Notes: a model not told the origin generated them from the letters alone. 64,000 nt of DNA from Planctomycetota bacterium (GCA_021810145.1 JAJZJL010000002.1:4643-68642), one strand, 5' to 3'; positions 1 to 64,000 are shown, counted from the first letter of the stretch. A program made the numbers and translations.

Positions 1-528
1 AAGCGGATGATCCGATCCGGGATCACCGACTTTTCTCCGATTGGCGCCAATGGATCGCCATAATGCCACAAGATTGGCCGCCCCCACCATCGAAAGTAAT
101 AACGCCGACACGATCCCGCCGAATATACCGCCGAATGCCATTAAGTGGCTTAGCGCGCTGCGCACCTGTTGCACGCTTAAAATAAGTAAAAGCGACAGCA
201 CCATGACCACCGTGGAATGCCCGAGAGAAAACATGAAACCCACGGAGACGCTCTGCCGGCCTTCGCTTAGAAGCCGGCGGGTAATACTGTCGATGGCGGC
301 GATATGGTCGGCATCCATCGCATGGCGCAGGCCGAAAGCGAAAGCCAGAATAGCCAGTGCCAGAAGCGATTGATTGTCGGCCAGGATCAGAACGCTTAAC
401 GTCCAGAGAAACAATCCCATCAGCAGCAGAGATGACAACAAGGCGATTGCCCGCTGCCTCAAGGCGTCAAGCGAATCGCCCTTAGTTCCAGCGCGCCGCA
501 GCAGGAATTCGGTGCGGCTGAATAACAT
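1..528 (-). CDS. NiCoT-family high-affinity nickel/cobalt permease (HoxN/NixA-like). Partial; the 3' end runs off the window start.
   Basis: Minus-strand translation from the ATG at 528 (GGAGAA RBS 6 nt upstream) reads MLFSRTEFLLRR...FGLRHAMDADHIAAIDSITR...FSLGHSTVVM. The HAxDADHIAAID segment is the NiCoT signature motif. The frame stays open to position 1, so the ORF track does not list it. An alternative in-frame ATG at 549 overlaps the hppA stop (TGATG). Confidence 0.75.
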   Translation of the reverse strand, partial: MLFSRTEFLLRRAGTKGDSLDALRQRAIALLSSLLLMGLFLWTLSVLILADNQSLLALAILAFAFGLRHAMDADHIAAIDSITRRLLSEGRQSVSVGFMFSLGHSTVVMVLSLLLILSVQQVRSALSHLMAFGGIFGGIVSALLLSMVGAANLVALWRSIGANRRKVGDPGSDHPL

Positions 529-548
529 TGACGTTCTCCATTGTTCCA

Positions 549-3173
549 TCACACCGATTCAAGCTGCTTTTCCATTTCCGCCATTTCCCGGGTTTCATGC
601 TTGGAGCGGTATACGGCCCAGGCGATCACCGCGATTGCCAATACGCCGATGGTTGCGGCAATCCAGGGAAATGGGCTTAATGGGTGGACGACGACGGAAT
701 TGTGCATGTTGCTTTCGGCTCTCCAAAGTGAAGCATCGAAGGGCAGCATCAGCGGCAATGCCAGCAGCGCCACCATGTTCATGACTTTTAACAGAGGATT
801 AATCGCAGGTCCGGCGGTATCCTTCAGCGGATCACCGACGGTGTCGCCGGTAACGGAGGCTTTGTGGCGTTCAGAACCTTTGCCGGTATTGGCTTTCAAA
901 TTCCGGGCTTCATCTTCAATGGTTTTCTTGGCGTTGTCCCAGGCACCGCCGGAATTGGTCATGAATACCGCCAGCAATTGTCCGGAAAGAATCGCTCCCG
1001 CAAGAAAGCCGGCCAGCGCAACCACGCCCAGAAGAAATCCCACGAGAATCGGCGAGAGAATGGCCAGGAATCCCGGTCCGATTAACTCACGCTGGGCCGT
1101 GGCTGTGCAGATATTGACCACTCGGGCATAATCAGGTTTGGTTTCACCGCTCCAGATTTTTTCATCCTGAAACTGCAATCGACATTCCTTGACAATTAAA
1201 AACGCCGCACGCCCCACGGCGCGAATGGTCATCGAACTGAAAAGGAACGGCACAGCGCCGCCCAGCAGCAATCCGACCAGCAATTTCGGACTGGCAACGG
1301 TCATAATACCGGAGATAACCTGATAAGCCTCACCGCTGATGCGCGCATGATCAGATACGCCTCCGGTAGCCACGAGCGTAATAAATGCCGCGTAAAGACT
1401 CACTGCCGCAATGACAGCCGAACCGATCGCCACGCCCTTGGTCAGTGCTTTGGTGGTATTGCCCGTGGCATCCAGATCCGCGAGTACCTGCCGGGCGGCA
1501 CTGTGCTGCTGCGCTCCCATTTCTTCCGCATCGTAACCCATTTCACCTATGCCGTTGGCATTATCCGCCACCGGGCCGAAGACATCCATACTCAGTGTGT
1601 TACCGGCAAGTGTCAGCATTCCGATACCGACCATGGCAACACCGTAAGCGACAAAAATTGGATTGGTCCCGTAAAATATCAGGCTGCTGGCGGTAAGACA
1701 GCAGGAAATGATAACAATGGCACTGACGCTGCTTTCCAGCCCCACCGCCAATCCGGCGATGATGTTGGTGGCATGTCCGGTGGAACAGGATTTAACCAGT
1801 GAATCCACCGGAGGCTCATGGGTTCCGGTGAAATATTCGGTCGATAAATTCAGCGTAAGAGCCAATATCACGCCAATGAACGTAGCCTCCGCCGGGCGCA
1901 TATCCAAACCCTGAATACCGAAATTAGCCCACCATGGCGCGGAACCCAGTACATGCTTCAAACTCGGATTGGCGGCAATTGCGGCGGCCCCAAAACGCAG
2001 ATAGAGAAATCCCACCAGCAGGAAGCCGACCGTGCTGATGACGGCACCAAGACGATAGCCGCGATTAATGGCGGCCATGGCATCTTTATCCGATCCCTTG
2101 TCCGCGGCCCGCACGCTGAACGTGGCAATCATATCCGAGCAAACCCCCACCGCCCGCACCAGCAACGGAAAAAGCATTCCGATGTGCCCGAAACTGGCCC
2201 AGCCCAGAATCATGGCCGCGACCATTGTCACTTCGTAACTTTCAAAAATATCGGCAGCCATACCCGCGCAATCACCGACATTATCGCCGACATTATCCGC
2301 TATTGTTGCGGCATTACGCGGATCGTCTTCCGGAATATCCTTTTCCACTTTTCCGACAAGGTCAGCACCGACATCGGCGGCTTTGGTATAAATTCCCCCG
2401 CCGACACGCATGAACAAAGCCAGGAGCGTTCCGCCAAAACCAAACCCCAGTAACGCTTCGGGAGCCCGATTACCGAAATACATAAAAATGGTCGTTGCCC
2501 CCAGAAGCCCCAGGCCGTCGTTCAGCATGCCCGTTACGGTTCCCGTGCGATAACCGAGTTGCAGCGCTTTTCCAAAACCCTGGCGGGCGGCGGCAGCCAC
2601 TACCACGTTGCCTTCCGTTGCCATCAGCATACCAATGGTTCCCACGGCCATGGAAAACAGGGATCCCATGAGAAAGGCAATACCGCGACCAATCGGTAGA
2701 CTGGCTCCCGCCGCCGTTGTCCAACTGGCGGTACCCACCAGGATAAAGGTGATCAGCACAATTAAAGGCAACAGGGTTCGGCGTTGCCGGCCAAGATATG
2801 CGATTGAGCCTTGCCGGATGGCATGGGCAACTTCCTTCATTTTTTCCGTTCCATGATCCGCCCGGCGGATAATCCGCATGAGCAGTACGGCATACGCCAA
2901 ACCGGCCAGCGCGATAAACAAAACAGCAAAGAGAGCATAACGTTCAAAAGCGGTAAACGTGGATGTGTATAGAAATCCAAAAGGATGAAATACGCCGGTG
3001 ACAGAGTTCTGCACATGGGCCGCCCCGGGCACCGAACCCTCGGGATAATGGCTGCGCGTTAACGTTATGTAGACAGCGAGAAACAGGATCAGAACGCCAG
3101 TCATGGCTGCACTTTTCGCATGGCCTGCGATAAAGGTTTTCAATTCACTCCAGGACATTGGCATAAAGAACAT
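549..3173 (-). CDS. hppA: Membrane-bound proton-translocating inorganic pyrophosphatase (H+-PPase).
   Basis: 874-aa polytopic protein with GGG(I)YTKAADVGADLVGKVE, DNVGDNVGDCAGMAADIFESY and DATGNTTKA motifs typical of V-type H+-PPases. The Lys in GNTTKA suggests a K+-independent type. It has a ~95-aa N-terminal extension with extra TM helices, so the true start may be a downstream Met. Confidence 0.92.
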   Translation of the reverse strand: MFFMPMSWSELKTFIAGHAKSAAMTGVLILFLAVYITLTRSHYPEGSVPGAAHVQNSVTGVFHPFGFLYTSTFTAFERYALFAVLFIALAGLAYAVLLMRIIRRADHGTEKMKEVAHAIRQGSIAYLGRQRRTLLPLIVLITFILVGTASWTTAAGASLPIGRGIAFLMGSLFSMAVGTIGMLMATEGNVVVAAAARQGFGKALQLGYRTGTVTGMLNDGLGLLGATTIFMYFGNRAPEALLGFGFGGTLLALFMRVGGGIYTKAADVGADLVGKVEKDIPEDDPRNAATIADNVGDNVGDCAGMAADIFESYEVTMVAAMILGWASFGHIGMLFPLLVRAVGVCSDMIATFSVRAADKGSDKDAMAAINRGYRLGAVISTVGFLLVGFLYLRFGAAAIAANPSLKHVLGSAPWWANFGIQGLDMRPAEATFIGVILALTLNLSTEYFTGTHEPPVDSLVKSCSTGHATNIIAGLAVGLESSVSAIVIISCCLTASSLIFYGTNPIFVAYGVAMVGIGMLTLAGNTLSMDVFGPVADNANGIGEMGYDAEEMGAQQHSAARQVLADLDATGNTTKALTKGVAIGSAVIAAVSLYAAFITLVATGGVSDHARISGEAYQVISGIMTVASPKLLVGLLLGGAVPFLFSSMTIRAVGRAAFLIVKECRLQFQDEKIWSGETKPDYARVVNICTATAQRELIGPGFLAILSPILVGFLLGVVALAGFLAGAILSGQLLAVFMTNSGGAWDNAKKTIEDEARNLKANTGKGSERHKASVTGDTVGDPLKDTAGPAINPLLKVMNMVALLALPLMLPFDASLWRAESNMHNSVVVHPLSPFPWIAATIGVLAIAVIAWAVYRSKHETREMAEMEKQLESV

Positions 3174-3751
3174 CCTTTCCGCGCACAGTCAGCGCGATCC
3201 TCAACCCGCGCCCCGCCTGCTTCCAATTCCGTCTGGCATCGCAAAGCGCAACATATTTCCGCAGCTTGATTGTTATTGTTAGATGCACGAATGCGAAACG
3301 CAAGCGATATTTTTTAGATTGTTTATCCACCCACATCCATGTAAGTTTCGGCTACCGCCCTGGAATTCCGTCGGGATGCGATGAGCTTTCAATGACCGCT
3401 CTACCGGATGTGACATACATTTTACCCTTGTCAATACTTGATAATTGTGCATATTTCAGTCTGTCATGCGGGGATCGACATGCTCTTCGCCATGCACAGA
3501 TTTCACGAACATTCTCATGAGTGATTAGGACCTTTACGGATATGCGGACACGGAGATTCACCTATCCCCATTACCGCGTTTTTCTGATTCTGATTTTCAA
3601 CCATACGACCGCGGTTACGGACCTAAGATTTTCACCGATGGCCTTTATGGTTAAACGACCTATATCCGGTAGAGGGATTGTCCTGATGATTTTAACGGCA
3701 TCAGCACATTACCATTGAATCGATGCAGAGCAGAGGCTCGCTTGGGTGGTG

Positions 3752-3767
3752 TGTGAATCGATTCACG
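3752..3767 (+). promoter_or_regulatory. CRP/FNR-family-like palindrome TGTGA-N6-TCACG. It is embedded in a 30-bp near-perfect inverted repeat (~3745-3774), ~40 nt upstream of the hypF start.
   Basis: Read directly: ggtggtgTGTGAatcgatTCACGcaccacc. The arms are 15 bp with one mismatch. The spacing and half-sites match the CRP/FNR consensus TGTGA-N6-TCACA. It sits in the divergent hppA/hypF intergenic region. Confidence 0.4.
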
Positions 3768-3806
3768 CACCACCGGAAGCCTGATGGCTCGGCCGAGGTG
3801 TGCAGC

Positions 3807-6191
3807 ATGAACACACGGTGGGACAACCCGGACGTACAACGCCGCCGCTGGATCATCCACGGTCAGGTGCAGGGCGTGGGCTTCCGACCTTACGTCTATC
3901 GTCTGGCAAACCATGCACAAATCAGCGGCTTTGTGGCCAACGACGCGAGCGGGGTCATCATTGAAGCACAAGGACCGTGCGGAAAGCTGGAGTATTTCAG
4001 TGAAACACTCCAGCGCAATGCACCACCGCTGGCCCGGATCGACGACATGACGCAGGTCATTATTGACCAGCAGGCAGACGAGCACGATTTTTACATCATG
4101 CCAAGTGACGGCCGCGGGCCGGTCCACACCGCCGTCACTCCCGATACCGCATTGTGCGACGAATGTCGGCAGGAAATGTTTGATCCATCCAATCTCCGAT
4201 TTCATCACGCGCTGATCACCTGTACCAATTGCGGCCCGCGCTACAGCATTATTCTTGACGTTCCATACGACCGCCCCGCCACGACCATGGCATCATTTAC
4301 GATGTGCAACCGGTGTTATAAGCAATACAACGCGCCGGCCGACCGACGATTCCACGCCCAGCCCATCTGCTGCCCGGATTGCGGACCTCATATTGAACTG
4401 GTCGACACCGGGGGCCAACCGCTGCCGGGCGATCCGATTGTACAGGCGGCGGAAATGCTGCTGAACGGCGCGATCATCGCCATTAAAGGCATCGGCGGCT
4501 TTCATTTGGCGGCGCGCGCCGATGATGAGTCGGCGATCATGCGATTGCGCGAACACAAACTGCGTGACAACAAACCATTTGCCATTATGTGCCGCAGCGT
4601 GTCTGACGCCCGGCAGTTTATAAAAATCAGCCCACAAGGCCAGAAAGCCATGGAATCCGCAATGGCACCGATTATTCTGGCCATGCGGCAACCTGATGCA
4701 CCCGTGGCGCGGGCAGTGGCGGGTGCCAACTGTCGGCTGGGAGTGATGCTTCCATACACGCCCATTCAACATCTGCTTTTTTCTCAAATGGCGAAGGCTT
4801 TGACGGCCCTGGTAATGACCAGCGGCAATATCACAGACGAACCTCTGGCGATCGGCAATTCCGAGGCAATAGAGCGGCTGGGCGGCATGTGCGATGCGTT
4901 TTTGTGGCATAACCGCCCGATCGCCCGCTGTATTGATGACTCGGTACTTTTGGATATGGGACCGGGACAACCACCTGTGCCGATCAGACGTTCGCGCGGC
5001 TATGTTCCATCAGCGATAGCGCTGCATACGGGAACAGGCGTAACCGGTTTATGCCTGGGTGGAGAGTTGAAAAACACCGTCGGCCTTGTAATGGATTCAC
5101 AGGTCATATTAAGCCAGCATCTGGGGGATCTCACCAACCAGTTGGCGCGAACGCAGTTCATCCGGAGCATTAATGATTTGTGCCGATTGTACAAAGCCAC
5201 GCCACAATTCATAGCCCATGACATGCATCCGCTCTATATCAGCGCCCGGCACGCCGCACAGTTGGCGGCGCAATTTAATGCACCGCTGATTGCCGTACAG
5301 CACCATCATGCGCATGCTGCGTCCGTAATGGCTGAACATGCTGTGCACGGTCCGGTTTTGGCGTTGATCTGTGATGGGACCGGATTGGGCCTCGATGACA
5401 CGGGCTGGGGTTGCGAACTGCTGTGCGCAAGTGCCACGGCCTTCCATCGCGTTGCATCGCTGAATCCGATTCTCCTGCCCGGCGGAGATGTGGCGGCAAA
5501 GGATATTACCCGCAGCGCCGTAGCGCTTCTCTATCAGAGCTTTGGAATGGAATTTGACCAGCATCCCGCCGCGCGGCGACTTGTTCCTGAGGATTCGGAT
5601 CGCAAGATGCTGAAACTCATGATGGCTCGAAAGCTGCAGTGTGTCAGTTCCAGCAGTGCCGGACGACTGTTTGACGGCGTGGCCGCGATGCTGGGACTTT
5701 GCACACGCAACTGCTTTGAAGCCCAGGCGCCCATGGCGCTGGAATCCGCAGCGGCCATGGCTCCGGCACGGGTTCAGACGGGGAAATTCTGGGAGATTAT
5801 GCACGATCAACAAGGCATCAAGAGACTGGACTTACGGCCTCTGATTCAATATCTGCTGCTGCAGCAGCAAAATGACATGCCGGTGGAATTACTGGCGGCG
5901 GTATTCCAAAGTCAGTTCGCGGCGGGATGGGAGGACATTATTTGCCGCGCGGCGGCTGATACACACATTGATACGGTGGCATTATCTGGCGGCGTATTTG
6001 CCAACCAGCTCTTCGCCAACGACCTGACGCATCGGCTGGAACATCACAACCTGAAGGTGCTGCGCCATCGCATCGTACCACCCAATGACGGTGGACTTGC
6101 GTTGGGTCAGGCGCTGGTGGCGGTAACCCGATGGATGAATGAATATGGCGGCTCGCAATCATCCGCTACGGAGTGTGGAACATGTGTTTAG
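3807..6191 (+). CDS. hypF: [NiFe]-hydrogenase maturation carbamoyltransferase HypF.
   Basis: N-terminal acylphosphatase domain (WIIHGQVQGVGFRPYVYRLA), tandem CxxC zinc fingers (CDECRQEMFDPSNLRFHHALITCTNCGPRYSII; CNRCYKQY...CCPDCGP), then YrdC and Kae1-like carbamoyltransferase regions. I chose the ATG at 3807 (GAGGTG RBS) rather than the ORF-track start at 3723. Confidence 0.92.
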   Translation: MNTRWDNPDVQRRRWIIHGQVQGVGFRPYVYRLANHAQISGFVANDASGVIIEAQGPCGKLEYFSETLQRNAPPLARIDDMTQVIIDQQADEHDFYIMPSDGRGPVHTAVTPDTALCDECRQEMFDPSNLRFHHALITCTNCGPRYSIILDVPYDRPATTMASFTMCNRCYKQYNAPADRRFHAQPICCPDCGPHIELVDTGGQPLPGDPIVQAAEMLLNGAIIAIKGIGGFHLAARADDESAIMRLREHKLRDNKPFAIMCRSVSDARQFIKISPQGQKAMESAMAPIILAMRQPDAPVARAVAGANCRLGVMLPYTPIQHLLFSQMAKALTALVMTSGNITDEPLAIGNSEAIERLGGMCDAFLWHNRPIARCIDDSVLLDMGPGQPPVPIRRSRGYVPSAIALHTGTGVTGLCLGGELKNTVGLVMDSQVILSQHLGDLTNQLARTQFIRSINDLCRLYKATPQFIAHDMHPLYISARHAAQLAAQFNAPLIAVQHHHAHAASVMAEHAVHGPVLALICDGTGLGLDDTGWGCELLCASATAFHRVASLNPILLPGGDVAAKDITRSAVALLYQSFGMEFDQHPAARRLVPEDSDRKMLKLMMARKLQCVSSSSAGRLFDGVAAMLGLCTRNCFEAQAPMALESAAAMAPARVQTGKFWEIMHDQQGIKRLDLRPLIQYLLLQQQNDMPVELLAAVFQSQFAAGWEDIICRAAADTHIDTVALSGGVFANQLFANDLTHRLEHHNLKVLRHRIVPPNDGGLALGQALVAVTRWMNEYGGSQSSATECGTCV

Positions 6192-6469
6192 CGGTACCGG
6201 CAAAACTGATTCGACAGGATGGCCAGCAGGGCATTGTCGACCTGCACGGCAATCGCCTGCCGGTTAATACGATGATGACTCCCGAGGCCAAACCCGGCGA
6301 CTGGATCTTAATTCATGCCGGATTCGCCATCGAGCGGCTTAATCCGGAGGCGGCCCGTGAAACCTTTGCACTGTTGGAAGAAGTTGACCGAACCAGCGGC
6401 AACAGCGATTACCGGCCCGATGCGCAACAAAACACCGCAACACCGGCTGTGCGAGGAGATATGTCATGA
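6182..6469 (+). CDS. hypC: Hydrogenase maturation factor HypC/HupF.
   Basis: Starts MCLAVPAKLI. The Met-Cys start is the HypC hallmark and the protein has an OB-fold-like sequence. GGAG sits 9 nt upstream. It overlaps the hypF stop. The C-terminal extension is longer than in canonical ~90-aa HypC. Confidence 0.85.
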   Translation: MCLAVPAKLIRQDGQQGIVDLHGNRLPVNTMMTPEAKPGDWILIHAGFAIERLNPEAARETFALLEEVDRTSGNSDYRPDAQQNTATPAVRGDMS

Positions 6470-7602
6470 GTTCGACACACGCCTTCACGGATAATCTGTT
6501 GCAGCGCCTGCGGGAAGCGGCAGCAGCCATTGGACAGAACGTGGCGTTCATGGAAGTATGCGGAACGCATACCACCAGCGCTTTTCGTTGCGGCTTGCCC
6601 AGCGTTCTGCCTCCCAATGTACGACTCATCAGCGGGCCGGGCTGTCCGGTGTGTGTCACGTCCCAGGGCGATATTGACAGGCTCATTGATCTCGGCGCGC
6701 GGCGGGATGTCATTTTATGCACCTACGGCGACATGCTGCGGGTTCCGGGACGGCATGGAAATCTTGAAAATGCCCGGGTACGTGGAGGCCGGATTGAGGT
6801 TGTCTACAGCAGCATGGACGCAGTAAAACTGGCGCAAAAGCAACCGGATCGTGAAGTGGTATTTGCCGCGGTAGGCTTTGAAACCACCGCTCCGGCCACG
6901 GCTGCGGCCATTTGCGAAGCGCAACGGCTCAATATTGGAAATTTCAGCGTCCTGGCAAGTCACAAACGCATCATTCCCGCGATGCGGGCACTTTTGACCG
7001 ATGGAGAAATTCCCAAAATCAAAGGATTTCTCTGTCCGGGGCATGTGTCGGTGATTATCGGCTCGGAAGTATATCAGAGCATTGTTGATCAGTTCGGGGT
7101 GTCATGTGTGGTCGGTGGTTTTGAACCACCGCAATTGCTTTCCGCCCTGGTATGTCTGATCGAACTGGTTGTAAATAACAAAACCGCCCTGGTGAATCAG
7201 TACCCCGAAGCGGTGCACGCCAGGGGAAATCGCTGGGCACTGACACTGCTTGAGAAGATTTTTGAACCCGGCGCGGCCCGCTGGCGCGGCATGGGTACCA
7301 TACCTGACAGCGGCCTGATACTGCGAAGCGATTATCAGAGCTTTGATGCAGCACGGCGATTCAATCTGCCTGAACCGCAGGAGCGTGAACCGGCAGGATG
7401 TATTTGCGGCAAGGTTATCAGTGGCGCGGCGCTTCCCGGACAATGCCGGCTCTTTGGACGAGCCTGTACGCCCATTTCACCGATCGGCCCCTGCATGGTC
7501 AGTTCCGAAGGTACATGCTCGGCATGGTTTAAGTATGGTAAAAGCAACCAACGGACAATTCCGCCTGCACACTTAAATGAATTGCTGGAGGTTTCGTCAT
7601 GA
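6466..7602 (+). CDS. hypD: Hydrogenase maturation factor HypD.
   Basis: FMEVCGTHT, GPGCPVCV and CPGHVSVI Fe-S motifs characteristic of HypD. ATGA overlap with hypC. Confidence 0.92.
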   Translation: MSSTHAFTDNLLQRLREAAAAIGQNVAFMEVCGTHTTSAFRCGLPSVLPPNVRLISGPGCPVCVTSQGDIDRLIDLGARRDVILCTYGDMLRVPGRHGNLENARVRGGRIEVVYSSMDAVKLAQKQPDREVVFAAVGFETTAPATAAAICEAQRLNIGNFSVLASHKRIIPAMRALLTDGEIPKIKGFLCPGHVSVIIGSEVYQSIVDQFGVSCVVGGFEPPQLLSALVCLIELVVNNKTALVNQYPEAVHARGNRWALTLLEKIFEPGAARWRGMGTIPDSGLILRSDYQSFDAARRFNLPEPQEREPAGCICGKVISGAALPGQCRLFGRACTPISPIGPCMVSSEGTCSAWFKYGKSNQRTIPPAHLNELLEVSS

Positions 7603-8654
7603 ACAGACCATCTGTCAATCATGCAACAGCGCAGCTTCACGCCACACCCGCGCCATTTACGCACATCGCCTTGGCACATGGCGGCGGTGGGCAATTAACC
7701 GATGCACTGCTGCGCGATATTGTCATGCCCCGACTGGGTAATCCGGCGTTATCCCAGCTTCTGGACTCCGGGATTATTCCAGGCGGAAAACTCGCCTTAA
7801 CCATTGACAGCTACGTTGTTCAACCGCTGTTTTTCCCCGGCGGCGATATTGGTCGCCTGGCCGTCAGCGGAACAGTCAATGATTTAGCCGTATGCGGCGC
7901 GCATCCGCGGGCTTTGGCGCTGTCGATGATTCTGGCGGAAGGTTTGGATCGCAAAGTGCTTGAGCGCGTGCTGGACTCGGTCGCGGCAACCGCCGGCGAA
8001 GCGGGCGTGAGGATTATTACCGGCGACACCAAAGTGGTGGGAAGCGGACAGGCGGACGGAATATATCTGACTTCGGCCGGGGTTGGTGAATTAATGGGCC
8101 ATCCGCTACCGCATCCGGATCATATCGAGCCTGGCGATGTGCTGATGATCAACGGCCCGATTGGAGAGCATGGCCTGGCAGTGATGCTGGCACGTGAAAT
8201 GCCCGAAGTGGAAAGTGCTTTACGCAGCGATGTATCGCCGCTCAATGGTCTTATCGAACACTTGCGATGCGCGGTTCCGGAGGTGGTTTTTATGCGTGAT
8301 CCGACGCGCGGTGGTCTGGCTGGCGTTGCCGCCGATCTGGCCGCACGCACGGGCTTGCGCATCAATCTCGAGGAAACGCACATTCCCATTCGCCCGGAGG
8401 CCAAACACGCCGCGGACATGCTGGGGCTGGACCCGCTGGACATTGCCAATGAAGGAAAAGTGTTTGTGGCGGTGCGGCCCGCCCAGGCCCAGGCCGCGCT
8501 TCATGCCATGCGACAACATCCGCAGGGACGTGAGTCGCAGATTATCGGCTATGTAACTTCTGAAAAAGACGGGGTCTGTACTCTGCATACGTCCATCGGC
8601 GGATGGAGAGTGCTGCAGAAGCCATATGGAGAACAATTGCCGCGCATCTGCTGA
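7599..8654 (+). CDS. hypE: Hydrogenase maturation factor HypE (AIR-synthase-related ATPase).
   Basis: PurM-like fold motifs (LAHGGGG, GDTKVVG) and the HypE-specific C-terminal ...PRIC with the terminal Cys. ATGA overlap with hypD. Confidence 0.92.
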   Translation: MNRPSVNHATAQLHATPAPFTHIALAHGGGGQLTDALLRDIVMPRLGNPALSQLLDSGIIPGGKLALTIDSYVVQPLFFPGGDIGRLAVSGTVNDLAVCGAHPRALALSMILAEGLDRKVLERVLDSVAATAGEAGVRIITGDTKVVGSGQADGIYLTSAGVGELMGHPLPHPDHIEPGDVLMINGPIGEHGLAVMLAREMPEVESALRSDVSPLNGLIEHLRCAVPEVVFMRDPTRGGLAGVAADLAARTGLRINLEETHIPIRPEAKHAADMLGLDPLDIANEGKVFVAVRPAQAQAALHAMRQHPQGRESQIIGYVTSEKDGVCTLHTSIGGWRVLQKPYGEQLPRIC

Positions 8655-8693
8655 AGTCAAGCGGGATGTTGCAGCTTTGAAGGAGGTTTTACC

Positions 8694-9206
8694 ATGCCAG
8701 TTAATACGGTTCTACCCAAGCCTCCCACCGAAGACAAACGGTGGAAAATTATTGAAACCACCATGCGGCGCAATGATTTCCAACCCGACGCCCTGATTGA
8801 AAGTCTGCACAGCGTGCAGCAGACGTTCGGCTTTCTGGATATTCCATCCATGCGTTGGGTGGCCGCAGCGCTGAAAGTGCCTCTGTCCAAGGTGTACGGC
8901 GTTGCAACATTTTATCATTTTTTCACACTTAAACCGCAGGGGAAGCATGTTTGTGTCGTCTGCATGGGAACGGCATGTTACATCAAAGGCGGCCGGCAGC
9001 TTCTGGATGAAATACAGCGGCATTATGCCATTGCGGAAGGACAGACCACCAAAGATGGCCAGCTTTCCCTGCTGGTGGCCCGATGCATTGGAGCATGCGG
9101 CTTGGCTCCGACGGTGGTGGTTGACGGAAATGTTCTTGGCAAACGGTCTGCCGCGGAACTTCTGGCGGCTCTGGATGAAACGGTGGAAAGGAAGCGGCAA
9201 TCATGA
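8694..9206 (+). CDS. hoxE: Bidirectional hydrogenase diaphorase subunit HoxE (NuoE-like 2Fe-2S thioredoxin-fold protein).
   Basis: CxxxxC...CIGACGLAP NuoE-type 2Fe-2S motif (VCVVCMGTACYIKGG...ARCIGACGLAPTVVVDG). Sits upstream of hoxF. Confidence 0.85.
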   Translation: MPVNTVLPKPPTEDKRWKIIETTMRRNDFQPDALIESLHSVQQTFGFLDIPSMRWVAAALKVPLSKVYGVATFYHFFTLKPQGKHVCVVCMGTACYIKGGRQLLDEIQRHYAIAEGQTTKDGQLSLLVARCIGACGLAPTVVVDGNVLGKRSAAELLAALDETVERKRQS

Positions 9207-10861
9207 AACCTGAAGAACTAATAAGCATGATGGAAAAGGCACGCGCGGATTCGTCCGCTTTCGAGCATGAAATCCGTGTCTGCACGGAATCAGGATGCAT
9301 GAGCCTGCAGAGCGATACCCTGCTCAAAGCCCTTGGAGATGAAGTCAAAACCCGCGGCATGACGGATAAAATCTGCGTCAAAGGCGTTGGCTGCATGGGG
9401 CTTTGCTGCAATGGACCGCTGGTTCAGGCCGACACGGCAATGTATCAATTTGCCAAGCCGGAACATGCCTCCGCTATTGTGCAAGGACTTTCAACACAGC
9501 CCGTTGCCGAGTTGCTCTGCAACACACAGCAGCCCTTCTTCACCCGCCAAAAACTTGTCGTGCGGGAGAATTCGGGGCACGTTGATCCGGAAAGCCTGGT
9601 CGACTGCATCGCCCACGGTGCCTATCAGGCCCTGCTTAAAGCCCTCACCACGATGACGCCCCATCAGGTCATACAGGAAATTTCTGATTCCGGCCTGCGC
9701 GGACGCGGCGGAGCGGGTTTCCCAACCGGACTGAAATGGGCCACCGTCTCAAAAGCCGGCGGCAGCGACAAATATGTGATCTGTAATGGTGATGAAGGCG
9801 ATCCGGGCGCATTCATGGATCGCAGTGTCATGGAAGGTGATCCGCATCGGGTGCTGGAAGGAATGGCCATCGCCGCATATGCGGTAGGTGCCGAAAACGG
9901 CGTTATTTATGTCCGGGCGGAGTACCCTCTGGCGGTCAAACGCCTGACGAAAGCCATCAATCTGGCGCGACGGCATGAGTTGATCGGCCATAATATTTTT
10001 GGAACCAAATTCAGCTTTAATGTCGAATTGCGGCTCGGTGCCGGAGCGTTTGTATGCGGCGAGGAAACCGCACTGATCGCAAGTGTGGAAGGCAAGCGCG
10101 GCGTTCCGCGGCCACGGCCGCCCTACCCGGCGAATTCCGGCCTCTTTGGCTGTCCCACGCTTATCAACAATGTGGAGACATATGCCAATGTCGCCCCGAT
10201 TATCAACAAGGGAGCGGCATGGTTTGCGCAGATCGGAACGGAAAAAAGCAAAGGCACAAAAATTTTCGCTCTGACCGGAACCGTCAAAAACTGCGGCCTG
10301 ATTGAAGTCGCCATGGGAATGCCGCTTCGCGAGATCATTTACGATATCGCCGGCGGCGTTCCGAATGGAAAAGCATTTAAAGCCGTGCAGACCGGCGGTC
10401 CATCGGGCGGGTGTATTCCCGCGGAACTTTTGGATATTACCGTGGATTATGAATCGCTGGCCAAAGCCGGATCCATCATGGGGTCCGGCGGCATGATTGT
10501 CATGGACGAAACCAGCAACATGGTGGATGTGGCCCGGTTCTTCATGGAATTCTGCATGACTGAAAGCTGCGGCAAGTGCGTTCCCTGCCGCGTGGGAACC
10601 TATGAAATGCATCAACTGTTGAATCGTATTTGTGAAAAGCGGGGCACGCCGGAAGACCTGCAATTACTGAAGGATTTATGCGGTATGGTCAAACAGACCA
10701 GCCTGTGCGGATTGGGTCAATCCGCACCAAATCCGGTACTCAGCACGTTGCGCTATTTTGAACATGAATACCTGGATCTTGTCAATCAAACTCAGGCCGC
10801 GCACGCAGACCAAAGCCCTGCCGCCACGGGTGAACATATTGAACTGGAGGTGCTCCCATGA
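9203..10861 (+). CDS. hoxF: Bidirectional hydrogenase diaphorase subunit HoxF (NuoF-like NAD(H)/FMN-binding).
   Basis: GRGGAGFPTGLKW FMN/NADH-binding motif, C-terminal ESCGKCVPCRVG 4Fe-4S motif and N-terminal 2Fe-2S thioredoxin-like domain. ATGA overlap with hoxE. Confidence 0.9.
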   Translation: MKPEELISMMEKARADSSAFEHEIRVCTESGCMSLQSDTLLKALGDEVKTRGMTDKICVKGVGCMGLCCNGPLVQADTAMYQFAKPEHASAIVQGLSTQPVAELLCNTQQPFFTRQKLVVRENSGHVDPESLVDCIAHGAYQALLKALTTMTPHQVIQEISDSGLRGRGGAGFPTGLKWATVSKAGGSDKYVICNGDEGDPGAFMDRSVMEGDPHRVLEGMAIAAYAVGAENGVIYVRAEYPLAVKRLTKAINLARRHELIGHNIFGTKFSFNVELRLGAGAFVCGEETALIASVEGKRGVPRPRPPYPANSGLFGCPTLINNVETYANVAPIINKGAAWFAQIGTEKSKGTKIFALTGTVKNCGLIEVAMGMPLREIIYDIAGGVPNGKAFKAVQTGGPSGGCIPAELLDITVDYESLAKAGSIMGSGGMIVMDETSNMVDVARFFMEFCMTESCGKCVPCRVGTYEMHQLLNRICEKRGTPEDLQLLKDLCGMVKQTSLCGLGQSAPNPVLSTLRYFEHEYLDLVNQTQAAHADQSPAATGEHIELEVLP

Positions 10862-11586
10862 GACCGGCTACATCAACCGTTGAATCTCTCACACTGCAAA
10901 TCGACGGCAAAGACATAAGCTGCCGAAGCGGTGAGACAATTCTTCAGGTTGCGCGTGATAACAATATTGATATTCCGACGCTGTGTTTTCTGGAGGGCCT
11001 TACGGTTTGGGGAGGTTGCCGGTTGTGCATGGTGGAGATTGCCGGATCACCCAAGCTTCATGCCGCCTGCGCCACAACCTGCGCCGAGGGGATGGTGGTC
11101 AGCACGGCGTCCCCGCGTCTGAAAGAATATCGCAAGATGATTGTGGAAATGCTCTTTGCGGAACGAAATCATGTGTGCGCGGTATGCGTCAGCAATGGGC
11201 ACTGTGAATTGCAGAATATGGCAGTGAAACTGGAAATTGACCATGTGCGGTTCCCGTATCGCTTCCCGCATCTGGAAGTTGATAATTCACACGATGCCAT
11301 GCGACTGGATCAAAACCGATGCATTTTATGCGTACGCTGCGTGCGCGTATGCGGAGAAATTGAAGGCGCTCATACCAAAGATGTAAAAGGCCGGGGCGTG
11401 CTGGCCGCCATTATTCACGATCTGGATCAGCCCTGGGGTGAAAGCGAGACGTGCACCGCCTGCGGAAAATGTGTTAACGTGTGCCCCACAGGCGCATTAA
11501 CCCACCGCGGCACGGCCGTTGGTGAAATGACCAAAAAAGCCCAGTTTTTACCGTATCTGACATTAATGCGGGAGGCCAAATCATGA
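10858..11586 (+). CDS. hoxU: Bidirectional hydrogenase diaphorase subunit HoxU (NuoG N-terminal-like Fe-S protein).
   Basis: 2Fe-2S ferredoxin N-terminus (CRSGETILQ...CFLEGLTVWGGCRLCMVEI) followed by CxxCxxCxxxCP 4Fe-4S motifs. Confidence 0.88.
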   Translation: MRPATSTVESLTLQIDGKDISCRSGETILQVARDNNIDIPTLCFLEGLTVWGGCRLCMVEIAGSPKLHAACATTCAEGMVVSTASPRLKEYRKMIVEMLFAERNHVCAVCVSNGHCELQNMAVKLEIDHVRFPYRFPHLEVDNSHDAMRLDQNRCILCVRCVRVCGEIEGAHTKDVKGRGVLAAIIHDLDQPWGESETCTACGKCVNVCPTGALTHRGTAVGEMTKKAQFLPYLTLMREAKS

Positions 11587-12149
11587 CCAGTTCCACAACC
11601 AGACCAACCGTGGCCACCGTGTGGCTTGATGGCTGCTCGGGGTGCCATATGAGCCTCATGGACCTTGATGAACGGCTTATTACGCTTGCCGGACTGGTGG
11701 ATATTTTACATTCGCCGGTGGTAGACCCGAAAGAATTCCCGCAAAGCGTGGATTTGACGCTCGTGGAAGGCGCGGTCAGCAGCGAAGAGGATCTGCATAA
11801 AGCCAGAACCATCCGCGCGCACAGCAAATATGTCATCGCCATGGGCGATTGTGCGGTTACAGGCAATGTTCCGGCCATGCGTAACTACTGGGATCGCTCT
11901 GAATTATTCGACCGCGCTTATGTGGAAAATGCCCAGGAACCCGCGTCGCCCGAAGAACGCAAAGCCTTGCTTCCGCTGGTGGTCGTACCGCCTCTACGCC
12001 CCCATGCCACACCGCTGCATGAGGTGATCAAAGTTGATGTTTTTCTGCCCGGTTGCCCGCCACCGGCTGATGCGATCTGGTTTGTGCTGACGGAATTACT
12101 GGCCGGACGCGTGCCCAACGCCATGAGCGTCTCGCGCTTTGGAAAATAG
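11583..12149 (+). CDS. hoxY: [NiFe]-hydrogenase small subunit HoxY.
   Basis: VWLDGCSGCHMSL proximal-cluster motif and GDCAVTG...PGCPP motifs of the NiFe small subunit. ATGA overlap with hoxU. Confidence 0.88.
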   Translation: MTSSTTRPTVATVWLDGCSGCHMSLMDLDERLITLAGLVDILHSPVVDPKEFPQSVDLTLVEGAVSSEEDLHKARTIRAHSKYVIAMGDCAVTGNVPAMRNYWDRSELFDRAYVENAQEPASPEERKALLPLVVVPPLRPHATPLHEVIKVDVFLPGCPPPADAIWFVLTELLAGRVPNAMSVSRFGK

Positions 12150-12190
12150 CCGGCGACCGGACGAACGGGCTTTGAAAAGAGGATGTTATC

Positions 12191-13621
12191 ATGACTCAAA
12201 CCATTACCATTGACGGCGTTACCCGCATTGAAGGACATGCGAAAATAACGATCCATCTGGATGATGCCGGAAAAGTCCGCGATGCGCAGTTTCATGTGAC
12301 TCAATTCCGCGGATTTGAGAAATTTGTGGAAGGCCGGCCGCTGACCGAGATGCCTGGCATTATGGCTCGAATCTGCGGAATCTGTCCTGTCAGTCATCTG
12401 ATGGCGGCGGCCAAGGCGTGCGATGATATTCTGGCGGTCCAAATACCTCCCACGGCGAATAAACTTCGCCGGATAATGAATTTAGCGCAATTGGTGCAGA
12501 GCCACGCGCTATCGTTTTTCCATCTCTCGAGTCCGGATCTGCTTTTTGGTATGGACGGCGATCCCATGCGGCGCAATATCTTCGGGCTGATTCGAGAACA
12601 TCCGGATTTTGCGCGTGATGGCATACTGCTGCGCAAATTCGGACAGGATGTTATCGCCTTGCTGGGGGGAAAAAAAATTCACCCGGCCTGGGTGGTACCG
12701 GGCGGAGTCAATTCACCTCTGACGGAAGAAACCCGCGACGCGATTTTGAAAGAAATTCCCGCCGCCATCGCCCGTGTGGATCGGGCCTTGAATTATTTTC
12801 ATGAAATTGAAGATCACTACCCCGCCGAAGTCGATGCGTTCGCTAACTTCCCGACGCTATTTGCCGGACTGGTAACGCCTGAAGGCCTCCTGGAACATTA
12901 TGACGGAGCCTTGAAATTTGTCGATCACAACGCCACGCCGGTGGCGGAACTCAGCTTGAGCGATAGCAGCCATTATGGAACGCTTATCAGCGAAGCAGTT
13001 GAGAATTATTCATACCTCAAGTTCCCGTATTTCAAGCCCCGTGGATACCCTGCCGGAATTTACCGCGTGGGCCCGCTGGCGAGGCTGGTTGTGGCTGAAC
13101 GATGCGGTACCATACGAGCGGACATGGAATTAGGTGTCTTTCGCACGCGTCTGGGCCGGGCGCCTCAGAGCAGTTTTCATTATCACTGGGCGCGGCTCAT
13201 TGAAATTCTCTTTGGCATAGAAATGATACAGCGACTGCTGCAGTATCCGGATATTCTCAACACCCATATCCGTTCGCGTGCCAGACCCAATCGGCTTGAG
13301 GGCGTGGGTATTTCCGAGGCTCCACGCGGCACCCTGATTCACCATTATAAAATCGATGAAAATGGCCTGATCCGATGGGCCAACCTGATCATCGCCACCG
13401 GGCATAACAACCTGGCGATGAATCTGGGCGTGCGACAGGTTGCCGAGAGATTTGTCGATGGCAACAAACTGCAGGAAGGCATGCTCAATCGCGTGGAGGC
13501 GGTGATTCGCTGCTTTGATCCGTGCCTGAGCTGCTCCACCCACGCGCTGGGGCAAATGCCGCTGCGAATTGAACTTTGTAGGTCAGATGGCGAGGTGTGC
13601 GATGTGCTGCAACGAAACTGA
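12191..13621 (+). CDS. hoxH: [NiFe]-hydrogenase large subunit HoxH.
   Basis: N-terminal RIEGHAKI...[10 protein letters not shown] and C-terminal [12 protein letters not shown] Ni-binding motifs, plus a C-terminal tail as expected for protease processing. Confidence 0.92.
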
Positions 13622-14174
13622 TTTCGCCGCCGCCCGGTATCACACATTGCTGATCGGCTATGGCAACACCTTACGCGCTGATGACGGAGCCGGGCCGGCG
13701 GTCATCAAAAAGCTCTCCGCGGTTCTGCCGGCGTATTGCGTTGAATTTGTGCGGCTCATCGCGTGCGGACAATTAACGCCGGAGTTGGCGCTGGACATCG
13801 CCGAGGTCCGTCGTGTTATTTTCGTGGATGCCAGCATGGCGCTTTCTCCCGGGCAATTGACTGTCAGGCCAATCCATCGGGAAGAATCCAACATCCTTAC
13901 CGGCCACCATTTCACGCCCGGAATACTGCTGAACATGACCCAACGCGCCTTCGGCGCATGTCCCATCGCGTGGGTGGCGGCGATCGGATGTCAGTCCACG
14001 GACATCGGTGACAAGCTTACTCCACAAATCGCCGCCGCGGTTGATCGGCTGGTATCGCATCTGCGTAACGGCATCTGCCAGTGGATTAACGGAAACAATT
14101 TTTTGCCGGAAGTGCTCACGGATGTGGTACCGGCTGCCATCATGCACAAACAAGCAGGAAAGGATTATTTATGA
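13602..14174 (+). CDS. hoxW: Hydrogenase maturation endopeptidase (HoxW/HybD family).
   Basis: LLIGYGNTLRADDGAGP motif typical of hydrogenase maturation proteases. It overlaps the hoxH 3' end. The start is uncertain; I chose the ATG at 13602 over 13569. Confidence 0.78.
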   Translation: MCCNETDFAAARYHTLLIGYGNTLRADDGAGPAVIKKLSAVLPAYCVEFVRLIACGQLTPELALDIAEVRRVIFVDASMALSPGQLTVRPIHREESNILTGHHFTPGILLNMTQRAFGACPIAWVAAIGCQSTDIGDKLTPQIAAAVDRLVSHLRNGICQWINGNNFLPEVLTDVVPAAIMHKQAGKDYL

Positions 14175-17100
14175 ATACTCAGGGACATACAACCATTGAC
14201 GGCAATGAGGCGGCAGCCAGCGTGGCCTACCGTACCAGCGAAGCGGCGGTGATTTACCCCATTACTCCCTCAAGCCCGATGGGGGAATTTTTTGATGAGT
14301 GGTCCACACGCGGGCAAGCCAATATCTGGGGTGATGTGCCGAAAATTGTGGAAATGCAGAGTGAAGGCGGCGCGATCGGCGCTGTGCATGGTGCCCTGCA
14401 GGCCGGATCGCTATGCACCACCGCCACCTCATCACAGGGATTGCTGCTGATGATTCCCAACCTATACAAAATCGCGGGCGAACTTACCAGTTTCGTCATT
14501 CAGGTGGCGGCGCGTTCTCTCTCGACCCATGCACTGTCCATTTTCGGCGATCACTCTGATGTGATGGCATGCCGGCAGACGGGTTTCGCCATGCTGGCTT
14601 CGATGAATGTACAGGAAGCACACGATCAGGCGGCTGTTGCATTGGCAGCCAGTTTGCGAAGCAGAGTTCCATTCATCCATTTCTTTGACGGGTTTCGCAC
14701 TTCGCATGAGCTTAACGGCGTTGCCATGCTTTCCGATGACCAGCTTCGCACCCTGATTCCCCAACAGTGGATTGCCGCGCATCGGAAGCGGGCGTTAACA
14801 CCTGACGCACCGGTGCTGCGCGGTACGGCGCAGAATCCAGATACGTTTTTCCAGGCGCGCGAAGCGGCCAACCCTTTTTACGATGCGCTGCCGGGCATCA
14901 TTGTTGAAGAAATGCGGCGGTTTGGACAACTTATCGGGCGGCCGTATGAACCTTATGAATACAGAGGCCATCCACAGGCGTCGCGCGTGATGATCATCAT
15001 GGGATCGGGAGCCGAAACCACCAGTGAAACGGTGCGGTATCTCCTGCAACAGGATCAGCGCGTCGGTTGCGTGATTGTGCGAATGTTTCGTCCGTTTGCG
15101 GGGGATTTGCTGGTCAGGGCCATTCCCGCAACGGCCCGGAAAATCGCAGTCATGGATCGCACGAAAGAGCCGGGATCCGCCGGCGAACCGCTGTATCAGG
15201 ATGTCGTGACCTCACTGGCTCGGGCGAAGATGACCGGTGCATTACCCATGGGTGAATTGCCGATGGTCATCGGTGGGCGATATGGCTTATCAAGCAAGGA
15301 ATTTACACCCGCGATGGTCAAAGCCGTATTCGACGAGCTGGATCAGGCCCATCCAAAGGCCCGGTTTACAGTCGGAATTAATGATGACGTTACACATCTG
15401 TCACTGAAAGTTGATGAGAGTTTTGATCTGCCTATGGGAGATGTGGTTCAGGCCGTATTTTATGGATTAGGCGCGGATGGTACCGTGGGAGCCAATAAGA
15501 ACTCCATAAAAATTATCGGCGATCAGACCGACTTACATGCCCAGGGTTATTTTGTTTACGATTCCAAAAAATCAGGTGCCATGACCATCTCGCATCTGCG
15601 ATTCGGAAAAGAGCCGATCCATGCCGCTTATCTGATTCGCAAGGCCAACTTCATTGCCTGCCACCAGTTTGAATTTCTCCAGCGCATGGACATTCTGGAG
15701 TTGGCCGCCCCCGGTTCGGTATTTCTGCTTAACGCACCGTTGGAGGCTCAACAACTATGGGATCATCTGCCGGTGGAAATCCAGCAGACCATTATCGAAA
15801 AGCGCCTGCGACTGTTTGCGATAGACGCAAACGCCGTAGCCCGCGACACCGGCATGGGCCGGCGAATCAATACCATTATGCAAACAGCTTTTTTTGCCAT
15901 ATCCGGGGTGTTACCGCGCGCTGCGGCGATCGAAGCCATTAAAAAGGCGATCAAAAAGTCCTATCAAAAGCGTGGCGAGGAAGTGGTTCAGCGGAATTAC
16001 AACGCGGTGGATCAGACGTTGGCCAATTTGCATGAAATCACCGTTCCTGCCACCGCCACTTCCGCCATTCGCCAGGAAAGCTTCACACAGCCGGCCATGC
16101 CGCCATTCACCCAACGGGTGCAGGCGGTCATGATGGCGGGAAAGGGCGATTTGTTGCCTGTCAGCGCATTTCCAGTTGACGGCACCTGGCCGACCGGCAC
16201 AACCAAATGGGAAAAGCGCAACATCGCGGTAGAAATTCCGGAATGGGATCAGCAATTCTGCATCCAATGCAACAAGTGCGCCTTTGTTTGTCCGCATGCG
16301 GCCATTCGGGCGAAACTTTATGACGCCGGCGAATTAGCCGGTGCGCCAAAACTCTTTAAGCACATGGCCTACAAAGCGCCCGATTTTAAGGGCATGTCCT
16401 ATACGCTGCAGGTGGCTCCCGAAGATTGCACGGGATGCGGATTGTGTGTGGAAGTCTGCCCGGCCAAGGATAAGGCAAATCCCAAGCACAAAGCCATTAA
16501 TATGGTTCCACAACGCCCCATCCGCGATCGTGAACGCGACAACTTCAATTTCTTTCTGAACATTCCGGAACTGGATCGCACACGCATTGCGCGATTGGAT
16601 GTGAAAGCCAGTCAATTCCTGCTGCCATTGTTTGAATTCAGCGGAGCCTGCGCCGGGTGCGGCGAAACGCCTTATATTAAATTACTGACCCAATTGTTTG
16701 GAGATCGATTGATTATCGCCAATGCCACAGGTTGTTCCTCAATCTATGGCGGCAATCTTCCCACCACCCCCTATACCACCAACCGCGATGGCCGCGGCCC
16801 GGCATGGAATAATTCCCTCTTTGAGGATAATGCCGAATTCGGTATGGGTATGCGGCTGAGCGTGGACCAGCACATCCGGCAAGCGCAACGTCTGCTGCGG
16901 GAACTTTCGGGTCATATCGGCGATAGCTTAACTTCCGCCATCCTTCAAGCGGATCAAACATCGGAAAAGGCAATAGCCGATCAGCGGCAACGGGTGGTGG
17001 AATTGCGCAAAGTCCTCCAGAACATCGATCAACCTCAAGCCGCGGCGCTGGCGCAAATAGCCGATTATCTGGTTCGCAAGAGCGTCTGGATCATCGGTGG

Positions 17101-17782
17101 CGATGGATGGGCATATGACATTGATTTTGGCGGACTGGATCATGTTTTGAGTCTGCCTTTTGATATCAATATTCTGGTTCTGGACACGGAAGTGTATTCC
17201 AATACCGGCGGCCAAAGTTCCAAGAGCACTCCCATTGGCGCAGTAGCCAAATTTGCCGCCGCCGGAAAAGCCACCCAGAAAAAGGACCTGGGACTTATGG
17301 CGATGAGTTATCGGCATGCCTATGTGGCAAGTGTCGCTTTTGGAGCCAATGATAATCACACCGTTCGCGTTTTCAGTGAAGCCGCAAGTTACCCCGGCCC
17401 ATCATTGATTATTGCATACAGCCACTGCATTGCGCATGGGTATGATCTCAAATTCGGGATCAATCAGCAGAAATTAGCCGTGGATAGCGGCGTGTGGCCG
17501 CTGTATCACTATGACCCGCGACTGCTGGCCCGCGGAAAACCGCCGCTGCAGATTGATTCGCCGAGCCAAAAGGCCAATGTGCGCGATTATCTTCGCAATG
17601 AGACACGCTTTTCCATGATTGAAAAAATGAATCCTGAAAGATTCCGCATGCTTTCGGAAGCATCCGTACGCAATACCGCCGAACGATTGGCACTGTACAG
17701 CCGGCTTGCGAGCTTTGCGTTTCCGGAACCCGAGGCCCCGGCTGAAGCAAGTCTAGCCGCCGATGAGGCGAAAGGAGAATAA
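14171..17782 (+). CDS. nifJ: Pyruvate:ferredoxin (flavodoxin) oxidoreductase, single-polypeptide PFOR.
   Basis: 1203 aa. The N-terminus MNTQGHTTIDGNEAAASVAYRTSEAAVIYPITPSS is canonical. It has two 4Fe-4S ferredoxin motifs (CIQCNKCAFVCPHAAI, CTGCGLCVEVCP) and TPP-binding GGDGWAYDIDFGG. ATGA overlap with hoxW. Confidence 0.93.
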   Translation: MNTQGHTTIDGNEAAASVAYRTSEAAVIYPITPSSPMGEFFDEWSTRGQANIWGDVPKIVEMQSEGGAIGAVHGALQAGSLCTTATSSQGLLLMIPNLYKIAGELTSFVIQVAARSLSTHALSIFGDHSDVMACRQTGFAMLASMNVQEAHDQAAVALAASLRSRVPFIHFFDGFRTSHELNGVAMLSDDQLRTLIPQQWIAAHRKRALTPDAPVLRGTAQNPDTFFQAREAANPFYDALPGIIVEEMRRFGQLIGRPYEPYEYRGHPQASRVMIIMGSGAETTSETVRYLLQQDQRVGCVIVRMFRPFAGDLLVRAIPATARKIAVMDRTKEPGSAGEPLYQDVVTSLARAKMTGALPMGELPMVIGGRYGLSSKEFTPAMVKAVFDELDQAHPKARFTVGINDDVTHLSLKVDESFDLPMGDVVQAVFYGLGADGTVGANKNSIKIIGDQTDLHAQGYFVYDSKKSGAMTISHLRFGKEPIHAAYLIRKANFIACHQFEFLQRMDILELAAPGSVFLLNAPLEAQQLWDHLPVEIQQTIIEKRLRLFAIDANAVARDTGMGRRINTIMQTAFFAISGVLPRAAAIEAIKKAIKKSYQKRGEEVVQRNYNAVDQTLANLHEITVPATATSAIRQESFTQPAMPPFTQRVQAVMMAGKGDLLPVSAFPVDGTWPTGTTKWEKRNIAVEIPEWDQQFCIQCNKCAFVCPHAAIRAKLYDAGELAGAPKLFKHMAYKAPDFKGMSYTLQVAPEDCTGCGLCVEVCPAKDKANPKHKAINMVPQRPIRDRERDNFNFFLNIPELDRTRIARLDVKASQFLLPLFEFSGACAGCGETPYIKLLTQLFGDRLIIANATGCSSIYGGNLPTTPYTTNRDGRGPAWNNSLFEDNAEFGMGMRLSVDQHIRQAQRLLRELSGHIGDSLTSAILQADQTSEKAIADQRQRVVELRKVLQNIDQPQAAALAQIADYLVRKSVWIIGGDGWAYDIDFGGLDHVLSLPFDINILVLDTEVYSNTGGQSSKSTPIGAVAKFAAAGKATQKKDLGLMAMSYRHAYVASVAFGANDNHTVRVFSEAASYPGPSLIIAYSHCIAHGYDLKFGINQQKLAVDSGVWPLYHYDPRLLARGKPPLQIDSPSQKANVRDYLRNETRFSMIEKMNPERFRMLSEASVRNTAERLALYSRLASFAFPEPEAPAEASLAADEAKGE

Positions 17783-17786
17783 GGTT

Positions 17787-18809
17787 ATGGATATGTCTAC
17801 AAACTATATGGGATTTGAACTTCCGCATCCGCTGATTCCCGGAGCATCTCCGATGGTCGGCGATATGGATACCGTTCGCCGCCTGGAAGATGCCGGCGCT
17901 CCAATGATTATCATGCACTCAATATTTGAGGAGCAACTGGTTAAAGAAGAGCTGTACGTGGACTGGACACTAACCCAGGGAGAGTACAACTCAAGCGAAG
18001 CATCCAGCTATCTTCCAACGCCGTACAATTTTCGTCTGGGACCGGATGCCTATCTTACGCAGTTGCAGAAAATAAAGGCTGCCGTGCATGTGCCGGTGAT
18101 TGCCTCGCTGAATGGGCGTACGCTTGGCGGCTGGACCGCCTACGCGAAGTTGCTGGAGGACGCCGGAGCCGACGGCATTGAATTGAATCTCTACGATCTG
18201 GCACTTTCAGCGTTTCGGGATTCGACGGATGTTGAACGCGAATCTCTGGCGATCATACAGGACGTGCGAAAGGCGGTTGAAGTTCCTTTGGCCGTGAAGC
18301 TGTCACCGTTTTATACTTCGCCGGTGCATTTTGTCGCTCAGGCAGTCAAATCCGGTGCGGGAAGCGTGGTGATCTTCAATCGCTTTTATCAAGCCGACAT
18401 TGATATTGAAAATCTCACGGTAACACGGGAACTCAAGCTCTCCACATCCGATGAACTTTTACCCCGCCTGCGATGGACCGCGGCGATCAGTGGACAGGTA
18501 GATTGCCAGGTGGCCATTACCGGTGGCGTTCAGAATGCCCGCGACGCCGTAAAGTGCCTGATGGTTGGGGCAGACGCCGTGCAAATCGTTTCAGCGCTTT
18601 TGGAATATGGTGCGGACCATCTGACGGTATTGCGCAATGCCCTGGCCGAATGGATGCAGTCCCATGAATATACATCCGTGAAACAGATGAAAGGCTCCAT
18701 GAGCATGGCGCGATCATCGGAGCCGGAACTCTTCGAGCGAGGCAATTATATTCAGATTCTTCAGGGGTGGAAAAAAGCGGAATCCGGCATGGAGTGTTTC
18801 TGGAGCTGA
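17787..18809 (+). CDS. Dihydroorotate-dehydrogenase-like FMN TIM-barrel protein lacking the catalytic Cys/Ser.
   Basis: Class-1 DHOD-like layout: PVIASLNG, VKLSP, IFNRF, ITGGV and VGADAVQIVSAL are all present. The active-site NISCPN is replaced by NLYDLA. Start 5 nt after the nifJ stop. Confidence 0.7.
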   Translation: MDMSTNYMGFELPHPLIPGASPMVGDMDTVRRLEDAGAPMIIMHSIFEEQLVKEELYVDWTLTQGEYNSSEASSYLPTPYNFRLGPDAYLTQLQKIKAAVHVPVIASLNGRTLGGWTAYAKLLEDAGADGIELNLYDLALSAFRDSTDVERESLAIIQDVRKAVEVPLAVKLSPFYTSPVHFVAQAVKSGAGSVVIFNRFYQADIDIENLTVTRELKLSTSDELLPRLRWTAAISGQVDCQVAITGGVQNARDAVKCLMVGADAVQIVSALLEYGADHLTVLRNALAEWMQSHEYTSVKQMKGSMSMARSSEPELFERGNYIQILQGWKKAESGMECFWS

Positions 18810-18812
18810 ATC

Positions 18813-19247
18813 ATGCATGAAGTTTCAATTGCGGAATCGTTGATTGCGTTAATCCGCCGTCACCTGCCGGCGCATCAGCGCCTTGTTCAGGCTACGGTGC
18901 GCATCGGACCGATGCACGGCATAGTACCGGAGGCCATGGAAATGGCATGGAATATCGCCAGTGCTGATGCGGGCTGGAAGGGATCACGGTTAATCGTCAT
19001 GACACCGCCCTGGCGATTGCGTTGTGTGGTGTGCGGGCGCTGCTGGGAACCGGTAACGGTTGACGAGCATTGCGTTTGTGGAGCCGCACACGTTGAGATT
19101 TTAGGCGGCGATGAGTTCCAATTGGATAGCATTGATGTTCATTCGGCGGCGAAACATCGCAGGCGGAACACCGCGCGACATGGCCGAGGCCGTCCGAGAA
19201 CTTTTACAAGGGGAGTCGCACATGAGCACCAAAGTTCCCATCGTTGA
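18813..19247 (+). CDS. hypA: Hydrogenase nickel-incorporation protein HypA, with a ~30-aa basic C-terminal extension.
   Basis: MHEVSIAESLIALIRRHLP N-terminus with the MHE Ni-binding motif, and a Zn site CVVCGRCW...HCVCG. The ORF continues ~30 aa past the usual HypA end and overlaps hypB. Confidence 0.85.
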   Translation: MHEVSIAESLIALIRRHLPAHQRLVQATVRIGPMHGIVPEAMEMAWNIASADAGWKGSRLIVMTPPWRLRCVVCGRCWEPVTVDEHCVCGAAHVEILGGDEFQLDSIDVHSAAKHRRRNTARHGRGRPRTFTRGVAHEHQSSHR

Positions 19248-19932
19248 AAATGTGCTCAAACTTAACGATGAATTGGCCCTGCAGAATCGGGAACTTTTTC
19301 AACGCTCCGGTGTGTTTGCCGTGGATTTAATCGGTGCCCCCGGTGCGGGAAAAACCGCTCTTCTGGAGTTCACGCTTCGGCAACTCAAGGACGTCATCAA
19401 CATCGGCGTGATTGTCGGTGATCCGGCAACCAGCCGCGACGGAGATCGTCTGGCCAAATACTCGCGGCATATTGTGCAGGTCAACACCGGAAGCGGGTGC
19501 CACCTCGATGCGAATCAGGTGCGCCATGCCATGGATAAACTCAAACTCGCCGATCTGGATGTACTGATTATTGAAAACGTGGGAAATCTCATCTGCCCGG
19601 TCTCCTTTAATTTGGGCCAGCACTGCAAGATCGGCATGTTCAGCGTCAGTGAAGGCGATGACAAAGCCGCCAAGCATCCGAATCTGGTTGTATCCGCTGA
19701 TCTGCTGATTCTGAATAAAATGGATCTGATTCCTTATATCCCATTTGATCTCGCACGCTTCCGGCAGGATGTTGAACATCTTAATCGCGCCGCCCCTTTG
19801 CTGGAAATTTCCGTTGTGCGCAATCAGGCCGCATCATGGCTGGACTGGTTGACGGCTCGCGCCGGGCAACAGAAGTCATTCCGAAAGGCCGGCAAGCATA
19901 AGGAAAAGGCCGTGGCAAGGAGTCAACGATGA
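19222..19932 (+). CDS. hypB: Hydrogenase nickel-incorporation GTPase HypB.
   Basis: GAPGAGKTALLE P-loop, ENVGNLICP and NKMDL G-motifs of the HypB/UreG family. I chose the ATG at 19222 with an AAGGGGAG RBS. It lacks an N-terminal His-stretch. Confidence 0.9.
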   Translation: MSTKVPIVENVLKLNDELALQNRELFQRSGVFAVDLIGAPGAGKTALLEFTLRQLKDVINIGVIVGDPATSRDGDRLAKYSRHIVQVNTGSGCHLDANQVRHAMDKLKLADLDVLIIENVGNLICPVSFNLGQHCKIGMFSVSEGDDKAAKHPNLVVSADLLILNKMDLIPYIPFDLARFRQDVEHLNRAAPLLEISVVRNQAASWLDWLTARAGQQKSFRKAGKHKEKAVARSQR

Positions 19933-20312
19933 AACTTGCGGTACCGGTATTGAATGGACAACTGTTCCCACACTTCGGCAGAAGTTCCGAGTTTGCGTTT
20001 TTTCAGTTCGATGCCACCACCGGAAACATTGTGTCAAAAGAGATTCTCGCCGCTCCCCCGCATGAACCGGGAATACTTCCCGCCTGGCTTCAATCGCACC
20101 GGATCAGTGTTTTGATAACCGGAGGAATCGGCGCACAGGCGGCCGAGCTGTGCCGCCGCAATGCAATACAGGTTCTGGCCGGCGCTCCTTCGGAGCCGGT
20201 TGAAAGGATCGTTACCGACTGGTTGCAGGGGCGTCTCGAACTTCATGCCAACGTGTGTACGCGGGATGAACATCATGAACATCGTCAGTGCGGAGAACAT
20301 CACCATGTCTGA
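19929..20312 (+). CDS. NifX/NafY/NifB-C-terminal-like (dinitrogenase FeMo-cofactor-binding family) small protein with a His-rich C-terminal tail.
   Basis: MKLAVPVLNGQLFPHFGRSSEFAFFQF...ISVLITGGIGAQAAELCRRNAIQVLAG matches the PF02579-type pattern (MKIAIP..HFG....GGIG..A...L...GI.V). The tail is HANVCTRDEHHEHRQCGEHHHV. ATGA overlap with hypB. Confidence 0.65.
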   Translation: MKLAVPVLNGQLFPHFGRSSEFAFFQFDATTGNIVSKEILAAPPHEPGILPAWLQSHRISVLITGGIGAQAAELCRRNAIQVLAGAPSEPVERIVTDWLQGRLELHANVCTRDEHHEHRQCGEHHHV

Positions 20313-20736
20313 TATGATTAAGCCACCAGCTCCCGGAGGTATTGCTTACGGTCCAAGTTGGCCGCACGCAATGAAAATACCGTTCGCCCTGAACATTCCA
20401 GGCATAGCACGGCAGGTCTCGGATTGCGACACGGTTTATGTGAAACATCCCGAGATCATGCATGAGGATATCTTTTCGTCCCCGCGTGGCCGCACGATGA
20501 CCAACGGCCTGTTGCGGCAGGGGCGAGCGGCAGCATCGCAATTAATCATCACGTTTCGCCAGCCGGCGGGGCTGAATATGCCCGCACCGTTGCAGGCCTG
20601 GATGATTACGAGAAAGCCTCAGGTGTTCCGCTTACCTGCCGCGATTATGCAGGATGGCGTGGCTAAGGCGGAAGCCCGCGCAAGCTTGATGTTGCCCAAG
20701 TGGAAAGACCTGGCAATACTGGACATACCGCAATGA
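20305..20736 (+). CDS. Hypothetical protein (144 aa) translationally coupled to the NifX-like gene.
   Basis: ATG at 20305 with GGAG 9 nt upstream. It overlaps the previous stop (ATGTCTGA). I recognised no family. The listed ORF 20161-20736 probably over-extends 5'. Confidence 0.35.
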   Translation: MSDMIKPPAPGGIAYGPSWPHAMKIPFALNIPGIARQVSDCDTVYVKHPEIMHEDIFSSPRGRTMTNGLLRQGRAAASQLIITFRQPAGLNMPAPLQAWMITRKPQVFRLPAAIMQDGVAKAEARASLMLPKWKDLAILDIPQ

Positions 20737-21086
20737 TATCGAACGTGGCCAATACGGTTTTGCTCGAAAACGCCGCACTTCAAGAGCTTTTTGCGGATCA
20801 GCGAGTTTCTGTGCTTTTGGCCAACATGGGTGCTCTGCTTAATGCAATTGATGATGCCGGAGAATGGCGGCGGATCAAACAATACCACACGCCGCGAGTT
20901 CCAGGTTGTTCCAGCAGGAATCAACTGCAACGAGTCGGTCTGGCTGTAACGCCGGGCCGGAAATTCTATTGGCAGGAACCACAACAAGTACTGAATTGCC
21001 CGCCGCATCGACCGTCGTTGCGACCTGGTGGTCTTCCCGCTTCCTCCGGAGAGCAGGACGATCAGACCACTGACCGGCAATCTTAA
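20733..21086 (+). CDS. Hypothetical protein. Low confidence; the C-terminal half is low-complexity.
   Basis: ATGA overlap with the preceding ORF. The N-terminal half looks helical and protein-like (MISNVANTVLLENAALQELFADQRVSVLLANMGALLNAIDDAGEWRRIK). The end is uncertain. Confidence 0.2.
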   Translation: MISNVANTVLLENAALQELFADQRVSVLLANMGALLNAIDDAGEWRRIKQYHTPRVPGCSSRNQLQRVGLAVTPGRKFYWQEPQQVLNCPPHRPSLRPGGLPASSGEQDDQTTDRQS

Positions 21087-21142
21087 GCCAATAGCAATAA
21101 GGGCCGTCAATACTTTTCACTGACTCCGGAAGAGAGGTTGCC

Positions 21143-21763
21143 ATGAAGCGAGTACTGGTCAATATTATCATCGACACCCTGGCAGCAATGGTGATGCTGG
21201 GATTGCTCGCCACCGGAATTATTTTGCGTTTTACGCTCCCTCCACGCAGCGGCCGCGTACGGACGCTGTGGAGTATGAGCCGGCACCAGTGGGGCGACCT
21301 GCACTTCTGGTTGGCACTGGCAGCTGTGGCAATTGTACTTCTACATCTGGCACTGCACTGGGATTGGGTAGTCTGCATCGTGCGCCGCTGGCTGGTCGGC
21401 GTTAATCAAGGTGGCCCCAGCAAGCGTTTACGAGTGTTTAGCGCCATAATTACGGCACTGATTGTCGCTTCGGCGATAACAAGTTTCTGGTGGATTTCCA
21501 CGCGGTCTGTAAAGCCCGCCGGTATGATTCAATCCGGGGGAAACGGATTTTCAAGCTCCGGATCCAACCTCCCCGGCAGCATGACTCTGGTTCGGACCGC
21601 CGCCACCTTGCATTGTTCCATCGCGGAGGTAAAGCATCGACTGGGATTGGCTTCCACCACTCCTGAAAGTGAACGGCTCGGCCAAATCGCCAGAGAACGG
21701 GGAGTAACCATGCGGGAAATTCGAAACCGCCTGGAATTGCAGAGCCGACACACCCAACCTTGA
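21143..21763 (+). CDS. DUF4405-like polytopic membrane protein with a ~90-aa cytoplasmic C-terminal extension.
   Basis: GAGAGG RBS. 3-4 TM helices with the conserved His/Trp pattern RHQWGDLHFWLALAAVAIVLLHLALHWDWVV reminiscent of DUF4405. The C-terminal part is HTH-like (LGQIARERGVTMREIRNRLE). Confidence 0.5.
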   Translation: MKRVLVNIIIDTLAAMVMLGLLATGIILRFTLPPRSGRVRTLWSMSRHQWGDLHFWLALAAVAIVLLHLALHWDWVVCIVRRWLVGVNQGGPSKRLRVFSAIITALIVASAITSFWWISTRSVKPAGMIQSGGNGFSSSGSNLPGSMTLVRTAATLHCSIAEVKHRLGLASTTPESERLGQIARERGVTMREIRNRLELQSRHTQP

Positions 21764-22258
21764 CGTGCACTGCAGTGAATCTCAATTTATTGCTGGAGGT
21801 GAAACAGGGACGCAATGACCTTTCCCGGCGACTGGCTCTGATTGTCCACTGCGTTCGCACCCCGCGGCGAGATACTCCGCGAACCCCGATGTCCCGCCAG
21901 CTTCACCTTCGCCGGCAATACGTTGCGTTCCATGCCCCTGCCCTTCGCCCGGCATGTGGAGCGACCGCAAAACGTCCGTGGTTATGGATTTAACATTAAC
22001 TGACGATCCGCAACAAAACCTGTGCGTGTGTCGCGCCGATAATCAGCCAATACGGCGCACTATTTCTGCCACCACAGGTGGAAGATACGCCCCGCCGCAT
22101 GATTCATAACGTGACATATACACACACATATGCCATGGCAGCGACGCTCTTTTCCTGCGATACCATTATTCCATCACAGATCCCCCCGGACGTTCATATC
22201 ATTGGCGTCCCCGTTCCGCGGTTTACAACCACATGATGCATGTCCCCTTTAAAATATC

Positions 22259-22300
22259 GTGGTACGGGCGATTCCGGCCCACTTTTTTTTATTTTTTTTG
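22259..22300 (+). terminator. Putative intrinsic terminator: bulged GC hairpin (GTGGtacGGGCgattccgGCCCAC) followed by a long T-tract.
   Basis: Hairpin plus ttttttttattttttttgcttttttttc, read directly. It may instead only be the UP-like T-rich region of the adjacent promoter. Confidence 0.35.
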
Positions 22301-22310
22301 CTTTTTTTTC

Positions 22311-22339
22311 TTGACATCGGCAGGTACAAAGTCTATGGT
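22311..22339 (+). promoter_or_regulatory. Strong sigma70-like promoter: TTGACA, 17-nt spacer, TATGGT, preceded by ~30 nt of T-tracts (UP-element-like).
   Basis: cTTGACAtcggcaggtacaaagtcTATGGTg. Unusually AT-rich for this genome. It would give a ~200-nt leader before the ORF at 22549. Confidence 0.45.
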
Positions 22340-22548
22340 GCCTTTTGTAGCTTGAGGATGGTCCTCTTGCGCGAAGACCGGTTCCAGCGGGCCGTAACAG
22401 TACAGACCGATGGAGAACGGGATCGAAGCGGGGCGTGTGCACGCGCCAGGCAACTCCAGCCTTTTCCTCTTCTCTCGTAATTTTTCACCACCACATGCTG
22501 ACGCGGCCAAGCGGAGCCAGAGTTTCCTTTTAAGGAAAGGGTAAAACC

Positions 22549-22881
22549 ATGCAAAGTCGAAGAAATCTTATTGGATGGGCTGCCGCCCTGCTCATGATGG
22601 CTGCCTTCTGGGCGATCACCCCGGTCGTTCATGCCCAACAGTGGCAAGGGGCGCAACAACCAGCCCAGGCGAAAAGCCAGACCTTTGTTGGCAGGGTTTT
22701 CAAGCTCCAGGGCGGAAAGTACGCCTTGATCACAGGCAAAACACCGCAGGGCCAGGTGGCTGGGCACTATCTGAAGAATCTCCACAGTCCCAAGAAATAT
22801 GTTGGCAAAACGGTGAAGGTCACTGGGACCTTGAACATGAAAACCAACACGATCCATGTAAAAAAAATCCGGACCGAATAA
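22549..22881 (+). CDS. Small secreted protein (110 aa) with a signal peptide, possibly OB-fold/BOF-like.
   Basis: AGGAAAGGG RBS. N-terminal signal peptide (LIGWAAALLMMAAFWAITPVVHA). Mature part is Q-rich then beta-rich (KYVGKTVKVTGTLNMKTNTIHVKKI). Bracketed by its own promoter and a perfect terminator. Confidence 0.55.
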   Translation: MQSRRNLIGWAAALLMMAAFWAITPVVHAQQWQGAQQPAQAKSQTFVGRVFKLQGGKYALITGKTPQGQVAGHYLKNLHSPKKYVGKTVKVTGTLNMKTNTIHVKKIRTE

Positions 22882-22914
22882 TCGGGGCCGGACCGTGATC
22901 GTATCTTGTGCAAT

Positions 22915-22953
22915 GACAGAGAGGCTGCGGCCGCAGCCTCTCTGTCAATTTTT
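22915..22953 (+). terminator. Rho-independent terminator.
   Basis: Perfect 16-bp inverted repeat GACAGAGAGGCTGCGG/CCGCAGCCTCTCTGTC followed by AATTTTT, 34 nt after the stop at 22881. Confidence 0.75.
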
Positions 22954-23120
22954 AGACGCGAACATACGCTGATGGCCGTGCACTGGTTGCCGTTGCCCTT
23001 ACTGTGAAGACCGCCCAGGGTGCGCGCATCGCCATCGCGGTCGGTAAGGCTTGCTCGGCATCAGTGTCGGTGCACCCATCTCGCCATTCCATTTGGACAG
23101 AGCCAAAGTTCCTGTGAATT

Positions 23121-23438
23121 TTGCGCAACGTTTCCGCCGAGCAATTTGAACTCTTGGCGATGTCCCATGCGGTCCGGCTCTTATTTGATCGGGCAGTATA
23201 TTTGAATTGTTACGGCACATTCCCCAGTCGCCTAATCAAGCTTTCGCCCACGTACCTTTCTACGATTCCACACGACCCATACACCGGAAAACCATTTGGC
23301 TACACTGCCAGCCCGAACGGCTGCACGGTTTACAGCCCCGGCAGATTTCCATCGCGATTGACAACTGGCATACACATTCTGCCCGGCCGCCCCATCCTGG
23401 CCTACCTGAGCTTGCCGGCGGGGAGATATCCCCTCTAA
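23121..23438 (+). pseudogene. Remnant of a type-II-secretion pseudopilin (GspG/PulG-like) gene lacking the N-terminal prepilin signal/TM helix.
   Basis: AVRLLFDRAVYLNCYGTFPSRL...IPHDPYTGKPFGYTASPNGCTVYSPG parallels the GspG C-terminal region (ALELYKLDNGRYPTTEQGL...DPWGNPYQYVSPG). I could not find a GFTLIELLVV-type N-terminus upstream in any frame. Confidence 0.35.
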
Positions 23439-23790
23439 GCATCCGCCGAGCGGGGGCCGCTTGTGCCACGAACCGCCGTTTTTTTCACCTCGCGTTTTTG
23501 GTAATCGGAGGCTGTTGTGTAGTGAAACACCAAGTTTCGCCGAGCACCGGCACATGAATGTGTCAACTGACATTGCTTTCAACCGAGTTGTGTTGGCCGG
23601 TGCATTTATTCATGGCCTGGCGGAATTCACCGTGGCGGAGTGCGATAGACTCGATGGCCCGTACTAGTGCAGATGGGGAGACGATAACGGGTGGCTGGTC
23701 AATATGTCAGATGGAATATTTCCGCCTTAGATTCAAAACTTCCGCCGGCGGCATTAGAATAGCTGGGAGTTTGCCGGCTGTACCAAGGAG

Positions 23791-25350
23791 TTGCCATTGA
23801 AATTGAATCCCCGTGATTTCGCCGTACCTTCCCTTGCTGATTTTAAAAAGCTCGCGGTGCCAGGAGCCATTATACCGGTATATGTTCCGGTTGCGGGGGA
23901 TTATCTCACGCCCGTATCCGCATATCAGCGCTTACGCGGCACCTCGGGGTATTCCTTTTTGCTGGAATCTGTGGTTGGGGGCGAACGCGTAGCGCGGTAT
24001 TCGTTCCTTGGTGCGGCTCCGACAATGGTGTTTGAAGCGCGTGATCAGGAAATGACAGTTTACAACCGCCCCGATCATGCCGATACCACGCGCAGCGTTT
24101 CGCAATCATCGGACCCGTTGGCCGAATTCGAAAAACTTCTTGGTCACGCCAAAGCGGTGCGATTGCCCGATCTCCCGGCGTTTACCGGCGGCGCAGTGGG
24201 CTACGCCGGGTATGATACCGTGCGATATCTGGAGCCGGAAAAGCTCGCATCCCCGCCGCGGGACACCCGTCATCTGCCGGATATTATTTTTGGCATTTAT
24301 GACGATCTGATCATCTTCGATCATGTTAAAAAGACTATTTTACTGGTAGCCAATATTCGGGTAAATGATTCTGACATCGACAAATTGTATGACGGCGCGG
24401 TGGATCGCATCGCCAGAATGATACAAACGCTCGGTACGCCGACGGCCATGCACCTGGACATGTTGAAACTCAATGTGGATGCAACACCGGCGTATGAAAG
24501 CAATTTTACCCGTGCGGGGTTTGAACATGCGGTGGATGCCGCCAAAGAATACATCAAGGCGGGAGATATATTCCAAGTTGTGTTATCGCAATGTCTCAAT
24601 ATGCGGACAAAAGCCGATCCCTTTGATATTTACCGTGCGTTGCGTGTGATTAATCCATCGCCGTTCATGTTCTATCTTAACAGCCCGGGTTGCACGCTCG
24701 TGGGATCCTCGCCGGAAATCATGTGCCGCGTTGAAGACGGCATAATTACCAACCGCCCGCTGGCGGGAACACGCCGGCGCGGCAAAACCCCGGAGGAGGA
24801 TTTCGCATTGGAAGCGGAACTGCTGGCTGATCCGAAGGAACGCGCCGAGCATGTGATGCTGGTGGATTTGGGCCGCAATGATGTGGGACGGGTATCCGTG
24901 CCGGGATCGGTAAAAATCAGCGATGCGATGACCGTGGAGCGTTACAGCCATGTGATGCACATAACCACCAATGTCACCGGCAAACTGGCGGAAGGCAAAA
25001 CCTGCTTTGATGCTTTGCGCAACACGCTGCCGGTGGGGACGGTCAGCGGGGCGCCAAAAATCCGAGCCATGCAGATTATCGATGAACTTGAGCCAACACG
25101 GCGCGGCCCCTATGCCGGGGCGGTAGGGTATATTGATTACGCCAAAAACATGGATACGTGCATCGCATTGCGCACCATGGTCATTACGCCGGAAGCCGAC
25201 AATTCCGGCGCACCTGCACACCGCGTATATGTGCAGGCCGGAGCCGGCCTGGTAGCTGATTCGGTGCCCGCCAGCGAATATCAGGAATCTTTAAATAAAG
25301 CCGCGGCACTGCTTAAAGCGGTGGCGATGGCTGAGGCGGGTTTGACTTAA
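23791..25350 (+). CDS. trpE: Anthranilate synthase component I (chorismate-binding enzyme).
   Basis: LESVVGGERVARYSFLGAAP, GAVGYAGYD, PFMFYL, LAGTRRRG, GGAVGYIDY motifs of TrpE. TTG-type start region with an AAGGAG RBS. No trpG follows. Confidence 0.9.
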   Translation: MPLKLNPRDFAVPSLADFKKLAVPGAIIPVYVPVAGDYLTPVSAYQRLRGTSGYSFLLESVVGGERVARYSFLGAAPTMVFEARDQEMTVYNRPDHADTTRSVSQSSDPLAEFEKLLGHAKAVRLPDLPAFTGGAVGYAGYDTVRYLEPEKLASPPRDTRHLPDIIFGIYDDLIIFDHVKKTILLVANIRVNDSDIDKLYDGAVDRIARMIQTLGTPTAMHLDMLKLNVDATPAYESNFTRAGFEHAVDAAKEYIKAGDIFQVVLSQCLNMRTKADPFDIYRALRVINPSPFMFYLNSPGCTLVGSSPEIMCRVEDGIITNRPLAGTRRRGKTPEEDFALEAELLADPKERAEHVMLVDLGRNDVGRVSVPGSVKISDAMTVERYSHVMHITTNVTGKLAEGKTCFDALRNTLPVGTVSGAPKIRAMQIIDELEPTRRGPYAGAVGYIDYAKNMDTCIALRTMVITPEADNSGAPAHRVYVQAGAGLVADSVPASEYQESLNKAAALLKAVAMAEAGLT

Positions 25351-25684
25351 TGGCCTCGCCGATCAATGCGATTGCGGCAGGCGGATCGGCGACCTCAATG
25401 ATCAGTTGCGCATAACGGTCATGCCGCAATTCAACCGTAATTGCCTTGGCGGGATTATGCACATCCCAGAATACTTTGTCCGCGTCGACATGAAACGTTC
25501 CGGCGGTAATCACACCGGGTATGTAGGTGCCGGGTGCCCGGATGCCGCGCACCGCCTCACGCGTGGCGTGCACGTCGGCAATATGTTCAAGCGGAATGGT
25601 CAGGCTGCTTTTAAGCGACCAGATCTTATCCCAGCCGATTACCTGGACAATCAGTTTGCCGTCTTCAATTCGCACTTCCGTCAT
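25313..25684 (-). CDS. Hypothetical small protein (123 aa), possibly a bacterial PH-like fold.
   Basis: Protein-like sequence MTEVRIEDGKLIVQVIGWDKIWSLKSSLTIPLEHIADVHATREAV... with an AGGTGA-like RBS. Convergent with trpE and overlaps its 3' end by ~38 nt. Confidence 0.45.
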   Translation of the reverse strand: MTEVRIEDGKLIVQVIGWDKIWSLKSSLTIPLEHIADVHATREAVRGIRAPGTYIPGVITAGTFHVDADKVFWDVHNPAKAITVELRHDRYAQLIIEVADPPAAIALIGEAIKSNPPQPSPPL

Positions 25685-26014
25685 AAGTCACCGCCCTTCA
25701 CCTTCGGTTTACTCCAATACTTATCTTATCCCGCAGGCATGAGGCATTGCAATTTCAATTCCCCCGCAAAACGCACGTCCGATTGCAGCGCCGCCGATGA
25801 AGCCGCAATCTCCGTCTCGTCGCTGGGCCGGTATTGCGGGGCGGTTCAAAATATTAAAATCCTGTATAATGTGCCTCCGATACCGCAAGGCATAAGCGTG
25901 TGCGGCATGGGCATACGGCGGAGGGTTGATCCCAATTTGAGGCATCCACCCGAAAACCGGGTGCCATAGAGAACACTGAAGTTTGGTTGAGTAATAAAAC
26001 CCGAAAGGAAATGT

Positions 26015-27817
26015 GTGAAGTTTAAGCGTACTGATTATTGTGGGAAACTCGGAAAAAATGATGTCTCGCGGCAGGTTGTGGTAACGGGATGGGTGCAATC
26101 CTACCGCGATCATGGTGGGGTGGTATTTGTGGATGTACGAGACCGCACAGGGATTGTACAAATTGTATTCCGCCCGGAAATGGCGGAGGTATATGCGCTG
26201 GGCCGGCAGTTGCGCCATGAAGATGTGATTCTGGTAAAAGGTCACGTGCTGGCACGCGCGGCGGAAGCGGTAAATCCGAAAATCCCCACCGGTGAAATTG
26301 AAGTCACCGTGGACGCCATTGAATTGGCGAACAAGGCGGATACCGCCCCGTTTTCACCCACGCAACATGATCCAGTAAATGAAGATACGCGTCTGAAGTA
26401 TCGCTATATTGATTTGCGCCGCGCCGATATGGCCCAGGCGATGATCACCCGGCACCGCGTAACCAAAATCATGCGCGATTATTGTGATGAGCATGGCTTT
26501 CTGGAAATTGAAACCCCCATGCTCTACAAAAGCACACCCGAAGGCGCCCGTGAATTTCTGGTGCCTTCCCGGCTGCACCCCGGCGAATTTTACGCCCTGC
26601 CGCAAAGCCCGCAGCTATTCAAACAGGTGCTGATGGTGGCCGGCATGGACCGCTACATGCAAATCGCCCGATGTTTCCGGGACGAGGATTTGCGAATGGA
26701 TCGACAACCGGAATTTACGCAGCTTGATCTGGAAATGAGCTTTGTTGATCGCGAAGATGTCATTGACCTGATCACCGGGTTGCTGGTGCGGCTTTGGAAA
26801 GAAGTCCTCAATGTGCAGTTGCCCGCAACATTTCCGCGCATGGGTTGGCGGGAAGCGATGGATCGTTTCGGCATCGATCGCCCGGACACGCGTTATGGAA
26901 TTGAATTAAAAGATATCAGCGATATTGTGCCGCAGACAGATTTTTCCGTATTCAAAGACGCCGTCAGCTCTGGCGGCTGTGTGAAGCTGATCGCGGTTCC
27001 CGGCGGAGCGGCGCTGACGCGCAAACAACTGGATCAACTTACGGAAGATGCAAAAAAACTGGGAGCCAAGGGGCTGGCCTGGATCAAGCTTGGCGGCGAA
27101 GCGGGTGCTGGAAATATGGGTGGCCCGATTGCCAAGTTCATTCCCGCAGCGCAGCAGCAGGCCATTCGCCGGCGCTGCGAAGCCAATGATGGCGATATCC
27201 TCCTCGGCGTTGCCGATAAACTTGAAACAGCCTGGAAAGTACTGGGCGAACTGCGTCAATCGCTGGCCAGACAACTTAAATTAATCCCGGAAAATCGTTT
27301 TGACTTTCTGTGGGTGGTGGATTTTCCAAGCTTTGAACATGACCCGGCGGCTGATCGCTTCATCGCGCGACATCATCCTTTTACCGCCCCGCTGGATGAA
27401 GATATACCACTGCTGGAAACGCGGCCGCTGGACGTTCGGGCCAAGGCGTATGACATTGTGCTTAACGGCATAGAAATTGGCGGAGGATCCATCCGTATTC
27501 ATCAGCGCGACGTGCAGTCCAAAATCTTTTCCCTGCTCGGCATTTCGCCGGAACAGGCGCAGAAAAAATTCGCCTTCCTTCTGGACGCTCTGCGGTTTGG
27601 CGCACCTCCGCATGGCGGCATAGCACTGGGCCTGGATCGACTTCTGATGCTGATGCTGAACCGTCAAAGCATCCGTGAGGTTATCGCCTTCCCGAAAACC
27701 CAGAGCGGCACGGACTTGATGACCGAAGCACCGTCCGCGGTGGATCCACGGCAGCTTCTGGAATTGTCCGTGGCCGTGGTGCATCCTGCCGCGGTCGGTA
27801 CCCATGTGAAAGCATAA
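26015..27817 (+). CDS. aspS: Aspartate--tRNA ligase.
   Basis: 600 aa. N-terminal OB anticodon-binding domain, class II motifs (FRDEDLR, GGGSIRIHQ, GLDRLLM) and the AspRS insertion domain. GTG start with an AGGAA RBS. Confidence 0.93.
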   Translation: MKFKRTDYCGKLGKNDVSRQVVVTGWVQSYRDHGGVVFVDVRDRTGIVQIVFRPEMAEVYALGRQLRHEDVILVKGHVLARAAEAVNPKIPTGEIEVTVDAIELANKADTAPFSPTQHDPVNEDTRLKYRYIDLRRADMAQAMITRHRVTKIMRDYCDEHGFLEIETPMLYKSTPEGAREFLVPSRLHPGEFYALPQSPQLFKQVLMVAGMDRYMQIARCFRDEDLRMDRQPEFTQLDLEMSFVDREDVIDLITGLLVRLWKEVLNVQLPATFPRMGWREAMDRFGIDRPDTRYGIELKDISDIVPQTDFSVFKDAVSSGGCVKLIAVPGGAALTRKQLDQLTEDAKKLGAKGLAWIKLGGEAGAGNMGGPIAKFIPAAQQQAIRRRCEANDGDILLGVADKLETAWKVLGELRQSLARQLKLIPENRFDFLWVVDFPSFEHDPAADRFIARHHPFTAPLDEDIPLLETRPLDVRAKAYDIVLNGIEIGGGSIRIHQRDVQSKIFSLLGISPEQAQKKFAFLLDALRFGAPPHGGIALGLDRLLMLMLNRQSIREVIAFPKTQSGTDLMTEAPSAVDPRQLLELSVAVVHPAAVGTHVKA

Positions 27818-28006
27818 GCGCATCAGGATGTTCGGCGTTGATCGTTACACTGAAATCGAAAACTCGAACTTCAATAATTACGGTCGAACCCTCGATAAGT
27901 TTACCGGCAGACTCTAAGATATGTGCAGGCTGCGGCGTTATGTGGTGGTACAAGCGAGGGCTTGATCAGGCTCTGACAAAGCCGAAACTGGAACGGATAT
28001 ATCAGT

Positions 28007-29461
28007 ATGATTGATCGTGTAAGAACCAAAACAGTCATTACCATGGGACCGGCCTGTGCCACGGCTGAAATATTCAGCCAACTGGTGCAAACCGGCGTGT
28101 CGGTGGTGCGGCTGAATTTTTCACATGGTGACCTGGCACAACGCGAGGCATTTTTGGCCGTGGCCCGCAGCGAATCACATCATCCGCCTCTGGCAATCAT
28201 GGGCGATTTGTGCGGGCCGAAAATACGCCTGGGCAAGGTCATGGACGGCGGAATGGCCGTGGCAAAAGGTGATGTGATTGCCATTCAGCGCGAGCCGATT
28301 CTGGGGCAAAACAATCTCCTGTCTTCCAATTATGCCTGTCTGGTCGATGATGTGCAGGTTGGACAATCCATTCTCATTGATGATGGTTGCATTCGCGCCA
28401 CGGTAATTGAAAAAGCTCCGGATATTGTCCGATGCCGCATTGATGTCGGCGGCAGAATTCAATCCAACAAAGGGATCAATCTGCCGCAGACCCGGCTTTC
28501 AATTCCCAGCGTAACGGATAAAGACTGGCGGGATATTGACTGGGCCATTGAACACCAGTTGGACTATCTGGCTCTGTCATTTGTGCGCAGCGCCGACGAC
28601 GTGCAAAGTGTTCGCCGGTATCTTGAGAGCCGAAAATCCGATATTGATCTGGTGGCAAAAATTGAAATGCCGCAGGCGATTGATGATCTTTCCGCCATTC
28701 TGGATTGTGCGGATGCGGTATTGGTGGCGCGCGGCGACATGGGTGTGGAAATGGAACTTACCGCCGTTCCGCTGTTGCAGAAAAAAATTGTCGATGCGGC
28801 CCACGAAGCCGGCAAACCGGTTATTGTCGCCACGCAGATGCTGCAATCCATGGTCGATAATCCCACGCCGACCCGCGCGGAGGTTTCGGATGTGGCCAAT
28901 GCCATTTTAGATGGTGCCGACGCCGTGATGCTTTCCGGCGAAACGGCCGTTGGAAAATATCCGCTTGAGGCCGTGCAGACCTTGCGCGATATCGCGGATA
29001 AAACCGAACGGTATATTGTCCAGAAGGGCATTCGCACGGAGCCGCCGCGGTTATTACAAATCAGTCACCACCGCACCGCCGCCATCGCGCACGGAGCCAT
29101 CGCCATTGCGCGTGATATTAACGCCCGGATGGTGGTAGTCTGGTCACAGGCCGGAGGGTCGGCTCGATATCTGTCAAAAAACCGCTTTCCAATCCCGATT
29201 GTCGCCCTGTCAACGGATCCGGCGGCGGTGCGCCGTATGGCAATGTATTATGGCGTCACGGCAGTTCATGCGGTACTTCCACAGCACTTTGACGATCTGC
29301 CCGCGATGGTCGATGATCTATTGCAGCGTGAGCACTGGGCGCATCAGGGAGATCGCGTTGTGATTGCCGCCGGAGCACCCATTGGAACCGCCGGTGCCAC
29401 CAATAGTTTAAGCGTCTATACGGTCGGCGACCATGCCCGCACCAGCGGTGAAAGGCAATGA
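28007..29461 (+). CDS. pyk: Pyruvate kinase.
   Basis: TKTVITMGPAC, VVRLNFSHGD, MVARGDMGVE, LSGETA and C-terminal regulatory domain motifs. Confidence 0.92.
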   Translation: MIDRVRTKTVITMGPACATAEIFSQLVQTGVSVVRLNFSHGDLAQREAFLAVARSESHHPPLAIMGDLCGPKIRLGKVMDGGMAVAKGDVIAIQREPILGQNNLLSSNYACLVDDVQVGQSILIDDGCIRATVIEKAPDIVRCRIDVGGRIQSNKGINLPQTRLSIPSVTDKDWRDIDWAIEHQLDYLALSFVRSADDVQSVRRYLESRKSDIDLVAKIEMPQAIDDLSAILDCADAVLVARGDMGVEMELTAVPLLQKKIVDAAHEAGKPVIVATQMLQSMVDNPTPTRAEVSDVANAILDGADAVMLSGETAVGKYPLEAVQTLRDIADKTERYIVQKGIRTEPPRLLQISHHRTAAIAHGAIAIARDINARMVVVWSQAGGSARYLSKNRFPIPIVALSTDPAAVRRMAMYYGVTAVHAVLPQHFDDLPAMVDDLLQREHWAHQGDRVVIAAGAPIGTAGATNSLSVYTVGDHARTSGERQ

Positions 29462-29934
29462 ACAAAAAGGCCATGATAACTTCCATGAATATCGGCAGTG
29501 CTTTGCAATATTCCACCCGGTCAGGTTGCCGGATACGGCGTCGGATCCAGATTGTGTCGCTTCTGGGGGCCTTGGCGCTGGCGCTGCCACTGCTTGCCGG
29601 ATGCGGGGTCATTCTGCATCATTATCCTGAACCCAATGTCGGCTGGCATTCTAAGAATTATTCGATTGTCTTTGGCGTCTTGACTCAGCATGACACCAAT
29701 CCGGTTTCCTGGACCATCCGCTATTCGTCCGTATATGCCGGCGATAAGTATGGCGGAAAATTCGCGTTGACGCCGAATTCCGCGCTGATTGGATATGTAC
29801 CCGGTAATACGGTGGAAATTCATGGCCATCCCGAACCAAAGCGGCTTAACAAAGCCGGCACGGGCACGCTTTATCACGTTACCAGTATCCGCCTGTGGCT
29901 CGGCAAGGGCCGCCCCAATTACCTGACGCGGTAA
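29458..29934 (+). CDS. Lipoprotein, hypothetical.
   Basis: ATGA overlap with pyk. Signal peptide with lipobox LPLLAGC. No recognisable domain. Confidence 0.55.
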   Translation: MNKKAMITSMNIGSALQYSTRSGCRIRRRIQIVSLLGALALALPLLAGCGVILHHYPEPNVGWHSKNYSIVFGVLTQHDTNPVSWTIRYSSVYAGDKYGGKFALTPNSALIGYVPGNTVEIHGHPEPKRLNKAGTGTLYHVTSIRLWLGKGRPNYLTR

Positions 29935-29938
29935 ACCG

Positions 29939-30187
29939 CTACAGCAGCGCCCGCAGGCCGGCCATCGCCATGATCACAATACTGATAATGAAACTGAACG
30001 CGGCGATGGCGATTACCAACGTCACCAGCCACAGGCCGATCAGGCACAAGCGGGGAATCCATTCGGTTTGTGGATCACGCAGTTCCTCCAGATCTGACCG
30101 CCAGCGGCCGAGCATCTCCTTGAGCCACCACAGTGCAAAGACCAACAGGATTGCAGCAAATAACATTCCGAATGATGGCATGTTCAA
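29939..30187 (-). CDS. Small hydrophobic membrane protein (82 aa), hypothetical.
   Basis: GGAG RBS ~9 nt upstream. Two predicted TM helices. Confidence 0.35.
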   Translation of the reverse strand: MNMPSFGMLFAAILLVFALWWLKEMLGRWRSDLEELRDPQTEWIPRLCLIGLWLVTLVIAIAAFSFIISIVIMAMAGLRALL

Positions 30188-30229
30188 GGCTCCTGTTTGC
30201 TATCGGAGCATCCGCAATTTGTGCGGCGT

Positions 30230-30949
30230 TCAGGACTGCTCTGATAATCCCAGCCATTGATCGAGTTGTGTCAGTGGCACCTGCTGGAGACTTTCAAAGG
30301 GAAAATCTGCCCATTTCCGCACTGATTCAGGTGTGCTGGTCGTTGCAATTCCCAGCACACGCAATTCCGCACCATGAGCCGCCGCCGCTCCACCCTCGGT
30401 GTCTTCAATGACCAGGCTTCGCTGCTTATCCAAAATGCCGTCGCATTGAATATTCAGGCGATCAAAAGCCAGCGTATACCCTTCCGGATCGGGTTTGGAG
30501 CGTCTGACATCTTCAATGGAGACAATCACAGGAAAATATCGATCAAGAAAGAAGGATTTCAGAAGCGTTTCAATTTCCTGACGCCGCGCACCACTGCAAA
30601 TGCCACAGACAACGTCGCGCGATGCCAGATGTTTAATTAATTCGGTAACTCCCGGCATGGCGACAGGTGCCTGGCCGATGCGGCCATCCATAATCTTGTC
30701 TTTTAAGGTGCAGAGTTTCTCAACCAGCGCCTTGGGCGGATTAATGCCGTGATCCTGGAGCATTAACCGGAATGCCTCAAAATTTCCAAATACGATATAA
30801 CGCGAATAATAGCGATCCGAAGATATTTGAATGACCCGCCCCACCGCTTTGCTTCCGGCAAGCAGAACCTGATTGTACGCCGCCAGATGCAATTCTTCCG
30901 TGTTGGCAATCACACCGTCGAAATCAAATATCACACAAGACTTGGCCAT
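30230..30949 (-). CDS. HAD-superfamily hydrolase (subfamily IA, beta-phosphoglucomutase-like).
   Basis: Motif I FDFDGVIANTE, motif II ICSGA, motif III/IV K...EDTEGG. Confidence 0.8.
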   Translation of the reverse strand: MAKSCVIFDFDGVIANTEELHLAAYNQVLLAGSKAVGRVIQISSDRYYSRYIVFGNFEAFRLMLQDHGINPPKALVEKLCTLKDKIMDGRIGQAPVAMPGVTELIKHLASRDVVCGICSGARRQEIETLLKSFFLDRYFPVIVSIEDVRRSKPDPEGYTLAFDRLNIQCDGILDKQRSLVIEDTEGGAAAAHGAELRVLGIATTSTPESVRKWADFPFESLQQVPLTQLDQWLGLSEQS

Positions 30950-30952
30950 AGA

Positions 30953-31690
30953 TTATCCGAATTCGTCGCCTTTGAAACTGTGGCCCAGATACGTCTGGCG
31001 AACCAGCGGATTATTGATCAGTTCCTTCGGCGTTCCCTGCGCCATGACCTGGCCCTCGGAAATAATCAGCGCCCGATCGCACACTTCCAACGTTCGCTGC
31101 ACATTATGATCGGTAATCAGAATGGCTTTGTCCATTTGTTCGCGCAACTGTCGAATTTCGCGCTGCAGATCTTCAACCGCAATGGGGTCCACCCCACTGA
31201 AGGGTTCATCCAGCAGAATCAGCGAAGGATTGGTAATCAGCGCCCGGGCTATTTCCAGCTTCCGGCGCTCACCGCCGGAAAGGGTATATGCTTTCTGCTT
31301 TCGTGTTTTGGTCAGGCCAAACTGTTCCAGCAACCGGTGCGCTTCTTCACGCCGCTGCGGGCCGCTGCGACGGGTCTGCTCCAGAATTGCCAGCAGGTTT
31401 TGTTCCACCGTCAGCCGGAGGAACACGGAGGGTTCCTGTGACAGATATCCCATCCCGCGCCGCGCGCGCTTGTACATAGGAAGATGAGTAATATCCACAC
31501 CGTCAAAAAGCACAGTCCCGGCGTCAGGCCGGATCATACCGATGGCCATGCGAAAGCTGGTGGTCTTCCCCGCACCGTTGCGGCCCAACAGACCGACCAC
31601 TTCCTTATGCCCTACCTCAAATGACACCCGGTTGACCACGGTGCGTGTGCCATAGCGCTTTACCAGATTTTGTGCCGATAAAAGATTCAA
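30953..31690 (-). CDS. lptB: LPS export ABC transporter ATP-binding protein LptB.
   Basis: 245 aa. Walker A GRNGAGKTT, signature LSGGERRKLEIARAL, Walker B ILLDEP. The size and sequence pattern are typical of LptB rather than a generic ABC ATPase. Confidence 0.8.
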   Translation of the reverse strand: MNLLSAQNLVKRYGTRTVVNRVSFEVGHKEVVGLLGRNGAGKTTSFRMAIGMIRPDAGTVLFDGVDITHLPMYKRARRGMGYLSQEPSVFLRLTVEQNLLAILEQTRRSGPQRREEAHRLLEQFGLTKTRKQKAYTLSGGERRKLEIARALITNPSLILLDEPFSGVDPIAVEDLQREIRQLREQMDKAILITDHNVQRTLEVCDRALIISEGQVMAQGTPKELINNPLVRQTYLGHSFKGDEFG

Positions 31691-31822
31691 CCAACACCAT
31701 ACCGCCGCAAATGCCGGTCTTGCGCCGCCAACATGGCTGTCGCAAAAATCGGCTGTGCAGCATTGTCACGATTGCCCGCCGGTATGGCAAGCGAATGACG
31801 GAGGAATAATATTCCGTGATGC

Positions 31823-32326
31823 CTATTGACCATTGGTCGCCGCGGATCCAACAGCCTGAACGGATGGCGGCGATTTGGCCTGAACTTTCAGCGGCATCAG
31901 TCGCATGGCACCGGCACACATGATAATAATAGCGCCGCAAATCAGGCTGGCGGTATACCATTTTTTTGCCTCAGCGCGGAACGGAGCGAACATCGCGGCC
32001 CGTCCGGCGAGAACGGAAAGCAGAAAAAAAAGCCCCAGTGCCGCCAGGAGCTTGATGGTCAGCAATAGTTGATACAGCGGCGGCTCCGCGGGTAGATCTA
32101 CCACCACAACAAGCCAGTAGACGCCCGAAATAATCTGCAACAGGATCACCATTCCCAGAAACATCCGCCAGGGCTTATTGATTTTCTCAATAATCGCCGC
32201 GCGACGCTCCGAGTCTTCTGCGGCCAATGCGGGCAGGAGAAACAAGCGAATAAAGAAAGGCGAGCCGATTAAAACAGTCGCCCCGCCAATATGCAGCCAA
32301 CGCATGAACAATGTTATTGAATTCAT
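31823..32326 (-). CDS. Hypothetical polytopic membrane protein.
   Basis: 4-5 hydrophobic helices. No family recognised. Confidence 0.45.
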   Translation of the reverse strand: MNSITLFMRWLHIGGATVLIGSPFFIRLFLLPALAAEDSERRAAIIEKINKPWRMFLGMVILLQIISGVYWLVVVVDLPAEPPLYQLLLTIKLLAALGLFFLLSVLAGRAAMFAPFRAEAKKWYTASLICGAIIIMCAGAMRLMPLKVQAKSPPSVQAVGSAATNGQ

Positions 32327-32853
32327 TGCGAATTACCTCTCAAAACCGGGTGCTTGATCACGGTTACCACCGGGAAATCAATACGCCATTGCCGGGGGAA
32401 TTTTGGCGTAGATCAGATCGGGGCATCTCGCCGCACACTTTGCGATATTCCGCCCCAATTACGCACCATTACCTCAGCCAGATACCCATACCAACGTAAT
32501 GTCCAGTAGTCTTTTCACGAATCTGTTCCCGGATGACCAAGTTCAAAAGCGTAAAATCCATCGCGGCCAACAACCTCAGCATACAACCGTCATCGCAATT
32601 CCTTTCGTTGCCTATCCTGCCGCAGTTAAAATAATACCGGCTTCAGCCGGTTCAAGAAAGCAGTCGCTGTCCACACGGTCCATACGCCGCTACAGCCAAG
32701 GATAATGTAAAAATGGCGCAACTGGATTAAAAGTAATGCGTACACCCTCAACGGGTACGCATCGGGTTTATAAAGTGCCGCGGCCAGCCCGCGCGGCCCG
32801 TTGCGGGCACTCGCTTCCAGGGCAGTCCGGCCGCCGATTCAGCATGCAGGGCG

Positions 32854-34152
32854 CTAGGTCTTGATTAAATCCAATGACTTAAACCCCTTGCCCAGAATTG
32901 CCCCGCTGTCCGCCTTGAGCCAGTTCGACAGGATACTTGCGTAAACGCTGCGAAAGTCAGTGGTGAATTTCAGGTCCCCCATTTGCAGATGTTCCTTGGC
33001 CAATGAGGGCTGTGTGCCGATCAATCCGGACTTTATACCGCCACCAAGAATGAACATCGGTGCCGCGGTGCCATGGTCGGTTCCCAGACTCGCATTTTCC
33101 GCCACGCGACGGCCAAATTCCGAAAATGTCACCACCATGGTTTTCTGATGCAACCCCTGCAATTTAAGATCCCGCATAAACGCCGATAGCCCGTCCGAGA
33201 TATCCGCCATCAGCGTATCATGCGCTTTTTGCTGCTGGGCATGGGTATCAAATCCGCCCATCGACACATAATAAACCCGGGTCGGTAAGTTTGATGCGAT
33301 CATCCTTGCCACAAGACTTAACGATTTCGCAAGTTGCGACGCCGGATAGCTGACATGATTCTGTGCTTTATCCACGGCCTGGCGTATATCACGGCCTGAA
33401 ATTTCCGCATCCAACGCCGTTCGCTGCAGAAAATCCAATTCCTGATTGGCACAAAGCGGACAGGGCGTATCATGTGGACCAATACCGTTGATGCTGCGGT
33501 ACACATCCCTCAACTGCTGATGCGCTTTATCCCCACCTCGTCCGGGCAACCATTGGAATTGATCGGGCGTCTGGAAGGATACCGGCTCAAATTTGCTTCC
33601 GCCCAGGGCCACCGGCGATAGCGGCCCGATACTGATGGCCGCATCCGGACCGACGGGATCGGTTCCAGAACACTGGGCGTCAAAGTATCTTCCCAACCAG
33701 CCGTGCTTACCGATTCTCGCAGGTTCGGCGGTCTCCCAGATTGCTGTTGATCTGAAATGCGACCGGTTCGGATTGGGGTAACCGACACCCAGAATCACTC
33801 CCAGTTCCCCGGCATCAAATAGCGCTTTCATACCCTTCATTGCCGGATGAAGCGCCAGTGAATTTCCCAGTGACAGCAGGTTGTTGGTAATGGCCAGATG
33901 TGGCCGAGCCCGGCGATAGTCGTCATTATCCACCGGTATGACTGTAGACAATCCATCGTTTCCACCACCCAGTTGCACGACCACCAGTACGCGCTCATCA
34001 CCGCGCCCCGCCGCCGTTTGTGTCAATGGATGATCCGCGGGATTATTCATTGCAAACGCCGTTCGCTGAAGAAAGGCCGGCAGCGTGGACGCTGCGGAAA
34101 GAATGGTCAATCCACGGGCGACAAAAACACGGCGCGTATGCAGCATATCCAT
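32854..34152 (-). CDS. DUF1501 (sulfatase-like) protein with a Tat signal.
   Basis: N-terminal RRVFVARGLTILSAAS twin-arginine signal, and the DUF1501 fold characteristic of the DUF1800/DUF1501 gene pairs abundant in Planctomycetes and Verrucomicrobia. Confidence 0.85.
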   Translation of the reverse strand: MDMLHTRRVFVARGLTILSAASTLPAFLQRTAFAMNNPADHPLTQTAAGRGDERVLVVVQLGGGNDGLSTVIPVDNDDYRRARPHLAITNNLLSLGNSLALHPAMKGMKALFDAGELGVILGVGYPNPNRSHFRSTAIWETAEPARIGKHGWLGRYFDAQCSGTDPVGPDAAISIGPLSPVALGGSKFEPVSFQTPDQFQWLPGRGGDKAHQQLRDVYRSINGIGPHDTPCPLCANQELDFLQRTALDAEISGRDIRQAVDKAQNHVSYPASQLAKSLSLVARMIASNLPTRVYYVSMGGFDTHAQQQKAHDTLMADISDGLSAFMRDLKLQGLHQKTMVVTFSEFGRRVAENASLGTDHGTAAPMFILGGGIKSGLIGTQPSLAKEHLQMGDLKFTTDFRSVYASILSNWLKADSGAILGKGFKSLDLIKT

Positions 34153-34265
34153 GATTCACCTCTTGCACATTTTCTGACGTTTGGTTGTCAGCATTATCCA
34201 TTCGCTTTCGCCATATAACCGCCGGTTCCGAGATACCATCCGCCGGGCACAGGTCGGATGGGCAG

Positions 34266-35792
34266 TTAACACAACTGGTACTCCGGCATAGCCATAATCA
34301 GTTCCACCAACTCCAGGAGCCGCCAATGTGTTGAACCATCGGCGGTATTCAACGGTCGGCTGTCGGTTGAGTCTGATCCATTGAGAACCCGTATCAAATC
34401 GGAGCGTTTGGCAGGCTCAATTTCATCCGCAATCAGTCGATTGAGAAAATAATCGACGGCACCATCGGTAGTGGCAATACCGGCACGCGCCAGGTCCAGT
34501 TCCGGTGAAAAGCCGGTCTGAAATTCTGTCAGTAAGGCGGAATGCGGTTGATTCCATGCGGAACTTCGGGCGTGGCTTGGACGACGCCCCGTTACCAGAG
34601 CCGCGGGCATATCGTAGCGGGCAAATAAGGTACTGGTGTTAATCCACGCCCTCCCGTGGGGCCAGCCGCCGACATTCGGCGCTTCAAATAATTCCTGCCC
34701 CATGGATTTCATACTGTAAAGCATGCCATTGGCATTGGGAGCGGGCACATTCAATGCCCGAAAACTCCCGGCCACGAGTTCCATCGGTGATTTAATTTTA
34801 CGCCGCATAACTGCGTCTGAAAAAAACCAGCGGCTGGAAAACAACTGCTCCAGCACCGGCGCCATGCGCCAATCAGATTCGCGTAATTTCTGCGCCAGTG
34901 CGTCGACAATTTCGGGGGGCGGATCATCCGAGGTAAAAAATGCCGAAAGTTTGAACGCGAAATGTTTCGCGGTTGCGGGCTGCTGGAAAATAATCCGGAC
35001 AATATCATCACCGTTGAAGTTGCCGGTATGACCAAGGAAGGTCTTTTCCCCGTCATCATGCTCAAACGGACGGAATACGAAATGATCACCCACAAATGTC
35101 CACCCGGTCCAGGCGCGAGCGGATTGCCGCACATCCTCCTCGGTATAGTTGCCGATTCCCATGGTAAAAAGTTCCATAAGTTCCCGCGCATAGTTTTCAT
35201 TCGCGTGACCCTTGCGGTTCTGATTGTTGTTCAAATACCGAAGCATGGCGGGATCTCTGCTGATGTTCAAGGTCAGCACCTTGGCGCTTCCGGTGGCAAA
35301 TTCCCGGAACAACTGATTCTGCATATACATGTGGTAAGCGTTATTCACGGAAGAAAACGCGCTGACAAATAAGCCATGCCAGAACAGCGTCATTTTCTCT
35401 TGCAATGGCCGTCTGGTTTTCACCATCCGGTTAATCCACCAGCAGCGCATCTCCTGCATCTTGGAAAAGCCAGCCTGAACTGTGAGTTGAAAATACTCCC
35501 GCCGTTGCGCTTTGGTCAGTGGTCTGAGGAACCGGCGGATTTCCCGAAAATTAGAAAATTCCCGGTGGGATAACGGCCCGAATTCCAGTGCGGGAAGATC
35601 ATCTGGAATGCTCTGATAATACACAATATGGTTAATCGCCTCATGGGGTCCCATGCGCACCAGAGCGGCAATATCCTCCGGCGTACCACCAAATCCGGCG
35701 CGGTTCAACAGATGGCTGGCAGTACGCCAATTCCATTTAAATGAATGATCCGACCAGATGGGGGTCAAAATGGATTCCGAAGCCGTGAGCAT
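34266..35792 (-). CDS. DUF1800 protein, partner of the DUF1501 protein.
   Basis: 508 aa. Conserved N-terminal ASHLLNRAGFGGTPEDI motif of DUF1800. Immediately upstream of the DUF1501 gene on the same strand. Confidence 0.85.
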   Translation of the reverse strand: MLTASESILTPIWSDHSFKWNWRTASHLLNRAGFGGTPEDIAALVRMGPHEAINHIVYYQSIPDDLPALEFGPLSHREFSNFREIRRFLRPLTKAQRREYFQLTVQAGFSKMQEMRCWWINRMVKTRRPLQEKMTLFWHGLFVSAFSSVNNAYHMYMQNQLFREFATGSAKVLTLNISRDPAMLRYLNNNQNRKGHANENYARELMELFTMGIGNYTEEDVRQSARAWTGWTFVGDHFVFRPFEHDDGEKTFLGHTGNFNGDDIVRIIFQQPATAKHFAFKLSAFFTSDDPPPEIVDALAQKLRESDWRMAPVLEQLFSSRWFFSDAVMRRKIKSPMELVAGSFRALNVPAPNANGMLYSMKSMGQELFEAPNVGGWPHGRAWINTSTLFARYDMPAALVTGRRPSHARSSAWNQPHSALLTEFQTGFSPELDLARAGIATTDGAVDYFLNRLIADEIEPAKRSDLIRVLNGSDSTDSRPLNTADGSTHWRLLELVELIMAMPEYQLC

Positions 35793-36236
35793 GGCAGATA
35801 CTCCCGAAATTCAGTTGCAATTGCGTCCGATACATCTTCAATTATCGGCATAGATTGAAATCCGGCATCAGAAGGCATCGCGGCAATGGAAAAATGCCGC
35901 GACAACCAGCGATGCAGGCTCAATTGAATCAAACGCCAGGATCGCTCCAAAGTTGCAACACTCTGTGCAAAGCTGTGACCGCCGCCGCAACAACGATGTG
36001 TCTTCACTTGGGCGGGCAGGCCTGCTTGAACGTGGCGCACCACGCAAGTTCGTGGTTAATATGTTTCTCGGCGCGCGCCTGGCAATAGGTTTTACCGCAC
36101 CGCAGCCAATTTCGACTTCCACGGATTGATCTATGTCTGGCGAACCCTTTGGCCTTGGGCCGAACCAGCATCGTTGCGTCGTCGCGTCCCTGGGCAGTTG
36201 GCCATCCGCAACTTTCCATGTCGCAGTTCGTGTGGC

Positions 36237-37316
36237 ATGATGATGACCATGAAGCTGCCACAATTGCTATTGTTAAATCACTGGATCGCCACCACTGTAA
36301 TGCTCGGCATGATCGGTTGGATTGGCATTACTCCGGCATATTCGGATTATCCTGCCGGACCGAGTCCTAAAATTATCATGATGCCCCAACCGGCCCGACC
36401 GACATGGAAACTCGGTAGCATGGCCCCGTCGTTGCATATAATGGAGTTGTCCGGCCAAAAGATCTCTTTATCGCAGTTTTTGGGCAAGCCGTTGGTTCTG
36501 GAATTCGGCAGCCTCACCGAGCCGGCATTTCGCCTGAGTGCCCCAAGCATGAACTGGCTGGCGCGCAAATGGAAAAACAAGGTGCAATTTCTGGTTGTTT
36601 ACCAAAGTGAATCGCATCCTGACGGAACCAGTCGGGAACTGCAAGTCAATCAAAAAGCCGGATTGTCAATTCCGCAGGCGAGAACTCAGCCTCAACGCGC
36701 TGCCGATGCCCGGCTGGCACAGCGAAAATTACACCTCCAGATTCCATTAATTGCCATTGACAACGCGGATAATCAAACGGCCAAGGCTTATGGATCGCTG
36801 CCCAATATGACCTTTCTTATTAACGCCCACGGACAATTGCTTGCAGCCTGGCCATGGATGACTCCATGGCAACTCAATGGTGCCATTCAGGCCCTGCTGG
36901 CGGGCAAAGCGATTCCATACGGTGATATGAGCGCTGGCTTTACGCCAAATACCATGCCACCGATGGAGTTTGATTATCGCGCCCTGCCACCGGCGTCACC
37001 GCAGATTCTCGCCGCCGCCATTGATCGCGCCGGCGTTACCCGGCATCAACTGGCAAACATTATTCCGGCCGTCACCGCTTTTTCATCCGCCTTGCTCAAA
37101 ACCCGGGAACACATTGCGCAGCTGCGTTCCGCGAAAGGGCAGTTTAACGGTGCCTTTCGTCGGTCTGTGCGTAAAGCTTTTGATTCACTTGGAAAATCAG
37201 CCGCGGAATTAAAGCGATCCCTGCGGCAGTTTCTGAACAATCAGCAATATCAGGAAATTTTATCCGCCATCGACCGCGGTCGGATGCGCCGCATATTTGA
37301 CCAACCAAGGCCGTGA
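36237..37316 (+). CDS. Secreted thioredoxin-fold protein of the iodothyronine-deiodinase-like family, with the redox Cys/Sec positions replaced, plus a ~150-aa C-terminal extension.
   Basis: Signal peptide MKLPQLLLLNHWIATTVMLGMIGWIGITPAYS. GKPLVLEFGSLTEPAF...VQFLVVYQSESHPDG aligns with the deiodinase core RPLVLNFGSCTUPPF...FLVIYIEEAHPSDGW, but with C to L and U/C to E. Confidence 0.6.
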   Translation: MMMTMKLPQLLLLNHWIATTVMLGMIGWIGITPAYSDYPAGPSPKIIMMPQPARPTWKLGSMAPSLHIMELSGQKISLSQFLGKPLVLEFGSLTEPAFRLSAPSMNWLARKWKNKVQFLVVYQSESHPDGTSRELQVNQKAGLSIPQARTQPQRAADARLAQRKLHLQIPLIAIDNADNQTAKAYGSLPNMTFLINAHGQLLAAWPWMTPWQLNGAIQALLAGKAIPYGDMSAGFTPNTMPPMEFDYRALPPASPQILAAAIDRAGVTRHQLANIIPAVTAFSSALLKTREHIAQLRSAKGQFNGAFRRSVRKAFDSLGKSAAELKRSLRQFLNNQQYQEILSAIDRGRMRRIFDQPRP

Positions 37317-37459
37317 TTCACACAAGCGTCAGGACAATCAACCGCTTAAGATGACCGGCACCGGCCCGCATAACACCCGTCGCACGCCATCCGGATTGCA
37401 ACCGGGATGGAAACCCGCGGCCGTTTTAACTTTGGCTTGACATCCATCATTTCCACGAT

Positions 37460-37487
37460 TTGAAATATTTGCCAACCGATGTATAAT
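37460..37487 (+). promoter_or_regulatory. Putative rpsA promoter: TTGAAA, 16-nt spacer, TG-TATAAT (extended -10).
   Basis: gatTTGAAAtatttgccaaccgaTGTATAATa, ~200 nt upstream of rpsA. It is preceded by the GGAAACCCGCGGCCGTTTTAACTTTGG-TTGACA motif. Confidence 0.45.
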
Positions 37488-37690
37488 ATTTGGCTTATTC
37501 ACGGTCTGATGAATTGTCTATGCCAGACATGCCCGAAGACTGCGATTAAACCCGGCAAGGCATCAGCCCGGGATTCGATTGGCATTGTAGCTGATTGAAT
37601 AATGTCTGGGCCGGTCTTTTTCGCCCGTCATTTCCGCTGCTTACACACTTTTTAACGGCGGTTGCAACGGGGAAAGGTTCCAAGTCGTTT

Positions 37691-39403
37691 ATGGTGAATT
37701 TCGCACTGCTCAAAGAATTAGGCCTTGATGATCAGGCCGCATCCGTTGAAATCCAGAACAAATTTGAGAATATTGACGATGCTCAAATTGGCGGACTGCT
37801 GGAAAAAAGCGGCAACAGCTTTACCAACGGATCCATGCTTAAGGGAAAAATCGTTAATATTCGCGGGGATGATGTTGTTCTTGAAATCGGCCTCAAGAGC
37901 GAAGGCGTTCTGTCACTAATGCGCGAATTTGATGATCCGGCATCCGTGGAAGTCGGTGATGAAATCACCGTCCTGCTGGAGCAGGTGGAATCCGAAAATG
38001 GACTGGTACAAATTTCCAAACGCAAGGCCGACCGCATTATCGGTTGGGAAACCATTGTTAACACCAAAAAAGAGGGAGACCCGGTCAGCGGCAAAGTTAC
38101 CCGCAAAATCAAAGGCGGCCTGCTGGTGGACATCGGCGTTCCGGTATTCCTGCCCGCTTCCCAGGTGGATATCCGCCGCCCGGCGGATATCGGCGAATTC
38201 ATCAACAAAACCATTGACGCCGAAATTCTTAAAATTGATCTTGAACGCCGCAACATTGTTATCAGCCGGCGCAAGCTTATGGAACGCCACCGCACCGAGG
38301 CCAAGCAGAAACTCTTTGATGAAATTGTCGTGGGACAGGTGCGGAAAGGTACCGTTAAAAATATTGCCGATTTCGGCGCATTTGTGGACCTTGGCGGGGT
38401 CGATGGCCTGCTGCACATTACCGATATGAGCTGGGGCCGCATCAATCATCCGTCCGATATGGTCAAGCTGGATGAGGAAATTGAAGTGGCGGTTCTGAAT
38501 GTGGACCGTGAAAAAGAAAAAATCGCCCTGGGCCTCAAGCAGAAACACGCTTCGCCATGGGAACACGTTGATGAGAAATATCCCATTGGCACCCGCATCA
38601 AGGGTCAGGTCACCAACATTATGAGCTATGGCGCATTTGTGAAGCTCGAAGAAGGTGTTGAAGGCCTTGTGCATATTTCAGAAATGAGCTGGACCAAACG
38701 CATCAATCATCCTGGCGAAATGCTCTCCGTGGGTGAAGAAGTTGATGTTGTGGTGCTGGAAGTCAATAAAGGCAAACAGGAAATCAGCCTCGGCGTTAAA
38801 CAGACCGAAGCCAATCCATGGACCGTTCTGGCTGAGAAATATCCTCCCGGAACCGTCGTCACCGGGAAGGTTCGCAACCTGGCCAACTACGGAGCCTTTA
38901 TCGAAATTGAAGAAGGCATTGACGGCCTGCTGCATGTCAGTGATATGAGCTGGACCAAGAAAATTGTCCATCCCAGCGAAATGATCAAGAAGGGCGATTC
39001 CATTCAATGCGTGGTTCTCAGCGTTGATCAGGAAAAGAACCGCGTGGCTCTGGGCGTCAAGCAACTGGCGGAAGATCCATGGCTGCACGCCATTCCGACC
39101 AACTACCACCCGGGCATGATCGTCAAGGGCAAAGTTACCAAGATCACCAACTTTGGCGTGTTTGTGGAACTTGAACCGGGTCTGGAAGGCCTGCTGCACA
39201 TCAGCGAACTTTCAGATAACAAAGTTGAAAATCCGCAGGACATGGTCAAACTCGATGACGAACTGGAAGTCAAGATTCTCCGTGTGGATATCGAAGATCG
39301 GAAGATCGGTCTTTCGCTCAAGCGAGCCCAATGGGGCGAAGAACGGGAATCTTCGGAATCGGAACGTCCGGCCAAGAAATACCGCGGTGGTCTGGAAGGC
39401 TGA
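37691..39403 (+). CDS. rpsA: 30S ribosomal protein S1.
   Basis: Six tandem S1 domains (repeated GxVxxIxxFGAFVxLxxGxxGLxHISE blocks). The N-terminus aligns with E. coli S1. ATG at 37691 chosen over the TTG at 37595. Confidence 0.92.
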   Translation: MVNFALLKELGLDDQAASVEIQNKFENIDDAQIGGLLEKSGNSFTNGSMLKGKIVNIRGDDVVLEIGLKSEGVLSLMREFDDPASVEVGDEITVLLEQVESENGLVQISKRKADRIIGWETIVNTKKEGDPVSGKVTRKIKGGLLVDIGVPVFLPASQVDIRRPADIGEFINKTIDAEILKIDLERRNIVISRRKLMERHRTEAKQKLFDEIVVGQVRKGTVKNIADFGAFVDLGGVDGLLHITDMSWGRINHPSDMVKLDEEIEVAVLNVDREKEKIALGLKQKHASPWEHVDEKYPIGTRIKGQVTNIMSYGAFVKLEEGVEGLVHISEMSWTKRINHPGEMLSVGEEVDVVVLEVNKGKQEISLGVKQTEANPWTVLAEKYPPGTVVTGKVRNLANYGAFIEIEEGIDGLLHVSDMSWTKKIVHPSEMIKKGDSIQCVVLSVDQEKNRVALGVKQLAEDPWLHAIPTNYHPGMIVKGKVTKITNFGVFVELEPGLEGLLHISELSDNKVENPQDMVKLDDELEVKILRVDIEDRKIGLSLKRAQWGEERESSESERPAKKYRGGLEG

Positions 39404-39433
39404 TTTCCAATCATCGCTTCGCATCCTTATTAA

Positions 39434-39468
39434 TCGGGCGCGGGTTGATCCCCGTGCCCGTTTTTTTT
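39434..39468 (+). terminator. Rho-independent terminator downstream of rpsA.
   Basis: CGGGCGCGGG-ttgatcc-CCGTGCCCG hairpin followed by T9. Confidence 0.65.
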
Positions 39469-39632
39469 TTAGCGCCTGTTTGAAAAGTCCGATGCGGGCT
39501 CATTGGCTTGGCAAATAGTTGGATGCAAGGACGCAGATCCGAAGGATATTCCGGAACATGTTGAGGATCGAGGACGCCGCAGACGGCCGTATGCCCCCCA
39601 AGGCGCTCCCGGTGGAGGTTCCAAACAGGCTA

Positions 39633-40835
39633 TTACAACCACCAGCGGAAGGAATAGGCCAATGTACTGACAAATCGCTGTTTGAGGGTGCGCTTTTCGC
39701 AGTCGGCAAAACGCACGCGGCGGCTGCGGCGCATTTCGTTGCGGGCAACACGAATGACCGCCTGGGCAAATGCCTGCGATCGAATCACAACCATAAATTC
39801 CAGATTAATGTACAAACTGCGCGGATCCATGTTGGCTGAACCGACTACCGTCCACTGACGGTCAATAACCATGGCCTTTGTATGCATAACACGGTTTTTC
39901 CGCTCATATAACCGTATCCTCAATTGCAGCAGTTTGCGATACAGATACCACGTTGCATACTGGGCGACGGGAACGTCCGTCAGGCTGGGAACCAGCACGT
40001 GCACGTGCACATTGCGGCGACGAGCCCGGATGATTTCCCGCATCACCCGGCCTACGGGAATAAAATAGGCCATCGCTATAACCACACTATGGTTGGCGGA
40101 TCGCAGCAATCGACGAAACACTCTTGGCGCGCGGCTGAATTTCAACCCGGGACCGGTATCAAAAAATTGAATCGACTCGTCCGACTGGCGAAGACTCACG
40201 CGCCGATAGTCGCGCGGCCGCCACGCCATTTTCTCCCCTTTAGCGTGCATCCATGACCGTTCAAAACTATCGGCCACTTCCACTTGTTGCGGGCCGGCCA
40301 GTCGAATATGCAAATCCCGCCAGGCCGCGCTCGGATCAACGGACGGATCCGTCGGTGATGCCCGGAACAGGCGACCATGATCATGAATATTCATGCCGCC
40401 AAAATAAGCGCAACATTCGTCAACAACCAGCAGCTTTCGATGATCGCGCCGATTAAGAATGATAAACGCGGCCACAGAGTGCAACGCCTCCTTAATCCGG
40501 TGATAGGCATGCACCTGCACGCCCGCCGCAGCCATTTTTCTGAATATTTCCGGATTGGTGTGCTGACTGCCCAATGCATCATACAGCAACCGCACATCAA
40601 GTCCCTCCTGAGCGCGGCGCTGCAGGGCATCGGCTATGGTATAGGAGGCCAGATCATCGGAATAAATATACGTTTCCAGCCAGACCCGGCTTTTTGCCGC
40701 AGCGATATCCAGAAGCATTGCTTCAAACAGCAGATGGGTTTGGGTAAACAATTCCAGCGTATGCCCCGCTGCCTCAACACGCGCCACGGCTCCGGGTGTT
40801 ACGGCGGCGGTGTCAGGTGAGGAGGACATATTCAT
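39633..40835 (-). CDS. cls: Phospholipase-D-family cardiolipin synthase (ClsB-like).
   Basis: Two HKD motifs (HRKLLVVD...GGMNI and HTKAMVIDRQWTVVGSANMD), ~400 aa. Confidence 0.85.
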   Translation of the reverse strand: MNMSSSPDTAAVTPGAVARVEAAGHTLELFTQTHLLFEAMLLDIAAAKSRVWLETYIYSDDLASYTIADALQRRAQEGLDVRLLYDALGSQHTNPEIFRKMAAAGVQVHAYHRIKEALHSVAAFIILNRRDHRKLLVVDECCAYFGGMNIHDHGRLFRASPTDPSVDPSAAWRDLHIRLAGPQQVEVADSFERSWMHAKGEKMAWRPRDYRRVSLRQSDESIQFFDTGPGLKFSRAPRVFRRLLRSANHSVVIAMAYFIPVGRVMREIIRARRRNVHVHVLVPSLTDVPVAQYATWYLYRKLLQLRIRLYERKNRVMHTKAMVIDRQWTVVGSANMDPRSLYINLEFMVVIRSQAFAQAVIRVARNEMRRSRRVRFADCEKRTLKQRFVSTLAYSFRWWL

Positions 40836-40859
40836 CAGGCTCGCTCCGGCGGCGCGATA

Positions 40860-41249
40860 TCAGCCCGCACACGGGGCATGGACCCGGGCGGGAACCAGGC
40901 AGATAAATTCAAAATTGTCCGCACCGGAATTACGGAACTGGTGCATCTCATTGGCAGGCACATAAACCACATCACCGGGTTTTAACGCCTTGGTGCCATC
41001 GGGAGTCAAGGCTTCACCTCGACCGGAGAGAATGAGCACTTCATGCTCATAATCGTGGTGGTGATGCGGTGTAAATCCGCCGGGTTCAACGGTAAATTTG
41101 CGCATGGCGAAATTCGGGCACTGTTCCAGCGGCCCCAGAAGCATACGCATGGTTACACGATTGGCTCCGGCCATGGTTACAGGCTTGGCCGGAACAGCAT
41201 CACTGCTTTTAATGATCATAGCACACTCCAGTTGCCCCGCGACGATCAT
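40860..41249 (-). CDS. Cupin-domain protein.
   Basis: Cupin motifs G(x)5HxH(x)3E (FTPHHHHDYEHEVLILSG) and PxGxxH (PANEMHQFRN). The true start may be an internal Met. Confidence 0.6.
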   Translation of the reverse strand: MIVAGQLECAMIIKSSDAVPAKPVTMAGANRVTMRMLLGPLEQCPNFAMRKFTVEPGGFTPHHHHDYEHEVLILSGRGEALTPDGTKALKPGDVVYVPANEMHQFRNSGADNFEFICLVPARVHAPCAG

Positions 41250-41258
41250 GCGCGGAAA

Positions 41259-41729
41259 TTACTGCGGATTCCCGCTGGATAGATCATAAATCCATGGTTC
41301 CATCGCCCGGTTAAAATCCAGTAATTCCTCGGGCTTGAAAAATCTGGCAACTTCCGCCCTGGCGGTTTCCGGAGAATCGCTGCCGTGAATCAAATTAAAC
41401 GCGCTGGATACGCCAAAGTCGCCGCGAATGGTGCCCGGTTCAGCTTTAAAACCGAACGTGGCACCCATCATTTTCCGGCTGACATCAATGATATTATTCC
41501 CCTCCAGCACCAGCAGCACCACGGGGCCGCTGGTCATAAATGCCACCAGCGAATCATAAAATGGTTTGCCCTTGTGCATGGCATAATGTTCGTGCGCCAC
41601 AGCCGGTGCAATGCGGGCAAGCTTCATGCCCGCAATTTTCAGCCCCTTTTGCTCGAAACGGGTGATAATGCTTCCAATGAGTCCGCGCTGCACGGAATCC
41701 GGCTTGAGAATAATTAAAGTGCGATCCAT
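41259..41729 (-). CDS. ndk: Nucleoside diphosphate kinase.
   Basis: MDRTLIILKPDSVQRGLIGSIITRFEQKGLKIAGMK and NLIHGSDS active-site His motif. Confidence 0.9.
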   Translation of the reverse strand: MDRTLIILKPDSVQRGLIGSIITRFEQKGLKIAGMKLARIAPAVAHEHYAMHKGKPFYDSLVAFMTSGPVVLLVLEGNNIIDVSRKMMGATFGFKAEPGTIRGDFGVSSAFNLIHGSDSPETARAEVARFFKPEELLDFNRAMEPWIYDLSSGNPQ

Positions 41730-41868
41730 AACCACGTTTGCTCCAACCCAATTAAATTCTGCACCGCCAAAACCTTTTCCGCGGTGCGTTCCATTGCGTA
41801 TATCCTAAGGTTTGGCATATTTCCGGCAAGTCTCGCCGGTTGGATCCGCCCGTTTCCGTTGGCCGTTG

Positions 41869-42579
41869 TCAATCAATAACCACCGCGCACAGATATTTCG
41901 GACCATGCACACCGGTAACCAGATTCATCTCAATATCCGCGGTTTTGCTCGGTCCGTTGATAATCACAACGTTCGACGCCATCCGCCCGCCGGTATCACG
42001 CAGCACATGCGGCAGCGCATCAATCATATCCGCCACAATGCGCACCGCCGGCACCAGAACAATATGCAGAGGAATGGTCAACGTGGTGGAGCGGCCAAAT
42101 CCGGGATCACTCCATACCATCAACGCTCCGCTGTCCGCCAGACCATAGCGGCAATCCGTAATGCCGGCATCACATTGAAATACCAGCTTTTCACAATCGG
42201 GATCGGTCCAGAGATGAATCTGATACCCTTGGGACTGCAGATGGCCGGCCACAGCGTCTTCCGGCAAATCCGCCAGATTGACCATAATGGATTTGACCGA
42301 TCGTCCGGCCAATAGTTCGTCAATGGCCGCATGAATCCCCTGCGGGTTGGTGCGCAGAACGGTCATGCCGTTGGCCCTGGCCTGCTGAATCCATCGGTCC
42401 ACACGTCGGGAATCGCCCGCGGGAACCTGCCGCACCAGTTTTTCCAGAATTTCCGGACGGGCGTCGGGGGCCGGCGGCGACCCTTGGGCGCTGTGGCCCA
42501 GGGCATGGCGCACGGAAGTGAGAAACTCCGCGCGACGCGCCTGATTGCTTTCGGAAATCTCTTGGGTACTCATCGCCAT
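41869..42579 (-). CDS. lutC: Lactate utilization protein C (LutC/YkgG, LUD domain).
   Basis: 236-aa LUD/DUF162-like protein, last gene of the three-gene lutA-lutB-lutC arrangement. Confidence 0.7.
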   Translation of the reverse strand: MAMSTQEISESNQARRAEFLTSVRHALGHSAQGSPPAPDARPEILEKLVRQVPAGDSRRVDRWIQQARANGMTVLRTNPQGIHAAIDELLAGRSVKSIMVNLADLPEDAVAGHLQSQGYQIHLWTDPDCEKLVFQCDAGITDCRYGLADSGALMVWSDPGFGRSTTLTIPLHIVLVPAVRIVADMIDALPHVLRDTGGRMASNVVIINGPSKTADIEMNLVTGVHGPKYLCAVVID

Positions 42580-42615
42580 GATGTTATCACTTTCTTTGAC
42601 CGCTAAAACCCGAAC

Positions 42616-44088
42616 TTACTTTCCACGCTGCTGGCTGGCGCGGTATTGTTTATAGGCGTATCGGAAATCATGTTGGGGCGGCATCGGAAAATCCCGATGC
42701 GCGGTCCACCCCTGAGCCGGAGGCGGCAATTTTCTAATCCAGCCATCCTTCTTTCCGATTGCGCGCATCATCAGGCGCTGGGCGATTTGCCCGAGGCGGT
42801 AGCTCCAGCCATGCCGCAAGCCCCAGGCCCACAGCTTGAAAACAATTCGTTCCGGAGCGCTGGTAATGCCCTTTTCCACCTGATCTCGTTTTAATTTGAT
42901 CAGAAACTCGGGAATATTAATTTTCACCGGGCAGGCCTCAAAACACGCGCCGCACAAACTCGACGCATGAGGCAAATGTTTGTGATTTTCCAGTCCGTTA
43001 AACAGCGGCGTTAATAATGCGCCAATCGGCCCCGGATACACGCTGCCATATGTCCGCCCCCCCACCTTGCGGTAAATCGGGCAGGCATTAAGACACGCAC
43101 CGCACCGGATACATCGCAGCGTATCGCGGTATTCACCGGCCAGTATCTTCGTGCGGCCATTATCCATAATAATGAGATGAAATTCCTCCGGTCCGTCGTG
43201 CTCGCCGGGCCGCCGGCAACCGGTGATGATATTCGTGTACTGCGTTAAAGCCTGCCCGGAAGCCGACCGCGCCAATAGTTTCAGAAACACCGGCAGATCA
43301 TCCAGGGACGGGATGATTTTTTCCATTCCCATCAGCGCAACATGAATCCGCGGCCGCGTGGTACACATGCGGCCATTGCCTTCATTGGTGCATAACACAA
43401 TCGAACCGGTTTCAGCAATGGCAAAGTTCACACCGCTGATACCCATATCCGCCTGGTTAAACCGATTGCGCAAATACACCCGGGCCATTTCCGCAAGTTC
43501 CTGCGGATTATCCGTAAACGGCGTTTTGAAATAGCGCTCAAATACCCGTCCGATCTCGGTGGCATTCTTGTGTATGACCGGCATGACAATATGCGTGGGA
43601 TGATCGTGATCCACCTGCAGAATAAATTCACCAAGGTCCGTTTCCAGCGGTTCAATGCCGGCGGCGACCAGGGCTTCATTAAGCTCCGTTTCCTCACTGA
43701 CCATGCTTTTGCTTTTCACCACCAGCTTGCTGCCGGTTCGCCGGGCGATATCCACAATCAGCTCATTGGCCTGTTCCCGGGTGCTCGCGAAATAGACCCC
43801 GCCGCCATGTTTGATAACATTGCGTTCCAGAAGTTCCAGATAGTAATCCAGATGATCCAGCGTGTGGCGCTTAATCGTTCCGGCCAATTGCCGCAGGCCG
43901 TCGGCATCGGGCAGTTCCGCGAGACTGCCGCGGCGGCCATAATCCTTTTTGGTTACGGAATTATCCAGCGCCGCATGCAAAGCCGCATCCGCTGATGCGC
44001 TGTGGGCCTCACTGAGAAAATCGGGGTGAAATACCGGCAGAGACATGCGACGTTTGGGTGATTTCGGGGATTCAAGCTCGCTGATCAT
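42616..44088 (-). CDS. lutB: Lactate utilization protein B (LutB/YkgF), iron-sulfur protein.
   Basis: 490 aa with two 4Fe-4S motifs (CIRCGACLNACPIYRKVGG; CGACFEACP) and a LUD domain. Confidence 0.85.
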   Translation of the reverse strand: MISELESPKSPKRRMSLPVFHPDFLSEAHSASADAALHAALDNSVTKKDYGRRGSLAELPDADGLRQLAGTIKRHTLDHLDYYLELLERNVIKHGGGVYFASTREQANELIVDIARRTGSKLVVKSKSMVSEETELNEALVAAGIEPLETDLGEFILQVDHDHPTHIVMPVIHKNATEIGRVFERYFKTPFTDNPQELAEMARVYLRNRFNQADMGISGVNFAIAETGSIVLCTNEGNGRMCTTRPRIHVALMGMEKIIPSLDDLPVFLKLLARSASGQALTQYTNIITGCRRPGEHDGPEEFHLIIMDNGRTKILAGEYRDTLRCIRCGACLNACPIYRKVGGRTYGSVYPGPIGALLTPLFNGLENHKHLPHASSLCGACFEACPVKINIPEFLIKLKRDQVEKGITSAPERIVFKLWAWGLRHGWSYRLGQIAQRLMMRAIGKKDGWIRKLPPPAQGWTAHRDFPMPPQHDFRYAYKQYRASQQRGK

Positions 44089-44840
44089 GAAACGTTTGCC
44101 CCCGCAGTATGTTCAATGGCCGCAGCGATAACCTGCGCAATATGCCGCACCTGAAAGGGCGCTTCCATCCGATGGCCGGCACCGCCGATATTCATGGCAC
44201 AGCCTCCGTCATTAACGATCATGGTTTGCGCACCGGTTTTTATGCCGCATTGCACCTTATCACGGACCATGGCACCACTGATATCGGAATATTTAACGGC
44301 AAATGTGCCGCCAAATCCGCAGCACTGCTCCGATTTTTCCAGTTCTGTAAACTGCACCCCGCCGATCTGCTTGAGCAAACGTATTGCCGGTTCACCGGTA
44401 GCGCCAAGGCCGCGCAGGTGGCAGGTAAAATGATAGGTGAGCTTTTCGTCTTTCGGCAGCGTCAGTCCGGTCAAATCCACCTTGAGTATCTTGGTCAGAA
44501 ATTCAACATACTCGTAGCACCGGGCGACAAAATCCTCCGCGAGCTTCCGCTGATCCGGATCGTCATGAAATAATTCAACGTAATGATCCCGTATCATGGC
44601 GCAGCATGACCCGGACGGCGTGACGATGTAATCCGCATCATGAAACACATCAATCATCTTCACGGCCAAAGCACGGGCTTCCGCGGGAAATCCGTTATTA
44701 AACGCGGGCTGCCCGCAGCACGTCTGGGCCGTGGGAAAATCAACGCTGCAACCAAAATGTTCCAGCGTTTTAACCACCGCCATACCCACATCAGGTGCGA
44801 ATAGATCGGTAAGGCATGTAACAAACAGGCAGACTTTCAT
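44085..44840 (-). CDS. lutA: Lactate utilization protein A (LutA/YkgE), CCG-domain Fe-S oxidoreductase.
   Basis: MKVCLFVTCLTDLF...AQTCCGQP and the second CCG motif (FTCHLRGLG...CCGFGG). ATGA overlap with lutB. Confidence 0.85.
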   Translation of the reverse strand: MKVCLFVTCLTDLFAPDVGMAVVKTLEHFGCSVDFPTAQTCCGQPAFNNGFPAEARALAVKMIDVFHDADYIVTPSGSCCAMIRDHYVELFHDDPDQRKLAEDFVARCYEYVEFLTKILKVDLTGLTLPKDEKLTYHFTCHLRGLGATGEPAIRLLKQIGGVQFTELEKSEQCCGFGGTFAVKYSDISGAMVRDKVQCGIKTGAQTMIVNDGGCAMNIGGAGHRMEAPFQVRHIAQVIAAAIEHTAGANVS

Positions 44841-44892
44841 GCGTTCATTATATAGCCAGCCAGAGAATCTGGCGAGAACCGACTATTTCATG

Positions 44893-44950
44893 CCAGGCCA
44901 AAGTTAAATTATCCATTACCTGACCAAAGTTAAATTGTCCTGCTTGGCGG
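44893..44950 (-). promoter_or_regulatory. Two direct repeats of AATTTAACTTTGG, 26 nt apart, in the lutA upstream region. The first is preceded by GGACAA.
   Basis: Reverse complement of 44893-44950 reads GGACAATTTAACTTTGGtcaggtaatggatAATTTAACTTTGGcc. The same motif family recurs at ~37420, ~50270, ~50901 and ~59990. Confidence 0.4.
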
Positions 44951-45150
44951 ACGCGTGCACGAGGCTTGTCGGGCCACCATGGCAAAACGCCTGCCATGCC
45001 GCGCGAAATAACGCAGGCGGCCGAGAATCCCAACCCGCGCCACTCCGCGCATAACTAACCGTGCATCTTTCGCAAGCCAGGCAACCTGAACCGGCTGATC
45101 CGCACCTTCAGTCCTTGCGTTTCCATCGCAAAACAAGTCCGCCGTAATAT

Positions 45151-46155
45151 TCATGCCTGCCGGAACTCGGGCAGTCCGGCTCGGCGTGCAATTTCTACGG
45201 CAAGATTCTTGAAATCTTCCCGCACGTTGCCAACCGCTTGCGTATGCGCGCCCAACGCTCCGTCAGCGGGCGTCAAATGGAACATCGGCTTCCGCGCCTC
45301 CTGTGCCAATGGCATAAGACTGCGGTAATCCTTTAGCTTGGCGATGCAGTTAGGATCATCCTCAATACCAACCACCCCCGCCCCCGTCTTCCCGAGCACG
45401 CTGTTTTCATAGGTGGCGGGAATCTTGGCGATCCAACGATCAAATGCCTGCACCGGCCGGTCCAGCCGGATAGAATGACGTATGACCATATATCCGATGG
45501 TTTTAATGAGCCCCTGTGGCAGTTCAACCGCGTTGTGCGGCTGCTTTGCCAATCGGTCCTGCCACTGCTGCCGCCATTCGCGAAGGGCCGGGCCGAGATT
45601 TTCCAGCCCCTGCAGAGAAAAAAGATCTGGCCCCAGGGGAATGACCACAAAGTCACAGCCTATCAGCGCCGCGCGATTGATTGCGCCCAGGTTAGGCCCA
45701 ACGTCCACAACAATGGATTTGGCCCCGAATCGCCGTGCGGCATTCTGCGTGATGCGCCAGAGCGCTGACACCACACGAAATGATCTTTCTCTACCATCCA
45801 GACATTTCGGCCAATCCTGCGCCAGTTCATCTTCGAAGCGCGAGAGCCTCATATCACCCGGAACAAGCGCCAGATTATCCGTAATGATTTCGTAATCGGG
45901 ATCCGCTATATCGCCGACCCCGTTGATCAGCGGTTCCAGACATTGGTAAACAGTGGATGCCCTTTCACTGTGCCAAAGCGTGGTCGCCAGGGTCTCTTCA
46001 TCAATGAACGCCGCGGTCAGATTACTCTGCGGATCAAGGTCCGCCGCCAGGACTTTCATCCCTGAATCGGAGAACATCCATGACAAATGATAAACCAGGG
46101 ATGTTTTACCGACCCCGCCCTTGTTGTTAAAAAAACCAATAACGGGAATACTCAT
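45151..46155 (-). CDS. ParA/MinD-family P-loop ATPase with a ~80-aa C-terminal extension.
   Basis: Deviant Walker A FNNKGGVGKTS, LDPQSNLT, and a hydrophobic Walker B (SIVVDVGPN). 334 aa. ATGA overlap with the upstream COG2865 gene. Confidence 0.75.
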   Translation of the reverse strand: MSIPVIGFFNNKGGVGKTSLVYHLSWMFSDSGMKVLAADLDPQSNLTAAFIDEETLATTLWHSERASTVYQCLEPLINGVGDIADPDYEIITDNLALVPGDMRLSRFEDELAQDWPKCLDGRERSFRVVSALWRITQNAARRFGAKSIVVDVGPNLGAINRAALIGCDFVVIPLGPDLFSLQGLENLGPALREWRQQWQDRLAKQPHNAVELPQGLIKTIGYMVIRHSIRLDRPVQAFDRWIAKIPATYENSVLGKTGAGVVGIEDDPNCIAKLKDYRSLMPLAQEARKPMFHLTPADGALGAHTQAVGNVREDFKNLAVEIARRAGLPEFRQA

Positions 46156-47348
46156 GAACGCTTCCTCAACACCACCGCAATGTGGAATTCTTCAACCTGA
46201 AAATCCGGTGAAGGATTGCCATTCCGTTCCATTTCCTGTCGGGCCTGCGCAATGCCGAACCCGAAGCGCTGCACATAACCCAGGTGCTTCATGGCCTCGG
46301 CGAGATAGCTGTTTCGGTAATCATTCGCCCCCGGACGACCAAAATTCTCCCGTGTGACGCGCCCAAATGGTCCGCCGGGGTTTTGAATCTCCACCCGGTC
46401 GGCAAACCACGTAATCCGGATCGGGGCGTTGGTCCCTTCATAACTGCGGTGCATGACCGCGTTTCTGGCAATTTGCTGCAATGCCACAAGCGGATAATCA
46501 GGCCGGCGGATCTCACGGTCGGCGGAAGTAAAGTCAATCGCGGTTTGAATGTTGATTTTCAGGAGTTCGTCGAGACTGTTCAGCAAGATCGGCAATGGAC
46601 CGCGGATTTCCCGGGAGTCAGAAATTGGATCGCCGATTTGTCCGCCGGCAATTCGAACAAACTGAATGTATGCACCTGGAATAAAGTCAGCAGGTTCGGT
46701 ACCGAGCACCAAAATCCCACAGTTAGTAGGGCGAACCGGCACTGGGGCGGCAGCAAGCCGAAGGGCCACGAGTTGCTCCTCCAGTGTCCGATGATTTTCA
46801 GCAAGCGTCTCCGGTGATATCGCCCGGGGCAGATAGACATCTCTGAACAGTTGTTTATCCAGATTCTCAAGCGTTGCCCTGTTTGCAGTTTGCAGATCGA
46901 ATGGCGTGTCCTTGAAGCGGCGCTTCTCCACCAGCAGGTGTTCCTGCTGCTGCGACGCGATGGCCAGGCGCGGACCGATGCGGACCCACGCTGTTCCACG
47001 ATAGCGCACCGGCGGAGCCTCCGCAGGCTCCACGACGATGACAGCCACATCCCGGCCGCCGAGCACTTTTTTCTGAACCGTTATGTGCGGCAGCGGCAGG
47101 ATATTGCCATCCGTGGCTGTATCGGCAAGTGTCAGCAGCAAACGTTCCGTTATCTCCAGTCCGGCCGATTGGCCATCATCCTCAACACCGATAAAGATCG
47201 CGCCGGGCTTTCTATGGTCGGGCAGGTCGTTGGCAAACGCGCAAAGTGTTTTGCGAATTCCATCCATGTTGGAAATATCCCGCTTCCGCTCCGCGCGGTC
47301 TGATTCCGTTTCAGCAAGCAGATTTTCAAGCTCGGCATCACTTAGCAT
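46152..47348 (-). CDS. COG2865-type protein: N-terminal AlbA_2 (Schlafen-like) domain plus C-terminal HATPase_c_4 domain.
   Basis: ERKRDISNMDGIRKTLCAFANDLPDH...GAIFIGVEDDG (AlbA_2), and REIRRPDYPLVALQQIARNAVMHRSYEG...IRITWFADRVEIQNPGGPFG (HATPase_c_4). Start at Met36 (47348) with an AAAGGTG RBS. The listed ORF over-extends to 47453. Confidence 0.75.
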   Translation of the reverse strand: MLSDAELENLLAETESDRAERKRDISNMDGIRKTLCAFANDLPDHRKPGAIFIGVEDDGQSAGLEITERLLLTLADTATDGNILPLPHITVQKKVLGGRDVAVIVVEPAEAPPVRYRGTAWVRIGPRLAIASQQQEHLLVEKRRFKDTPFDLQTANRATLENLDKQLFRDVYLPRAISPETLAENHRTLEEQLVALRLAAAPVPVRPTNCGILVLGTEPADFIPGAYIQFVRIAGGQIGDPISDSREIRGPLPILLNSLDELLKINIQTAIDFTSADREIRRPDYPLVALQQIARNAVMHRSYEGTNAPIRITWFADRVEIQNPGGPFGRVTRENFGRPGANDYRNSYLAEAMKHLGYVQRFGFGIAQARQEMERNGNPSPDFQVEEFHIAVVLRKRS

Positions 47349-47805
47349 TACAAACACCTTTGTGTTTTCCCGGTCCGTTCCTTTGGACCAGACCGGATTA
47401 TTGTGGCATTCTACAGGATAATGGCCCAACCGGCAGCAGGGCGACGCGTGCAACGGAGGAATGGTAATGTTTCCGCAAGTTCGCAGTCCCGATGCCTAAC
47501 GGGAGGAGGCATCCTATGGCCGTTCGTCGCGGACGCGAAGCCAATGTGACCGACGATTCCGTTCTTGATATCGGCCAATGCGTAAGGCGTCAGCCCCCCG
47601 CCGTTTGCCCGCCGCGTTAGTTGCCCCGTCCCCATTGCGACAATAATGTAAATGCCCAACCCGGCGATTGCGTGGCGCATCACACCGCGCTTCCCCAAAA
47701 AATCGCGCAAGCCTCGATAGCACCAAAGCGCAATTCCCGCAACTGGATGGCCGGAACAAGCACTTGTCCAATGACTGAAGACCGGGCCGGTGGAAATGTG
47801 CGGGT

Positions 47806-48816
47806 TTAAAATTGCTTAAGAAATCGGACGTCGTTTTCAAATAACAGGCGAATGTCTTCAATGCCATGCTTGCGCATGGCTATGCGTTCCACTCCCAGGC
47901 CGAAGGCAAATCCGGTGTATTTTTCCGGATCGATTTTCACGGTTTCAAGCACATTGGGATCAACCATGCCGCAGCCGCCAAGTTCCACCCATTTGGAACT
48001 TCCGTCCGCATAATGAAATCGCACATCAAATTCCGCACTCGGTTCGGTAAATGGAAAGAAACTCGGACGAAAGCGGGTTTCCACATCGGCACCAAAAAAG
48101 GCTTTGGCAAACTGATCAATGCACGTTTTCAGATCCACCATGGTAATATCTTCATCCACCACCAGGCCTTCAATCTGATGGAACATGAAACTATGCGTGG
48201 CGTCAACGGTATCCGGACGGTACACCCGTCCCGGGGCGATAATGCGTACCGGCGGCTTGTGCGTTTCCAGCACCCGTATCTGCACGGAACTGGTTTGCGA
48301 CCGGAGCATAAACGGAGCCGCGCCGGATGGTCGCTGCAGATAGAAATTATCCAGCGGATCGCGCGCCGGGTGGTGCCGCGGAACATTCAATGCCTCAAAA
48401 TTATGAAATTCATCTTCGAGTTCCGGGCCTTGCGCGATGGAGAAGCCCATGCGGCCGAATAATTCCGTCAGCGCATCAATGGTTTGATGAACAATATGCA
48501 AAGATCCGGGATGATAATCGCCAAATGTGATCCGCCCCGGTTCGGTAATATCAACCAGCACCTCGGCGGAACCGGCGCTTGAGCCCAGCCGGTCCTTGGC
48601 TGCATCATAACCGCTTTGAACGGCCTGTTTGACTGAATTTAATTTGGCACCGTAAGCGCGTTTCTGATCATTGGGAAGGCTTTTGAGTTGATCGCTGGCC
48701 ACCTTCAACAGGCCTTTGCTGCCAAGATATTTAATCCGGAAGGCCTCAATCTGATCAGCGCTGCTTAAGGAGGAAAGCTCCTGCTGTGCCTGGGCCAGTA
48801 ATTCATCAAGATTCAC
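47806..48816 (-). CDS. pheS: Phenylalanine--tRNA ligase alpha subunit.
   Basis: MNLDELLAQAQQEL...FRIKYLGSKG N-terminus, class II motifs (FRPSFFPFTEPSAEFDV, GCGMVDPNVL). Confidence 0.92.
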   Translation of the reverse strand: MNLDELLAQAQQELSSLSSADQIEAFRIKYLGSKGLLKVASDQLKSLPNDQKRAYGAKLNSVKQAVQSGYDAAKDRLGSSAGSAEVLVDITEPGRITFGDYHPGSLHIVHQTIDALTELFGRMGFSIAQGPELEDEFHNFEALNVPRHHPARDPLDNFYLQRPSGAAPFMLRSQTSSVQIRVLETHKPPVRIIAPGRVYRPDTVDATHSFMFHQIEGLVVDEDITMVDLKTCIDQFAKAFFGADVETRFRPSFFPFTEPSAEFDVRFHYADGSSKWVELGGCGMVDPNVLETVKIDPEKYTGFAFGLGVERIAMRKHGIEDIRLLFENDVRFLKQF

Positions 48817-49071
48817 GTTGAATTACTCCCGGAAAAAGGCACGTCTGTCCATTTTCAACACACCCGGCCGAACACCCTGCCGCTCAACCGTTCAGATGCC
48901 CCGTGTGTGTCTCCCCATCATAATCGCTTTACCGCCCCCGGTCCGGCGAATACCGCCCATTATCGCGCCTCCCTGACTGCGTTGATCGGATAACCCATCC
49001 GATCACCCCAGATCAGAAGCGCCACCCATACCGCATGCCGCCTGGAGAGATCACCCGCTGGTTAATTCGTT

Positions 49072-49440
49072 TCAGGCCGCCTTCAAACCCAGTGCATCGC
49101 GTACCTTGGCCACAATGGCGTCAAACGCGGCTGGATCGGCGATGGCAATTTCACTGAGGCTCTTGCGGTTAAGTTGAATATTGGCTTTGGCAAGTCCGGA
49201 AATAAGTTGGCTGTAACGCAAACCTCGGCTGCGCGCCGCGGCGGTCAGACGGGTAATCCAAAGAGCGCGATAATCGCGCTTCTTTTCCTTGCGGCCGCTG
49301 AACCGGTTGGCACCGGCCCGCAGCAGCGTTTCGTGCGCTGTTTTATACAGCTTGCTGCGTCCACCGACAAACCCCTTGGCGCGTTTCAGCAAACGTTTGT
49401 GCCGTTGTTTCCGGGCGGCACCGACTCTTACTCGTGGCAT
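49072..49440 (-). CDS. rplT: 50S ribosomal protein L20.
   Basis: MPRVRVGAARKQRHKRLLKRAKGFVGGRSKLYKTAHETLLRAG... matches L20. Confidence 0.92.
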   Translation of the reverse strand: MPRVRVGAARKQRHKRLLKRAKGFVGGRSKLYKTAHETLLRAGANRFSGRKEKKRDYRALWITRLTAAARSRGLRYSQLISGLAKANIQLNRKSLSEIAIADPAAFDAIVAKVRDALGLKAA

Positions 49441-49535
49441 GGTAAATTCCTCAACAAATTCTTCAGGTCTTCAATGTTCTATCACGTTGTCGCCCCGCCG
49501 CCGGAAAACAAACCACCGGCTGACGCGACCGATTC

Positions 49536-49739
49536 TTACCGACCCGCCGGGCCAAGCAACGTGATCATCTTATCCGCAAACGGGCCGCTGAGACTGGTCG
49601 TACCGCGCAAACGCCGCCGCCGATTACCGGACTTGGCACTCTGCAAATGCCCCTTATTGTGCTTATGGAATTTGACTTTTCCAGTCGCGGTCACTTTAAC
49701 CCGCTTTTTAATTCCCTTGTGTGTTTTATGCTTGGCCAC
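49536..49739 (-). CDS. rpmI: 50S ribosomal protein L35.
   Basis: (M)AKHKTHKGIKKRVKVTATGKVKFHKHNKGHLQSAKS... GTG start at 49739 with AGGAG 7 nt upstream. The listed ORF over-extends to 49769. Confidence 0.75.
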   Translation of the reverse strand: MAKHKTHKGIKKRVKVTATGKVKFHKHNKGHLQSAKSGNRRRRLRGTTSLSGPFADKMITLLGPAGR

Positions 49740-49970
49740 GCCAAAACTCCTAACCAAATCAACGCTCAAAGCTCCAATATTCGCCCGGCCTCACGACAAG
49801 CTGCGCCCATGACCCAAGCAAATCGAGCCACGTAGTATATTCGCTTGCCCCCTCGCCGTCCACTGCTTGATCTCCCCGGCTCATTTTCCAGCCACATAAC
49901 ACATTTTTCACCAATTCCAACCGCCAACTGGCGCCCGCCCGCGCCTGTCAACAGCGCTCCGTTGAGGCGC

Positions 49971-50098
49971 TACCCGCATTCCCGATCGTCATCGGGGCCG
50001 GAAACCCGTGGCCGTTTTCGGGAATCGCGCCATCAAAAACCTTCACGTCACGCCCGCGGCCAAGGGCCATGGGATTCCCTCCCGATAGCCATCGGGGC
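49971..50098 (+). repeat. Copy A of a ~127-bp structured direct repeat (paired with 51205-51329, ~80% identity).
   Basis: tacccgcattcccgatcgtcatcgggg..ggaaacccgtggccgttttcgggaat..ccatc..aac.ttcacgtcacgcccgc.gccaa.gg.catgggattcc.tcccgatagccatcggg. Contains internal hairpins (cccgat-N4-atcggg twice). Confidence 0.7.
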
Positions 50099-50428
50099 TG
50101 CATGGTGGCGCGATTGGACGAATAACAACAATCCACCATGGCAGGCGTCGCACGCTACCGCGCGACGGCCGCGCCCGGCATCCGCAACTGCGGGTGCAAA
50201 TCCCCGTCCGTTCTCGCGAATACAGCCTCGACGACGTTCACGACACCTCCGCGTCCTGGCAAGGAGAACCTTTTAACTTGGGTTAAACAGCGGACAACTT
50301 AACTTTGGCATGCCACTACCCGTTGACTTTGCGGACTCTTCGAGATATACAGCGATCATCTGATCTGCGAAATTGCTCGCCATGCGGCGTGGCTGGCCTT
50401 TGGATCGTCATGGGCATTGAGTCACTTT

Positions 50429-50848
50429 ATGAACAGCAACAGCAAAGTCGTTAAGGATTTCATCGATACAGTCCTCAATCGTGGGGACATCGATTCCTCA
50501 GGTCAGTTCTTTTGCGATGATATGGTCGAGCAGGTTCCACTACCCGGTCAGGGTCCCGGCCTGGAGGGGCTGAAGGATGTATTGCGCGGAATGCGCGCTG
50601 CGTTTCCGGACATGCACTGGACTATCGAGGAACAAATCTGTGAGGGCGATAAGGTGGTGACCCGCTTTGAGTGGACCGGCACCCACCGGGCGGAGTTTCT
50701 TGGCGTGCCCGCCACAGGTCGCCCCGTGAAGGCGTGGGGCATGGTCATTGACCGACTGGAGGATGGAAAAATCAAGGACACCCGGATTCTGATGGATGCG
50801 CTCGGATTGATGATGCAGCTTGGTGCCTTGCCGCGCCCGCAGTCCTGA
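50429..50848 (+). CDS. SnoaL-like / predicted ester cyclase (NTF2-like fold), 140 aa.
   Basis: KDFIDTVLNRGDIDSSGQFFCDDMVE...MRAAFPDMHWTIEEQICEGDKVVTRFEWTGTH...GRPVKAWGMVIDRLEDGKIKD fits the SnoaL/COG5485 pattern. ATG at 50429 (track start 50417 is TTG). Confidence 0.72.
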   Translation: MNSNSKVVKDFIDTVLNRGDIDSSGQFFCDDMVEQVPLPGQGPGLEGLKDVLRGMRAAFPDMHWTIEEQICEGDKVVTRFEWTGTHRAEFLGVPATGRPVKAWGMVIDRLEDGKIKDTRILMDALGLMMQLGALPRPQS

Positions 50849-51204
50849 GTGTGACGCCGCCCGACCGCTTGAGCCAACGGCGATTGCCCCTTGAGTTGAT
50901 GGACAATTCGCGTTATCAGGCGGCGACCTGATCTGCGGAACTGCTCGCCGGTCGGCGTGGCTCAGTTCCGCATCATTTGGCAGCATGCATATAACGGCGT
51001 CCATCCGCCAAGACATTCTCATTGAAGCCAGTCCGGCGCGAGCATTGGCCGTGGATTGGCAGGTTGCTCGTCTGCCGGAACCGATGGGCCGAATTTCCTA
51101 AAAGCCACACAGCTGCGTTTGAGTGCAAAAGCCGTCTCATGTCCGCTACTGAATCCAGAGCTATCCCCATCCCGTAACCATCAACAATCCGCCGTGGCAC
51201 GCAT

Positions 51205-51329
51205 TACCCGCATTCCCAATCTCAATCCGGGGGGGAAACCGTGGCCGTTTTCGCGAATGGGGCCATCGATAACATTCACGTCACGCCCGCTGCCAACGGT
51301 CATGGGATTCCTTCCCGATAGCCATCGGG
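51205..51329 (+). repeat. Copy B of the ~127-bp direct repeat.
   Basis: Column-by-column alignment with 49971-50098, offset ~1233 bp, same orientation. Both copies are intergenic. Confidence 0.7.
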
Positions 51330-51371
51330 AAGGAATGACGGCGTAAAGCTTCGATGAATTGTTTTCCGGCT

Positions 51372-53315
51372 TTACCCCGGCTGGCTGACGGGGCGATGGC
51401 GGCCTGATACGTAGACGGTCAGAACCATCAGATCGGCGGGGGTTATTCCTTCCAGGCGGGAAGCCTGCCCCATGGTGCGCGGACGAAATTTTTCCAGAGC
51501 TTGCCGGGCTTCAGCGCGCAGTTCCGCAATTGCCCGAAAATTCATATTCGGTGAAATGATCTTATCCTCCAATTCCGCCATGCGTTCGGCGGCATGTTTC
51601 TCACGGAGAATATATCCGGCGTATCGCGCTTCAATTTGAATCTGTTGCATCAGTATCTGCCGCGCCGGATCGGCCAGCAGTGCGGTCAATTGCGGTCCAT
51701 CAGGGCCGAGCATGGCCGGCAGAGCCGTCAGTTCCAGATCCGGGCGTCGCAGCAAATCCATGGCCGTACCACCCCCCGGCACACGCAAGGCTCTCATCTG
51801 TTGCGTCAACTGGCGCATGGCGGCGAGTTTATTTTCCAGGCGTTGAACGCGCGCCGGTTCCGCCAGGCCGAGTTCGGCGGCCAGCGGCGTAAGACGCTGG
51901 TCGGTGTTGTCGCTGCGCAACGTGAGCCGATATTCCGCGCGGCTGGTAAACATGCGATAGGGTTCGGTGGGGGTTTTGGTAATCAGGTCATCTATCATCA
52001 CGCCGATATAAGCCTGATCCCGCCGCAGCACAAACGGCCCCTGGGCGCGAATTTTCAGCGCGGCATTGATGCCTGCCATCAATCCCTGTCCCGCCGCTTC
52101 TTCATACCCGCTGGTGCCGTTGAGCTGTCCGGCAAAGAACAATCCATCGGCGCGATGGGTTTCCAGCGTGGCCCCGATTTGATGCGTGGGGGAAAAGTCA
52201 TATTCCACGGCATAACCGTGCCGCAGAATTACCGCTTTTTCCAGCCCCGCAACGCTGTGGACCATCCGCTCCTGCACATCCACGGGCAGAGACGTGGATA
52301 TGCCATTGCAGTAAATTTCATTGGTGTCCAGGCCTTCGGGTTCCAGAAAAATCTGGTGCTGGGTTTTGTCCGCAAAGCGCACCACTTTATCCTCAATGCT
52401 CGGGCAGTAGCGCGGGCCGCGACTGATAATCTGCCCGCTGTACATCGGTGCCCGGTGCAGATTGGCCCGGATCAGATCGTGAATGGCGGCATTGGTGTAG
52501 GTGATATGACACGGCACTTGCGCAAGGCCGGGAAACCGCGAGCCTAACGGCGCAGCGACGGTACCGGATAAATCACTGAACGGTATTGGCGGAACATCTC
52601 CATGCTGCGGTTCCAGCGATGAAAAATCCACCGTTTCCCGGGCCACGCGCGGCGGCGTGCCGGTTTTCAGCCGTTGCAATTCAAAGCCGAGCTTAATAAG
52701 CGCGCCGGATAATCCGACGGCGGCCTGTTCTCCCACCCGGCCACCTTCGGTTTTCTTTTCCCCGGTGTGCATGAGTCCGCGCAAAAATGTGCCGGTGGTA
52801 AGAATGGCGCAGCGGCAAGTCAATTTTCGACCGGATTTCAGTTCAATGCCGGTCACCCGCCATGCCGGCGCTTCATGATGGCCTGATGGGTCAACAAGTA
52901 TATCATCCGCAATGTCCGCGATGATTTGCAGATTGGGGCAGTGTTCCGTCAGCAGCCGCTGCACCGCCTGCGCGTAGCGGTATTTATCCGCTTGCGCACG
53001 CGGAGATTGCACCGCCGGACCTTTGGAACGATTCAGCAGACGAAACTGAATACCCGTGGCATCAATGGCATGAGCCATCAAGCCGCCAAGAGCGTCAATT
53101 TCGCGTACGATCTGGCCCTTGGCCAATCCGCCAATGGCGGGATTACAGCTCATGCGGCCAATGGCGGCGGGGTCCATGGTAATCATCGCCACGGTGCCAC
53201 GATCACCCAGCAGGCGCGATGCGGCCCACGCGGCTTCCGCACCGGCGTGGCCGCCGCCGACGACAACAATATCAAAATATGCAGCTTGATCGGTCATGCT
53301 TTGAAAATATTCCAT
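51372..53315 (-). CDS. mnmG: tRNA uridine-5-carboxymethylaminomethyl modification enzyme MnmG (GidA).
   Basis: FDIVVVGGGHAGAEAA FAD motif, conserved MnmG core and C-terminal helical domain. Start taken at MEYFQSM (53315). The track ORF extends to 53375. Confidence 0.92.
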   Translation of the reverse strand: MEYFQSMTDQAAYFDIVVVGGGHAGAEAAWAASRLLGDRGTVAMITMDPAAIGRMSCNPAIGGLAKGQIVREIDALGGLMAHAIDATGIQFRLLNRSKGPAVQSPRAQADKYRYAQAVQRLLTEHCPNLQIIADIADDILVDPSGHHEAPAWRVTGIELKSGRKLTCRCAILTTGTFLRGLMHTGEKKTEGGRVGEQAAVGLSGALIKLGFELQRLKTGTPPRVARETVDFSSLEPQHGDVPPIPFSDLSGTVAAPLGSRFPGLAQVPCHITYTNAAIHDLIRANLHRAPMYSGQIISRGPRYCPSIEDKVVRFADKTQHQIFLEPEGLDTNEIYCNGISTSLPVDVQERMVHSVAGLEKAVILRHGYAVEYDFSPTHQIGATLETHRADGLFFAGQLNGTSGYEEAAGQGLMAGINAALKIRAQGPFVLRRDQAYIGVMIDDLITKTPTEPYRMFTSRAEYRLTLRSDNTDQRLTPLAAELGLAEPARVQRLENKLAAMRQLTQQMRALRVPGGGTAMDLLRRPDLELTALPAMLGPDGPQLTALLADPARQILMQQIQIEARYAGYILREKHAAERMAELEDKIISPNMNFRAIAELRAEARQALEKFRPRTMGQASRLEGITPADLMVLTVYVSGRHRPVSQPG

Positions 53316-53404
53316 CCTGTCAAAACGGGACACCGTACCGGGCCATTTGGATTCCAATGCATGCACCGCACACACAACGGTTCAGCCTGGCCATTTGGCC
53401 CGCG

Positions 53405-54457
53405 TCAGCGTTGCGAAATCAAATCCGCTTCGCGCTGGCGTTGCGTGGCGCGATGCAAAATCCGCTTTTCCCTCCGTGTTAAACTGTGCATTCCCTTTTC
53501 GCTGACTTTTTCAAGAATTTTGTCCACCATCTGCTGCTCCTTCATGGCCCGATGATCGCGCCGGCTGATCCAATGCAGCCAGCGCTGCAGCAGCCGCTTG
53601 CGCTTGGGCGCCGGCAAATCGCTGATGTTGGCACTGGAGGAAATCAGTTGATCAATGATGCCGGGGCCATCCACCTGCAGTGCCCGGCGGCGCTGCAGCG
53701 AATCAAAAAACAGCAGGGCGAAAACCAGCATACCCATCAGATTCAGGCCGTAGGCGGACAGCGCAAACAGCGGCACCGCCACAACCATACCGGTAAGACA
53801 GGTAATGTCGACGGACTTGTAGGCACCGGTCATAGGCCAGAGAGTCGCCTGCAGCAGATAAGCGCCGTCAAACCAGTAAAACGGGAGCAGATTGATGGCA
53901 ACAAGAAAAATATTGGCCATGCAGAACATGTACAGCGCGGAGGCCAGAAAATTGGGTGCCAGGGACATGGCAATAAAATCGGGCTGCAACGGGCCGAACG
54001 CCGCTTCAAGAATCCGCGGTGTAACATGCCAACTGATATTGACGATGGTACCGACAAACATCGCGGCGATGGCGTTGGCCAGAATACCGCCGCCTTGCGC
54101 GGCAAACATGGGCCAGGCCGCCGGCGGGTGCATGGGCGGAATCATATTTCCCGCGGGCCACATAAGAAAATCGTCGTGCCGGCCGCCCACAAGCTGCGCG
54201 GTAATCCGGTGGCCGAATTCATGCACCAGAAGCGCCGCCAAAATACCCGCAATAGCCAGCACCGCCAGCACCAGCGCTCCGGTATGCAGCACATTAAGCA
54301 GCGTCAATGCCGCCAGCAGTATCAGCCAGAAATTCGCCTGTATGCGAATACCGAAGCAGGTCCCCAGCGGCAACGACCAGGTGAGAAGCGACCGCACACC
54401 GCCTCCGCCCCAGTTGTTCCCAAACCCACGGTTATAATCACGATCACGCCAACTCAT
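53405..54457 (-). CDS. M50-family (site-2-protease-like) membrane zinc metalloprotease with a charged C-terminal cytoplasmic extension.
   Basis: HEFGH zinc motif within a TM helix, multiple TM segments, C-terminal Arg/Lys/Glu-rich ~100-aa tail. Confidence 0.72.
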   Translation of the reverse strand: MSWRDRDYNRGFGNNWGGGGVRSLLTWSLPLGTCFGIRIQANFWLILLAALTLLNVLHTGALVLAVLAIAGILAALLVHEFGHRITAQLVGGRHDDFLMWPAGNMIPPMHPPAAWPMFAAQGGGILANAIAAMFVGTIVNISWHVTPRILEAAFGPLQPDFIAMSLAPNFLASALYMFCMANIFLVAINLLPFYWFDGAYLLQATLWPMTGAYKSVDITCLTGMVVAVPLFALSAYGLNLMGMLVFALLFFDSLQRRRALQVDGPGIIDQLISSSANISDLPAPKRKRLLQRWLHWISRRDHRAMKEQQMVDKILEKVSEKGMHSLTRREKRILHRATQRQREADLISQR

Positions 54458-54498
54458 ACACGCTACACGCTTTCATTCTGGCACATTCAGGCCGGCTC

Positions 54499-55068
54499 TT
54501 ATACGCCGGACCCGTTCCTTATTAAGTATTTTAACACAACGGCAATCGTTTTTCCGTCCACAATTTCGTTCGATGCGATCATCTGAAGGATTTTGTCCGG
54601 GGCGATGGGTTCCACGGTGATGGTTTCGTTTTCTTCCAGGGCCTGCGGGCCGGGGGTTAAACCGGCGGCGATAAAGGCATACATTTTTTCCGTCAGAATG
54701 CCCGGTGAGGTATAAAACCAGCCAAAAGGCTGAATATCGCCAGCCTGATAGCCGGTTTCCTCAATAAGTTCACGGCCGGCGCAAAGTTCGGGCGGTTCGG
54801 GTGGTTCAAGCGTACCGGCGGGCAGTTCCCAAAGCCATTGGCCCACGGTATGCCGCAGGTTGCGGATCATGACAATTCTGCCATCTTTCAGCACGGGCAA
54901 AATAATCACAGCGCCGGGATGCACCACCACTTCCCGCACCAGATGCTTGCCGGAGGCGGTGGTAACATTTCGCAGAGCCATATCCACCCGCGTGCCTTTG
55001 TAAACAATCTGGTCATTGGAACTTCCGGGCGATTGCACATTCATGATATTGATCCTTTCGTGATACAT
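54499..55068 (-). CDS. NUDIX hydrolase (ADP-ribose pyrophosphatase-like).
   Basis: Nudix box GTLEPPEPPELCAGRELIEETGY (GX5EX7REUXEEXGU). The start may be the internal Met at 55044. Confidence 0.75.
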   Translation of the reverse strand: MYHERINIMNVQSPGSSNDQIVYKGTRVDMALRNVTTASGKHLVREVVVHPGAVIILPVLKDGRIVMIRNLRHTVGQWLWELPAGTLEPPEPPELCAGRELIEETGYQAGDIQPFGWFYTSPGILTEKMYAFIAAGLTPGPQALEENETITVEPIAPDKILQMIASNEIVDGKTIAVVLKYLIRNGSGV

Positions 55069-55109
55069 TTCATGACACTTCCATTGCGGCGATCATATAA
55101 TAGCAGAGT

Positions 55110-56711
55110 ATGGTACCAATTTCCGACAACCATGAACCGGAATTGCCGCCGCCAGATACGGACTTTGACGAACAAATTGTCGAGGAAGTGCCGACCGGCG
55201 AAGTTACGCTTCCCCTGCCGACCGAGCCAACCGAAGCGCGGTTAAGCCGCCTGCACAGCAAAGCGCGGGCGCTGGATCAGATTCCGGGCGTTTATCTGCT
55301 TAAAGATACCCGGGATGTGGTCATTTATGTTGGCAAATCGCGCTCTCTGCGGGATCGCGTCAGCAGTTATTTTCTCGCCAGTACGGACCTGGGGCCTGTT
55401 AAACAGCGATTGCTGGATTATGTGGTCGATTTTGACACACTGACCTGCGATTCAGAAGTCGAAGCGCTGCTGATGGAAAGCCGATTGATTAAAGATCTGC
55501 ATCCGCGATTCAACGCCCGGCTTTCCGATGGCAAAAGCTATCCGTATCTGGAAATTACCACGCGTGAAGATTTCCCCGGTGTATATGTCACACGCAAGCC
55601 GCAAACCAGCGGCACCAAACTGTATGGCCCGTTTATCAGCGGGTATGCCCTCAAACAGGCACTGATTTACATGCAGCGCGCGTTTAAATTTCGCACCTGT
55701 CATCTGGAAATTTATGCCGACGATCAAAAGCGCCGCCACTTTCGCCCATGCCTGCTGTATGCCATCAAACAGTGTACGGCACCATGCGCGGACAAAATCA
55801 GCCGGGAGCAATATGCCCGTGATATGGATCGATTTAAGCATTTTCTGGAGTCCCGCCGGGGTGACGCGTTAAAGCAGATGACCGCGGAAATGGAAGCGGC
55901 TTCAGCGGCGCTGGAATTTGAAACCGCGGCACAGTTACGGGATCAGATCAAGGCGTTAAGATCTCTGTCGCATCGCGGAAAAAGTGCCAAGGTGATGCAG
56001 CCGGAATTGTTCTTCCCGGATCATCAGGCCGGTTCGCGGCAACTGCAGGAAGTGCTGGAACTCGACGAACCGGTGCGTTCCATGGAGGCCATCGACATCG
56101 CCCATTTTCAGGGTGAAGCAACGGTCGGGTCGCTGGTGTGTTTTATGGATGGCCGGCCATTTAAGGATGGCTACAAACGCTTTCGCATTAAAACGGTAAC
56201 CGGTATTGATGATTTCCGGTGCATCGCGGAGGTGGTTTCCCGGCGCTACCGGGAGGCGGGGCAGGGCAACGAGTTGTTCCCGGATGTGATACTCATTGAC
56301 GGCGGCCTGGGCCAGCTTCATGCCGCGCAGGGGGCCTTTGCGCAAATGGATGTCAAACCGCCGATGGTCATCAGTCTGGCCAAGCGTGAAGAAGAAATAT
56401 ATATGCAGGGTCGCCCGATGCCCTTTAAGCTTTCCCGCACCAGCGCCGCACTGAAGCTTTTACAATTTGCCCGGGATGAAGCCCACCGCTTTGCCCAGAG
56501 TTATCATCACCTGTTAATTGCCCGGCGGCAATTTCAGGATACTCTGCGCGGCAGCAAGGGCAAAATAAAAGCCAAACGCCGAACCAAATCGAAAGCGGCT
56601 TCCGCCGGTTCATCCGGAGAACCCGCGGAAACTGCATCGAATGAATTCAAAGTGATCCAAGCGCAAGACATCGCCGCCTTGCCCCCCAAACCCGGCATGA
56701 AGACACCCTGA
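55110..56711 (+). CDS. uvrC: Excinuclease ABC subunit C-like protein: GIY-YIG, UvrBC-interaction and RNase-H-like endonuclease domains. Apparently lacks the C-terminal (HhH)2 domain.
   Basis: GIY-YIG (IPGVYLLKDTRDVVIYVGKSRSLRDRVSSYF), UvrB-interacting helix (LEFETAAQLRDQIKALR) and a downstream UvrC endonuclease region. 533 aa versus ~600 aa in canonical UvrC. The tail is Lys/Ser-rich and low-complexity. Confidence 0.78.
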   Translation: MVPISDNHEPELPPPDTDFDEQIVEEVPTGEVTLPLPTEPTEARLSRLHSKARALDQIPGVYLLKDTRDVVIYVGKSRSLRDRVSSYFLASTDLGPVKQRLLDYVVDFDTLTCDSEVEALLMESRLIKDLHPRFNARLSDGKSYPYLEITTREDFPGVYVTRKPQTSGTKLYGPFISGYALKQALIYMQRAFKFRTCHLEIYADDQKRRHFRPCLLYAIKQCTAPCADKISREQYARDMDRFKHFLESRRGDALKQMTAEMEAASAALEFETAAQLRDQIKALRSLSHRGKSAKVMQPELFFPDHQAGSRQLQEVLELDEPVRSMEAIDIAHFQGEATVGSLVCFMDGRPFKDGYKRFRIKTVTGIDDFRCIAEVVSRRYREAGQGNELFPDVILIDGGLGQLHAAQGAFAQMDVKPPMVISLAKREEEIYMQGRPMPFKLSRTSAALKLLQFARDEAHRFAQSYHHLLIARRQFQDTLRGSKGKIKAKRRTKSKAASAGSSGEPAETASNEFKVIQAQDIAALPPKPGMKTP

Positions 56712-56763
56712 GCCTGAAGCGATGCGCGGATGGTTCTTGGCGTGAAGCGGCATCGCGGCTATC

Positions 56764-59733
56764 ATGCGACGGGTGATGACTGAACGACACATTGCACTAC
56801 CGGTTATGGTGGATGCCACATTGGACGCCGCGGATATGGCTGCGGCGCTGCGGCAACTGGATGTCGGCGAATTGCGATTATCCGGCCATGACCGTCTTTT
56901 ATATGCGACCGACGCCTCGCTGTATCAGGTTATGCCGCTGGGCGTGGTGATTCCCGATTCCGCCACGCACATTGCAACACTGCTGGAATTTTGCCGCAGA
57001 CAACGCATTGCCGTGTTGCCGCGGGGCGGCGGCACGAGCCTGGCGGGCCAATGTACCAACCGGGCATTGGTGCTGGATTTATCACCCCGATTCCGCGGCG
57101 TGGAACAAGTCGATATTCCCGGACGAACATGTGTGGCCCAGGCTGGAATAACCATTGACCAGATCAACAGCCATCTGGCGGCAAGCGGACTATTTTTCGC
57201 TCCGGATCCGGCCACCGTGGCGCAGGCCGCGCTGGGAGGGTGCATTGGCAATAATGCCGCCGGGGCACGGTCGATCCGGTATGGCCGCACCAGCGAAAAT
57301 CTTGACGCTCTGCACGTGGTGCTCACCGACGGGCAGGAGCTTTGGCTGGAAGCCGGCGCGGGGCGGCGCAATGCCGTTGCACTGAAACTCGCACAGCGGG
57401 TGGCGGATGTGGTCCGGAAATATGCCGCTGAAATCCGCGATCGATACCCGAAACTCATTCGCCGCAACGCCGGATATTCGCTGGATCTGATCCTGCGGCA
57501 ATTGGATGCCGGCACAACGCCGGAGGATTTGAATCTTACTGGTCTGCTGTGCGGCAGTGAAGGCTCGCTGGCGGTGATCACAGCGGCACGGTTGAAACTC
57601 CAGCCGATTCCCGCGGCGCGGGGTCTGGCTATTCTGGCGTTTGACAGTCTGGAGCAGGCGCTGGATCGGCTGCTGCCAATTTTAGATACGCAACCCAGTG
57701 CCGTGGAACTGCTGGACGCGGTGGTACTGCAGGCGGCGCAGGGAAATGCCGAAGCGCGGCGGCAGTTGGAAGTTATGCCGCTGATCAACGGGCAACTGCC
57801 GGCGGCGGTGCTGTATGTTGAATATCAGGCGGAACATTCCGATCGGGAACTTGACACATCTCTGGCGCATCCGGCGCTACAGGCTCCGGCGGCGCGGATA
57901 TTCCGGCAACCAACGGAAATGCTGCGCGCCTGGGCACTGCGCAAGAGTACCGAAGCGCTTCTGCACGCGGTATCAACCACCCGCAAACCCATTACCTTCG
58001 TGGAAGATAATGCCATTCCGGTGGCGCGCCTGGCGGAATTTATCGGCCGGTTTAAGGCGATTATCGAAGCACGCGGCACCACCGCCGCCTATTACGCCCA
58101 CGCTTCGGTGGGCGTATTGCATCTGCGTCCGATGCTTAATCTGCATGATCCCGCTGATCAGCAGGCCATGCGGGAAATTGCTCTGGAAACCGCCCGACTG
58201 GCACGCGACTGCGGCGGCGTGATGTCGGGGGAACATGGTGACGGGCGGGTACGCGGGCCGCTGCTGGAGGAATATTTCGGACCGGAAATCATGCGAGCCT
58301 TTGCCGAAATCAAGGCGATATTCGATCCCGCGGGAATCTTGAATCCCGGCATGATTGTCAACACCGGTCCGGTGGAATCCATCACCTCGCATCTGCGCCA
58401 GGAAGCGCAACGGAAAACACTTCACATAGACACTGCAACATATTTTGATTACTCAGATCAGGAATCTTTCACCGGCGCGGTGGAAATGTGCAATGGCTCG
58501 GGCTTTTGCCGTAAAACATCCGGGGGAACCATGTGCCCGTCCTATCGGGCCACCCTGGATGAACGACATTCACCCCGGGGAAGAGCCAACGCCTTGCGCG
58601 CCAGCATTCTGGCCACGTCGGATCATCCCAACTGGACCGATGCCGCAACGCTGGAAACCCTTGATTTATGCCTGTCCTGCAAGGCCTGTAAAACCGAATG
58701 CCCCAGCAGCGTGGATATTGCCCGGCTCAAAGCGGAATACATGGCCCAGCGCTACCGAGAAATCGGTCCGTCGCTGGCCAGCCGCATGTTCGGCCATGTG
58801 CGGACGCTTAACAAATTTGGCGCACTGATGCCGACGTTGGCCAATCGGGTGCAGTCGATCTCACCCGTGCGAGCCATGATGAACCGGCTGTTGAACCTGG
58901 CACCACAACGCCAGTTGCCCGAGTTTTCCACAGCGTTGACCACGTTGTTTGACAAGGGCCTGATGCAAGCCAACCCCGCCACTGGCCCCAGAGTGGTACT
59001 GTTTGCGGACTGCTTTACGAATTACAATGAATCGCATATTGGCGTGTCCGCCACGCGGGTGTTGCAGCGGCTTGGCTATCGGGTGGAAATCTCTGGCCGC
59101 GGGTGCTGCGGAAGAGCGATGATTTCCAACGGATTGCTGCGCAGCGGCCGGGATACAATCCGCGATACGCTGTCTCTGCTGACACCCGCCATTATGGATC
59201 AGCAGGTTCTCGCGATTGTTGTCTGCGAGCCATCCTGCCTCAGTGCCATGGTCGATGATTGGCAGCATTTCAACGACATTGGCCCGTCTGACGTACTGAA
59301 ACAATTGGCCCGGAAAGCCATTTCGCCAACCGATTTTGTGCAGCAGCGGTGGAGCGATCATCCTGTGCCACCCGCGTTAAAACCGCAAACAGCCGGACCG
59401 GTATTGTTTCATGGCCATTGCCATGCCAAAGCCCTCTGGGGAACCGGAAAGGATGCCGATTTATTACAGCGCCTGACCGATGGCAAAGCGACAATCCTGC
59501 CCACCGGCTGTTGCGGCATGGCCGGGGGATTTGGCTATATGCGCAATCATTATGAATTATCCATGAGGATTTTTGGCCAGAAAGAATTTGATCCCATTCG
59601 CGAGGCGTCAGATCAAACGGTCATTCTTGCCCCCGGCACGTCGTGCCGGCATCAGATTCAACATGCCACTGATCACCCGGCTCTGCACCCCGTGCAATGG
59701 CTGGCGGAATTATTAGACGACGGTTCACATTAG
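56764..59733 (+). CDS. YdiJ-like FAD-binding and Fe-S cluster-binding 2-hydroxyacid (D-lactate/D-2-hydroxyglutarate) dehydrogenase (GlcD-GlcF fusion architecture).
   Basis: 989 aa. N-terminal FAD-linked oxidase domain (VLPRGGGTSLAGQ), central 4Fe-4S motifs (CNGSGFCRKTSGGTMCP; CLSCKACKTECP), C-terminal tandem CCG domains (CCGRA...; GCCGMAGGFG). Confidence 0.85.
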   Translation: MRRVMTERHIALPVMVDATLDAADMAAALRQLDVGELRLSGHDRLLYATDASLYQVMPLGVVIPDSATHIATLLEFCRRQRIAVLPRGGGTSLAGQCTNRALVLDLSPRFRGVEQVDIPGRTCVAQAGITIDQINSHLAASGLFFAPDPATVAQAALGGCIGNNAAGARSIRYGRTSENLDALHVVLTDGQELWLEAGAGRRNAVALKLAQRVADVVRKYAAEIRDRYPKLIRRNAGYSLDLILRQLDAGTTPEDLNLTGLLCGSEGSLAVITAARLKLQPIPAARGLAILAFDSLEQALDRLLPILDTQPSAVELLDAVVLQAAQGNAEARRQLEVMPLINGQLPAAVLYVEYQAEHSDRELDTSLAHPALQAPAARIFRQPTEMLRAWALRKSTEALLHAVSTTRKPITFVEDNAIPVARLAEFIGRFKAIIEARGTTAAYYAHASVGVLHLRPMLNLHDPADQQAMREIALETARLARDCGGVMSGEHGDGRVRGPLLEEYFGPEIMRAFAEIKAIFDPAGILNPGMIVNTGPVESITSHLRQEAQRKTLHIDTATYFDYSDQESFTGAVEMCNGSGFCRKTSGGTMCPSYRATLDERHSPRGRANALRASILATSDHPNWTDAATLETLDLCLSCKACKTECPSSVDIARLKAEYMAQRYREIGPSLASRMFGHVRTLNKFGALMPTLANRVQSISPVRAMMNRLLNLAPQRQLPEFSTALTTLFDKGLMQANPATGPRVVLFADCFTNYNESHIGVSATRVLQRLGYRVEISGRGCCGRAMISNGLLRSGRDTIRDTLSLLTPAIMDQQVLAIVVCEPSCLSAMVDDWQHFNDIGPSDVLKQLARKAISPTDFVQQRWSDHPVPPALKPQTAGPVLFHGHCHAKALWGTGKDADLLQRLTDGKATILPTGCCGMAGGFGYMRNHYELSMRIFGQKEFDPIREASDQTVILAPGTSCRHQIQHATDHPALHPVQWLAELLDDGSH

Positions 59734-60113
59734 ACATATGCTCAAATACCGGGTAATTGCATTCGTCCGGCGCGGGAAATAGTCCAATTGCGAATTCACT
59801 TTCCTCAGACGGGCGACCGATGTAAATCCCCGGACGGTCCGGTTATTTAAGCAGCCCTGCCTGGCATAACTGCAAATGAAATGTGGCAGATCGACCGCTG
59901 CTCTTTCCATGGGTCGCGGTCCAGCGGAATGGCCGGCTGGCAGCATAACCCCGCAAGCCCGCCACGCCCCGTCGCGTCAGGCGGGACGCTTTAACTTGGG
60001 TTAAGTGACGGACAATTTCGCTTTCGCCTGACACAGCTTTTGCACAACTTGTAATTTTACGGGGGTTTTATATACTAGCGGGTCTGGAATGAACCTGAAT
60101 TGGAGTTTGGATT

Positions 60114-60389
60114 ATGCCTCATATTTGTCATTATACCGGTCGCAAGACACGCATTGGCCGGCAGTGTACCTATCGCGGTAAGGCCAAATACCTCGGTGGC
60201 GTTGGTATCAAGATTACCGGTCGATCCGCACGGAAATTCAAGCCAAATCTGCAAAAAGTACGCGTGCTTATTGATGGCAAACCGGCCCGCGTCTGGGCGT
60301 CGGCCAAGGCGCTGAAAAGCGGCCTGGTGACCAAGCGCGTGGCGCGGCGGTTCGTCTATCGCAAACCCGCTGAAAATGCGGCAGCCTGA
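60114..60389 (+). CDS. rpmB: 50S ribosomal protein L28.
   Basis: [17 protein letters not shown]...[31 protein letters not shown] matches the L28 pattern (CxVTGK...RRFxPNLQ...V). GGAG RBS. Confidence 0.85.
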
Positions 60390-60480
60390 CGTGGTTCCGA
60401 CCGCAAGTGTGCGGGCAAGCCGCCCGGCAAACCGCATTGCAGGTTGAAAAGCCCCATAAAGTGAATATTATTCTTATAAT

Positions 60481-60512
60481 ACGAGGCCTGTACAGGGCCT
60501 CGTATTTGTTTT
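60481..60512 (+). terminator. Rho-independent terminator after rpmB.
   Basis: ACGAGGCC-tgtacag-GGCCTCGT hairpin followed by ATTTGTTTT. Confidence 0.65.
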
Positions 60513-60525
60513 GAATGGTGCATCT

Positions 60526-60837
60526 ATGGCTGATACCCTTAATGAAACGCAGGTTCGCCACGTCGCGAGACTCTCCCGATTGAAACTTTCTGACAACGAC
60601 GTGCCGCGGCTGAGCAAGCAGATCTCCTCGATTCTCGATTATGTGGCACAACTGCAGGAAGCCAATGTGGATGGCTTGGAGCCAATGGCTCACCCGTTGC
60701 CGCTGCATTCCGTGATGCGTGAAGATGCGATAAGCGAATCGCTGACCGTTCAACAGGTTCTGGCGAACGCGCCGGGCAAGGCGGGGGCGTTTTTTACGGT
60801 ACCCAAGGTTCTGGATGCCGGCATGGGCGGCGGCTAG
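60526..60837 (+). CDS. gatC: Glu-tRNA(Gln)/Asp-tRNA(Asn) amidotransferase subunit C.
   Basis: MADTLNETQVRHVARLSRLKLSDNDVPRLSKQISSILDYVAQLQEANVDGLEPMAHP matches GatC. Confidence 0.85.
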   Translation: MADTLNETQVRHVARLSRLKLSDNDVPRLSKQISSILDYVAQLQEANVDGLEPMAHPLPLHSVMREDAISESLTVQQVLANAPGKAGAFFTVPKVLDAGMGGG

Positions 60838-60965
60838 GCTGCATATCGATTTTTTCCGGCGGCGGCCAGCCAGCCACGGCCCAGTGCCCGATTGACAACA
60901 TTCCGGCGCTGGCGAGGTTGCAAGCAGCCGGGCGTGTCGTAAGATAAATGAATGTGCTCGGGGAT

Positions 60966-61586
60966 ATGAATATGTACTTGGTTCGTTATGCGGCAACACT
61001 TCCGGCGGCTTTAGCCCTGCTTTTACTGGCGGGTTGTGCGGGATACAATCCACTGGCACACCCGCAGAACAGCTACCGGGCCAATTTGACCAATCATGTT
61101 ATTTCAATGCGGGAACTCGCACCGCCGGCGCAGCAATCCGGCATTTCGTCCGGATCGGTAATGCCCGGACAACTTGAGCCGGCCGCTCCAGCCGGCACCT
61201 ATAGCTTTACCGTTCCCTACACGGTCACAAGTTTTAAAAAATCAACCGCAACCTACCGGCAGTATCTGCTTTATAATGGCCGGCCAACACCGAATCAAAA
61301 GCCGTTCTGCGTATTAACCGTAGCGGCAAAAGTGGCCAGAAATTGCAGCAACAGCCTGAAATTTAATGTCCATTCGACACGCACCTTTATTCTTAATGGC
61401 CTGGCGGCCCGCGAATGGAGCGGTTATACCACTGCCGGCAACCCGTTTGCGGAACTTATTGTGTCACACCTTGGCGGAGGGGACAAACTGGACGCACTGG
61501 CGATTGCCCCCAATGATCAGATCCGGGAAATGGCACTTAAGATTTTAAGCTCAATCCACTGGACGCCCGACACCAGTGGAGAATAA
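60966..61586 (+). CDS. Lipoprotein, hypothetical, inserted between gatC and gatA.
   Basis: Signal peptide with lipobox LLLAGCAG. No recognisable domain. Start is either 60948, 60966 or 60972. Confidence 0.5.
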   Translation: MNMYLVRYAATLPAALALLLLAGCAGYNPLAHPQNSYRANLTNHVISMRELAPPAQQSGISSGSVMPGQLEPAAPAGTYSFTVPYTVTSFKKSTATYRQYLLYNGRPTPNQKPFCVLTVAAKVARNCSNSLKFNVHSTRTFILNGLAAREWSGYTTAGNPFAELIVSHLGGGDKLDALAIAPNDQIREMALKILSSIHWTPDTSGE

Positions 61587-61693
61587 CACCGCATGACCAA
61601 CGGACATGGACCGGTGCCAGCATGGGGTACGACCGGCGAGTCGCCGAAATATTTTCAGGGATTTACCGATCCCTCTAGACTTGGATACATTCA

Positions 61694-63160
61694 ATGATCA
61701 ATGAGTTAAGCGCACTGGAAGTTCGTAATAAAATTGCATCGGGCGAACTTACCGCTCAAGCCGCCGCACAGGCAAGTCTGTCCGCCATTACGCAATCGGA
61801 TCAACATTTGCACGCCTATAACGCGGTATTTGCGGATCGGGCGATGGAAAAAGCTCAGACCATTGATCAGTCCAAAGCCGCCGGCAAACCGCAGGGACTT
61901 TTAGCCGGCGTTCCCATTGCGATAAAAGACAATTTATGTACAACATTTGGCGCTACAACCTGTTCGTCAAAAATGCTTCAGAATTTTCACAGTCCGTATG
62001 ACGCGACGGTTGTCAAAAAACTCGAGCAGGCCGGCGCGGTCATATTGGGCAAAACCAATCTTGATGAATTTGCCATGGGCAGTTCCACTGAAAATTCCGC
62101 TTTTGGCCCGACACGAAATCCGTGGAATACCCGGTGTGTTCCCGGCGGATCGTCCGGCGGATCTGCCGCCGCCACCGCGGCGAGACTGTGTGCGGCCTCG
62201 CTGGGATCGGACACCGGCGGATCAATCCGGCAGCCCGCATCGTTGTGTGGCATTGTCGGCTTGAAACCAACGTATGGTCTGGTATCGCGCTATGGTCTGG
62301 TGGCGTTTGCCAGTTCGCTTGATCAGATCGGCCCGATGACCCGCACCGTGGAAGATGCGGCCCTGCTGCTGCAGGTTATTGCGGGTCATGATCCATTGGA
62401 CAGCACAAGCTGGCCGGAACCGGTACCGGATTACCTTTCTGATCTGGACAAGCCGCTGCAGGGCGTGCGGATCGGTCTGCCCGCTGAATTCAGCGGCGCG
62501 GGTATTGAACCGGAAGTCAGCGGGGCTGTGGCCAAAGCGGTGGAGTTTTATCGCAGCCAGGGAGCCACGGTGGTACCGGTCAATCTGCCGCACACAAAAT
62601 ACGGCATTGCCGCCTATTACGTCATTGCGCCGGCGGAAGCGTCCAGCAATCTCTCCCGTTATGACGGCGTACATTACGGCCACCGCACCGCCCGGCCGGA
62701 AAATTTATTTGATCTTTACGCCGCCAGCCGGGCCGAAGGCTTCGGTCCGGAAGTGCAGCGGCGCATCATGCTGGGCACCTACGCTTTGTCCTCCGGATAT
62801 TACGACGCTTATTACCTGCGGGCTTTGCGGGTGCGGCAATTGATCAAGCAGGATTTTGACCGGGCGTTTGAAAAATGCGATTTTATCGCGTGCCCCACCT
62901 CCCCCACCGTGGCCTTTGAACTCGGAGCCAAAAGCGGCGATCCGTTGCAGATGTATCTGTGCGATGTATTTACGGTAACATGCAACATTGCCGGCATTCC
63001 GGGAATGAATATTCCGTGCGGATTTTCCCAGGCGGGCCTGCCCATCGGCCTGCAGATATTAGGCCCGACATTCAGCGAACAGCGCATGTTGCGACTGGCG
63101 CGGATGTATGAAAAAAATCACGATTGGCACACACGGAAACCCTCACCGCCACAGGCATAA
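61694..63160 (+). CDS. gatA: Glu-tRNA(Gln) amidotransferase subunit A (amidase-signature enzyme).
   Basis: GVPIAIKDNLCT, GGSSGGSAAAVAA amidase-signature motifs, 488 aa. N-terminus typical of GatA (LSALEVRNKIASGELTA). Confidence 0.92.
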   Translation: MINELSALEVRNKIASGELTAQAAAQASLSAITQSDQHLHAYNAVFADRAMEKAQTIDQSKAAGKPQGLLAGVPIAIKDNLCTTFGATTCSSKMLQNFHSPYDATVVKKLEQAGAVILGKTNLDEFAMGSSTENSAFGPTRNPWNTRCVPGGSSGGSAAATAARLCAASLGSDTGGSIRQPASLCGIVGLKPTYGLVSRYGLVAFASSLDQIGPMTRTVEDAALLLQVIAGHDPLDSTSWPEPVPDYLSDLDKPLQGVRIGLPAEFSGAGIEPEVSGAVAKAVEFYRSQGATVVPVNLPHTKYGIAAYYVIAPAEASSNLSRYDGVHYGHRTARPENLFDLYAASRAEGFGPEVQRRIMLGTYALSSGYYDAYYLRALRVRQLIKQDFDRAFEKCDFIACPTSPTVAFELGAKSGDPLQMYLCDVFTVTCNIAGIPGMNIPCGFSQAGLPIGLQILGPTFSEQRMLRLARMYEKNHDWHTRKPSPPQA

Positions 63161-63337
63161 CCGGGCGGCCACCGCCCTCGAGGCATGGTGAAGCCGCCAC
63201 CCGTAAGAATCCGTGTGGCATCCGCGGTACGCAACAACATGTGTATGCGTCCGACCATGAAATCAGGGCCGTTCCGGCCCCGCTGCCCCGCAGCCCGGTC
63301 TTGGAAGATCGGTGCAGCGCCATCATGAGGTGGACAC

Positions 63338-64000
63338 ATGATTACTCGACGGCATCTTGGTGCAATTTGCTGCTTTCTTCTTCTTGGACTCGCTGCGCCT
63401 TGCAGCGCTCAAGCCACAGAGCCCGAGTCCGCCGGTTCTCTCTACCTGAGTAAAGCGAAGTTCCACAAACTTGCCGCGGCCGCGTTGGCTTGGGCCGGCA
63501 AGCATCCACATTCGCCGGACAGTCCGCGCCTGCTGCTGCGGGTTATCATGGCTGCGAAGGTACGAGGCGACGATCCCACCGATCTGGGTACGGCGGAACG
63601 GCAAATGCTGCTGGACTTTCCGGATAGTACCGAAGCACGCTATTTCCTTGCCGGCATATCGGATACTACAACACCCGGCGGCAAGCGGTATCGTCAGCTT
63701 GTCACCGCACTTTTACAGTGGTTCACCTACCACCCGAATATGAAGAATTGCAAGGCCTTAGATGGTGTCATCCGCAATGGCCTGCGGAGGTTCGGCATAA
63801 AAGCGGTATACAATAACAACTATCAGGACGCCCTGTTGTGCTACCTCGTCGCGCATCGCGCCGGCGACAACCCCGTGGCCAACGAGATGCTCGGTGCCAC
63901 TGAACCGTCAAGCTCAGATTGGAAATCTCCCAAGGCGGTTGCCAGCGCGGAGGTTCGGGAAGTGGTGATCGAAAGAGGCGCAACGGCGATACAGAGACTC
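63338..64000 (+). CDS. Secreted hypothetical protein. Partial; it continues past the window end.
   Basis: ATG at 63338 preceded by GAGGTGGA. Signal peptide MITRRHLGAICCFLLLGLAAPCSAQA. The frame is open for 221 codons to the window end, so it is absent from the ORF track, which lists only closed ORFs. Confidence 0.45.
   Translation, partial: MITRRHLGAICCFLLLGLAAPCSAQATEPESAGSLYLSKAKFHKLAAAALAWAGKHPHSPDSPRLLLRVIMAAKVRGDDPTDLGTAERQMLLDFPDSTEARYFLAGISDTTTPGGKRYRQLVTALLQWFTYHPNMKNCKALDGVIRNGLRRFGIKAVYNNNYQDALLCYLVAHRAGDNPVANEMLGATEPSSSDWKSPKAVASAEVREVVIERGATAIQRL

Follow-up and report, generated by a model that had tools for sequence, protein, structure and literature searches.

The ERIC (IRU) elements of the Enterobacteria are 127-bp imperfect palindromes that lie in intergenic regions, occur among other forms as internally deleted copies, and vary between related species. 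The Vibrio cholerae repeats bear a superficial resemblance to ~125-nt imperfect palindromes that bracket a gene, such as those described here. REP and REPIN sequences are short palindromes whose stem bears a GTAG or CGTC tag on one of its ends, and are mobilised by RAYT transposases (PMC3733652). MITEs, and gene segments that are bounded by two MITEs, provide a further point of comparison, of which Acinetobacter offers an example (PMC6382973).

We analysed a 64-kb window (the whole 64,000-nt stretch) from a lineage which, to judge from its MnmG homologues, is an uncultured member of the Phycisphaerae, and in which a SnoaL-family gene is bracketed by two copies, A and B, of a palindromic unit. 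We consider it probable that this unit belongs to a new family of non-coding, palindromic, dispersed repeats of REP/ERIC/MITE-like character, and that A and B form part of an intergenic island, mosaic in make-up, in which a horizontally acquired gene is lodged. The remaining genes of the window are housekeeping in nature (H+-pyrophosphatase, hydrogenase and its maturation proteins, PFOR, AspRS and pyruvate kinase). The features on which the analysis rests are listed below in order of position, with the strand in brackets.

37360-37449 (+): partial repeat copy D, of which only the left half is present, upstream of the promoter region of rpsA; nhmmer E 7e-5, core with 3 mismatches
47483-47598 (-): repeat copy C, inverted with respect to A and B, internally deleted and without the left hairpin; nhmmer E 2e-10 with the A/B profile
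49834-49862 (-): rpmI promoter-like site TGGACG-17-TATACT, conserved in relatives and forming one border of the island
49865-51361 (no strand): island of 1,497 nt, apparently lineage-specific, from the mnmG stop codon to the -35 box of the rpmI promoter; homology to the related contigs L029, L030 and L026 stops at its borders
49945-50115 (+): repeat copy A, full length, with palindromic core at 49976-50101 and left extension of ~30 nt; from blastn, nhmmer and folding
50124-50274 (+): repeat copy E, degenerate, in tandem 8 nt after A; nhmmer E 6e-7 with the A/B profile
50249-50316 (+): module F copy 1, with core TTTAACTTGGGTTAA, just upstream of the SnoaL promoter-like sequence
50312-50394 (+): duplicated segment copy 1, with TTGACT-17-TATACA and the presumed SnoaL 5' leader
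50429-50848 (+): SnoaL-family (ester cyclase-like) gene, 139 aa, intact; Pfam SnoaL PF07366, E 8.5e-36, residues 7-131 of 139
50880-50962 (+): duplicated segment copy 2, downstream of the SnoaL gene
50985-51101 (+): 38-codon ORF after duplicated segment copy 2, with no detectable relatives
51179-51346 (+): repeat copy B, left hairpin decayed; from blastn, nhmmer and folding
59967-60034 (+): module F copy 2, upstream of the rpmB promoter-like sequence and without cargo

Copies A and B are both real, share one orientation and lie on either side of the SnoaL-family gene. They are 85.7% identical over 126 nt (49971-50096 against 51205-51329; blastn, E 6e-37), and an nhmmer profile and alignment show that the similarity reaches ~170 nt (49945-50115 against 51179-51346). 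An earlier note on this DNA had described two same-orientation copies of ~127 bp, which we confirm, and had put their identity at ~80%, which is slightly low. It had also reported internal hairpins in them (CCCGAT-N4-ATCGGG, twice); both hairpins are perfect in A (49981-49996 and 50081-50096), while in B only the right one is perfect (51314-51329) and the left has 2 mismatches. The right end of B forms a perfect 13-bp stem (51307-51336) that starts ~35 nt past the mnmG stop codon and sits between the convergent mnmG and SnoaL genes. For the core motif GGAAACCCGTGGCCGTTTTCG we count three matches against 0.02 expected by chance: one at 50000, one with 2 mismatches at 51233 and one with 3 mismatches at 37409; the last of these is the similar core that had been pointed out upstream of rpsA, and it falls within partial copy D. 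A poly-G run in the left arm of B (51226-51236) has 7, 8 or 9 G among the strains and assemblies of the species, and these length differences could be real variation or assembly noise.

The full unit comprises a left extension of ~30 nt, common to A, B, D and E, and a core of ~126 nt in which arms of ~40 nt flank a centre of ~45 nt. The arms are inverted repeats (49976-50016 against 50062-50101 in A), each with one CCCGAT-N4-ATCGGG hairpin, so that terminal inverted repeats are present; the arms are ~80% complementary, and the left arm of B is degenerate. Because copy A folds into a single long imperfect hairpin and each copy matches its own reverse strand (nhmmer E 2e-5 for A, and 8e-6), the core can be described as an imperfect palindrome. 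Its right arm (ACGGCCATGGGATTCC-TCCCGATAGCCATCGGGACTGC) is the best-conserved part of the unit, and copies decay through point changes and internal deletions. Gene callers report a 40-aa ORF on the minus strand of both A and B. We rejected it as a gene, since a search of 5.8 billion proteins found only three clusters for it, all from this locus, the codon changes between A and B are mostly non-synonymous (7 against 3 synonymous), and the poly-G run inside it varies from G7 to G9 between strains and thereby shifts the frame.

The nhmmer profile identifies five copies at three loci within the window: A, B and E in the island, C on the other strand 2.4 kb away, between pheS (downstream of it) and an AlbA_2/HATPase_c_4 gene, and D at a distance of 12.5 kb. 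For the degenerate copy E, blastn matches positions 72-117 of B to 50208-50252 at 76%, and its left extension matches as repeat family D6. With a four-copy profile C reaches an E-value of 1e-23, a value that is not independent, C being among the profile's source sequences. C and D are both solitary copies that carry no cargo, and no clean target-site duplication was seen at individual copies, empty sites having been compared only for the island as a whole.

Set beside the described systems, the unit is like ERIC in being nearly the same size, in forming an imperfect palindrome overall, in lying between genes and in its internal deletions; it is unlike ERIC in that the two have no sequence similarity and belong to different phyla. 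As in REP and REPIN elements, short hairpins are paired within a larger hairpin unit, which is intergenic and sometimes tandem (A and E), but the base of the stems bears neither a GTAG nor a CGTC tag (CGTC is found only in the loop of the left hairpin of A and CTAC lies 6 nt off the stem, neither being conserved in B or C), the non-palindromic centre spans ~45 nt, and an extension of ~30 nt is present on one side. A Pfam survey of window ORFs of at least 110 aa found no RAYT gene, and no transposase or integrase gene. With MITEs the unit has in common its small size, inverted-repeat arms and non-coding nature, and also the arrangement in which two copies bracket a passenger gene that is absent from relatives; it differs from them in that no clear target-site duplication was seen, that no matching autonomous insertion sequence lies in the window, and that its arms are only ~80% complementary. 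Nor, unlike gene segments bounded by two MITEs, does the island show any sign of having moved more than once.

Genome and metagenome collections were scanned with a right-arm pattern to which A, B and C all conform. This yielded one true relative of the repeat, a full unit on a 2.7-kb contig (L014) from another Phycisphaerae MAG (nhmmer E 9e-10), where it lies at 1473-1594 (-) between doc/fic-type and vapBC-type toxin-antitoxin pairs; it is the only full copy found outside the species. The earlier description of the 127-bp unit as a small repetitive element is thus supported by five copies in the window and a single one in another MAG. The repeat profile found 0 copies across seven related loci totalling 94 kb, compared with five in the 64-kb window, and among the relatives sampled in this way the repeat appears to be limited to this Phycisphaerae species. 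The window's own locus was missing from the results of both scans, even though A, B and C fit the pattern, and negatives from these poorly covering collections are therefore weak for this species. Viral, phage and plasmid collections contained nothing like the repeat.

The remaining matches, on 13 unrelated contigs, share with the unit only an 18-nt hairpin, TCCCGATAGCCATCGGGA, and its GGATnCC lead-in. This hairpin, which in the window occupies 50072-50098 and 51304-51330, is found by itself mostly in Bacteroidota intergenic DNA (loci L011, L013, L015-L022, L024 and L025). The two free positions of the hairpin pattern are almost always filled by the same bases among the 13 contigs. An outer stem, GGATTCC...GGAATGAC, often encloses the hairpin, an arrangement also seen in copy B. 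At L021 it follows directly on an ORF whose C-terminus gives the impression of being GIY-YIG-like. No Rfam family corresponds to TCCCGATAGCCATCGGGA, and a literature search for the hairpin sequence found no paper.

For comparison with empty sites we used three related contigs, representing two lineages. In L029 and L030, whose MnmG proteins are 90-91% identical to that of the window, the spacer from mnmG to rpmI measures 153 nt; L030 (GCA_021827345.1) continues into rplT and pheS, and the L029 contig ends just inside rpmI. L026 (MnmG 87% identical) has the order mnmG-rpmI-rplT-pheS with a spacer of 242 nt. No SnoaL gene or trace of the repeat is present in any of these three spacers, and in more distant relatives (MnmG 83-86%) different genes follow mnmG. 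Homology between the window and its relatives stops at 51362, which is 10 nt beyond the stop codon of mnmG, and picks up again at 49864, where the -35 hexamer of the conserved rpmI promoter-like site lies, such that the island takes the place of ~35 nt of L030. Because relatives keep mnmG and rpmI together with spacers of 153-242 nt that lack both repeat and SnoaL gene, 49865-51361 is probably an insertion in the window lineage. All contigs of the species that extend into the interval carry it, these contigs having been found through an exact SnoaL or MnmG protein.

On these alignments, a gain in the window lineage is the simplest reading. One loss would be as parsimonious as one gain if the window lineage were sister to all three island-less relatives; loss by recombination between A and B should, however, leave one copy behind, and as the relatives' spacers hold no remnant, a gain is favoured. 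The earlier note had proposed a cassette insertion mediated by a small repetitive element. Of this proposal, the insertion is upheld by the empty sites and the existence of a repeat family by its further copies, but mediation of the one by the other is not, there being no clear target-site duplication, no transposase in the window and no second copy of the cassette. The note had further held that its proposal would be refuted by a repeat confined to these two copies, with no conservation of secondary structure, together with an identical but repeat-free gene order in relatives; relatives do have that order without repeats, but the copies number more than two, so that only half of this applies.

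Within the island the order is A, E, F, duplicated segment, SnoaL gene, duplicated segment copy 2, 38-codon ORF and B. The two copies of module F are 71% identical over 68 nt (local alignment score 62, against a shuffle maximum of 51), and the module core TTTAACTTGGGTTAA is a TTAAC/GTTAA palindrome. Upstream of rpmB, homology to L026 covers only 60038-60107, where the promoter region is 90% conserved and module F is missing; since the promoter region is conserved there without the module, F represents another repeat with no counterpart in L026. The duplicated segments (50312/50319-50394 against 50880/50887-50962) are 71-72% identical over 76-83 nt (E 3e-7). The second duplication around the SnoaL gene, previously put at ~45 bp, is accordingly real and longer than had been stated. 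The 22-nt core of this duplication has no other occurrence, either in the window or at related loci, and local duplication is the likely origin of this promoter-like pair. In copy 1, TTGACT-17-TATACA appears from its sequence to be the SnoaL gene's own promoter; the promoter scan did not list it. The 38-codon ORF is probably no gene: it has no match in Pfam and no significant one in PDB, and a search of 1.84 billion representative proteins gave 0 hits. The idea that it is the start of a truncated SRPBCC gene was dropped in view of the same three results.

The closest homologues of the SnoaL protein, strain variants aside, are 75-85% identical to it and come from other phyla, for example from Nitrobacter and Limisphaerales, and a homologue on a Paraburkholderia megaplasmid has 74.5% DNA identity. 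At three loci (L033-L035) homology stops at the ends of the SnoaL ORF and the neighbouring genes differ. Distant groups thus carry close homologues with unrelated flanks, which gives the gene a horizontal-transfer pattern. No second copy of the SnoaL cassette was found anywhere.

We suggest that A, E and B, all in the same orientation, together with module F and the locally duplicated promoter-like segment, constitute a mosaic 1.5-kb island, and that this island probably entered the short mnmG-rpmI spacer in the window lineage, carrying with it the horizontally acquired SnoaL gene. By analogy with REPINs and MITEs (PMC3733652, PMC6382973), the repeats could have spread as selfish or neutral DNA, through an enzyme encoded elsewhere in the genome or through recombination, and assembly of the island probably took more than one step. 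Placed as it is where mnmG and the SnoaL gene converge, the strong end hairpin of B may form a two-way barrier at transcript 3' ends in the manner of REP and ERIC elements; the hairpins are not followed by a U-tract.

The main rival to this account takes A and B to be the directly repeated ends of a MITE-bounded unit, a composite mobile cassette that carried the SnoaL gene, along with its promoter, as a single piece into the mnmG-rpmI spacer. The same-orientation copies that bracket the island and the clean empty site in relatives would be expected of such a unit, as would the finding that A is closest to B and B to A, with flanking sequence in common, although a single duplication or en-bloc event would also explain the latter. 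A weak direct repeat does lie outside both ends, at 49865-49893 (GCTTGAT...TTTTCCAGCC) and 51348-51370 (GCTTCGAT...TTTTCCGGC), but it is imperfect, with an indel, and need not be a target-site duplication because it resembles a tandem motif already present in the L030 empty site. Further, ~80 nt of non-repeat sequence separates the left border from A, the two copies differ by 14% with the left arm of B decayed, copies C and D have no cargo, the flanks of SnoaL homologues are unrelated, and neither a second cassette nor, in the window, a transposase gene came to light. We consider transport as one composite cassette unlikely, and it would be quite a surprise if A and B proved to be the ends of an undescribed, palindrome-bounded Planctomycetota mobile unit that places promoter-equipped single-gene cassettes precisely in the stop codon-to-promoter spacers of housekeeping operons, with TCCCGATAGCCATCGGGA as the recognition site of a widespread recombinase or transposase. 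A cassette of the integron type, in which the units would be attC-like sites of an integrase-less array (CALIN), is suggested by their form, since both these units and the Vibrio cholerae repeats are imperfect palindromes of ~125 nt that flank a small gene in one orientation. We nevertheless rejected this reading, which we regard as extremely improbable, because A and B contain no RYYYAAC/GTTRRRY core pair (regular-expression search of both strands, 49860-51375; such sites occur only inside module F, at 50282-50303, and in the wrong arrangement) and the window contains no integrase gene. Nor is the gene a compact promoterless cassette: it comes with a promoter-like region of its own and with long non-coding spacers, its ORF filling 420 of the ~1,230 nt between the repeats, and the remaining copies C (inverted) and D (partial) are without any cassette.

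A different alternative is that both the A/B pair and the promoter-like pair arose inside the interval by local segmental duplication and that no dispersed element is involved. Two different direct-repeat pairs within 1.5 kb, one of them unique to the locus, agree with this, but the island order is not that of a tandem duplication, and a purely local process leaves C, D and the L014 copy unexplained; the existence of these three copies largely refutes it for A and B, and as a complete account it is very unlikely. The unit might instead be a structured RNA, whether a small RNA gene or a cis element (terminator, stabiliser or regulator), that was duplicated for function and not for mobility. In its favour, hairpin potential is kept in the diverged copies A, B, D and L014 despite their sequence differences, with the register partly shifted in D and L014, and this fits, without proving, a DNA or RNA hairpin that matters; most copies also lie between same-strand genes and point the same way as those genes, and the perfect 13-bp stem of B closely follows the mnmG stop codon. 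The tests applied to it are less encouraging: Rfam gives 0 hits at the gathering score over the whole window and, at E<=10, only chance-level matches (E 3-10) over 49800-51450, none of the 19 predicted consensus pairs (0/19) shows a compensatory change and the covariation term is unfavourable (six sequences, four of them independent, a set too small to warrant a covariance model), and folding z-scores are modest, from -0.4 to -2.6. To this may be added that the hairpins lack a following U-tract, that A lies upstream of both neighbouring promoters, and that close relatives with the same genes do without the element. The structured-RNA reading of the earlier note thus fared poorly, and we consider it very unlikely that RNA function explains the unit.

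Under the preferred reading, a dispersed repeat family within a mosaic island, the locus would represent a fairly ordinary case of repeat-rich intergenic DNA gained in one lineage. It would also offer a clear example, with filled and empty sites side by side, of how short spacers beside ribosomal-protein operons in uncultured Phycisphaerae gather palindromic repeats and a horizontally transferred gene, and would add a new repeat family to a phylum in which few such elements have been described. The locus would gain in significance if whole-genome data revealed that the repeats set cargo genes in motion, or if the 18-nt hairpin, shared as widely as it is, were a common recognition site.

Two minor observations concern the left border and the assembly of the region. 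Several metagenome contigs of the species break exactly at an island border or within A: L040 ends at 51362, L008-L010 start at 49961, and L038 ends inside A. These breaks fit graph branching, either from co-occurring island-less relatives or from the repeats themselves, and for work on MAGs the locus offers a reason why assemblies of the species tend to break there. Beside the left border, the rpmI 5' leader (49740-49833, minus strand, from the promoter-like site to the GTG start) has no match in Rfam; it is ~90% identical to that of relatives, more conserved than the adjoining spacer, and may be an autoregulatory leader of the L35/L20 operon.
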